Positions 1 to 34,411 of a DNA stretch of 34,411 nt are shown piece by piece (position 1 is the first letter of the stretch; each line of letters starts with the position of its first letter). The translations under genes were made by a program, and so were the position numbers. This DNA is from Bacteroidales bacterium. Its GTDB lineage: Bacteria; Bacteroidota; Bacteroidia; Bacteroidales; UBA12077. Location of the stretch: NCBI GenBank assembly GCA_030156305.1, contig JASGMZ010000004.1, forward strand, positions 1-34,411. The letters run 5' to 3'. A model generated the notes under the pieces. It did not search any database. It saw nothing but the letters and a program-made list of their open reading frames with translations, and had not been told where the DNA came from.

Positions 1-36
1 CTAATATCCGTAAGTTAGTTAAGTTTTTATTTGTAA

Positions 37-130
37 CACTAAGTCACTCAAAGTATAACACAAAGTTTCACTAAGTAGAATCTCACCTAACTTGGTGTAA
101 CTTTGTGATAAAACTTTGTGGTACATTGTG
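37..130. repeat. Palindromic heptamer array: 4x CACAAAG-like then 4x CTTTGTG-like
   Basis: Heptamers at 37, 47, 59, 69 (cactaag, ctcaaag, cacaaag, cactaag) and 91, 101, 114, 124 (cttggtg, ctttgtg, ctttgtg, cattgtg); same family at 28575-28668. Confidence 0.7.
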
Positions 131-270
131 AAACTCTTAAAAGATATGCGGATTTTAGGATATCTATAATTTATTAACGCTGTGAATGCTTACAGGGTTT
201 ATTCATTCAAAATAAAAATATCAATAACTTTGTTTATAATTTTTTGCAAGAAAACAAAATTTTCGTAACA

Positions 271-921
271 TCAATGTAGTTTAATAGAGCCTTTCGTTTT
301 ATCCAAAACTTTAAAGAATATTCCATCCTCGTCTTCTGTAAATCCCAGTTTTTTTAAATATTCAACATATTTTTTACTATTCCCGGATGCTTTAACGATA
401 TCAAACCCATCCTGAATAAATCTTTTTCTTAATCTTAAATAGATGTATCGCCCGTTTTTAAAATCACGATATTCGGGAATCACATAATCAAGTCCAACCC
501 TTAGTATATTTCCATCCTCGCGTCGAGCCAAAAATAATCCGGCAACCGACATGTTTCGTAATATAAAAAAGCTAATGGTATTCATTTCAGGTTTATACTT
601 AAATCCGGGAAAGAATTTTTGTATTTCTTTATGATGAAATTCCAGAAATCGTAAAAGGTATTTGTTGTCAGCTCTTACTTCTAGTATTTCAAAAAGTTCT
701 TTTTTCCCATATATGGTTATTAAATAATAAATATCAACAACTACAATAAATCCGTTTAAAAAGCCAACCGGCAATGCGCCAATTAAAAAACCATAAGTAG
801 AAAAAGTAGTAGCTCCAATTAAATTAATCCATCTGAATTTTACGATGGAGCTCATGGTCATGGATAAGGCAATAATTACCGATGCAGCATAACCAATCCA
901 TTCGAGTATGTTTAGTTCCAT
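271..921 (-). CDS. Membrane protein with YgjV-like N-terminal TM region and soluble, possibly GNAT-like, C-terminal domain
   Basis: 216 aa; hydrophobic first ~70 aa (WIGYAASVIIALS..FRWINLIGA..YGFLIGA), then LDYVIPEYRDFKNG and YLKKLGF resembling GNAT motifs A/B. Confidence 0.6.
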   Translation of the reverse strand: MELNILEWIGYAASVIIALSMTMSSIVKFRWINLIGATTFSTYGFLIGALPVGFLNGFIVVVDIYYLITIYGKKELFEILEVRADNKYLLRFLEFHHKEIQKFFPGFKYKPEMNTISFFILRNMSVAGLFLARREDGNILRVGLDYVIPEYRDFKNGRYIYLRLRKRFIQDGFDIVKASGNSKKYVEYLKKLGFTEDEDGIFFKVLDKTKGSIKLH

Positions 922-940
922 ACGATTTAGTTTCGAGTTT

Positions 941-974
941 AAAGTTCAAAGTTAATAATATAACTTTGAACTTT
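941..974. repeat. Intergenic hairpin built from 7-bp units
   Basis: Perfect 14-bp inverted repeat aaagttcaaagtta (941-954) / taactttgaacttt (961-974), 6-nt loop. Confidence 0.7.
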
Positions 975-984
975 TAATCTGGAG

Positions 985-2247
985 CTAATTCTTCATTTTT
1001 TCCCAAAGTCGAACTGATTGTTCTTTTGAGAATTCTAATATTTCGGATTCGTTTACCGTTTGCATTTTACGGCCTTTAACGATGATTTTTCCATTAGAAA
1101 TTACATCGTTGATATGATTTGAGTTAATACCAAAAACAAAATGCCCTAAAAAATTATCCTGATTGATTGGGGTAGGTGAGTCATAATCCAAAATGACCAG
1201 ATTATTTTCTCCATCGCCATCGAATTGATTAAGAGCAATATACTCATGCACCTTTCTAAAACGCTCATAAACAGAAGAAAAATCTATGGTATCAAATCCC
1301 TGGCCCACAAAAAATGCTGATTTAGCACTTTGTAGCATATCGCTGTGCATACCATCTGTTCCCAACATGATATTTTTTCCCAATCCTTTGGAATTGAAAT
1401 AACCCACATTGTTATTCAGGTTACTCTCCATATTCTGGACAATATATGCTTTTGATTGGCTAACCAATTTTCGTTCTTTATCATTCAAATGCAAACAATG
1501 TACGAGTATTGATTTTGATGAATCTAATGCTCCAAAGTTATTTAATCGTTCAATAACACTTTTGTTATGATGATTTTGGCAATGCTCCTGATCGTATTTC
1601 CCTTCGGCCACATGAATATGAAATCCTGAATTGTATTTTTGCATTAAGTTAACCGCTTTCTTCATGGTTTCATCACCTACGGTAAAAGATGCGTGTAACC
1701 CTACCAAACCCTGGTTTGATTGTAAATATTTTTCGGTCTCAGCAAGCCCTTTTTCTGCTTTATCCAAACCATCTCTGTCAGTAATTTCGTAGCACAATAA
1801 ATGACTAATGCCCACTTTATCAAAAGCGTTAGCAATAATTTCCAGCGAACCATTAATGTAATTAGGTGATGCATGATGGTCGATAACAAAGGTTGAACCG
1901 GCTTTTGCACAAGCCATCGCTGTATATAAAGCACTGGCTTCAATCATTTCTTTGTCAAGGGATTTATCTAATGTCCACCAAATATATTGAAGGATTTCGT
2001 AAAAATTTTCCGGATTTTTTTTGGGGGATCCCATACCACGAGACAATGCTGAGTACACGTGATGGTGCCCCACGGCAAAGGATTTGGTAACTAATTTACC
2101 TTGGCAATCAATTACCTTTGATGCATTTGAGTTTTCACTATTTGTAAAACTTATTTTTCCGTTTAAACCTTCTTCCACAAGAATGTTTGTGTTCAAAAAT
2201 TTAAGGGTTTTCCAATCGATGTATGTTGCGTTTTTAAGTAGAATCAT
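985..2247 (-). CDS. ssnA: Metal-dependent amidohydrolase, SsnA-like
   Basis: 420 aa; GHHHVYS metal motif, IDHHAS, GLHASFT, HIHVAE, LVHCLH, GTDG; adjacent to a molybdenum hydroxylase as typical for SsnA. Confidence 0.8.
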   Translation of the reverse strand: MILLKNATYIDWKTLKFLNTNILVEEGLNGKISFTNSENSNASKVIDCQGKLVTKSFAVGHHHVYSALSRGMGSPKKNPENFYEILQYIWWTLDKSLDKEMIEASALYTAMACAKAGSTFVIDHHASPNYINGSLEIIANAFDKVGISHLLCYEITDRDGLDKAEKGLAETEKYLQSNQGLVGLHASFTVGDETMKKAVNLMQKYNSGFHIHVAEGKYDQEHCQNHHNKSVIERLNNFGALDSSKSILVHCLHLNDKERKLVSQSKAYIVQNMESNLNNNVGYFNSKGLGKNIMLGTDGMHSDMLQSAKSAFFVGQGFDTIDFSSVYERFRKVHEYIALNQFDGDGENNLVILDYDSPTPINQDNFLGHFVFGINSNHINDVISNGKIIVKGRKMQTVNESEILEFSKEQSVRLWEKMKN

Positions 2248-2264
2248 AATAATAATTTTAAGTG

Positions 2265-2333
2265 AGATTCGACATCAAGTGCGGAATGATATTTCGTTTA
2301 TTGTTTTTGTCATTCCCGTGAAAACGGGAATCT
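2265..2333. repeat. Pair of GTCAT..ATCT REP-like hairpins in opposite orientation
   Basis: 2309-2333 gtcattcccgtgaaaacgggaatct (stem attcccgt/acgggaat); 2265-2290 reads ATCATTCCGCACTTGATGTCGAATCT on the minus strand. Confidence 0.75.
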
Positions 2334-2334
2334 T

Positions 2335-4887
2335 TCATTTGTTTCTTAGCAAAGGTAACTTATATCTTCTTATTCCGTCAAATTTGGTTAAAGCGTTGCC
2401 TACTGCAGCTGCTGTGGGTACTAATCCGATTTCTCCAATTCCTTTGGCTCCGTAAGGCCCAACAGGATCTTTTACTTCAATCATTCTTACATCAATTTCT
2501 GGTGTTTCGTGAGCTCTTAAGATTTTCAAATCTTTCATCTTATCACTTATTAAAAATCCATCTTTCATGGGTAAATCTTCGGTTAATGCATAACCAAGTC
2601 CCATGTGTACCCCGCCTTCTACCTGGCCTTCAAAAAGCATTGGGTTCATTATTTTGCCACCATCGTGTGCAGCTATCATTTTCTTTATTTTTCCATTGTC
2701 ATCTAAGATACACACCTGTGCTGCATAACCGTAAGAATAATGGGTAATTTGTTCGTCAACATCTGTTCCTGGTTTAGTAGTCCAGTCGCAGACATATTGC
2801 CCTTTGTACGATTTGCCAACAATTTCTTTTAAAGATTTTGTTTTTAAATCTTTTTTTAATGCTTTGGCCGCATTAATCACGGCCAATCCAACCAATGCTG
2901 TTGCCCGCGATGATGTAGTCATTCCAGTTTTGATTTGTGCATCTGTATCAACAACCACTTCAATAATATCAGGAGAAAGGGATGTTTCCTGACACAATGT
3001 TTGTAAGGCCATATTATGTACCCCTTGTCCCATCTCGGTCCATCCGTGTTGTATACGGATATGATTTTCGGAAATAATATCTATCATTACTTTTGAATCA
3101 TCAATCATTCCATTCCCTACACCTGAATTTTTAATGGCGCAAGCCAGCCCTGCAAATTTTGCCTTTTTAAAGTCATCCTTAACGGCATCTAAACAAGCGC
3201 GAATTCCTACGCCAAAAACTTTTTGTCCGGTGGATGTTTTTAACCCATCAACCAGGGCATTGTCATATCTTATCTGCCATCTGTCGAAATTAGCCTGATT
3301 GCAAATGTCATCGATACAACTTTCCAGGGCAAAACATACCTGGTTGACGCCAAATCCTCGCATAGCTCCAGAAGGAATATTATTGGTATAAACTGTTTTG
3401 GCTTCAATATCAATTTCCGGAATAAAATAACCTCCGGATGCATGTCCCGCCACTCTTTCCAAAACTTTCATGCCAACCGAAGCATAAGCTCCGGTATCGC
3501 CCACAGCTCGTAACTTTAATGCTGTGAGTTTTCCTTTTTCGTCAGCACCCAACTCAATATCCATAAATACAGGATGACGCTTGGGATGCAGGCGTATTGA
3601 TTCTTCTCTTGTTAAGCTTAATTTTACAGGTTTTTGCATTAACCAGGCAAATAATGATGCATGGCCCTGTATGCTTAAATCTTCTTTTCCTCCAAATCCA
3701 CCCCCATTGGGGACAAGTGTTACATGCACTTTTTTTTCGGGTAATCCTAAGATCATAGCTACCTGGCGCCGGTCTTCATAAACACCCTGGCTCTGGCTAA
3801 ATAATTTTAGGCCATTTTTCCCATCCGGTTGTGCTACAGCAGCTTCTTTTTCTAAAAATGCATGTTCTATGCGTTGTGTTTCATATCTTCCTTTGGAAGT
3901 ATATGCTGATTTTTTTAATGTATCTTTGGCATTTCCAATGGTAAATTGAGTAGTATCAAAATGATTGGGCCTTTCATCATGCACCTGAGGGCCGTCAATT
4001 GCTTTAAATACATCGGTTACAGGTTCAAAAATTTCATATTCAACGTTAATTTTTTGAACTGCTTTGCGGGCAATATCTTCGGTTTCGGCAACTACACCTG
4101 CAATTACATCCCCAATATAATGCGTGGTTTCTCCTTCATCAATCATCACATTCCAATCCTGGAGTATTAATCCCACTTTTTTTTCGCCGGGAATATCCTT
4201 TGCTGTAAAAACACGGTGTACTCCGTTTAATTTTTCTGCCTGTGAGGTATCAATTTTTAAAACCCTGGCTTTGGGATGATCACTGAATTTTAGGGCAGCG
4301 AAAAGCATTCCGTCAAGAAAAATATCATCCACAAAATTGCGTTTTCCCAACGCTGTTTTATAGGCTTCGTATTTAGGATGAGCAACACCCACTTTTCCCG
4401 ATGTTTTGGTTATCTCCAGCTGTTTTGTGTTGCGAATTGCTTCACCGGCATACAGCATTGCCTGCTCAATTTTTTTGTATCCGGTGCACCGGCAAATATG
4501 AGGTTTTATTGCTTTTTGAATTTCTTCGATGGTGGGATTTGGGTTATTTTGTAAAAGGATTTTTGTGCGGGTTATAAAACCAGGAGTACAGAAACCACAT
4601 TGAACGGCTCCTTTATTAACAAAGGCTTTGGCAATCGTATCTTTAACATAATCAGGGAAACCTTCGGGAGTTAATATCACAGCACCATCAAGTTTGCCCA
4701 TTTTTGTTACACAAGCCAGTTTGGCTTTGCCATCAATTTCTACTGTACAAGCACCGCATGTTGCTTGTCCTGAGCATCCATCTTTAATCGATGTAATATG
4801 CTTTCCGGTGCGTAAATATTTTAATAATGTTTGATGGGCATCTCCCTTGTAAGTTTCTTTAACACCGTTTAAAGTAAATGTAATCAT
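2335..4887 (-). CDS. xdh: Selenium-dependent xanthine dehydrogenase-type molybdenum hydroxylase (2x[2Fe-2S] + molybdopterin domains, no FAD domain)
   Basis: 850 aa; GCSGQATCGAC, QCGFC, CRCTGY Fe-S motifs; GGGFGGK, AMRGFG, EMGQG, SSR, KGIGE MoCo-family motifs. Confidence 0.85.
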   Translation of the reverse strand: MITFTLNGVKETYKGDAHQTLLKYLRTGKHITSIKDGCSGQATCGACTVEIDGKAKLACVTKMGKLDGAVILTPEGFPDYVKDTIAKAFVNKGAVQCGFCTPGFITRTKILLQNNPNPTIEEIQKAIKPHICRCTGYKKIEQAMLYAGEAIRNTKQLEITKTSGKVGVAHPKYEAYKTALGKRNFVDDIFLDGMLFAALKFSDHPKARVLKIDTSQAEKLNGVHRVFTAKDIPGEKKVGLILQDWNVMIDEGETTHYIGDVIAGVVAETEDIARKAVQKINVEYEIFEPVTDVFKAIDGPQVHDERPNHFDTTQFTIGNAKDTLKKSAYTSKGRYETQRIEHAFLEKEAAVAQPDGKNGLKLFSQSQGVYEDRRQVAMILGLPEKKVHVTLVPNGGGFGGKEDLSIQGHASLFAWLMQKPVKLSLTREESIRLHPKRHPVFMDIELGADEKGKLTALKLRAVGDTGAYASVGMKVLERVAGHASGGYFIPEIDIEAKTVYTNNIPSGAMRGFGVNQVCFALESCIDDICNQANFDRWQIRYDNALVDGLKTSTGQKVFGVGIRACLDAVKDDFKKAKFAGLACAIKNSGVGNGMIDDSKVMIDIISENHIRIQHGWTEMGQGVHNMALQTLCQETSLSPDIIEVVVDTDAQIKTGMTTSSRATALVGLAVINAAKALKKDLKTKSLKEIVGKSYKGQYVCDWTTKPGTDVDEQITHYSYGYAAQVCILDDNGKIKKMIAAHDGGKIMNPMLFEGQVEGGVHMGLGYALTEDLPMKDGFLISDKMKDLKILRAHETPEIDVRMIEVKDPVGPYGAKGIGEIGLVPTAAAVGNALTKFDGIRRYKLPLLRNK

Positions 4888-6134
4888 GAGAACATTTTTT
4901 TCAGATTTCCGATGTTGGGTTCGATTGAATCAGGTATTTTAAGCATGGATTGAACCGCATTAAGATCTTTTAATCCACTTCCGGTTAAAAGTACAACATT
5001 TTTTGATTTATTGTCAAGTTTCTGATGATGATAATAATTCAATAATCCTGCAAAACTTGTTGCAGCAGCAGGTTCTGCAAAAAGTCCTGTATTTTTTGAT
5101 AGGATAGAAGACGCTTTAAGTATTGATTGATCAGAAACGGTAATGTATTCTCCATTATATTTTTGGATAAAGTATTTTACCATATTAAAGTTACGAGGAA
5201 TATCGACCGAAATTGAATCGGCAATAGTATCACTTTTTCTGATTTTAAAATTCTTATGGTTTAGATTTCGGATTAAATTATCGCTTCCCTCTGATTGTAC
5301 GGCAACAATGATAGGTATTTTGTTGATGATTTTGAGGTTTAACAAATCTTCGAAACCCTTGTAAATGCCTGATATAATTACTCCATCACCCACAGGGACA
5401 AAGATTTTATCAGGGATGGTTTCATTTAATTGATCATAAATTTCGAAGGAAACTGTTTTTTTCCCTTCGATGGTTAATGGATTGTAAGCTGTGTTACGAT
5501 TATACCAGCCAAATTCTTTGGTTGCTTTAATACTTAATTCAAATGCATCGTCGTATGTTCCTTTTACAGGGATTATGGTTGCTCCATACATTAAAATTTG
5601 AGTGAGTTTTGCCCATGGAGCTTTTTCAGGTACCATGATAATAGCTTTTTGTTTTTGTGCAGCACAAATTCCAGCCAGTGATGATCCTGCATTTCCTGTT
5701 GATGCAGTAACCAATGTGTTTAATTTATTTTCTTTAGCGTATGCTGAAACTAAAGCTGATGCCCGGTCTTTAAACGAAAAGGTAGGATTTTGTGAATCAT
5801 CTTTTAAAAATAATTGGAAAGGTAATTTATTGTTATCCAGCTCATTGCATTCATATAAAGGTGTGTTTCCAACTTTTAATCTGGGCAAACTAACAATACT
5901 TCTAATAGGTAAAATTTGCAGAAAATTTTCCTTTCTCAAATCATTAAAAAGGATATTTTTCTCTGTATGATTAAAAAAGTTATAAACAATTCTAAGAACT
6001 CCTTTTGGAGGATTTAAATCGTTATTTTCCTTACTACATTTGGGACAAAGATATATTGTTTCAGATGCATTGTATTGTTTTCCACAATCAATACACTCAT
6101 AAATGAATTTTTCAGTAGTGGTTTTTTGTTTCAT
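4884..6134 (-). CDS. Threonine synthase-like PLP enzyme with N-terminal Zn-ribbon
   Basis: 416 aa; CIDC..CPKC, NPTFSFKDR (PLP Lys), ASTGNAG, EGKKT, VPVGDG, LTGSGLK; ATGA overlap with xdh. Confidence 0.85.
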   Translation of the reverse strand: MKQKTTTEKFIYECIDCGKQYNASETIYLCPKCSKENNDLNPPKGVLRIVYNFFNHTEKNILFNDLRKENFLQILPIRSIVSLPRLKVGNTPLYECNELDNNKLPFQLFLKDDSQNPTFSFKDRASALVSAYAKENKLNTLVTASTGNAGSSLAGICAAQKQKAIIMVPEKAPWAKLTQILMYGATIIPVKGTYDDAFELSIKATKEFGWYNRNTAYNPLTIEGKKTVSFEIYDQLNETIPDKIFVPVGDGVIISGIYKGFEDLLNLKIINKIPIIVAVQSEGSDNLIRNLNHKNFKIRKSDTIADSISVDIPRNFNMVKYFIQKYNGEYITVSDQSILKASSILSKNTGLFAEPAAATSFAGLLNYYHHQKLDNKSKNVVLLTGSGLKDLNAVQSMLKIPDSIEPNIGNLKKMFS

Positions 6135-6307
6135 AATATTTTAAACTACTGCGAATTTCTTATTTTTGTTAAAGAATAACAGTCTCTATATTTTCAAAAT
6201 TAAAGGTGTCTGTGTAGTTTTTTAAGGTTTGGTATTCCTGATACTTAAATTTTGTATAAAATTAATTCAGGTTTTATTTTTACTACATCCAGGCACCTTT
6301 ATGTTTT

Positions 6308-7789
6308 TCAGATATTTTTTAACAACCCGGTTGCTTCGTTGAATTCATTAATCAGTTCATCCCATCGTTTAACCTGGGTAAATTGCTCCTTCCAGATATT
6401 TCTATCGTACCACAGCTTATTTAAATCATCTACTTCTTTTGCTTGTTGTTCAATCCATGTAAAATATTTCAGATTATGTATGGATTTTTTATCATAATAA
6501 CTTAGTTCTTTTGTATAATCAATGGTACAACCAAATATACATTTTTCAAAATCTTTTGCTGCCTGAATTTGATGATAAGAACCTCGCTCATCATTTAATT
6601 CTTTGATTCTTGATTGATACATATCGGCAGAGTCTGTAGCAACAGTAATTATGATGTCATCATCAGTCATTTCGTAATATTTTGCTGTTTTAATGGCTGA
6701 TAACAAGTTTCCTATTCCGGATATCCCAATTAAATGTAAATTATCAATCAATTCTTGATCAATACCCGATGACTTTAAATATTGATGGCCCTCTTTTTCA
6801 TTAAATAAGCGAAGAAGGCGCATACAATCTTCATCGTCTATTGCAGTTACCATATTGGTATTTTTAATATTATGAATCCATGGCACATGTTTGTCGCCAA
6901 TACCTTCAATTCTGTGACCGCCAAATCCGTTCAATAATAATGTTGGGCATTGCAGAGCCTCTGAAGCAACAACTTTGATATTAGGGATAAAAGTCCGTAA
7001 ATAATCTCCTGCTGCAATAGTGCCGGCCGATCCGGTAGCTGAAACATAAGCTGCGAAATTAGATTTTTCGGTTTTTAACTGATTATAAATTTCTGCTATG
7101 GCATTTCCTGTAATATTATAATGCCAGGCAGCATTTCCAAACTCATCAAATTGGTTAAATATGATAGAATCGGGTCGTGTTCGACGAATTTCCCAGCATT
7201 TATCATAAATTTCTTTTACGTTTGATTCACACCCTGGTGTAGCAATAACCTCCGAACCAATCTCATTTTTTAACCAGTTAAATCTTTCCTCGCTCATTTC
7301 TTTGGGTAAAATGGCTATGGATTCCGTTCCCATTAATTTAGAATCAAAAGCTCCGCCTCGACAATAGTTGCCCGTTGAAGGCCATACAGCCTTATGATAG
7401 GTTGGGTCATATTCGCCAGTAGTAATTCGTGGAGCTAAACATCCATAAGCAGCACCAACTTTATGCGATCCGGTTGGAAACCATTTACCTATAAGTAAAA
7501 CAATTCGTGCTTTAACACCTGTAATTTCTTTCGGTAGTTCAATATAATTAACATTCCCAAATAATCCACCTTTTTCTTTGGGCTCATTCTTCCAGGTTAT
7601 GCGGAAAAGATTTAAAGGGTTAATTTCCCATAGCCCTACATTTTTTAATTTATCCTTTATTTTATCAGGAATTAAATCCGGATTTTTTTGTTGTTCAAAT
7701 GTGGGTAGGATAATATTCCTTTCCTTAAATCTTTGTATTGCATTCTTTAATGCTGTTTTATCGGTGACTTTATCAATTATTTCAATCAT
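6308..7789 (-). CDS. Fold-type II PLP-dependent enzyme (cysteine synthase/Trp synthase beta superfamily)
   Basis: 493 aa; PTGSHKVG (PLP Lys), STGNY, ATGSAGT glycine loop, HRIEGIG. Confidence 0.8.
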   Translation of the reverse strand: MIEIIDKVTDKTALKNAIQRFKERNIILPTFEQQKNPDLIPDKIKDKLKNVGLWEINPLNLFRITWKNEPKEKGGLFGNVNYIELPKEITGVKARIVLLIGKWFPTGSHKVGAAYGCLAPRITTGEYDPTYHKAVWPSTGNYCRGGAFDSKLMGTESIAILPKEMSEERFNWLKNEIGSEVIATPGCESNVKEIYDKCWEIRRTRPDSIIFNQFDEFGNAAWHYNITGNAIAEIYNQLKTEKSNFAAYVSATGSAGTIAAGDYLRTFIPNIKVVASEALQCPTLLLNGFGGHRIEGIGDKHVPWIHNIKNTNMVTAIDDEDCMRLLRLFNEKEGHQYLKSSGIDQELIDNLHLIGISGIGNLLSAIKTAKYYEMTDDDIIITVATDSADMYQSRIKELNDERGSYHQIQAAKDFEKCIFGCTIDYTKELSYYDKKSIHNLKYFTWIEQQAKEVDDLNKLWYDRNIWKEQFTQVKRWDELINEFNEATGLLKNI

Positions 7790-7830
7790 TATTATATAGT
7801 ATTAATTTGCTTTGTAAGGTATAAAAAATA

Positions 7831-7909
7831 CAAATATATTCTTTTATTTAAAAAATAAATAGTAAAAATTACTAATTTTGTAAATTATTAAAGAAATATA
7901 TTATATTTG
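7831..7909. promoter_or_regulatory. Back-to-back Bacteroidota-type promoters for the PLP/xdh operon and lrp
   Basis: TATATTTG on minus strand at 7831-7838; TTTG 7877-7880 plus TATATTTG 7902-7909 on plus strand (21-nt spacer), matching TTTG-N19-21-TAnnTTTG. Confidence 0.55.
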
Positions 7910-7949
7910 TATTTCATTTAAGTATAATCAATAGAAAATATATCTCGCT

Positions 7950-8414
7950 ATGAAACCTCTTGACGAAATAGATAAAAAGCTACTAAATATTCTTCAAATG
8001 AATAGTCGAATTACTATTCGTGAATTATCAGAACAGCTTCATTTATCAACTACACCTATTCATGAAAGAATTAAAAAGCTTGAAAAAGAAGGATATATTC
8101 AACAATACATTACTTTAATTGATCCTAAAAAAATAGGGAAGAAGCTTATTGTTTATATTTCTGTTTCTTTAAATATTCATACAAAAGAGGCTATAGAGGA
8201 ATTTGAAAAACATATTTCTACTATGGAGGAAGTAATGGAAGCTTTTTATGTTTCCGGTAGCTCTGATTTTCTGTTAAAAGTTTACTGTAATGATATGGAC
8301 GATTTTCATCATTTTGTAACCAATAAATTTTCTGTTATTAGGAATATTAGCCAGTTTGTTAGTTCTTTTGTAATGTCGGAATCTAAAGTAAAGCGAAATT
8401 TTCACATAAGTTAA
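7950..8414 (+). CDS. Lrp/AsnC family transcriptional regulator
   Basis: 154 aa; LDEIDKKLLNILQ..ELSEQLHLSTTPIHERIKKLEKEGYI HTH, VSGSSDFLLKV RAM domain; divergent from the operon. Confidence 0.92.
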   Translation: MKPLDEIDKKLLNILQMNSRITIRELSEQLHLSTTPIHERIKKLEKEGYIQQYITLIDPKKIGKKLIVYISVSLNIHTKEAIEEFEKHISTMEEVMEAFYVSGSSDFLLKVYCNDMDDFHHFVTNKFSVIRNISQFVSSFVMSESKVKRNFHIS

Positions 8415-8458
8415 TTTTATACGATATCAATATTATTAGTTAACAAGATATTATAATT

Positions 8459-8500
8459 AAAAAACCAGCTGGGTTAAAAATAAACTTCCAACTGGTTTTT
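8459..8500. terminator. Probable bidirectional terminator
   Basis: aaaaaaccag..ctggttttt hairpin between convergent lrp and aor. Confidence 0.55.
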
Positions 8501-8518
8501 ATAGGTTATTTAAATCTA

Positions 8519-10273
8519 CTAATTTATTTGTTTTTGGGCATAATCCAATCCGGTTTGAATAAATTCCTTGGTAATCTGTCCGGTTGGATCTTCAGTTTCA
8601 TAAATTCGTTCAGGAATAGTTAGTTTGTCGAAGTTAAATCCTTCGCGAATTTTAAATTGATATTTATTAAGATGTATTTGTCGTCCAATTTCGTGCAATT
8701 GATTCTCATCCAGGTTAAAACCTAACAGTTTTAATCCCTGGCTTACTAATTTTAGATTATAAATTCCACGTGCAAAGAAACATACGGCAATACTCGAGAG
8801 GATTTGTCGAATTGCTTCTTCATCTAATAATTTATCTACAACCTTTTCGGGCGCTAAAGTATTATCGAGTAATTCTTTTTGATCTATCGAATAACCAGCA
8901 TTATCTAAGTGGCTATGTCTGGCTCCCAATAAAAAGCCTAAATATCCTGCAGGGCCTGTATGATACCCCGGCATTTCATTTTTTCCAAATTGCATAGCAA
9001 ATTCTTTTCCACCATATTTATTGGCTGCAAAGTCTACTCCTTTTGCACAAGCTTTAAGAAATGCTGTTTTTGGATGGGTAATTTTATCCACTAATTTGAT
9101 GTATGCATCTGCGTCGCCCCATTTAATTTGCAATTCTTCAATATCAGCTCCAGAGATTTTATTGCGTTCAAGCATTTCAGTAATCCATGCAAGGATAACA
9201 CCCATGCTCATAGCATCAACTCCAACTTCTTCTACCTTATCAATTAATTTAAGCATTTGCGTTGGATCATAAATTCCAACCATTGTCCCTAATGAATAAA
9301 TTAATTCAAAGTCGTAACCTACAGGAGTTGTTTTAAAAAAATAGGGGTCATCTTCATAAGGTTCACGCAAGTAGGCTAAATGAATACAAGCAACAGGGCA
9401 GTGTGCACAAGCCACTCTTCTGGCAAGATGATTTTTTGCCATTTCTTCACCTGTTAAGGGTTCTATAGATTCACTGGTACTTTTTTGCAGGTTTTTAATG
9501 GGTAAAGCTTTGAGTGTATTTAATGTTTTAATATTAACAGGCGTTCCAATATCGTGATATTTTTTCATTACCGGTGAGTCCGTAGCAATGTTGTAAATAT
9601 CATTGTATAATTTTCTATATTCTTTTTTATTGGTTACCTCAATCATCCGTTTACCTGAAACAATAAGCCCCTTTAATTTTTTACTTCCAAAAACAGCTCC
9701 TAAGCCTAATCTGCCAAAATGACGATAGGTTTCCGTAATAACATTAGAATAGGTTACAAGATTTTCTCCTGCCTGGCCAATACGGAATATGGCCCGGAGT
9801 CCTTCGCCTTTTTCGTTCTGTCTGATAACACGCGCTGGAATAGATCCATCTTTCATTCCCCATAAGGTTTCCGCATTTTTGAAAAATACTTTTCCATCAT
9901 GTATCGAAAGATAAACAGGTATTTCACTGGCTCCTTTGATAACAATAGCACCATAACCAGCCATACGGATAGCAATAGCGCTTCTTCCTCCTGCATGACT
10001 TTCGCCAAGATCACCGGTGTGAGGGGATTTAAACATAGCACAGGTTTTTGATGCTAAAGGAAATACACCGGTTAAAGGGCCTACTGCAAATATTATTGGA
10101 CTTTCCGGAGAGAATGGGTCAATTCCTTCAGGACATTCTTCCATTAATAGCTGAGTAGCTACACCTGTACCTCCCAAATATTTTTCAAAAAGTTCTTTTC
10201 GGCCTTTGACCCAAAATTTCTTTTTTGTCAGATCTATATATAATACTCTTGATAAAGTGTCATTTTCATTCAT
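8519..10273 (-). CDS. aor: Aldehyde:ferredoxin oxidoreductase family (W/Mo-bis-pterin)
   Basis: YLGGTG, KSPHTG, ESHAGG, GRLGLGAVFGSKKLK, CAHCPVAC, D..G.D-like motif; likely start ATG 10273 overlapping ferredoxin stop (ORF track extends to 10291). Confidence 0.88.
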   Translation of the reverse strand: MNENDTLSRVLYIDLTKKKFWVKGRKELFEKYLGGTGVATQLLMEECPEGIDPFSPESPIIFAVGPLTGVFPLASKTCAMFKSPHTGDLGESHAGGRSAIAIRMAGYGAIVIKGASEIPVYLSIHDGKVFFKNAETLWGMKDGSIPARVIRQNEKGEGLRAIFRIGQAGENLVTYSNVITETYRHFGRLGLGAVFGSKKLKGLIVSGKRMIEVTNKKEYRKLYNDIYNIATDSPVMKKYHDIGTPVNIKTLNTLKALPIKNLQKSTSESIEPLTGEEMAKNHLARRVACAHCPVACIHLAYLREPYEDDPYFFKTTPVGYDFELIYSLGTMVGIYDPTQMLKLIDKVEEVGVDAMSMGVILAWITEMLERNKISGADIEELQIKWGDADAYIKLVDKITHPKTAFLKACAKGVDFAANKYGGKEFAMQFGKNEMPGYHTGPAGYLGFLLGARHSHLDNAGYSIDQKELLDNTLAPEKVVDKLLDEEAIRQILSSIAVCFFARGIYNLKLVSQGLKLLGFNLDENQLHEIGRQIHLNKYQFKIREGFNFDKLTIPERIYETEDPTGQITKEFIQTGLDYAQKQIN

Positions 10274-10682
10274 AGCTAACTTCCTTTTCATCTTTGATTA
10301 ATTCTAAAACATCGTATGGGCAATATTCTGCACAAATTCCACATTGTACACAAATTACAGGTTTATTTTGCTCTTCATTCCAAAATACAGCATCAATAAT
10401 GCAAGCTTCTTTACAGAATCCACATCCGATACATTTGGAAGCTTTTAAACGTACTCCGCCATTTTTTTGAGGCACTAATGCCCCGGTAGGGCAAACATTG
10501 GCACAAGGAGGATTTTTGCATGAACGACAAACAATGACGGTATACCCTCTGGATATTCCTCCAGTGGATCGAACACCAATACAGGTGTTTGATAATCCGG
10601 CGTTACCGCTACGCCTCGAACATGCAAACATACAACTCTGACAGCCAACACATCGCATTGCATCTTTTACGGATAGTTTCAT
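10266..10682 (-). CDS. 4Fe-4S dicluster ferredoxin subunit (DmsB/AorA-like)
   Basis: 138 aa with four Cys clusters: CVGCQSC..C, CRSC..C..CP, CIGCGFC..C, CVQCGIC..CP. Confidence 0.9.
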   Translation of the reverse strand: MKLSVKDAMRCVGCQSCMFACSRRSGNAGLSNTCIGVRSTGGISRGYTVIVCRSCKNPPCANVCPTGALVPQKNGGVRLKASKCIGCGFCKEACIIDAVFWNEEQNKPVICVQCGICAEYCPYDVLELIKDEKEVSYE

Positions 10683-11023
10683 AACTTTATCATTTTATTT
10701 TTAATAGATATGCTAAATAATAAATTTATTTCTAATAAATACTAAAAAAAATCAAGGATTTAACAAGATAATAAAATGCTGATTCAGTTTTTTTTTATCT
10801 GATTTTCTGTTTTTATTTATTTAAAACGTTTGCGAAATATTTTTGAAAAGTTATTTTTATAAATGCCATAAGTTGTATTTTAAATATAATTGTTTTAAAA
10901 ATCAAGTAATTTATCGATTTATTTAGGATATCTATGAACTTTTATTATTCATAATTAAAAGTTTTAACTTGATAATTTTAATATATATACCATATTTCTT
11001 ACTTTTATCTAAAATGAAAAATC

Positions 11024-11704
11024 ATGCAACTCAACCTGATTGAAAAATTTATAATAATAGCCCTGAATGCTAAAAAAGGAAAATTTGTAATTGATAGTTT
11101 ATCCCTACATTACGGTATTGCCGGAGCCATATTGCTGGAACTATCGGAAATGAATAAAATTGAAATCGAAAAAAAACGATTAATACTTATAGATGATAAA
11201 TTTACTAATGATGAAGTTATTAATGCGTCCTTAAAAATTATAAAAAAATCAACAAAAAAACGAACGGCTAAATATTGGGTAAATAAAATTGGGAATAGTG
11301 CTTCAAGGTATAAGAAGCAGATATTAAAAGATTTGTCTGAGAAAAATGTATTAAATATTCATCAAAAATCGTATTTTTTTGGCCTTTTTAACTTTTATTC
11401 TTACCCCCTTATTGATCGTAAATATAAAGATGAAATAGTTGATCATCTTCTCGAAATTGTTCTTGATAATAAAAAAACAGATTTAGAAAGTTTGTTATTG
11501 CTGAGCTTATTAAATAGCAGTAAATTAAGCCGTACCCTTTTTGCCAATAAAAAAGATTATAGAGTAGCTAATAAACGCATTAAAGAACTTACCAAGGATA
11601 TTGTAATTAGCGATGCTGTTCAAAAAACATTAAAAGAAATACAAACGGCAGTTTTGGTTGCCACAACGTCGGCTTTTTTAGCCGCTACATCGTCTTCAAC
11701 ATAG
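11024..11704 (+). CDS. GPP34 (GOLPH3/Vps74-like) family protein
   Basis: 226 aa; LNLIEKFIIIAL..YGIAGAILLEL, W before L..L.EK, FFGLF..YP, Ala/Thr-rich C-terminus. Confidence 0.7.
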   Translation: MQLNLIEKFIIIALNAKKGKFVIDSLSLHYGIAGAILLELSEMNKIEIEKKRLILIDDKFTNDEVINASLKIIKKSTKKRTAKYWVNKIGNSASRYKKQILKDLSEKNVLNIHQKSYFFGLFNFYSYPLIDRKYKDEIVDHLLEIVLDNKKTDLESLLLLSLLNSSKLSRTLFANKKDYRVANKRIKELTKDIVISDAVQKTLKEIQTAVLVATTSAFLAATSSST

Positions 11705-12872
11705 CTCTGTTTTTTAAATAGATTACTAAGGTTAATGCTGCCACTATAAAAAAGATTATTCCTGATAACAATAATGCGGCTTGTAAACTGAAAGTATCGG
11801 TATACCATCCAACGAATGGGCCAATTATGGCAAAGAATATTCGGATGACGAAGTTTCTTACCGATAATACGGTAGCCCGTATATTTGAATCGCATAATTT
11901 GTTGATATAGTCTTTTAATACTGGTGTAGCTACTCCACGAACAAAGTAAAAAATAAATAAAATACCTATGCCCCATAGTGCTTGAATTCTGCTAATAGCA
12001 ATATATCCTGCAGGGATTAATATCGTAATCCATAGCAACGTTTTGGTTTGTTTTAATTTGAATTCAATTTTATGTGCAAATATTGCACTAACTCCAACAA
12101 TGAGGTTTAACATAGTCCAGAATATTCCGAAGAGTGTTACGGGCAGGGCAATCATTTCAAAATAAGGTTGAACAAACCAGGCCATGGTTAAGGTAGCAGC
12201 TCCTATGACTGAAGAATAAATGATATTCCACTTTAGCTCTTTATGATCGTAAAGTGCATATTTAACAATTTTTAGAATATCATTTATTTTGAGCTTAATA
12301 ACTTCTCTTTGTTTTTTGGGTTCTATAAGAAGTATAGCTGCCGGTACACCTATGAATGATACGAGAGTTTGTGCATAATAGGGGTATCGTAAACTAACTC
12401 CTGCCAATAACCCACCCAAGACTCCGGCAATGGCTTCGGCAAAGTTTCCAATAGAAACCATTCGGCCTTCAAATTTAATATATTGCTCCTTTTTCCCAGA
12501 CTCCTGGAGGGTATCGTAAAGCATAGCCGAATCGGCTCCGGAAATTAAACTTTGTCCGATGCCTAATATAATTTCTGCAACTAAAAACCCTGCAAAACCA
12601 TAAGAAAAACTGTAAGTTAAAAATCCAAAAAAACCCATTATGGTTCCAATAACTAGCGTTGATTTTCGGCCTAATGCATCAGCAAAATAGCCTGAAGGGA
12701 TTTCTAAAATAACAATTGTCACGGAGTAAATGGCTTGTAACAGAAAAACATGCCGCATGGCCAATCCATTATCTTCATAAAAAAGAACAACAATGGGCAT
12801 AAATAGCATAAACCATTTGGCAATTTTAATTATATATAATTTTAAAATATTGCTATTTAGACTATGCTGCAT
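11685..12872 (-). CDS. MFS transporter
   Basis: 395 aa, ~12 hydrophobic segments; EIPSGYFADALGRK motif A, SGADSAMLYD, RATVLS. Confidence 0.9.
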   Translation of the reverse strand: MQHSLNSNILKLYIIKIAKWFMLFMPIVVLFYEDNGLAMRHVFLLQAIYSVTIVILEIPSGYFADALGRKSTLVIGTIMGFFGFLTYSFSYGFAGFLVAEIILGIGQSLISGADSAMLYDTLQESGKKEQYIKFEGRMVSIGNFAEAIAGVLGGLLAGVSLRYPYYAQTLVSFIGVPAAILLIEPKKQREVIKLKINDILKIVKYALYDHKELKWNIIYSSVIGAATLTMAWFVQPYFEMIALPVTLFGIFWTMLNLIVGVSAIFAHKIEFKLKQTKTLLWITILIPAGYIAISRIQALWGIGILFIFYFVRGVATPVLKDYINKLCDSNIRATVLSVRNFVIRIFFAIIGPFVGWYTDTFSLQAALLLSGIIFFIVAALTLVIYLKNRAMLKTM

Positions 12873-13060
12873 GAGGATGTATTTTTAAAAATACAAAAAT
12901 AACGGCATATTATTGATTTTAAAATTTATTACATGTTTTATTTGCTATATGCTTGCGGTTTTATTATGTCGAATTTTATAAAATCAATAACGATAAAATA
13001 TTTAACAATATGGTATTTATGTTAACTTTGTTACAGAGTTGATAAATACTTTAATGTAAA

Positions 13061-13567
13061 ATGGGAAACAATCTATTTGATAAGCCTAAAATTATTGAAG
13101 GACGTGCCTGGCTCATTTATAAAGATCATATTGATACAAGAAAGATTTTTCCGAATAAATATCTTTCCAAAAATGATTTTAATGAGTTGGGAAAGTATAC
13201 TTTTAAAGGATTTAAAAATTATGAAAATTTAGCACAACAATCAGTTCCCGGAGATATTTTAATTACCGGAAAAAAATTTGGGTGTGGAGCTTTTCATCAG
13301 CAAGCAATTGATTGTTTTATATCTATGGGTATTCAGGCAATACTTGCAGAGTCTTTTTGTGAAACCTACCAAAAAGAAGCAATAAATATAGGTTATCCTG
13401 TACTTACCTATGAAAATTTAGATAATATTAATTTGGAACGATGGGATAGAATACGTGTAAATTTTGTGAAAGGGCTTATTACTAATTTAAGAAATAATAG
13501 ATCAACCCAAATAAATTCTTTTTCAGAAAAGCAAATGAAGATATATTTAAAGCAAGCAGATATTTAA
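13061..13567 (+). CDS. LeuD/aconitase swivel-domain protein with degenerate catalytic motif
   Basis: 168 aa; IEGRAW..DHIDT..IFP..YL, GDILITGKKFGCG, AILAESF, AINIGYP; GSSRE replaced by GAFHQ; TAACTTTG promoter-like motif at 13023-13030. Confidence 0.7.
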   Translation: MGNNLFDKPKIIEGRAWLIYKDHIDTRKIFPNKYLSKNDFNELGKYTFKGFKNYENLAQQSVPGDILITGKKFGCGAFHQQAIDCFISMGIQAILAESFCETYQKEAINIGYPVLTYENLDNINLERWDRIRVNFVKGLITNLRNNRSTQINSFSEKQMKIYLKQADI

Positions 13568-13599
13568 AATAATTTTTTTGAAAGTTTTTACAAATTAAA

Positions 13600-13624
13600 A
13601 AAGCCACATTTTTAAAGTGGCTTT
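13600..13624. terminator. Hairpin terminator between leuD-like gene and tRNA
   Basis: aaagccac-atttttaaa-gtggcttt with an A-run on its left side. Confidence 0.6.
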
Positions 13625-13626
13625 CG

Positions 13627-13700
13627 TGATCCCGGCAGGATTCGAACCTGCGACCCACAGCTTAGAAGGCTGTTGCTCTATCCAACTGAGCTACGAGACC
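13627..13700 (-). tRNA. tRNA-Arg (anticodon TCT)
   Basis: Minus strand GGTCTCGTAGCTCAGTTGGATAGAGCAACAGCCTTCTAAGCTGTGGGTCGCAGGTTCGAATCCTGCCGGGATCA; 7-bp acceptor stem, loop CTTCTAA, TTCGAAT T-loop; CCA not encoded; TATTTTTG promoter motif at 13744-13751. Confidence 0.96.
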
Positions 13701-13961
13701 ATGCAAATATTTAAGGACTTTTCTTGTTATTCGAAAAGCGTTGCAAAAATATAAAAATATCTTTAACCTCAAAAATAAAAAGTCTATAAATTGTATATTA
13801 CACTGGATGAAGAGTTTAAGATTATTATCAGTACTCATGGATTTTTTTTTTTTGAATATCTAACTATCTATTATTTCAATTCAGGGTATAAAGTTGAAAA
13901 AATCAATAAATTTTGATAACTTGTTACAATTAAATTAATTGTTAATTACAAATTTTTTATT

Positions 13962-14657
13962 ATGGCTAATATATTACTTAAATATCTGGAAGAAAGACAT
14001 AAAAAAGCTACTCAGAAAGTTGAAGAACCTAAAAAGGTTGGTCCGGTAATTACTATTTCAAGATCTTTTGGTTGTTCTGCAAACTTATGTGCTACTGAGC
14101 TTGCAAATATTTTAACCCAAATGGAAGGGAATCCTAATAATCCCTGGAAAGTAATTAGCAAAGAAATTCTTGAGGAGTCGGCTAAAGAGCTGGGCATCGA
14201 TTCAGAAAAAATTGAATATATTTTTCAGTTTGAAAGACGGAGTGCAATAGATGAAATTTTAGAAGCTTTATCGAGCAAATACTACAAAAGTGAACGAAAA
14301 ATAAAAAATACTATTAGAGAAGTGATTCATTCATTTGGCGAACAGGGACGTGTAATTATTGTTGGGAGGGCAGGATCTAGTATTTTATATGATATTAAAA
14401 ATGCATTACATGTTAGATTAATTGCTCCTTTAGATTATCGAATTGAAGGCGTAAGCCAAAGGCATAAAATTTCACATAAAGAAGCCAAAAAGCTTACCAT
14501 TGATATGGATAAAAAAAGAGCCATGTTAAGAAAAGATTTTGCAGGGAAAAGAACTTCTGATTTAGATTATGATTTGATATTTAATTGTAAAACAGTTAGT
14601 TCTGAAGAAATTGTACAACTGATTGTTAAAGCTGCAGAAATGCGGAAAATGGTTTAA
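13962..14657 (+). CDS. Cytidylate kinase-like family protein
   Basis: 231 aa; VITISRSFGC degenerate P-loop, VIIVGR, LHVRLIAP..R, D..R, YDL.FN. Confidence 0.85.
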   Translation: MANILLKYLEERHKKATQKVEEPKKVGPVITISRSFGCSANLCATELANILTQMEGNPNNPWKVISKEILEESAKELGIDSEKIEYIFQFERRSAIDEILEALSSKYYKSERKIKNTIREVIHSFGEQGRVIIVGRAGSSILYDIKNALHVRLIAPLDYRIEGVSQRHKISHKEAKKLTIDMDKKRAMLRKDFAGKRTSDLDYDLIFNCKTVSSEEIVQLIVKAAEMRKMV

Positions 14658-14705
14658 TTTTTTCAGCTATAAAAGTAAGAGAAATAATATAATTCAAGAA
14701 TTTAT

Positions 14706-14742
14706 AAAAAAGAAAGCCACCGCGAGGTGGCTTTCTTTTTTT
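14706..14742. terminator. Bidirectional rho-independent terminator
   Basis: aaaaagaaagccacc-gcga-ggtggctttcttttt between convergent genes. Confidence 0.88.
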
Positions 14743-14755
14743 GGTAATTATTCGA

Positions 14756-17700
14756 TTACTGTTTTATTATTTGTTTCGTAAGGGGTTCTTTTTCATCTTC
14801 TACAGAGATGATGTATGAACCGGCAGGTAAGTCAGAAATATCAACTTCTTTCTCATTGCCATTGATTTCTTCCACTTTAACAAGCGATCCAATCATGTTG
14901 TAAATACTTATCGTTCCTACTCTTGATCCATTTTCTACTTCAACGGTAATATAATCGATCGCAGGATTAGGATAAACATTAACATCGGTTGGCATTTCGT
15001 TACCTAAGTTTTTAGCATTCGCATTAAAAGAAGCTAATGCATATGAACCGGTAGTAGTAACATTAATCGTATAATCCTCAACCTCGCCATAACTAAATGT
15101 TTCACAAGCCGTAGCTGCTGCATTATACTTCATGGTTACGCGCATTCGGGTAGTTCCCAATTGTGCATCAGAAGGCACGGTAAAAGTGGCTGATAGTGTG
15201 CCGGAACTACTTGATGAACCATAAACCATTCGTTCATCTGTATCAAAGGTACCACTGTGGTCCCAGTCAATCCATACATGCCAGTATTCAGTGTAACTGC
15301 TACTAGCAAATCCACAGCTGAAATATATGGTTTGTGATGATCCTGCGGTAACATTTGCGGTCATATTTGTAAAGTCTGCATAACCACCATTACTAACTGT
15401 TGAGTTGTCGATTTCATTTAATTGTACCAGATCAATCCATTCGTAATTAACATTGTTTCCTTTTGAGCTGCAATAAGTTAACTGTTCATCACTGGTTGTA
15501 ACATTTAATGTACTACTGGCAGCCGAAACATTTCCGGCAGCATCTTTGGCTTTTACATAGTAACTGTAAGTTGTTGCTGCGCTTAATCCGGTTACATTGT
15601 ATGATGTTCCGCTGGTTGATGCACGATAAGCACCATTCTGGTAAATATCATATTCTGTTACACCAACATTGTCACTAGAAGCATTCCAGCTTAAAGTAAA
15701 TGAATTATTGGTAATGCTTGAAGAGGCTAATCCTGTTGGAGCAGTTGGTGCCTCAGTATCAGGTATTGCTTCTTCGAAGCTTACGGTATAATCTTCTACT
15801 TCGCCATAGCTGAAGGTTTCACAAGCAGTCTGCTCTCCATTGTATTTCATCGAAACACGCATGCGGGTTGTTCCGCTGGCTGTTGAACGAACATTAATGG
15901 TTCCACTCACGGTTGTTTTACTTAGTGAACCGGCATCGAAGGCTAACTCATCACTGGCAAATTCTTTATCATTGTTATAGTCGATCCAGATTTTCCAGTA
16001 CTCGTTATATGTAGAACCGCTATATTCGGGAACTAATGAAACATTAACAGATGATCCTGCCTCAAGAGTGATAACCTCACTGGTAAAGTCGGTATATCCT
16101 GAAGCTCCTGATGTGTTGCTGTAATTTCCGATAGATACTTTACCGATCCACTCATAGCTGTAATTATTTCCTTTTGATTCGCAATATTCACCACCACTTT
16201 GTTCGCTTGTAGTAACCGATATCGTGTTACTTGCAGCTGAAACATTTCCGGCAGCATCTTTGGCTTTTACATAGAAAGAGTAAGTTGTAGCAGCCGTTAA
16301 TCCAGTTACATTATAGCTTGTATTGGCAGTAGAAGCCATTACCGAGCCATTTCTATAGATATCATAACCAGTAACACCTACATTATCAGTAGAAGCATTC
16401 CAGCTTAAATCAACAGTTGTTTCAGTAACATTCGATGATGTTAAGTTTGATGGAGCTGTGGGAGCTTCGGTGTCAGATGTTGATTGGCTTATGTTAATAT
16501 GATAATCTTCTACTTCACCATAATCAAAAGTTTCACATGCATCTTGAGCTCCGTTATATTTCATAGAAACACGCATCCTGCGAATGCCATTTACATTAGT
16601 TGGGATGGTAATAGTGCCTGATACAGCACTGGAACTTAATGCTCCTGCATCATAAGCTAACTCGTCTGAAGTAAATGTAGTGTCATTATTATAATCGATC
16701 CATATTTTCCAGTATTCGTTATATGTTGAACTGGCAAACCCGGGAGTTAGGGTAAGGTTATATGATTCACCTGCATTAACTTCTATTACAGAACTTGTGA
16801 AATCAGAATATCCTGCAGCAGATGAGGTTTTTGAAAAGTTTCCAAGCTGAACTTCAGCAATCCATTCATAGCTATAATCATTTCCTTTGGAAGTACAGTA
16901 TGAAGATGGGTCAGGTGTTGTTCCGCCTCCGTTGTATGCATCTCCAACACCAATTGCATACATGGCATTAGTAACAGAGATTTCCTCTTGAGAACCTTCT
17001 CCGTATAAATCCTGAGCTGCTTGAATTGCATAGGTTCTGGCGTCAGCATAATCAGAACCTGAGGTCATGTATACACTTTCGATGCGATAAGCAATTTTTT
17101 CAGCTTTTTCAACACCAATTCCGGTTACTTCATACGAGTCATTATTATCATTCGTTCCACTGCCTCCAACAGAGATTAAATAAAACCAATAGCAGAAAGG
17201 CCCGTTATTGGTATGAACTCCATAATTATCTGACGAACCTGTGGCCCAGTTTTCACCTAAATAGGTGTCGGGCAGGTTCCTGGATTTAGGATCACTAATA
17301 GAGCGAAGTACATATCCAATATCTTCGCCCATTAGCCATGTATCTTTTTCCGGAGCATAATGATATTCAACAGCACAACCCCATATGTCGCTAAAAGCTT
17401 CATTTAATGCACCGGATTCACTTGAATAGGTTAAGTCAGAGGTATAAGTACAAACAGCATGGCCAAATTCGTGAGCAAAAACATCCAGAGATGTTAAAAT
17501 ATCAAAGGTTGATGCACCATCACCAAAGGTAAAAACAGAACCATTCCAAAAGGCATTTTCGTATTGATAATCATAGTGCACATAGGTTTTAATTAAAGCC
17601 CCATTTCCATCAAAACTGTTTCTTCCGTGAATATTTTGAAAATAATCATAGGTTACCATTCCTGCCCAATGGGCGTCTAGAGCTCCATTATCTTTGGCAG

Positions 17701-18538
17701 AATTGTTATACTCTGCTGACGACCAGGTATTGTCGTTGTCGGTAAAATCAACAGCACTAGAATAGTTGGTAGATGTATTACAGTCATAAGTAATAATACC
17801 ATCACCTCTGCTGTAATCGCGTAACCGATACGAGCCGTTATAACTATCTGTAGATAAAGTTTTGGTTCCACTATACCTGGTATCAGCATTGCCTGTTGCA
17901 CTTGCATTTTTTATTCTTGCATTGACATGTACAATTTCTCCGGTATGTGCATCCACGTAAACCCAGTCTCTTCTTAATGGTTTTAGCGCATATACATCTA
18001 CTTTATAGGCTAATACCATTTCATGTTTTGCTTTTGGGTGTTTCCCGTAATCATTGGCAACAATAACCAGTTCCGGTTCGTTCGAATCCTTTTCATTGTT
18101 TTCCATGTATTTTTGGGCATCTACAAATGACTTAGCCAATGTAATGGCTTCGTTAGCTGAAATTGAAGGTGTAGTATTGATATTCTTAATAACTTTGTAC
18201 TCACCACTTAATGATTCTATGATATCATTTTGGCTATGTACAATGTAAACACCGTTTTCTACTTTGATTCCTTTATAATACTGTTGGAATCTTTCATGAG
18301 TAAAGCCTATCGGATCTTTTTCTGAGCGAAAAGATTTAAACTCATCATTTTTTGTCGCATTTAATAAATTTGACAAAACGTTTTTAGCTTCTGATTTAGA
18401 AATGGCTTTTGCTTTTGTATCAAATTCTACAAAAGTTGGATTCCCATTTCTATCCAGAATTTGTTTTTCTATTTGTTGTGCAAAAGATGTTGCACTTAGA
18501 AAAACGACAATAAAGAAAAGAGTAAAAAAATTTTTCAT
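14756..18538 (-). CDS. Secreted M4 (thermolysin-like) metallopeptidase with 3 GEVED and 2 FN3 domains and T9SS C-terminal domain
   Basis: 1260 aa; signal peptide, FTP/PepSY propeptide, NAFW, HEFGH, GALNEAFSD, GVHTN; three GEVEDY ends; two DTEAPTAP..WNAS.DNVGV FN3 units; VYPNP..KQIIKQ tail. Confidence 0.93.
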   Translation of the reverse strand: MKNFFTLFFIVVFLSATSFAQQIEKQILDRNGNPTFVEFDTKAKAISKSEAKNVLSNLLNATKNDEFKSFRSEKDPIGFTHERFQQYYKGIKVENGVYIVHSQNDIIESLSGEYKVIKNINTTPSISANEAITLAKSFVDAQKYMENNEKDSNEPELVIVANDYGKHPKAKHEMVLAYKVDVYALKPLRRDWVYVDAHTGEIVHVNARIKNASATGNADTRYSGTKTLSTDSYNGSYRLRDYSRGDGIITYDCNTSTNYSSAVDFTDNDNTWSSAEYNNSAKDNGALDAHWAGMVTYDYFQNIHGRNSFDGNGALIKTYVHYDYQYENAFWNGSVFTFGDGASTFDILTSLDVFAHEFGHAVCTYTSDLTYSSESGALNEAFSDIWGCAVEYHYAPEKDTWLMGEDIGYVLRSISDPKSRNLPDTYLGENWATGSSDNYGVHTNNGPFCYWFYLISVGGSGTNDNNDSYEVTGIGVEKAEKIAYRIESVYMTSGSDYADARTYAIQAAQDLYGEGSQEEISVTNAMYAIGVGDAYNGGGTTPDPSSYCTSKGNDYSYEWIAEVQLGNFSKTSSAAGYSDFTSSVIEVNAGESYNLTLTPGFASSTYNEYWKIWIDYNNDTTFTSDELAYDAGALSSSAVSGTITIPTNVNGIRRMRVSMKYNGAQDACETFDYGEVEDYHINISQSTSDTEAPTAPSNLTSSNVTETTVDLSWNASTDNVGVTGYDIYRNGSVMASTANTSYNVTGLTAATTYSFYVKAKDAAGNVSAASNTISVTTSEQSGGEYCESKGNNYSYEWIGKVSIGNYSNTSGASGYTDFTSEVITLEAGSSVNVSLVPEYSGSTYNEYWKIWIDYNNDKEFASDELAFDAGSLSKTTVSGTINVRSTASGTTRMRVSMKYNGEQTACETFSYGEVEDYTVSFEEAIPDTEAPTAPTGLASSSITNNSFTLSWNASSDNVGVTEYDIYQNGAYRASTSGTSYNVTGLSAATTYSYYVKAKDAAGNVSAASSTLNVTTSDEQLTYCSSKGNNVNYEWIDLVQLNEIDNSTVSNGGYADFTNMTANVTAGSSQTIYFSCGFASSSYTEYWHVWIDWDHSGTFDTDERMVYGSSSSSGTLSATFTVPSDAQLGTTRMRVTMKYNAAATACETFSYGEVEDYTINVTTTGSYALASFNANAKNLGNEMPTDVNVYPNPAIDYITVEVENGSRVGTISIYNMIGSLVKVEEINGNEKEVDISDLPAGSYIISVEDEKEPLTKQIIKQ

Positions 18539-18856
18539 AATAAATTGTAAGTTTAGGTTAAAAAATAGTTAAATTTTAGTAATTTCGGGTCGAAATATAT
18601 AATATTTTTGAAAAGTATAAAGAGGATATCGACAGACAGCAATTTGCTACCCATAAAAGATTAGTTTCAACAGAATTTATATAGATATTAACAATACTTA
18701 TGTATTTTAAATAAATTTATTATAACTACTTGAAATATAGTCTCTTAATTTTAAAAGACGTATTTTGTTATTTGAATTGTTTTTACCAGGATTAAACGAT
18801 GTATTTGAAAGATCATCTAAATTAAAAATCAAACTAAAAATTAAACTTTAAGCTTT

Positions 18857-20050
18857 ATGATTAAAAAAGGAATACAATTAACTACGGTATTATTATTTGT
18901 TGCTGTTTTTTTAGTATCCGCACAGGATGATAAAGAAAAAGCCAATGGATATGAATTTGAAATTATTAAAGAGTTAGAAAATACTCCGGTTAAAAATCAG
19001 TTCCGTTCCGGAACCTGCTGGAGTTTTTCTGCGGTATCTTTTCTTGAATCGGAAATGTTAAACATGGGAAAACTTGAAGTTGACTTATCCGAAGCATGGA
19101 TAATCAGACATTCCTATTCGGATAAAGCAAAACGCTATGTAAGATGGCATGGATATCTGAATTTTGGCGGAGGAGGCGCCTTTCATGATGTAACCAATAC
19201 GATAAAAAAGTACGGTATAGTACCCGAAGAAATTTACGATGGATTGAATTATGGAACAGAGAAATATGTTCATGGTGAGTTTGATGCTGTATTAAAAGGA
19301 TACATGGATCAGGTAATTAAAAATAAAAATCGTGAGCTAAGTACAGCCTGGCATAGCGGGTTAGAAGGCATTCTGGATGCTTATTTGGGAGAAAAACCGG
19401 AAAAATTTACATTACAGGGTAAAGAATATACTCCTGAATCTTTTGCTGCCGAGTTTACCGGTATAAATCCTGAGGATTATATTGAAGTAACTTCGTTTAC
19501 TCATCATCCCTATTATTCAAAATTTATTCTTGAAGTTCCGGATAACTGGTCTTACGACGAGGTGTACAATGTAACGATGGATGATTTTATCGAGATTATC
19601 GATAACTCGTTAGAAATGGGACATACTGTTGCATGGGCCGGTGATGTAAGCGAAAAAGGATTCTCGTGGAAACACGGAATAGCCATTGTTCCGGATATTG
19701 AATATGAAGAAACCAGCGGAACAGATAAGGAGCGGTTAACCGGATTATCAACCGAAGAAAGGATTTATTCTTTCCAGCAGCCGGTAAAAGAGATGGAAAT
19801 AACTCCTGAAATGCGTCAAAAAGAGTTTGATAATTACAATACGACCGACGATCATGGAATGCATATCGTTGGGGTAGCCAAAGATCAAACCGGAAACAAA
19901 TTTTATATCGTAAAAAATAGCTGGGATGTTGATAATCCATACGATGGGTATATTTATATGTCCGAAGCATTTATTAAATATAAAGCCACAGATATAATGG
20001 TACATAAAGAGGTAGTACCTAAGAAAATTGCCAAAAAGTTAGATTTATAA
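18857..20050 (+). CDS. C1B family cysteine aminopeptidase (PepC/bleomycin hydrolase-like), exported
   Basis: 397 aa; signal peptide, QFRSGTCWSF (Gln/Cys), DDHGMHIVG (His), VKNSW (Asn). Confidence 0.9.
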   Translation: MIKKGIQLTTVLLFVAVFLVSAQDDKEKANGYEFEIIKELENTPVKNQFRSGTCWSFSAVSFLESEMLNMGKLEVDLSEAWIIRHSYSDKAKRYVRWHGYLNFGGGGAFHDVTNTIKKYGIVPEEIYDGLNYGTEKYVHGEFDAVLKGYMDQVIKNKNRELSTAWHSGLEGILDAYLGEKPEKFTLQGKEYTPESFAAEFTGINPEDYIEVTSFTHHPYYSKFILEVPDNWSYDEVYNVTMDDFIEIIDNSLEMGHTVAWAGDVSEKGFSWKHGIAIVPDIEYEETSGTDKERLTGLSTEERIYSFQQPVKEMEITPEMRQKEFDNYNTTDDHGMHIVGVAKDQTGNKFYIVKNSWDVDNPYDGYIYMSEAFIKYKATDIMVHKEVVPKKIAKKLDL

Positions 20051-20074
20051 TAACAATTCTACATTTATAAGTAT

Positions 20075-20110
20075 AAATCCGCCAATGAAAATTTTCTTTG
20101 GCGGATTTTT
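20075..20110 (+). terminator. Rho-independent terminator
   Basis: aaatccgccaa..ttggcggatttt t after the peptidase stop. Confidence 0.7.
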
Positions 20111-20160
20111 GGTTCAAACAAACAGGTCACTTTAAATGTTGTATTCATAAACATTAGATT

Positions 20161-20937
20161 ATGGATTTACAAATTAACCATCAAACATTTATTGTAACAG
20201 GGGTAACCAGCGGATTCGGCCGATCAGTTGCCCTGAGGTTATTAGAAGAAGGAGCGAACGTAATCGGCGTTGCCCGAAGGAAAGAACTCCTCAGCGAATT
20301 AAAATACACCTATGATTCTCGTTTTGAATATCTGGCAGCAGATATTACTGAAGAGGGTGCTGTGGATCAGTTGATAGAAATAGCAGGGGTTACCAAGATC
20401 TCGGGAATTTTTGTGAATGCCGGAGGCCCGCCGGCAAAATCATTTATGGAAACTGAAATCACCGACTGGGACGAGGCCTATCAAAAGCTTTTGCGTTGGA
20501 AGGTTGATTTGGTGCATAAAATTGTTCCACGGCTGATTGATCAGCACTATGGACGAATTGTATTTTTAGAAAGTAGTTCCGTGAAACAACCCATCGAAAA
20601 CCTTGTACTAAGTACATCATTACGTATGTCGGTGGTTGGAATGGCTAAAACACTATCGCAGGAAATTGCCGATAAAGGAGTAACCGTGAATGTGCTGGCT
20701 CCGGGAACGCATCATACGAATGCCATTGAACGGTTAATCAACAAAAAGACTGAAACGGATGGTATAACTCATGAAGAGGCCCGGGTGATGTTTGAGAAAA
20801 ATACCAGGGTAGGTTTTATGGGCGATCCTGAAGATCTGGCTTCGATAGCGGTTTGGTTATTGTCTCCCTTATCCAAATTTGTTACCGGACAAACGATCTC
20901 CGTATCCGGCGGATCAATTTTAGGGGTTTTTGGATAG
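20161..20937 (+). CDS. SDR family oxidoreductase
   Basis: 258 aa; TGVTSGFG, NAGGP, SxxxR in place of YxxxK, VTGQTISV.GG. Confidence 0.88.
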   Translation: MDLQINHQTFIVTGVTSGFGRSVALRLLEEGANVIGVARRKELLSELKYTYDSRFEYLAADITEEGAVDQLIEIAGVTKISGIFVNAGGPPAKSFMETEITDWDEAYQKLLRWKVDLVHKIVPRLIDQHYGRIVFLESSSVKQPIENLVLSTSLRMSVVGMAKTLSQEIADKGVTVNVLAPGTHHTNAIERLINKKTETDGITHEEARVMFEKNTRVGFMGDPEDLASIAVWLLSPLSKFVTGQTISVSGGSILGVFG

Positions 20938-21018
20938 GTTATGTTCAATAACTGGTTAAACTTTTTGTTCTCAACACTTAATTCATTTATTTTGTAGATG
21001 AAACAAAAGTTTAGAGCT

Positions 21019-21228
21019 ATGGAATGTAATAAAGATCAGAATAAAAAAAATTGTAATTGTTCATACCCTTGCAGCAGAAAAGGGGTTTGTTGTGAGTGTA
21101 TCGCTTATCACCGGGAGATGGGACAGTTGCCCGCCTGTTACTTCCCTGATGATGTGGAAAAAACATACGACCGTTCAATCAGTAAATTTTTAGAAACGGT
21201 TCAGGAACGCGGGCCTCACTGGAACTAA
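21019..21228 (+). CDS. Small Cys-rich protein (DUF6485-like)
   Basis: [33 protein letters not shown]; start 21019 or 20998. Confidence 0.7.
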
Positions 21229-21231
21229 TGT

Positions 21232-21798
21232 ATGGATAAGATTAGATGTGGCTGGGCCAAAAAGCCCTTAGAAATTGAATACCACGATAATGAGTGGGGT
21301 GTTCCGGTGCATGATGACCGTAAACTTTTTGAATTTTTAGTTTTGGATGGTTTCCAGGCCGGATTAAGCTGGTCGGCCATTTTAGCAAAACGCGCTAATT
21401 TCAGCAAGGCATTTGATGATTTCGAATCCCGAAAAATAGCCCGGTACGATGAGAAGAAAATCGAATCTCTGTTGCAGGATGCCGGGATTATCCGTAATAA
21501 ACTAAAAATTAAGGCAGCCATCAGCAATGCCCGGGCATTTTTAAAGGTGCAGGAAGAATTCGGCTCTTTTGACCGCTATATTTGGTCGTTTACTAACGGG
21601 AAAACAATAGTTAACCACTGGAGAACGATGGATGAAGTTCCTGCCACATCCCAGGAATCGGATGCCATGAGTAAGGATCTGAAAAAGCGGGGATTTAAGT
21701 TTGTGGGTTCAACCATTTGTTATGCCTTTATGCAGGCCGCAGGGTTAGTGAATGATCACCTCGTAACCTGTTTCCGATATATGGAAGTTTTACAATAA
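21232..21798 (+). CDS. tag: DNA-3-methyladenine glycosylase I
   Basis: 188 aa; RCGW, YHDNEWG, FQAGLSW, IIRNKLKI, GFKFVG.T.CYAFMQA.G.VNDH..C. Confidence 0.95.
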   Translation: MDKIRCGWAKKPLEIEYHDNEWGVPVHDDRKLFEFLVLDGFQAGLSWSAILAKRANFSKAFDDFESRKIARYDEKKIESLLQDAGIIRNKLKIKAAISNARAFLKVQEEFGSFDRYIWSFTNGKTIVNHWRTMDEVPATSQESDAMSKDLKKRGFKFVGSTICYAFMQAAGLVNDHLVTCFRYMEVLQ

Positions 21799-21957
21799 AA
21801 AATCAACGCAAATCGCGTTCTACAGTTGTAGATCAGTGCCATCTGCGTTCTATTTAATGAATTATGATGAAACATCCATGCACTGAAGTTTACAAAAATG
21901 GAATGAATATAACATGGATGTTCCACAAGGCCAATTAATTAACTAAAATATATTCTT

Positions 21958-23364
21958 GTGAATAACGATATTATATGTGCCATATCCACACCGCAGGGAA
22001 ACGGAGCCATTGCGGTTATTCGTTTAAGTGGTGATGAATCGATAGCCCTTACCGATAAGGTGTTCCAATCAGCAATCGATAAAAAACTGATTGACCAGCA
22101 GCCGAATACCCTGCATTTTGGCGTGTTAAAAGAGGGTGATAACATTATTGACGAGGTGGTTGTATCTCTTTTTAAAGCACCACGATCATACACCGGTGAA
22201 GATGTAGTAGAAATTTCCTGCCACGGATCAGTATATATTCAACAACAGATTCTTCAGTTGTTGATTAGAAAAGGAGCAAGGCTGGCCAAGCCCGGAGAGT
22301 TTACCCTGCGTGCTTTTGTCAATGGGAAAATGGATTTATCGCAGGCTGAAGCAGTAGCTGATCTTATCGCTTCTTCCTCTGCCACCTCACACAAAGTGGC
22401 TATCCAGCAAATGCGTGGTGGTTTTTCAAGCGAAATTGCAAACCTGCGCGACAGGCTGCTCCATTTTATTTCCTTACTTGAGCTGGAGCTCGATTTTAGC
22501 GAGGAAGATGTGGAATTTGCCGACCGTGGCCAGCTAAACGAACTATTGAATAACATCCAACATTTAATCCAAAAACTGCTTAAATCGTTCGAATTAGGAA
22601 ATGTAATCAAAAACGGTGTGCCTGTTGCCATTGTTGGGCATACCAATGTGGGAAAATCGACCCTGCTGAATAAAATACTAAACGAAGAAAAAGCCATCGT
22701 TTCCGAGATTGCCGGCACCACACGCGATGTAATCGAAGATGTGATAAATATCGAAGGAGTAACGTTCCGTTTTATCGATACCGCCGGTATCCGTGAAACA
22801 ACCGATACCATCGAAACCCTTGGCATTGAACGTACCTACGACCGCATCGCCAAATCATCCATAGTGCTGTTACTGGTGGATGCTACCGAAAAAGTTGCGG
22901 ACATTGCACAGGCGGTAAAAAAAGTAAAAGAAAAAATTGGCGCTACCGATAAAAAGCTGATTGTGATTGTAAATAAAATAGACCGTTTAAACGATTCGAC
23001 GATAGAGCAGGAGATCAATCAGTCGCTAAATAATCTACTCGATGAGCATGATGTGCACATAAAAATATCGGCCAAAACGGGCGAAAATATTGAGAAACTA
23101 ATTGAAGAACTGTTGTCGGTGGTTAACCTGGCTGCCCTGAACCAAAACGAAGTGATTGTAACCAATGCACGTCATTACGAAGCACTGGAAAAAGCATCGG
23201 TAGCGCTGCAACGCGCCATCGACGGACTAGACACTGGGATTACCGGCGACTTTCTGGCTATGGACATCCGCGAAGTACTCCATTACCTGGGTGAGATAAC
23301 CGGAGAAATCACTACTGATGAGGTACTTGGAAATATTTTTAAGAATTTCTGTATCGGAAAATAA
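21958..23364 (+). CDS. mnmE: tRNA modification GTPase MnmE (TrmE)
   Basis: 468 aa; SYTGED.VEISCHG, GHTNVGKS, GTTRD, DTAG, NKID, C-terminal FCIGK; GTG start. Confidence 0.97.
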   Translation: MNNDIICAISTPQGNGAIAVIRLSGDESIALTDKVFQSAIDKKLIDQQPNTLHFGVLKEGDNIIDEVVVSLFKAPRSYTGEDVVEISCHGSVYIQQQILQLLIRKGARLAKPGEFTLRAFVNGKMDLSQAEAVADLIASSSATSHKVAIQQMRGGFSSEIANLRDRLLHFISLLELELDFSEEDVEFADRGQLNELLNNIQHLIQKLLKSFELGNVIKNGVPVAIVGHTNVGKSTLLNKILNEEKAIVSEIAGTTRDVIEDVINIEGVTFRFIDTAGIRETTDTIETLGIERTYDRIAKSSIVLLLVDATEKVADIAQAVKKVKEKIGATDKKLIVIVNKIDRLNDSTIEQEINQSLNNLLDEHDVHIKISAKTGENIEKLIEELLSVVNLAALNQNEVIVTNARHYEALEKASVALQRAIDGLDTGITGDFLAMDIREVLHYLGEITGEITTDEVLGNIFKNFCIGK

Positions 23365-23419
23365 TTGATAATAAGAATTTTGTATTTTTACATTACAGGC
23401 ATATCGTTAATTTGTAGCA

Positions 23420-23445
23420 GTTATGCTGAACTTGTTTCAGCATCT
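23420..23445 (+). repeat. REP-like hairpin upstream of GIY-YIG gene
   Basis: gttATGCTGAActtgtTTCAGCATct, perfect 8-bp stem. Confidence 0.75.
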
Positions 23446-23461
23446 GTTTAATTAACCAACC

Positions 23462-23812
23462 ATGATAAAACAAGGATACGTCTACATTATGTCAAATAAA
23501 AACAGAACAACCTTGTATATCGGTGTTACCAATAATCTGGAACGCCGGGTGCTCGAACATAAAGCTGCCTGTGGTTCAAAATTCACATCAAAATACAATC
23601 TTTTTTATTTGCTTTACTGGGAGAAAATTGATGGAATGCAGCGAGCGATAGGCCGGGAAAAACAATTAAAAAACTGGCATAGCGAATGGAAATGGAACAT
23701 CATTCAAGAAGAAAACCCTGCGTTGAAAGATTTAGCCGGGGATTGGTTCTCGGATGATGTGATAAAAGAATATAAAAGGAGCCATTTGGCAGATTCCGAA
23801 GCTAGTTCGTAA
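23462..23812 (+). CDS. Small GIY-YIG nuclease family protein
   Basis: 116 aa; GYVYIM..TLYIGVT..L.RR..EH, FT.KY, AI.REKQLK.W...WK..I...NP...DL. Confidence 0.92.
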   Translation: MIKQGYVYIMSNKNRTTLYIGVTNNLERRVLEHKAACGSKFTSKYNLFYLLYWEKIDGMQRAIGREKQLKNWHSEWKWNIIQEENPALKDLAGDWFSDDVIKEYKRSHLADSEASS

Positions 23813-23816
23813 TGAC
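23791..23816 (-). repeat. REP-like hairpin at 3' end of GIY-YIG gene, inverted relative to 23420-23445
   Basis: Minus strand GTCATTACGAACTAGCTTCGGAATCT; 18/26 identical to the upstream copy. Confidence 0.7.
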
Positions 23817-23829
23817 TGCAAAACATCCG

Positions 23830-24050
23830 ATGAAACAAGAATATGTATATAGTGGCTATAAGAAAACGTCAATAACTGCGTTACGCTCGCATTGGCAACC
23901 AGTCATTTACGTCAGTAAACTCCTGGATGCCAATTCTTCGCAAGCCTTGTTCTTGACGTTTTTTATTACGCCACTAAAAAAACTGGCGTTTTCTAAGATG
24001 CACTATATATCTTATCTAACAAAAACAGAACAACACTTTATCCCGGATGC
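23830..24050 (+). pseudogene. Second GIY-YIG gene 5' remnant interrupted by a MITE-like element
   Basis: Removing the insert gives MKQEYVYILSNKNRTTLYPG versus MIKQGYVYIMSNKNRTTLYIG of the upstream gene. Confidence 0.8.
23850..24005. mobile_element. ~156 bp non-autonomous palindromic (MITE-like) element in a TATATA site
   Basis: Ends TAGTG..CACTA; TATATA at 23846-23851 and 24004-24009; nested inverted repeats; second copy at 34318 onward. Confidence 0.85.
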
Positions 24051-24160
24051 CCAAAGCTTTTTATCTGTATAATCTTAAAAATATTTTCCTAAACACCCTT
24101 GTTCTTTTTTGCTTTTTGTTTGTTTTTGTTAATTTTAGGTTCTGTTAAAATAATAAATGC

Positions 24161-26926
24161 ATGGGTAAAACACCTGAACAAATTGCACGTGAAAAGATTG
24201 ACCAAATGCTGATATCAGCGGGCTGGGTTGTTCAGGATATGAAAGATATCAACCTCGGGGCTTCGTTGGGTGTTATTGTCAGGGAATATCCTACCGAAAC
24301 AGGGCCGGCAGATTATATTATGTTTGTTAACCGTAATCCGGTGGGTGTGATCGAAGCTAAAAAAGAAGGAACTATATTAACTACTGTAGAAGAACAATCG
24401 GAGCGATATGCCACCAGCGGATTGAAATGGAATATCGATCAGCAAAAATTACCATTTATTTACGAAAGTACCGGAGTTATTACACGGTTTACAGATAATC
24501 GCGATCCGGTACCTCGTTCCAGGGAGATTTTTCATTTTCACAGGCCGGAAACACTGGAAGAATTAGTAAAACAAGAAAATTCCTTTCGCTACCGGTTAAG
24601 GAATGACATTCCGGTATTAAACCCTGAAGGGCTAAGAGCTTGCCAGGTAAATGCTATTACCAGGCTCGAAAAATCTTTTGCTGAAAATAAACCCAGGGCG
24701 CTCATTCAGATGGCCACCGGTTCGGGGAAAACATTTACAGCTATCACTTCGGTTTACCGGTTACTTAAATTTGCCCATGCAAAAAGAATTTTGTTTCTGG
24801 TGGATACCAAAAATCTGGGTGAACAAGCTGAACAGGAGTTTCAGGCATACAAGCCAAACGATGATAAACGTAAGTTTACCGAACTATATACAGTACAGCG
24901 GTTAAGCTCCTCATACATTAACCAAAGCTCGCAGGTTTGTATCAGTACGATACAGCGCATGTATTCTATTTTAAAAGGTGAAGAGCTTGACGAAACGGCC
25001 GAAGAACATTCGTTAAATGAAATAAAATTAAACAACGAAAATCCCAAAGAAGTGGTTTATAATCCGGATGTTCCGATAGAAACTTTCGATGTAATCATTA
25101 TTGATGAGTGCCACCGTTCTATTTATAATTTATGGAAACAGGTGCTCGATTATTTTGATGCTCTTCTGATTGGATTAACAGCTACACCCGATAATCGCAC
25201 TTTTGCTTTCTTTCACGAAAATGTGGTAAGCGAATATACCCATGAAGAAGCAATTGCCGACGGGGTAAATGTAGGATACGATATTTATACTATCGAAACG
25301 GAAATAACCCAAAATGGAGCAAAAATTGATGCCAAACAATTTGTGGATTTTCGCAGTAAGTTAACCCGTAAAAAACGTTGGGGGCAATTAGACGAAGAAG
25401 AAGAATATACGGGCAGGAATCTCGACCGTAATATTGTTAATCCAAGCCAGATAAGACAAGTTATACGCACATTTAAAGAAAAACTTTTAACTGAAATCTT
25501 TCCAAACCGCAAGGAAGTACCCAAAACCCTTATTTTTGCCAAAACCGACAGCCATGCCGATGATATTATTCAGATTGTGCGCGAAGAGTTTGGCGAAGGA
25601 AACCAGTTTTGTAAAAAAATCACCTATAAAATTGATGAGGATCCAAAATCCCTTTTAGCCTCGTTCCGAAATGCATACTATCCGCGTATTGCTGTTACGG
25701 TAGATATGATTGCCACCGGAACCGATGTAAAACCTTTAGAGGTGCTTTTGTTTATGCGCGATGTAAAGAGCAGAAACTACTTTGAGCAGATGAAAGGCCG
25801 CGGAACAAGAACCTACCGAAAGGATGACCTGCAAAAAGTAACGCCTTCGGCCGTTTCCAATAAAACACATTTTGTGATTGTGGATGCCATCGGCGTATGC
25901 AAATCGGTAAAAACCGAAAGCAGGGCACTGGAACGAAAAAAATCGGTCCCGCTTAAAGATCTGGTGATGAATGTAATGATGAATAACCGCGATGAAGATA
26001 CCTATACATCTCTTGCCGGGCGTTTGGGCCGAATAGAAAAGCAAATGACCCCTGAGGAAAAAAATCAATTTAAAGCTATTGCCGGTGGTAAAAGTATTCA
26101 CCAGGTAACCCATGAGCTCTTAAATGCCTACAATCCCGACTGTGCTATTGAAGAAACAAAAGCAAAATATCCCGAAACGGTTAATCTCGATGAGCAGGAA
26201 ATCCCGGCCGAAAGAGTAGAAGAAAGTAAGCAGGAATTGATAAATAAAGCAGGCAATGTATTTACCGGAGAGCTGTTGCAATATATCGAAAAAGTAAAAA
26301 CTGCACACGAGCAGATTATTGATACCGTAAACCTGGATAAAGTAAATTTTGCAGGTTTTTCGGACGATATGCAAGAGAAGGCCAAAGAAACCATCAAAAG
26401 CTTTGAGGCGTTTATTGAGGCGAATAAAGATGAAATTATTGCGCTTCGGATTTTTTACGATCAGCCTTATAAGCGCAGAAAGTTTTCTTATCAAATGATC
26501 AAAGAATTGCGCGGGAAATTGCTGCAAAGCAAACCCAATCTATCTATAATGACTGTTTGGGAAGCATATAAACGTTTGGAAAACAAACAAATATCGAACC
26601 CGGCCACCGAATTAACCGCATTGGTGGCTTTGGTAAGGCGTGCAATAGGGCTTGATACGGGCTTAACCCGGTTTGAAAGTACCGTAAATAATAATTTTAA
26701 ACAATGGGTGTTTACCAAAAATGCCGGTAATGTACAGTTTAGCAAAGAGCAAATGGAGTGGCTGCGGATGATGAAAGATTACATAGCCACCTCAATGAAT
26801 ATCGAAAAAGACGATTTTGACAACGAGCCCTTTGCCGAAAAAGGCGGGTTAATGAAAGTATGGAATATTTTTGGTGATCAACTGGAAGATATTGTAGAAG
26901 AATTAAATGTTGAATTAATTGCATAA
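24161..26926 (+). CDS. hsdR: Type I restriction endonuclease subunit R
   Basis: 921 aa; ADY..IEAK nuclease motif, MATGSGKT, DECHR, GLTATP, MIATGTD, QMKGRGTR, EcoEI-like helical C-terminus. Confidence 0.93.
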   Translation: MGKTPEQIAREKIDQMLISAGWVVQDMKDINLGASLGVIVREYPTETGPADYIMFVNRNPVGVIEAKKEGTILTTVEEQSERYATSGLKWNIDQQKLPFIYESTGVITRFTDNRDPVPRSREIFHFHRPETLEELVKQENSFRYRLRNDIPVLNPEGLRACQVNAITRLEKSFAENKPRALIQMATGSGKTFTAITSVYRLLKFAHAKRILFLVDTKNLGEQAEQEFQAYKPNDDKRKFTELYTVQRLSSSYINQSSQVCISTIQRMYSILKGEELDETAEEHSLNEIKLNNENPKEVVYNPDVPIETFDVIIIDECHRSIYNLWKQVLDYFDALLIGLTATPDNRTFAFFHENVVSEYTHEEAIADGVNVGYDIYTIETEITQNGAKIDAKQFVDFRSKLTRKKRWGQLDEEEEYTGRNLDRNIVNPSQIRQVIRTFKEKLLTEIFPNRKEVPKTLIFAKTDSHADDIIQIVREEFGEGNQFCKKITYKIDEDPKSLLASFRNAYYPRIAVTVDMIATGTDVKPLEVLLFMRDVKSRNYFEQMKGRGTRTYRKDDLQKVTPSAVSNKTHFVIVDAIGVCKSVKTESRALERKKSVPLKDLVMNVMMNNRDEDTYTSLAGRLGRIEKQMTPEEKNQFKAIAGGKSIHQVTHELLNAYNPDCAIEETKAKYPETVNLDEQEIPAERVEESKQELINKAGNVFTGELLQYIEKVKTAHEQIIDTVNLDKVNFAGFSDDMQEKAKETIKSFEAFIEANKDEIIALRIFYDQPYKRRKFSYQMIKELRGKLLQSKPNLSIMTVWEAYKRLENKQISNPATELTALVALVRRAIGLDTGLTRFESTVNNNFKQWVFTKNAGNVQFSKEQMEWLRMMKDYIATSMNIEKDDFDNEPFAEKGGLMKVWNIFGDQLEDIVEELNVELIA

Positions 26927-26940
26927 CTATATTCGTAAAA

Positions 26941-27846
26941 ATGAGTAGGAATAGCGAAAATATTCTTGAAAAACCTAAATCAGAATGGGGAGGGATTTGG
27001 ACTGAAAAGAAACTTGATGCATTTGCTAAATATGTTTCCGCCTATTTAAGAATAATGAATAGGAATAAGTATTGGAAAACTATTTATTTTGATGGTTTTG
27101 CAGGAAGCGGTACCAGAAAGTCAAATTGTAAATCTCCAATATACAGGCAGTTACTATTAACCGAACAGGAAGAAAGATTATATAAAGGTGCAGCTGAACG
27201 TGTACTTTCATTACCTGATAAATTAAAATTCGATTATCATTACTTCATTGATTCAAATGAAGAGTCTCTTAATAATTTAAAGGATAGATTATTAGATTTT
27301 CAGGAAAGTTATCAAAATCAATTTCAGTACAGGACAGGCGATTGTAATCAACACTTGTTGGATCTTTCTAAAGCTATGAAATCGAATAAAAATAAATACG
27401 CATCACTTGTTTTATTGGATCCGTTTGGTATGCAAATTAGTTGGGATTCTATTGAATCATTAAAAGAAACAAGAACAGATATTTGGATTTTGATTCCGAC
27501 AGGGGTAATTGTTAACCGATTGTTAGATAAATCTTGTCAGCTTAAAAATTCAAAGAAACTTCAATCTTTTTTTGGGCTAAGTAAAGATGAAATAATTGAG
27601 TATTTTTACCAGAAAGAAGTAAGGTCAACCTTATTCGGCGATGAAGAAGTTATAACAAAGGTTTCTAAACCAATTGAAAAAATTGCTGAATTATATTCGA
27701 AAAGATTAAAATCTATTTGGAAATTTGTGACAGATAAACCGTTAAGGTTAGAAAATTCAAGGGGTGTGCCGATTTTTCATTTTGTTTTTGCTTCAAATCA
27801 TCCGGCAGCAGTTAAAATTGCAAAAGAAATTATTAAAAGTTCATAA
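26941..27846 (+). CDS. tcmP: Three-Cys-motif partner protein (SAM-dependent methyltransferase fold)
   Basis: 301 aa; WTEKKL...Y, YFDGFAGSG, FID, GDCN, LLDPFG; immediately upstream of DUF5131. Confidence 0.85.
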   Translation: MSRNSENILEKPKSEWGGIWTEKKLDAFAKYVSAYLRIMNRNKYWKTIYFDGFAGSGTRKSNCKSPIYRQLLLTEQEERLYKGAAERVLSLPDKLKFDYHYFIDSNEESLNNLKDRLLDFQESYQNQFQYRTGDCNQHLLDLSKAMKSNKNKYASLVLLDPFGMQISWDSIESLKETRTDIWILIPTGVIVNRLLDKSCQLKNSKKLQSFFGLSKDEIIEYFYQKEVRSTLFGDEEVITKVSKPIEKIAELYSKRLKSIWKFVTDKPLRLENSRGVPIFHFVFASNHPAAVKIAKEIIKSS

Positions 27847-27848
27847 TT

Positions 27849-28571
27849 ATGGCAACAACAAAAATAGAATGGACAGAAAGTACATGGAATCCTGTAACAG
27901 GATGCACTAAAATATCAGCAGGTTGTAAGTTTTGTTATGCAGAAGTTATGACCAGACGTTTAAAAGCCATGGGACAGGAAAAATATCGTTACGGGTTTGA
28001 TTTAACTTTACATCCCGAAACGTTAAAAGAACCCTATACCTGGAGAAAATCAAGAATGATTTTCGTAAATTCCATGAGCGATCTTTTTCATAAAGATATT
28101 CCTGTAGATTATATTCAAAAGGTTTTTAAAGTAATAAAGGATAACCCACAGCATGTTTTTCAGGTATTAACTAAAAGAGCTGATGTGTTAAAGTTTTATG
28201 ATAGTGAAGGATTGCTTGAGTGGCCTCATAACTTATGGATGGGAGTAACTGTTGAAAACAATGATGCTGTTGATCGAATAGATAACTTAAGAAATACAGG
28301 AGCAAGAGTTAAATTTCTTTCTTGCGAACCTTTATTAAGTGATTTACCTAGATTGAATTTGAGTCATATTGACTGGGTAATTGTTGGTGGAGAAAGCGGG
28401 CGAACACCACGTCCAATGAAAGAAGAATGGGTGATTGATATTAAAAAGCAATGCCAGCAAGCAAATGTTGCTTTTTACTTTAAACAATGGGGCGGTACAA
28501 ACAAAAAGAAAGCGGGTAGAAAGTTAGAAGGTAAAGTTTATGCTGAAATGCCTGTGTTAAACGATTTATAA
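27849..28571 (+). CDS. DUF5131 / phage Gp37-Gp68 family protein (radical-SAM-like)
   Basis: 240 aa; IEWT..TWNPVTGCTKISAGCKFCYA, FVNSMSDLF, QVLTKR, SCEPLL, WVIVGGESG, FKQWGG. Confidence 0.92.
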   Translation: MATTKIEWTESTWNPVTGCTKISAGCKFCYAEVMTRRLKAMGQEKYRYGFDLTLHPETLKEPYTWRKSRMIFVNSMSDLFHKDIPVDYIQKVFKVIKDNPQHVFQVLTKRADVLKFYDSEGLLEWPHNLWMGVTVENNDAVDRIDNLRNTGARVKFLSCEPLLSDLPRLNLSHIDWVIVGGESGRTPRPMKEEWVIDIKKQCQQANVAFYFKQWGGTNKKKAGRKLEGKVYAEMPVLNDL

Positions 28572-28574
28572 AAA

Positions 28575-28668
28575 CTTTGTGTCTCTTTGTGATTTTCCTT
28601 TGTGAAACTTTGTAGTAAATTTTTTTAAACCACAAAGGCGCACAAAGTACACACGAAGGCTCACAACG
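28575..28668. repeat. Palindromic heptamer array: 4x CTTTGTG then 4x CACAAAG-like
   Basis: ctttgt(g/a) at 28575, 28585, 28598, 28608; cacaaag, cacaaag, cacgaag, cacaacg at 28631, 28641, 28652, 28662. Confidence 0.8.
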
Positions 28669-28688
28669 AATAAACAGGAAAATATAAA

Positions 28689-29921
28689 ATGAAATTACCA
28701 AAAGGGTGGATAAAGTCGAAATTTAAGGGAGTTTTACATAATATTTCCATTAATAATTTAAAAGTAAAGAAAAAGGATTATTTACTCCAAGGGAAGTTGC
28801 CTGTTATTGATCAAGGACAGGAGTTAATAGGTGGTTATACAAATAATATTGAAAATAAAATTGATGAAGAGCCACCTTTTATCATATTTGGTGATCATAC
28901 TAGAATTTTAAAATTTATTAATTTCAGTTTTGCACCAGGTGCTGACGGTGTAAAAGTTTTGAAGGCTAAGAATAATATAGATTCTAAATTGTTATATTAT
29001 TTTTTAAAAGTTATTATAAATAAGGTTCCCAATAAGGGTTATGCTAGGCATTTTCAATATTTAACAAAGGAAAATATCCCACTCCCCCCACTTCCCGAAC
29101 AACACCGCATTGTAAAAAAAATTGAAGAGCTGTTTAGCGAACTCGATAATGGCATAGAAAACCTGCAAAAAGCCAAAGAGCAAATAAATACCTACCGGCA
29201 ATCCGTTTTAAAAGCCGCGTTTGAAGGGAAATTGACTAATGAAAATGTTAAAAATGACGAGTTGCCAAAAGGGTGGAAGTGGCTGTCAATTAAAGATATT
29301 TGTTCTAAGGTAGAATATGGTTCATCGAAGAAATCAGAAAAAGAAGGTAGAATTCCAGTTCTTAGGATGGGGAATATTCAACATTATTTCTTTGATTGGA
29401 CTGATTTGGTTTATTCAAATGATGATGAAGAAATTACTAAATACAGATTAAAAAAGGGAGATGTTTTATTTAATAGAACAAATAGTCCTGAATTGGTTGG
29501 AAAAACTGCTATATATTTAGGAGAAAGAGAAGCAATTTTTGCAGGTTATTTAATTAGAATACATTACAATTCAGATATTAATCCAAAGTATTTAAATTAT
29601 TATCTAAACTCTCTGAATGCTAAGGAGTACGGAAATACAGTAAAAACTGATGGCGTGAATCAGTCTAATATAAATGGGCAGAGATTAAAAGGCTATCCTT
29701 TTCCTTATTGTAAAAAAGAGGAACAAAATAAAGTAGTCTCAGAAATCGAACAACGTTTCTCGGTAGCCGATAAACTGGAAGAAAGCATCGATCAAAGCCT
29801 GCAACAAGCCGAAACGTTGCGGCAAAGTATTTTAAAAAAAGCCTTTGAAGGCAAACTAGTTCCGCAGGACCCAAATGACGAGCCGGCAGAGAAATTGTTA
29901 GAAAAGATAAAAACCCCGTAA
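28689..29921 (+). CDS. hsdS: Type I restriction-modification specificity subunit S
   Basis: 410 aa; LPKGW opens both TRDs, PLPPLPEQHRIV conserved region, QS.LK.AFEGKL twice, PQDPNDEPA tail. Confidence 0.93.
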   Translation: MKLPKGWIKSKFKGVLHNISINNLKVKKKDYLLQGKLPVIDQGQELIGGYTNNIENKIDEEPPFIIFGDHTRILKFINFSFAPGADGVKVLKAKNNIDSKLLYYFLKVIINKVPNKGYARHFQYLTKENIPLPPLPEQHRIVKKIEELFSELDNGIENLQKAKEQINTYRQSVLKAAFEGKLTNENVKNDELPKGWKWLSIKDICSKVEYGSSKKSEKEGRIPVLRMGNIQHYFFDWTDLVYSNDDEEITKYRLKKGDVLFNRTNSPELVGKTAIYLGEREAIFAGYLIRIHYNSDINPKYLNYYLNSLNAKEYGNTVKTDGVNQSNINGQRLKGYPFPYCKKEEQNKVVSEIEQRFSVADKLEESIDQSLQQAETLRQSILKKAFEGKLVPQDPNDEPAEKLLEKIKTP

Positions 29922-30177
29922 GAGTTTTCGGTTTGTAACCAGCAGTACAGATTGCAGTCAGAGCTCCGTAGATAAAGTAATATGTCAAAGAACAAAGATA
30001 TATTAAATCTAACTTAATGCCAGATGGCACAAAGAAAGGAGCGATCTGTTCCAAGCCCGCCACTACATGGCTCAATGGCTCATATTTTTAAACACTTTTG
30101 TTATAAACAGTACACTACTTCGTAGCTTTCTTTTTTATGTTTTTATCAGTAGTTTTGTATAAAATTTTGTAATAAAA

Positions 30178-30636
30178 ATGGCAAATACTTACACTCAGTT
30201 ATATATACAAATTGTATTTCCCGTAAAAAACAGGGAAAGTGTTATTCCACAAAAACATAAAGAAGAATTACATAAATATACTACTGGAATTATTCAAAAT
30301 CGTAATCATAAATTATTAGCTATTAATTATATGCCTTTTCATGCGCATATATTTATTGGCTATAAACCTGTTCAGGCACTACCTGATCTTGTTTGTGATA
30401 TAAAAGCAAATACCTCTAAATTTATAAATGATAAAAATTGGGTAATTGGACGTTTCAGCTGGCAGGAGGGCTATGGTGCTTTTTCATATTCCAGATCGCA
30501 CATCGATCATGTTATTCAGTACAAAATTAAACAGGAAGAACATCATAAAAAATCTTCATATAAAGACGAATACCTTAAATTATTAAAAAAATATGAGGTT
30601 AATTATGATGATAAATACCCGTTCAACTGGATATAA
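30178..30636 (+). mobile_element. tnpA: IS200/IS605-family Y1 transposase TnpA, possibly decaying
   Basis: 152 aa; MANTYTQLYIQIVF.VKNR, HAH (HUH), IKANTSK, FSWQEGYGAFSYS, Y...QEEHH; no tnpB. Confidence 0.8.
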
Positions 30637-30650
30637 ATATAAATATTACC

Positions 30651-30984
30651 ATGTACCAATTATCAAAAAAAAAAAATAAAATTACCAGCGAAATCAATGA
30701 AAAGAGGTTACAAACCGAATACAAAACCGGAATTTTACGCTGCAAAAAAATTTTGGATAACTGGAACCCCGATGCAATGGATAACTTTGAAACATACCAT
30801 AAACTTTATAAAACACTAACTGAATACGATAAACACTTTGCTTTTTGTTACGATTACATGAGTGGCTCAAAATATTTAAATGTTATAGCTTTACAGTTAG
30901 CCGATAAGGTTGGCTTAAAAGGCTTTTACCGATGAAACCAGGGATATAATTATTCGCTGGAGCAGAATAAATGAAAAAATCTAA
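30651..30984 (+). pseudogene. Small hypothetical protein gene, probably frameshifted near its 3' end
   Basis: 94 aa ORF ends 30935; removing one T in ggcttttacc continues [20 protein letters not shown] to TAA 30984; A12 run at 30665-30676. Confidence 0.4.
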
Positions 30985-30998
30985 ATAATTTAAACAAG

Positions 30999-32588
30999 AT
31001 GGAAGAAAAAAGAGAAGAAACTTTTGAATTTTTAAATTACAAGCTAACAGATGATCCTGAACTTTTAGATAAAGATTCAAGAATTACACCAGAATTATCC
31101 GAACAAATGGAATCTTTGCATCATAAAGCCCTGAAAGGCGGCAAAAAAAATATCGATTATTTATTGCATAAAATTGAGCAATACCCGGATGTTCCGCAGC
31201 TTAAAAATTATTTATCGGTAGCTTATATGAATAGTGGTAAAACAAAAAAAAGTTTTGAAGTGAATGATTGGATTCTCAAGGAGCATCCTGATTATTTGTT
31301 TGGATTATTAAATAAAGGATACGAGTATTATATAAATGAGCAGTACGAGAAAATTCCGGAGTTGTTAGGCCATTTAATGGAAATAAAAGAGTTATATCCC
31401 GAACGGGATATTTTCCATTTTTCAGAAGTGATTTCTTTTAATAAATTAGCGGTCATGTATTTTTCGGTAATCGGCAATTTTGAAGCAGCCGAATCGAGAT
31501 TTGAGTTATTAGCGAAGCTGGCTCCCGATCACAGGGAAACGGAAATAGCATTTCAGGCACTTCTGAGTGCCCGCATGAAAGCAGGACACGAGAAATTCCT
31601 TGAAGAAGAAAAAATGCGAATTAGCCCTGAGCTTAAGGACTACAATAAATCGATACAAACCGATAAAGCACCAGAATTTGAGCATTTATTAATCAATGAA
31701 TTATATCAGAACGATGTTAAAATCAATCACGATATTTTAAAAGAAATTCTAAGCCTGCCCCGCCACTCAATTATTAGCGACCTGAAGAAAGTTTTAAACG
31801 ATTCGATTTGCCGTTTCGAATATTTTAAGGAGTTGTATAATGAGGGAAATATTAATGGAAAAGATATCACTTTTCCCATACATGCTTTGTTTTTGCTGGG
31901 TGAATTAAAGGCTTATGAAACGTTGGATGATATTTTAGAAAATTTAAGGCAGGGAAAAGAATTTATCGAATTCTGGTATGGAATTTTTATGACCGAAGCT
32001 TTATGGTTGCCTTTGTATCAATTAGCCGGGCCTAATCTGGATAATTTAAAAGATTTTATGCTTGAGACGGGAATATATACCTATGCCAAAACCGAAGTTT
32101 CAACAGCTATTATGCAATACTATTACAATAATCCTGAAAAAAGAGAGCTTATTGTAAACTGGTACCAAAGCATTCTGCACAATTTTTTAACCACAGAGAA
32201 AGACAACCTGATAGATTCCGAATTAATTAGTTTAATGATATGTGAGATAATGAAAGCTGATTTTAAAGAACTAATCCCTTTAATAGAAAAACTTTACGAA
32301 AAAGGGTATGTTAGCCAGGGTGTTTGTGGTACATTAGATGAAGTAAAAGAATATTTTGGAAAACATGAAATTGAGTACTGGAAAAACGATAAAAAATCAA
32401 TCTTTGAAATGTATGATTATATTGTAAAATATTGGTATTCATACAACAAAGAAAAGCAAAACGAAACATTTGATTCCTGGCACAAAAAGGAAGAAACATA
32501 TATACGCAACGAACCTAAAATTGGGCGAAACGACCCTTGTCCTTGTGGTAGCGGGAAAAAATACAAAAATTGCTGTTTAAATAAATAA
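30999..32588 (+). CDS. SEC-C motif protein with helical-repeat N-terminus and DUF1186-like region
   Basis: 529 aa; C-terminal [20 protein letters not shown]; [11 protein letters not shown]; TPR-like NYLSVAY..HPDYLF. Confidence 0.75.
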
Positions 32589-32642
32589 ACCATAAAAAAA
32601 TTAAGTACAATTCTTGAAATTTTTAACTTTTATATTGAAAGA

Positions 32643-34109
32643 ATGACACAACAAATCATACAAAAAGTCTGGAATTATTGCAATACCTTACGGGATGACG
32701 GGGTAAGTTACGGCGATTATGTAACCCAACTGACCTACCTGCTGTTTTTAAAAATGGCCGATGAGTATTCCAAAAAACCTTACGAACGCAATATCGGAAT
32801 TCCTGAAAAGTATAACTGGGAATCGTTGAGAACAAAAACAGGAGCAGAGCTGGAAGCTCATTACATTACTATTTTAAATGAGCTGGGTAAACAAAAAGGC
32901 ATGCTGGGACAGATTTTTTTCAAAGCGCGAAACGAGATTTCCGACCCTTCCAAGTTGCATAAGCTGGTACAAATGATTGACCAGGAAACATGGGTAATGC
33001 TGGGTTCGGATGTGAAAGGCGATATTTACGAAGGGCTATTACAGAAAAATGCAGAAGATACCAAAAGCGGTGCCGGCCAATATTTCACACCACGCCCGTT
33101 AATACGTGCAATGGTTGAGTGTGTTCGGCCACAGCCTATGAAAACTATGGCCGATCCGGCATGTGGTACGGGTGGTTTCTTTTTGGCTTATTATGATTTT
33201 ATCAATCAGTTTTATAAAAAATCTTTAGATAAAGAGCAGCAGGAGTTTTTACGTAAGAAAACATTTAAAGGATGGGATATCGTACCCAACACCGTTCGTT
33301 TGGGATTAATGAACCTGGTTTTACACAATATTGGCGATTTGGATGATACCAATCCGCCTATTGTTCGCAACGATAGCCTTATTTCCGATACCGGCGAACG
33401 GTTCTATTATGTATTAACCAATCCTCCGTTTGGCAAAAAGAGTAGTTATACCATTACCAACGACGATGGTACGCAATCCAAAGAAGCTTTAACCTATAAC
33501 CGTCAGGATTTTTGGGCTACCACATCCAATAAGCAGTTAAATTTCATTCAGCATATCCGCACCATATTAAAAATTGATGGCAAGGCCGCTGTGGTGGTTC
33601 CCGATAATGTGTTGTTCGAAGGTGGAGCGGGAGAGACCGTGCGGAAAAAACTGCTGGAAACTACCGATTTACACACTATTCTACGGTTGCCTACCGGATT
33701 GTTTTATGCACAGGGAGTAAAAGCAAATGTGCTGTTTTTCGATAACAAACCGGCAAGTAAAAACCCGTGGACCAAAGACGTGTGGATTTACGACCTGCGT
33801 ACCAACAAGCATTTTACCTTAAAAACAAACCAGTTAAGTTACGAAGACCTTAAAGATTTTATCCGGTGTTATAATCCGGATAATCGATTTGAGCGTAAAG
33901 AAACAGAGCGGTTTAAAAAGTTTACTTACGAGGAGATTATTGCCCGCGATAAAACCAGCTTAGATATTTTCTGGTTAAAAGATGAAAGCTTAAGCGATTT
34001 GGAAAATTTACCGAAACCCAATGTACTGGCCGAGGAGATTATTCAAAATATTGAAGCCGGGCTAAATAGCTTTAAAGAAGTGCTGAATGGATTAAATGGG
34101 AGGGAATAA
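32643..34109 (+). CDS. hsdM: Type I restriction-modification adenine methyltransferase subunit M
   Basis: 488 aa; LRDDG..Y..QLTYLLFLKM, AGQYFTPR, DPACGTGGF, NPPF, LRLPTG. Confidence 0.95.
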   Translation: MTQQIIQKVWNYCNTLRDDGVSYGDYVTQLTYLLFLKMADEYSKKPYERNIGIPEKYNWESLRTKTGAELEAHYITILNELGKQKGMLGQIFFKARNEISDPSKLHKLVQMIDQETWVMLGSDVKGDIYEGLLQKNAEDTKSGAGQYFTPRPLIRAMVECVRPQPMKTMADPACGTGGFFLAYYDFINQFYKKSLDKEQQEFLRKKTFKGWDIVPNTVRLGLMNLVLHNIGDLDDTNPPIVRNDSLISDTGERFYYVLTNPPFGKKSSYTITNDDGTQSKEALTYNRQDFWATTSNKQLNFIQHIRTILKIDGKAAVVVPDNVLFEGGAGETVRKKLLETTDLHTILRLPTGLFYAQGVKANVLFFDNKPASKNPWTKDVWIYDLRTNKHFTLKTNQLSYEDLKDFIRCYNPDNRFERKETERFKKFTYEEIIARDKTSLDIFWLKDESLSDLENLPKPNVLAEEIIQNIEAGLNSFKEVLNGLNGRE

Positions 34110-34244
34110 ATAGAATTGTTTTTTTATCATTGATTTGTTAAAAGAATATTTATAATTTTATTAAGCTATAGGTTAATTTTTTTTGAACTTTTTTTCAATA
34201 TTACCGTTTAATAGTCTACATTTGTGAAACGCAAATGTGAACAT

Positions 34245-34343
34245 ATGATTTCTGCAAAAGATGGTAAGAGAGCTATTTACATTGATGTGGATAACAAAGA
34301 AGAGATTTTGGCATATATAGTGGCTATAAGAAAACGTCAATAA
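34245..34343 (+). pseudogene. 5' end of a probable gene interrupted by the second MITE copy
   Basis: TACATTTG promoter motif at 34217-34224; MISAKDGKRAIYIDVDNKEEILAYI runs into the element and stops inside it. Confidence 0.4.
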
Positions 34344-34411
34344 CTGCGTTACGCTCGCATTGGCAACCAGTCATTTACGTCAGTAAACTCCTGGCTGCCA
34401 ATTCTTCGCAA
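34318..34411. mobile_element. Second MITE-like copy, truncated by the window end
   Basis: 34314-34411 matches 23846-23943 at 97/98 nt, including the left TATATA. Confidence 0.88.

Follow-up and report, generated by a model that had tools for sequence, protein, structure and literature searches.

A hairpin-flanked GIY-YIG nuclease gene, probably of the Ssn type, downstream of mnmE in a low-G+C Bacteroidales genome

What does it mean when a small nuclease gene is bracketed, almost to the nucleotide, by a pair of inverted hairpins? The question is raised by a stretch of 34,411 nucleotides from a Bacteroidales bacterium (contig JASGMZ010000004.1, hereafter the window), in which the gene for a 116-aa GIY-YIG protein lies between two such hairpins. 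A first-pass annotation had read the arrangement as a REP/RAYT-like layout with a GIY-YIG enzyme in place of the transposase, and as a candidate mobile unit. Here, we find that the unit from about 23408 to 23825 is most likely an SRM-ssn-SRM cassette: an Ssn-family small GIY-YIG nuclease gene with its cognate hairpin motifs, which by analogy with characterized members would work by recognizing the hairpin on single-stranded DNA and nicking 5' of a short tag. The pairing of gene and hairpin is itself not new. It is a further, slightly variant example of the published Ssn system, and what is new here is detail only: A/T-rich stems that the published motif misses, and a repeat that is not amplified in this genome.

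Anatomy of the cassette and its probable kinship with Ssn systems

The cassette and its immediate neighbors are arranged as follows (genomes are given as G numbers, loci as L numbers and contigs of the genome studied here as C numbers).

21958-23364: mnmE (MnmE domains), upstream of the left hairpin
23408-23419, + strand: conserved outer left flank, ending in GCAG; start of the homology that the four close genus copies share (blastn boundaries and alignment)
23420-23445, + strand: left SRM-type hairpin GTTATGCTGAACTTGTTTCAGCATCT, 26 nt, 8-bp perfect stem, 5-nt loop
23462-23812, + strand: ssn-type gene, 116 aa, single GIY-YIG domain (PF01541)
23791-23816, - strand: right SRM-type hairpin GTCATTACGAACTAGCTTCGGAATCT, 26 nt, inverted relative to the left one, one stem mismatch
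23817-23825, + strand: conserved outer right flank TGCAAAACA; end of the homology that these four copies share
23830-23851, + strand: 5' remnant of a second ssn gene, part A (MKQEYVY; direct repeat D1)
23846-24009, no strand assigned: MITE-like repeat, about 160 bp long, whose terminal inverted repeats (I1) are imperfect and measure 26 nt; inserted in the ssn remnant
about 24003-24047, + strand: 5' remnant of the second ssn gene, part B LYILSNKNRTTLYPG (tblastn, D1, and alignment with G049 and G013)
24161-26926: type I restriction R subunit (ResIII, EcoEI_R_C), directly downstream of the ssn remnant

The geometry is as tight as the first-pass annotation had stated. The left hairpin lies 55 nt past the mnmE stop and ends exactly 16 nt ahead of the ATG at 23462, and the inverted right hairpin spans the TAA stop codon (23810-23812) and encodes the last 7 codons of the gene. 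The two hairpins are identical at 18 of 26 positions, again as claimed, and differ at three stem pairs; the further claim that their differences are mostly compensatory stands for two of these (G-C to T-A, and T-A to C-G), the third being an A/G mismatch. The base change behind this mismatch also makes the TAA, one codon ahead of the TGA used in three close relatives. The left hairpin carries the tag GTT, at a place where 56 of 58 aligned family hairpins have GTC. Both hairpins of the cassette therefore carry a lesion, and the gene is intact; since the left tag is not GTC and the right stem is mismatched, the local hairpins may be poor substrates.

Folded as single-stranded DNA, the left hairpin reaches -7.9 kcal/mol (z -3.7 versus shuffled controls) and the right -6.3 kcal/mol (z -3.5), and in both DNA folds a CAG ahead of the tag pairs with a CTG past the stem, so that two tag bases are bulged. 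The covariance model R1 scores the right hairpin at 34.3 bits and the left, which was part of its training set, at 39.1 bits. As a separate observation, the loop and 3' arm of the left hairpin are complementary to the first bases of the ssn-type gene; many homologues start with other codons.

The only domain in the protein is GIY-YIG (PF01541, E 4e-17, residues 5-77 of 116), with an overlapping T5orf172 the sole other Pfam match, and an NCBIfam profile search returned no family above cut-off (TIGR01453 reaches 20.9 bits versus a cut-off of 56.05). The nearest solved structures, 1zg2 and 1ywl (UPF0213), match weakly over about 70 residues (E 0.003 and 0.014), and judging by sequence the protein and UPF0213 (YhbQ-like) belong to the same superfamily and probably to different families. 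Homologues number 5418 at E<=1e-3. Across 34 that we aligned, Y19, G21, R29, H33 and E66 are invariant and Y8 is nearly so; by analogy with I-TevI, they include the putative catalytic residues, namely the GIY and YIG tyrosines and the metal-binding acidic residue. The hairpins themselves appear in the proteins: by eye, at least 12 of the 34 end in hairpin translations, in three frames (DSETSSE, DPETSSG, KQVQDD or alike), and the annotated N-terminus of the closest homologue (P0001), MLNLFQHL, is the translated left hairpin.

Chenal et al. (Nat Commun 2025, PMC11893778) define the NTS repeat of Neisseria and a wider class of Ssn-related motifs (SRMs), which lie beside homologues of ssnA, a 94-aa single-domain GIY-YIG gene. 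They report at least one SRM for 71% of homologues and SRMs on both sides for 42%. The four Ssn enzymes purified there recognize the hairpin and cleave immediately upstream, on single-stranded DNA only and on one strand only, and are reported to have no action on RNA; binding depends most on the C after the palindrome, and cutting on the three bases that precede the palindrome (PMC11893778). Membership of the family is assigned there through CDD cd10448, or through blastp to N. meningitidis SsnA at E<1e-10 and 75% coverage. The 116-aa protein lies within the family's size limit of <150 aa and has, as that limit is paired with, one GIY-YIG domain only.

Two homologues at 45-53% identity (L018 and L077) have the Neisseria NTS core, letter for letter, on their flanks; a search from L077 gave no named Neisseria protein among the best 120 matches listed. 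Five of six species looked up from homologue loci occur in supplementary file 7 of PMC11893778, all five flagged 'SsnA homologue YES, cd10448 YES' (a flag given per genome, not per gene) and tabulated with fold enrichments of 0.46-1.4. The likeness to the Ssn/SRM systems covers a single-domain GIY-YIG protein of about 100 aa, a gene flanked on both sides by 20-50-nt GTCAT-palindrome-ATC hairpins (with the altered left tag and mismatched right stem here), an orphan hairpin at 2309-2333 that fits the published motif, and a family spread across phyla. The differences are stems that are A/T-richer here, a CTTGT-type loop that the published motif does not allow, and four copies in this genome rather than hundreds.

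By homology with the Neisseria and Wolbachia enzymes, we propose that the 116-aa protein would bind the hairpin on single-stranded DNA, such as arises in replication or enters the cell by transformation or conjugation. It would recognize the short GTC tag on the 5' side of the palindrome, together with the C that directly follows the palindrome, and would nick the tag-bearing strand upstream of this tag, at a distance of a few nucleotides. With the two hairpins in inverted orientation, one cut is predicted per strand, each just outside the unit. These expectations of binding and cutting, like any biological role for this protein, are drawn by analogy.

Association of hairpin and gene across homologues

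The association recurs well beyond this locus. Among the 80 best of 594 confirmed homologue loci, drawn from one-genome-per-species contigs, a structural scan (GTYAT, then a 4-10-bp stem in which one mismatch is allowed, a 3-9-nt loop and ATC) finds a same-sense hairpin within 200 bp upstream in 42 and an inverted hairpin within 200 bp downstream in 25; both are present in 21 loci and either in 46, and the scan finds no hairpin in the remaining 34. Hairpins are likewise absent from one ssn paralogue group in the genus. At the far-flank background of 28 hits per 239.8 kb, about 1 locus is expected. The signal is directional and close to the gene: the first 100 bp upstream hold 36 (+) and 5 (-) hits, the first 100 bp downstream 22 (-) and 14 (+), and no 100-bp bin more than 600 bp from the gene holds more than 3. 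The first-pass annotation had proposed to test for an enrichment within 100 bp of homologues, and these counts show one. By the same scan, Olleya namhaensis, one of the five species tabulated with fold enrichments of 0.46-1.4 in PMC11893778, has five hairpins within 200 bp of its gene. Compared by eye, left and right stems frequently differ at a given locus, with no fixed pattern to the difference.

To avoid circularity in assessing the stems, we picked hairpins by their flanks only (GTCAT, 17 bases, ATC), and 81 of the 107 sites so picked near genes have all six inner pairs. In a set of 58 hairpins, comprising 56 distinct flank-picked sequences and the two from the window, 90.3% of stem cells are paired versus 73.7% in shuffled sets, and both-side changes occur in 85 cells versus 23.6 +/- 6.9, a count that 0 of 500 shuffles reaches; controls in which the partner is slid pair at 15-49%. 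The conserved unpaired bases in the alignment are GTC before the palindrome and C after it. The first-pass proposal that enzyme and hairpin belong together is upheld by this directional enrichment at homologue ends, by the covariation of the stems, and by the published binding and cutting of single-stranded DNA within the family (PMC11893778).

Could two hairpins nonetheless stand beside this gene by coincidence? Short A/T-rich palindromes are common at 34% G+C, and 28 loose hits are found genome-wide. Within the window, however, a pattern built from both copies finds 2 sites versus 0.25 expected (2 of 100 shuffles reach 2), and the hairpin recurs, with covariation, upstream of the gene in 42 and downstream in 25 of 80 independent loci. 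We give coincidence next to no credence.

A different reading takes the hairpins to act as RNA, the left one as a terminator for mnmE and both as stabilizers of the 5' and 3' ends of the nuclease mRNA, with a link to the gene that is regulatory only. The left hairpin is indeed the one terminator-like site in 23250-24250 (an 8-bp stem and then CTGTTTAATT, 55 nt past the mnmE stop), the stem covariation would fit an RNA structure equally well, and many tagged REPs have been proposed to be RNA elements (Di Nocera et al. 2013, PMC3733652). However, the motif has a direction, and its unpaired tags, GTC before and C after, are conserved, which a plain terminator would not require, and the hairpin stands inverted at the other end of the gene and occurs in orphan pairs in both orientations. 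Rfam at E<=10 gives only two chance snoRNA-like hits in 22800-24800, and the published enzymes are reported to bind the hairpin as single-stranded DNA and not to act on RNA (PMC11893778). We consider a purely RNA-level role improbable. A sigma-70 promoter scan stayed at chance level.

Neither flanking hairpin fits the published degenerate SRM search motif, which was derived from 29 mostly G+C-richer genomes (PMC11893778); we attribute the misfit to that origin, and not to non-membership. Within 500 bp of the 80 homologues, the published motif occurs at 10 loci (4 of them on both sides), where the structural scan succeeds at 52 (32 on both sides). The published motif thus misses most hairpins of this clade, which a structure-based model recovers, and for this reason the published figures of 71% and 42%, and the near-1 fold enrichments for Bacteroidota, are probably underestimates.

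A low-copy repeat and its neighborhood

Two gene-less hairpins lie about 21 kb from the cassette, where the first-pass annotation had placed them:

2266-2291, - strand: orphan hairpin, degenerate, facing away from its partner; 15.3 bits, E 0.11 (covariance model); folds no better than shuffles
2309-2333, + strand: orphan hairpin GTCATTCCCGTGAAAACGGGAATCT, perfect stem, -7.8 kcal/mol

The genes on either side of the pair encode an amidohydrolase and a molybdenum hydroxylase. At the site of the degenerate member, the relative G045 has a perfect stem, and the intergenic site as a whole holds a perfect pair in G045 and a decayed one in G014; the orphan pair is an old resident of its intergenic site. 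In G049, the site orthologous to window 2250-2335 (L156), a stretch that is partly masked, contains a 153-aa ORF beginning MANTYTQITIHIVF. This ORF lies between three copies of a roughly 110-nt repeat, and its HIHILVG motif is putatively IS200-type.

Genome-wide, a structural scan of all 232 contigs (2.59 Mb, from an assembly that is 78% complete) finds only the four known copies among 28 mostly A/T-only chance hits, and the published SRM search motif matches once, at the orphan (2308-2335), versus 1-5 times in ten dinucleotide shuffles. With only four copies, the description of the hairpins as REP-like, which the first-pass annotation had used, fails for this genome. In 37 genomes of the genus, covariance-model matches range from 0 to 67 per genome, counts that are rough because 150 candidates were scored in each. 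Among the 24 of these genomes that were also scored for the gene, the 15 with a homologue at E<=1e-15 have 0-51 matches (median 7) and the nine without one have 0-67 (median 2); the 67 belong to G015, whose best homologue is found at only 1.4e-6. Between repeat copy number and gene presence, a comparison that the first-pass annotation had suggested, the trend among related genomes is weak at most, and we claim no correlation.

Two published repeat families invite comparison. The CGTC-tagged REP superfamily, reported without a dedicated transposase (Di Nocera, De Gregorio & Rocco 2013, PMC3733652), likewise consists of palindromes that carry an unpaired (C)GTC tag on one side and frequently stand in opposed pairs; in contrast, the repeat here has few copies and accompanies one particular nuclease gene. 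The Neisseria repeat dRS3, as described in PMC11893778, has a palindromic core of the type ATTCCC-N8-GGGAAT, and our orphan copy has ATTCCCGTGAAAACGGGAAT; the difference is that this genome belongs to another phylum, with no clustering of the repeat around surface-protein genes and no amplification.

Downstream of the cassette, 13 nt past the right hairpin, a second ssn gene starts (ATGAAACAAGAATATG at 23830), in agreement with the second GIY-YIG start that had been noted there. It is split by the 160-bp repeat and resumes at about 24003-24047, where part B matches at 80% over 15 aa by tblastn and ends ahead of the hsdR upstream region. Recurrent tandem 5' remnants, sought beside homologues, yielded only noise apart from a full tandem (L048) and a divergent second copy (L033), and we therefore regard the remnant here as a local accident. 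The tandem in L048 (1548-2708, Mesonia sediminis) comprises three full-length ssn genes whose proteins are 95-100% identical, with the same hairpin before each.

The MITE-like repeat has about 70 blastn matches, full or partial, at 92-99% over the 232 contigs, including another copy at the end of the window (34314-34411); many of these matches coincide with contig ends, so the repeat is a probable cause of breaks in the assembly. The upstream region of the restriction R subunit recurs in G049 but is absent from the majority of congeners; the restriction locus could thus be an island, and the cause of the truncation of the second ssn copy.

Further GIY-YIG genes occur elsewhere in the genome. 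Contig C64 (L182, 249-559) carries a different, 87-aa GIY-YIG gene (PF01541, E 1.2e-14) bounded by inverted ends (ACCCTGTCAAAT... / ...ATTTGACAGGGT), with near-perfect 16-nt palindromes on either side of it at 157-189 and 737-771. This element splits an ORF whose downstream half reads MPNHFHLMV, presumably HUH-transposase-like; Pfam searches of both halves gave no match. Two more distant paralogues (31-33% identity; C31 at about 14200-14700 and C35 at about 3270-3730) lie directly after putative tRNA genes, judged from the appearance of the sequence.

Mobile element or old resident

Does the unit move? It could be a minimal mobile element reaching from hairpin to hairpin and moved by the GIY-YIG nuclease acting on single-stranded DNA hairpins, which excises or is deleted via the hairpin arms, leaves a solo hairpin and enters existing hairpins; we put this forward only tentatively, as the less probable course of events. 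It is similarly doubtful that the cassette is an autonomous GIY-YIG 'transposon' that is cut at both hairpins, excised and reinserted preferentially at or in other hairpins, the gene-less hairpins being its non-autonomous derivatives.

The layout resembles REP/RAYT and IS200/IS605 in that short hairpin repeats surround the gene of an enzyme thought to act on them as single-stranded DNA, and in that gene-less copies are scattered, often as inverted pairs. It differs in that the enzyme is a GIY-YIG nuclease, with no HUH/Y1 transposase found by Pfam or NCBIfam, and in that the tag is GTC rather than the GTAG of REP/RAYT; moreover, the two hairpins of the cassette are on opposite strands, those at the ends of IS200/IS605 on a single strand. 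Free-standing GIY-YIG homing endonucleases, namely I-TevI and the Seg proteins, share the catalytic fold and a selfish-gene flavor; the 116-aa protein, however, has no DNA-binding domain and no intron or phage context, its gene having mnmE and a type I restriction R subunit for neighbors. The likening of NTS-ssnA-NTS to an insertion sequence, to IS200/IS605 and to REP/RAYT already appears in the discussion of PMC11893778, so the inference made in the first-pass annotation was already in print as a hypothesis, and the layout is not novel.

Several features look like the traces of a mobile unit. Four close copies in the genus (G000, G007, G018, G001) have in common only window 23408-23825, with a sharp right boundary at 23819-23825, 3-9 nt outside the hairpin, beyond which the DNA differs in each. 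Such close copies, at 82-87% protein identity, occur in only 3 of the 24 congeners searched, and the one in G001 has a compensatory change at two left-stem pairs. At the very position of the full unit in G007, G022 has a single chimeric hairpin that combines the outer arm of the left hairpin with an outer arm of the right type; the two genomes differ there by 405 bp, joined at a 6-nt GAGTTC inside the hairpin arms. Genomes can hold several ssn-type genes, with up to 8 tblastn matches and the near-identical tandem of L048, and hairpin model matches vary widely among congeners (0 to 67). The family is found in 15 phyla among the 76 rows of a protein tree (5 of 80 loci, which had no clean ORF, were left out), and phylum labels on this tree need 24 changes where the minimum is 14. 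Shuffled labels need about 35 changes. The tree is poorly resolved, with 6 of 73 branches supported, and is no proof of transfer.

The surroundings of these copies tell against movement. A portion of the sequence 3' of mnmE accompanies each of the four full copies; the left flanks of those in G007, G018 and G001 contain the last mnmE bases and its spacer, G013 and G049 have the left hairpin and a 60-85-nt gene remnant directly after mnmE, and the solo hairpin of G022 is placed after mnmE as well. Because mnmE flanks and remnants recur in this way, one old insertion after mnmE, followed by decay, arm-arm deletion and local rearrangement, explains the copies, and a deletion between similar hairpin arms accounts equally well for the G022 junction. 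The empty sites that the first-pass annotation hoped for did not materialize: no clean one was found for the copies in G007, G018 and G001, which have mnmE-flank sequence in common instead. No target-site duplication was found either.

The paralogues point the same way. Within a genome, ssn paralogues are only 65-86% alike, and orthologous loci are syntenic, at 87-91% over about 870 nt including flanks; this divergence and synteny leave no sign of recent transposition. Hairpin counts track the presence of the gene only weakly, and a full-text literature search returned no transposition of an Ssn cassette and no further paper on Ssn. The cassette studied here is a low-copy, ageing, old resident downstream of mnmE, and not part of an expanding repeat family.

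The SRM hairpins of the genus also harbor a second structure. A G+C-rich hairpin of 38-56 nt (CCTGCCTGC...GCAGGCAGG) lies inside SRM hairpin loops in three relatives, at about 1330-1370 of L102 (G013), 2210-2248 of L132 (G022) and 1409-1466 of L082 (G007), sitting in the left hairpin in G013 and in a neighboring hairpin in G007. It may be a second small element that targets SRM loops.

If the unit from hairpin to hairpin were mobile after all, the (C)GTC-tagged REP superfamily would gain the enzyme partner that it has long lacked, and the transposition chemistry would be one not known from any described bacterial insertion sequence. For deciding between movement and decay, the genus offers a graded series, from the full cassette through a truncated gene with its left hairpin and a solo chimeric hairpin to nothing. 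Apart from the question of movement, the locus extends the hairpin-nuclease pairing of the Ssn systems, published in 2025, to low-G+C Bacteroidota, and each new pair of enzyme and hairpin is a candidate sequence-specific cutter of single-stranded DNA for laboratory use.

Follow-up and report, generated by a model that had tools for sequence, protein, structure and literature searches.

A tcmP-DUF5131 gene pair between hsdR and hsdS of a type I restriction-modification operon: a catalogued anti-phage candidate and putative nucleic-acid-modifying cassette

The locus and its catalogue status

The window analysed here is a stretch of 34,411 nucleotides from a Bacteroidales bacterium, which carries a type I restriction-modification (R-M) operon of the EcoEI type that is apparently intact (Table 1). 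The hsdR, hsdM, and hsdS genes are all full length, lie on one strand, and have no internal stops; cargo genes separate them. The product of hsdR matches Pfam ResIII (3.7e-40), EcoEI_R_C (1e-37), and HSDR_N, as well as NCBIfam NF008521 (E 2.8e-113) and PADLOC REase_I. That of hsdS matches Methylase_S in two stretches (Pfam, E 5.4e-21) and Specificity_I (PADLOC, E 6.4e-79), and that of hsdM matches N6_Mtase (3.7e-67) and HsdM_N in Pfam and MTase_I in PADLOC (E 3.8e-195). Between hsdR and hsdS lie tcmP and a DUF5131 gene, which by all appearances form one mobile two-gene cassette. The ORF coordinates confirm the preliminary description of the locus: gene order, common strand, gaps of 14 and 2 nt before the two genes, and hsdS downstream.

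Table 1. Features of the type I R-M operon and its cargo (positions in the window)
Feature	Position	Strand	Description
hsdR	24161-26926	+	921 aa; type I restriction subunit, EcoEI/EcoAI-like
tcmP	26941-27846	+	301 aa; starts 14 nt after the hsdR stop
DUF5131 gene	27849-28571	+	240 aa; starts 2 nt after the tcmP stop
Intergenic spacer, DUF5131 to hsdS	28572-28688	no strand	117 nt
hsdS	28689-29921	+	410 aa; type I specificity subunit, two target-recognition domains
Further cargo between hsdS and hsdM	30178-32588	+	three ORFs
IS200-like Y1 transposase	30178-30636	+	Pfam Y1_Tnp 1.7e-20
94-aa ORF	30651-30935	+	embedded cargo, hsdS-hsdM interval
SEC-C/DUF1186 protein	30999-32588	+	529 aa; Pfam SEC-C 8.2e-10, DUF1186 7.3e-6
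hsdM	32643-34109	+	488 aa; type I N6-adenine methyltransferase

The GC content at third codon positions (GC3) is 0.22 in tcmP and 0.25 in the DUF5131 gene, versus 0.38 in hsdR and 0.43 in hsdM, which suggests that the pair and the R-M genes have separate origins. The spacer downstream of DUF5131 contains the heptamer CTTTGTG five times (three direct and two inverted copies) and is longer than in relatives, where the gap to hsdS is only 18-36 nt. A scan for sigma-70 promoters and terminators gave a signal no better than that of shuffled sequence. Among the cargo between hsdS and hsdM, the SEC-C tail of the 529-aa protein matches PADLOC PDC-S12 (2.6e-11).

The pair had been put forward as a candidate novel DNA modification or defence system. 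The novelty has to be given up, since the two adjacent genes match over their full length PADLOC PDC-M41A (E 1.4e-109) and PDC-M41B (E 3.5e-124), a class built on the same reasoning from embedding in type I R-M loci. Hence, the pair is already catalogued as a candidate anti-phage system and is not new as a candidate. The DUF5131 protein also matches PDC-M30B (8.7e-124). In the accessible text of Payne et al. 2024 (bioRxiv 10.1101/2024.01.29.577857), the PDC candidates come from genes found inside type I R-M, BREX, and DISARM loci and are predictions only; the main text, as far as accessible, names neither PDC-M41 nor PDC-M30. We found no report of anti-phage activity of PDC-M41 in the accessible literature, where these two names appear only in two P. 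aeruginosa papers, and there as PDC-M30 alone. The earlier statement that the chemistry of both families is uncharacterised agrees with our literature searches, which found no biochemical characterisation of TcmP or DUF5131.

The two protein families

The TcmP of the window matches TIGR04474 (141.1 bits versus a cut-off of 53, E 6.2e-41, model positions 2-260 of 263), a family with 1,993 representatives at 50% identity, and has no Pfam family match. It carries motif I as DGFAGSG (residues 51-57) and an LDPFG (159-163) that includes the motif IV variant DPFG (160-163). G55 of motif I and D160-P161 of motif IV are invariant among 108 TcmP representatives. The methyltransferase fold proposed from these motifs gained support from the alignment by hhalign of the profile of the 108 sequences with an RsmD profile of 23 sequences (94.9%, E 4.3e-8, 98 columns), in which motifs I, II, III, and IV are in register. 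RsmD served as the comparison because the RlmJ family was absent from the sampled genomes (found in 0 of 121 genomes of the phylum sample by family search). A search of the PDB with the TcmP profile retrieved a putative methylase (2fhp_A, E 0.0066), and the single-sequence search retrieved a chance repeat protein only. The 108 members give weak sub-threshold Pfam matches to Cons_hypoth95 (15 members), RsmJ (6), and TRM (6), with a best E of 3.5e-4. These weak relatives methylate rRNA and tRNA rather than DNA. Neither the window protein nor any of the 108 members reaches the Pfam cut-off of a curated methyltransferase family, and we thus file TcmP as a methyltransferase fold rather than as RsmD or RlmJ. 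The class I SAM methyltransferase fold of TcmP is RsmD-like but divergent, and the window holds the short form of the protein; the long form has a weak GMT-like wHTH match. The ESM atlas matches of TcmP all score below 0.9 and are only leads for a kinship of the RNA-methyltransferase type.

The second protein is a full-length member of DUF5131 (PF07505; 331.9 bits versus a gathering threshold of 28.9, E 2.9e-99, model positions 1-243 of 243), a family also called "phage Gp37/Gp68". Its CTKISAGCKFC corresponds to C19-x6-C26-x2-C29 and is followed by GGESG at residues 180-184; the three cysteines and GGESG are invariant among 40 DUF5131 sequences. All three motifs singled out in the preliminary description are thus present in the translations, with key residues invariant in the family alignments. 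Its attribution of DUF5131 to the radical-SAM type agrees with the listing of the family as subgroup Megacluster-5-2 of the superfamily, with motif CX6CX2C (PMC9477430). DUF5131 is accordingly classed as a radical-SAM-superfamily subgroup with a putative barrel and putative SAM cleavage. The alignment by hhalign with a PA0069-type radical SAM enzyme covers 21 columns at the cluster loop (61%), where the two align save for a 3-residue insertion, and nothing beyond this loop, hence it supports the motif only. Sequence and profile searches of the PDB with DUF5131 found no relative. DUF5131 gives a match to protein A of the NCBIfam "radical SAM mobile pair" (1.5e-26, 93 bits) that is far under the cut-off of 355, and PA0069-type neighbours match protein B of this pair at about 1e-25. 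The nearest cluster outside DUF5131 in the ESM atlas is annotated "putative DNA repair photolyase"; with a score of 0.85, it is no more than a lead.

Pairing, fusions, and genomic contexts

In 34 of 40 TcmP loci, tcmP is followed by DUF5131 on its own strand, at a distance of -20 to +37 nt, and in 401 genomes tcmP is directly upstream of 52 of the 63 DUF5131 genes with scores of 310 bits or more. These numbers exclude a chance pairing and bear out the earlier claim of a recurrent partnership. TcmP is absent upstream of the other 11 DUF5131 genes, some of which are intact copies within type I loci, where other cargo occupies the tcmP slot. In one such case (L075), a 283-aa gene upstream of DUF5131 was considered as a divergent TcmP and rejected (hhalign probability of 1%).

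The two proteins are also found fused. Among the 120 longer DUF5131 proteins listed, 39 also contain TcmP; DUF5131 precedes TcmP in 36 of these fusions, and TcmP comes first in 3. Of the 22 proteins tested, 10 had a confirmed TIGR04474 match, and some of the fusions are encoded on contigs of 3.8 and 6.3 Mb. A further candidate fusion, the 552-aa P0162, turned out to be a tandem TcmP duplicate and was rejected. DUF5131 is fused as well to HsdM_N and N6_Mtase, to Dam, to N6_N4_Mtase, to ParB_N, to the Shedu domain SduA_C, to the BPTD_3080 restriction endonuclease, and to LigT. Short gaps, co-occurrence, and natural fusions together argue for one functional unit, and the fusions strengthen the earlier proposal that two enzymes act together on nucleic acid. 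No nuclease or other effector could be recognised in the pair.

The two partners evolve very differently. Mean pairwise identity is 59.9% for DUF5131 versus 27.4% for TcmP, DUF5131 is the more conserved protein in 99.7% of 666 pairs, and the identities of the two are uncorrelated (Spearman 0.07). DUF5131 thus looks like the conserved core and TcmP like a variable partner, and partners are swapped.

The distribution of the pair is patchy. TcmP is present in 57 of the 401 genomes of the phylum sample (14%) and in 40 of 180 genera, and DUF5131 in 78 of the 401 genomes; RsmD, by contrast, is found in 41 of 41 genomes. Several copies are degraded. Ten of the 63 tcmP matches follow an EcoEI-type hsdR at a distance of at most 3 kb; they come from at least four genera, and the type I label changes at least four times on the DUF5131 tree. 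In one clade of a single genus, all eight sampled DUF5131 genes are directly upstream of hsdS-hsdM, and the gene between hsdR and DUF5131 in this genus is a short, long, or truncated TcmP, or unrelated cargo.

The preliminary description had noted that R-M loci often carry other defence genes. The contexts of the pair are mixed. Part of the loci adjoin type II R-M systems, Shedu, AbiJ, toxin-antitoxin pairs, integrases, or relaxases. When the 40 TcmP loci are sorted by the Pfam names of their neighbours, 13 have only housekeeping or unknown neighbours and 8 have neighbours of DNA-repair or SOS type (PA0069-family radical SAM enzyme, UmuD, Y-family polymerase, ligase-associated exonuclease, Ada, and UvrD). 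The majority of the bacterial copies are on the chromosome, with no mobile gene among the three neighbours on each side.

The occurrence of DUF5131 in phages, also noted earlier, was confirmed in 178 of 50,697 phage records, where the gene is often alone in early recombination and replication modules; gp53 of Panchino, for instance, adjoins RecT, RusA, and a methylase. In the Gordonia phage BaxterFox, the lysogeny region carries a pair, with the integrase on one side and the immunity repressor on the other, and motifs I and IV of its TcmP-like protein are degenerate. Prophage defence genes are usually found in this region. In S. meliloti, tcmP and the validated defence gene hna are listed as one putative unit in the accessible part of PMC12445080.

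Proposed role, alternatives, and comparison with known systems

We propose that both products most likely make up one SAM-dependent enzyme acting on nucleic acid, probably on DNA bases. TcmP, fast-evolving and exchangeable and with a fold of the RsmD/N6-amino-methyltransferase type, would bind SAM, select and flip the target base, and perhaps N-methylate it. DUF5131 would be the catalytic core, which would hold a [4Fe-4S] cluster through CX6CX2C and use SAM for radical chemistry on the same nucleotide. That DNA is the likely target is suggested by the fusions of DUF5131 to HsdM_N/N6_Mtase, Dam, N6_N4_Mtase, ParB_N, SduA_C, and BPTD_3080 and by the weak GMT-like wHTH match of the long TcmP, while the RNA-methyltransferase kinship of TcmP and the degenerate BaxterFox motifs count against a DNA-modifying module. 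The cassette would most likely serve in conflicts of hosts with phages or other mobile elements, as a defence or as a protective DNA mark, and is probably autonomous rather than an obligatory part of HsdRMS. The match to PDC-M41, the recurrent embedding in type I loci, the defence and mobile neighbours, the BaxterFox locus, the unit with hna, and the patchiness point to such a role. The housekeeping and repair/SOS contexts, the dispensability of TcmP, and the lack of an effector in the pair count against it. All in all, we give an even chance to the reading of the pair as a mobile two-subunit, SAM-dependent DNA-base-modifying module in phage-host conflict.

The main rival is a role in DNA-damage repair or tolerance, where DUF5131 would reverse a base lesion in the manner of spore photoproduct lyase and TcmP would recognise and flip the lesion; the R-M embedding would then be hitch-hiking. 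Spore photoproduct lyase belongs to the radical-SAM megacluster of DUF5131 (PMC9477430), and the cluster loop of DUF5131 resembles that of the PA0069-type "photolyase-like" radical SAM proteins. In three genera, LigT, a PA0069-family radical SAM gene, tcmP, and DUF5131 follow one another in this order by umuD, and PA0069 is one of the 15 SOS genes of P. aeruginosa in the accessible text of 10.1101/2022.03.14.484287. Other loci have DUF72, DinB_2, a Y-family polymerase, a ligase-associated exonuclease, or Ada, and the LigT fusion and the atlas lead fit as well. However, we consider this role rather unlikely, considering the presence of the pair in a minority of genomes, the degraded copies, the frequent partner swapping with fast TcmP evolution, and the many loci in mobile-element, prophage, or defence-island contexts; the fusions to restriction nucleases and DNA methyltransferases also fit it less well.

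The pair might alternatively be a protective or selfish modification of the DNA or RNA of mobile elements and phages, used for anti-restriction or addiction and not for host defence. The phage records, in which DUF5131 often stands alone in early modules as in Panchino, the fusions to orphan-type Dam, N6/N4 methyltransferases, and ParB_N, and the relaxase, transposase, or integrase neighbours of some loci are consistent with this. Yet BaxterFox is temperate and carries its pair in the lysogeny region, and the bacterial copies are mostly chromosomal with no mobile genes close by, which makes this explanation quite unlikely.

It is improbable that the pair is an accessory of type I R-M, in which DUF5131 with HsdM (and TcmP where present) would process or supplement m6A, or act as a PrrC-like guard. 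The invariable position of DUF5131 upstream of hsdS-hsdM in the clade mentioned above, with a variable gene on the hsdR side, would fit this, as would the DUF5131-HsdM fusion P0399 and the reuse of the slot downstream of hsdR in four genera. However, the embedding concerns only 10 of 63 tcmP matches, with most pairs alone or in unrelated contexts, P0399 stands for one cluster only, encoded on a contig of 4.1 kb, and the GC3 of tcmP and DUF5131 differs from that of hsdR and hsdM. Moreover, the slot takes many unrelated cargos (accessible text of 10.1101/2024.01.29.577857). Finally, a housekeeping pair modifying rRNA or tRNA, which the kinship of TcmP with RsmD, RlmJ/RsmJ, and Trm1-type RNA methyltransferases, its only detectable relatives, might evoke, is most improbable given that the pair is found in 57 of 401 genomes while RsmD is found in all 41, that it is embedded in defence loci, and that DNA methyltransferases and nucleases are among the fusion partners of DUF5131.

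A more specific and unlikely reading has DUF5131 acting on the flipped base, or on a fresh N-methyl group, provided by interchangeable partners of amino-methyltransferase fold (TcmP, Dam-like, N6/N4 methyltransferases, or HsdM). If true, some type I R-M loci would add a second, radical-derived layer to their DNA mark. This layer could be a hypermodified adenine, or else an "eraser" that removes N-methyl marks without oxygen, and bacterial immunity would thereby gain a new class of DNA chemistry. More generally, a methyltransferase fold flipping a base for radical chemistry on DNA would, if confirmed, be a new enzymatic principle in DNA modification and anti-phage immunity. In the accessory genomes of bacteria, the pair is among the more widespread "known unknowns". 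Beyond its catalogue entry, concrete testable handles come from the natural fusions, from a core that is conserved while its partner varies, and from the joint inheritance of DUF5131 and hsdS-hsdM within one genus.

Among known systems, the closest are PDC-M41 (short TcmP) and PDC-M30 (long TcmP), from which the pair of the window differs in nothing of kind, and which are a class of putative defence systems. TcmP is related at the level of the fold to class I amino-methyltransferases of the RsmD/RlmJ/Trm1 type (m2G, m6A), but has DPFG instead of DPPY/F as motif IV. Relative to RsmD-type enzymes, its N-terminus has a further conserved helix, a segment is inserted after motif I, and the C-terminal half, about 110 residues and longer in the long form, is variable. 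DUF5131 has the megacluster and the cluster-loop signature in common with the spore-photoproduct-lyase/PA0069/Rv2578c group of radical SAM proteins, but spans about 240 aa and has CX6CX2C instead of CX3CX2C. The anticodon nuclease PrrC is, like the TcmP-DUF5131 pair, a cargo nested inside type I R-M operons, where it is almost exclusively found (accessible text of 10.1101/2024.01.29.577857), whereas the pair is embedded in about one sixth of the cases only and is without a nuclease domain. The pair may also be compared, by analogy and with no claim of sequence kinship, to an enzyme couple in which a SAM methyltransferase and a radical SAM enzyme act on one purine. This is the synthesis of wybutosine, where the N-methyltransferase Trm5 and then the radical SAM enzyme TYW1 modify the same base, but in a tRNA pathway and with enzymes that are neither fused nor coupled in an operon.

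The type I locus and its central gene pair

The contig (C117) belongs to an assembly of 2.59 Mb in 232 contigs, with a completeness of 78%. A TcmP and DUF5131 pair had been described within a type I R-M operon, and the ORFs, NCBIfam, and Pfam show that it is real and was described correctly. The spacings of 14 nt (hsdR to tcmP) and 2 nt (tcmP to DUF5131) are exact by ORF coordinates, and the motifs DGFAGSG, LDPFG, and CTKISAGCKFC are all found in the translations. The gene identities are clear: ORF1 matches TIGR04474 with 141 bits (cut-off of 53) and has no family in the Pfam scan, while ORF2 matches PF07505 across the whole model (E 2.9e-99).

Features of the window, in order of position
Feature	Position	Strand	Length and matches
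CTTTGTG, three copies	59-120		
GIY-YIG nuclease-domain protein and overlapping ORF	23462-24072		116 aa and 86 aa
hsdR	24161-26926	+	921 aa; Pfam ResIII, EcoEI_R_C, HSDR_N
tcmP (ORF1)	26941-27846	+	301 aa; TIGR04474
DUF5131 gene (ORF2)	27849-28571	+	240 aa; PF07505
CTTTGTG, five copies (three direct, two inverted)	28575-28647		
hsdS	28689-29921	+	410 aa; two Methylase_S stretches (Pfam)
Second cargo block	30178-32588		
IS200-like transposase	30178-30636	+	Y1
Small ORF	30651-30935	+	94 aa
SEC-C/DUF1186 protein	30999-32588	+	529 aa
hsdM	32643-34109	+	488 aa; Pfam HsdM_N, N6_Mtase

GC3 is 0.22 in tcmP, 0.25 in DUF5131, and 0.27 in hsdS, against 0.38 in hsdR and 0.43 in hsdM. This contrast suggests that the central part of the operon has had a history of its own. 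The heptamer CTTTGTG is found in the spacer between DUF5131 and hsdS, and also close to the start of the window, in a stretch that aligns loosely with the spacer region. The window has 10 copies for 4.0 expected (at least 10 in 3 of 100 shuffles), and they could represent either an intergenic element present in repeats or boxes resembling promoters. The second cargo block, made of the transposase, the small ORF, and the SEC-C/DUF1186 protein, separates hsdS from hsdM; the SEC-C tail of the latter protein matches the PADLOC candidate PDC-S12 (E 2.6e-11). The GIY-YIG protein lies in the mnmE-hsdR interval, and a close relative of the locus (L001) has a GIY_YIG_2 protein of 310 aa after hsdS.

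Co-occurrence, fusion, and exchange of the partners

In the phylum sample, TIGR04474 has 63 matches in 57 of the 401 genomes (40 of 180 genera) and PF07505 is found in 78 genomes. We fetched 40 of the 63 tcmP loci to study their neighbourhoods. DUF5131 is downstream of tcmP on the same strand in 34 of them, with gaps from -20 to +37 nt; two of the other six have a degraded tcmP and four lack DUF5131. Conversely, tcmP is upstream of 52 of the 63 DUF5131 matches scoring at least 310 bits. The 11 without it include one at a contig start. There is no DUF5131 beside 10 of the 63 tcmP matches, and three of these 10 are at the end of a contig. Hence, the two families are recurrent partners, as the preliminary description had it, and the pair is a unit. 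At two loci, L043 and L045 (about 9441-10977), DUF3109 rather than DUF5131 follows a TcmP-like gene that is divergent but has intact motifs I and IV, and this pair adjoins uvrD. The DUF3109 protein (191 aa, C-x4-C-x3-CC) may be an alternative Cys-rich partner for the TcmP-like protein.

Fusion proteins give the strongest new evidence. We found 1366 longer DUF5131 proteins and ran the TcmP and DUF5131 HMMs on 120 listed ones: 36 have the order DUF5131-TcmP, 3 have TcmP-DUF5131, 17 have DUF5131 split into two matches, and 64 have other or unknown extensions. NCBIfam confirmed TIGR04474 in 10 of 22 longer proteins tested, and some fusions are carried by contigs as long as 3.8 and 6.3 Mb. The existence of both domain orders argues for TcmP and DUF5131 being a physical unit. 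The C-terminal part of one fusion protein aligns end to end with the long form of TcmP, and its tail has a weak match to a GMT-like wHTH (22.8 bits, under the cut-off). Most of the split proteins (e.g. P0396, P0410, and P0411) have the intein-type domain LAGLIDADG_3, re-scanned for P0396 only, and one also lists an intein-splicing domain, which suggests that there are inteins inside DUF5131.

DUF5131 is also fused to HsdM_N and N6_Mtase (P0399), Dam (P0426), N6_N4_Mtase (P0445), ParB_N (P0406 and P0436), LigT (P0394), GNAT (P0422), Shedu SduA_C (P0506), the BPTD_3080 restriction endonuclease (P0461), and PFIN (P0413). Since these non-TcmP fusions are mostly single clusters on short metagenomic contigs, they may result from gene-calling run-through. 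The recurrence of DNA amino-methyltransferases and DNA nucleases among the fusions points to DNA as the putative substrate.

The two partners differ in conservation. Among 37 intact pairs (666 comparisons), DUF5131 proteins average 59.9% identity and TcmP proteins 27.4%. Identity is higher for DUF5131 in 99.7% of the comparisons, and that of one partner does not correlate with that of the other (Spearman 0.07). On the DUF5131 tree (49 rows), eight genes from a single genus form a clade in which every member is embedded in a type I locus, with hsdS-hsdM immediately downstream. There, the slot between hsdR and DUF5131 is occupied by a short TcmP (L027, L032, and L034), a long one (L012), a truncated one (L028), or by unrelated genes: an SDH-type protease (L074), a 283-aa protein ruled out as a TcmP (L075, hhalign 1%), and PDC-M68 ABC-3C genes (L076). 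The copies of DUF5131 lacking TcmP are 82-96% identical to the rest of the clade and have intact motifs. Hence, TcmP is exchangeable and not strictly required for the retention of DUF5131. The DUF5131 of the window groups on the tree with a copy of 70% identity (L003, 3865-5506, titled uncultured Hyphomicrobiales), where tcmP is split into two ORFs. The contig is labelled as another phylum; a transfer between phyla is one possible reason for the grouping, and a problem of binning or labelling is another.

Genomic contexts, phages, and catalogues

Genes for hsdR of the EcoEI_R_C type have about 171 matches in 126 of the 401 genomes. By comparison of coordinates, 10 of the 63 tcmP matches are at most 3 kb downstream of one, on the same strand (four genera, with 7 of the 10 from a single genus). 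Around 0.01 would be expected by chance, given about 0.43 hsdR sites in a genome of roughly 3.5 Mb, which is an order of magnitude only since related genomes are not independent. The type I label requires five changes on the DUF5131 tree. Well-supported branches impose at least four of them, and none of 500 shuffles scored as low.

We sorted the 40 loci by our own judgement, using the Pfam names of three genes on each side. The neighbourhood is of type I R-M in 8, of other defence or mobile functions in 11 (NgoMIV and TdeIII R-M, Shedu SduA_C, AbiJ, AAA_13, and also HepT/MNT, ParDE, RelB, integrase, and relaxase), of DNA-repair type in 8, and of housekeeping or unknown genes only in 13. The repair group includes three loci (L014, L016, and L036), from three genera of one bacterial family, with a LigT-like phosphoesterase, a PA0069-family radical SAM (NF033668), a long tcmP, and DUF5131 in that order, adjoined by a umuD-like gene. 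DUF5131 is similar to 'mobile pair protein A', and its PA0069 neighbour to 'mobile pair protein B'; PA0069 has been reported as a photolyase-like SOS gene (10.1101/2022.03.14.484287). For S. meliloti, a published table groups tcmP (SMa2243) with hna, a validated defence gene, in one putative unit; each of the two is up-regulated about two-fold (PMC12445080).

DUF5131 had been said to occur in phages, and we found it in 178 of 50,697 records, mostly from phages of Mycobacterium (53) and Gordonia (49). TcmP was found by tblastn in two Synechococcus phages only. In phage Ssp-JY39, tcmP is convergent with the DUF5131 gene (45% identity). Gordonia phage BaxterFox (L047, NC_031226.1, 2725-4721) has a DUF5131 ORF with 52.7% identity to the window protein; it is unannotated, and the record places genes 39-41 over it on the opposite strand. 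Gene 42, which is convergent with this ORF, is TcmP-like (hhalign 99.6%) with degenerate motifs I and IV, and the two are flanked by the integrase on one side and the immunity repressor on the other. Phage Panchino has a lone DUF5131 of 358 aa among RecT, RusA, and a methylase.

The earlier interpretation was reasonable overall, save for novelty: the pair is a member of an existing PADLOC candidate, PDC-M41. Its full-length matches are to PDC-M41A (1.4e-109), PDC-M41B (3.5e-124), and PDC-M30B (8.7e-124). Short-form TcmP matches PDC-M41A, and the long form of other loci (about 360-415 aa) matches PDC-M30A (e-132 to e-143). Hence, PDC-M41 and PDC-M30 are two size classes of TcmP sharing one DUF5131. 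The 145 'phage defence candidates' are reported as derived from genes nested inside BREX, DISARM, and type I R-M loci, and as put into PADLOC as predictions, without testing; the main text of that work (Payne et al., 10.1101/2024.01.29.577857) does not name PDC-M41 or PDC-M30. A literature search for the candidate names met them in two P. aeruginosa papers only, both of which have PDC-M30 alone. Literature searches found no functional study of DUF5131, TcmP, Gp37Gp68/COG4422, or the 'radical SAM mobile pair'.

Kinship and possible function of the two proteins

We aligned 108 full-length TcmP representatives, taken from 1993 matches (alignment A1). G55 (motif I), D160-P161 (motif IV), and P186 are invariant. 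The profile aligns with that of 23 RsmD of the phylum (hhalign 94.9%, E 4.3e-8), pairing DAFAGSG with DLFAGSG, FIE with FVE, the aspartates of motif III, and the two forms of motif IV. It also matches a PDB entry, the putative methylase 2fhp_A (E 0.0066), and among the 108 proteins there are weak Pfam matches to Cons_hypoth95 (15 proteins), RsmJ (6), and TRM (6). TcmP is thus a divergent class I fold of the amino-methyltransferase type. It is outside every curated methyltransferase family; the closest protein-atlas clusters are RsmJ/RlmJ (0.82-0.84), as a lead only.

In 40 DUF5131 proteins, C19, C26, C29, E160-P161, G180-G184 (GGESG), and K212-G215 are invariant. The family is placed in the radical-SAM subgroup Megacluster-5-2, with a CX6CX2C motif, which adjoins spore photoproduct lyase (PMC9477430). 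The cluster loop alone aligns with PA0069-type radical SAM (hhalign 61%), the match to 'radical SAM mobile pair protein A' (E 1.5e-26) is far under the model cut-off, and a sequence search of the PDB found no relative. DUF5131 is a putative radical-SAM-type subunit with a putative barrel fold. One copy without TcmP (L082, 3174-3902), adjoining an IrrE/M78 and DUF4411 pair, has Tyr for the third cluster Cys and is probably inactive. A distinct form of about 350-420 aa, with a large insertion in the domain (L085 and L086, in genomes G298 and G050), has at most three copies per genome, amid short ORFs resembling prophage regions.

The best-supported reading, to which we give an even chance, is a mobile two-subunit enzyme acting most likely on DNA, in conflicts between phages and hosts or involving mobile elements. 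What follows on the substrate, the use of SAM, the sequence of steps, and the biological role is our inference. TcmP, the exchangeable methyltransferase-fold subunit, would target a nucleotide and possibly methylate it, and the conserved radical-SAM-type subunit, DUF5131, would carry out the main reaction, with DNA as the most likely substrate. Such conflicts would be where the module is used. The SOS neighbours of the pair and the kinship of DUF5131 with spore photoproduct lyase speak for a repair function, a possible explanation to which we give limited credence. It is rather improbable that the pair is a protective or selfish modification borne by mobile elements, and slightly more doubtful that it is an accessory to the type I system itself, which the co-inheritance of DUF5131 with hsdS-hsdM and the DUF5131-HsdM fusion would fit. 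A housekeeping RNA modification is very unlikely.

The fusions, the swapping of partners, and the co-inheritance at the level of the locus make the pair a well-posed experimental target. In comparison with known enzymes, motif IV is FLDPFG in TcmP whereas it is FADPPY in RsmD, and the cluster-loop signature of DUF5131 is that of PA0069-type radical SAM, save for a 3-residue insertion.
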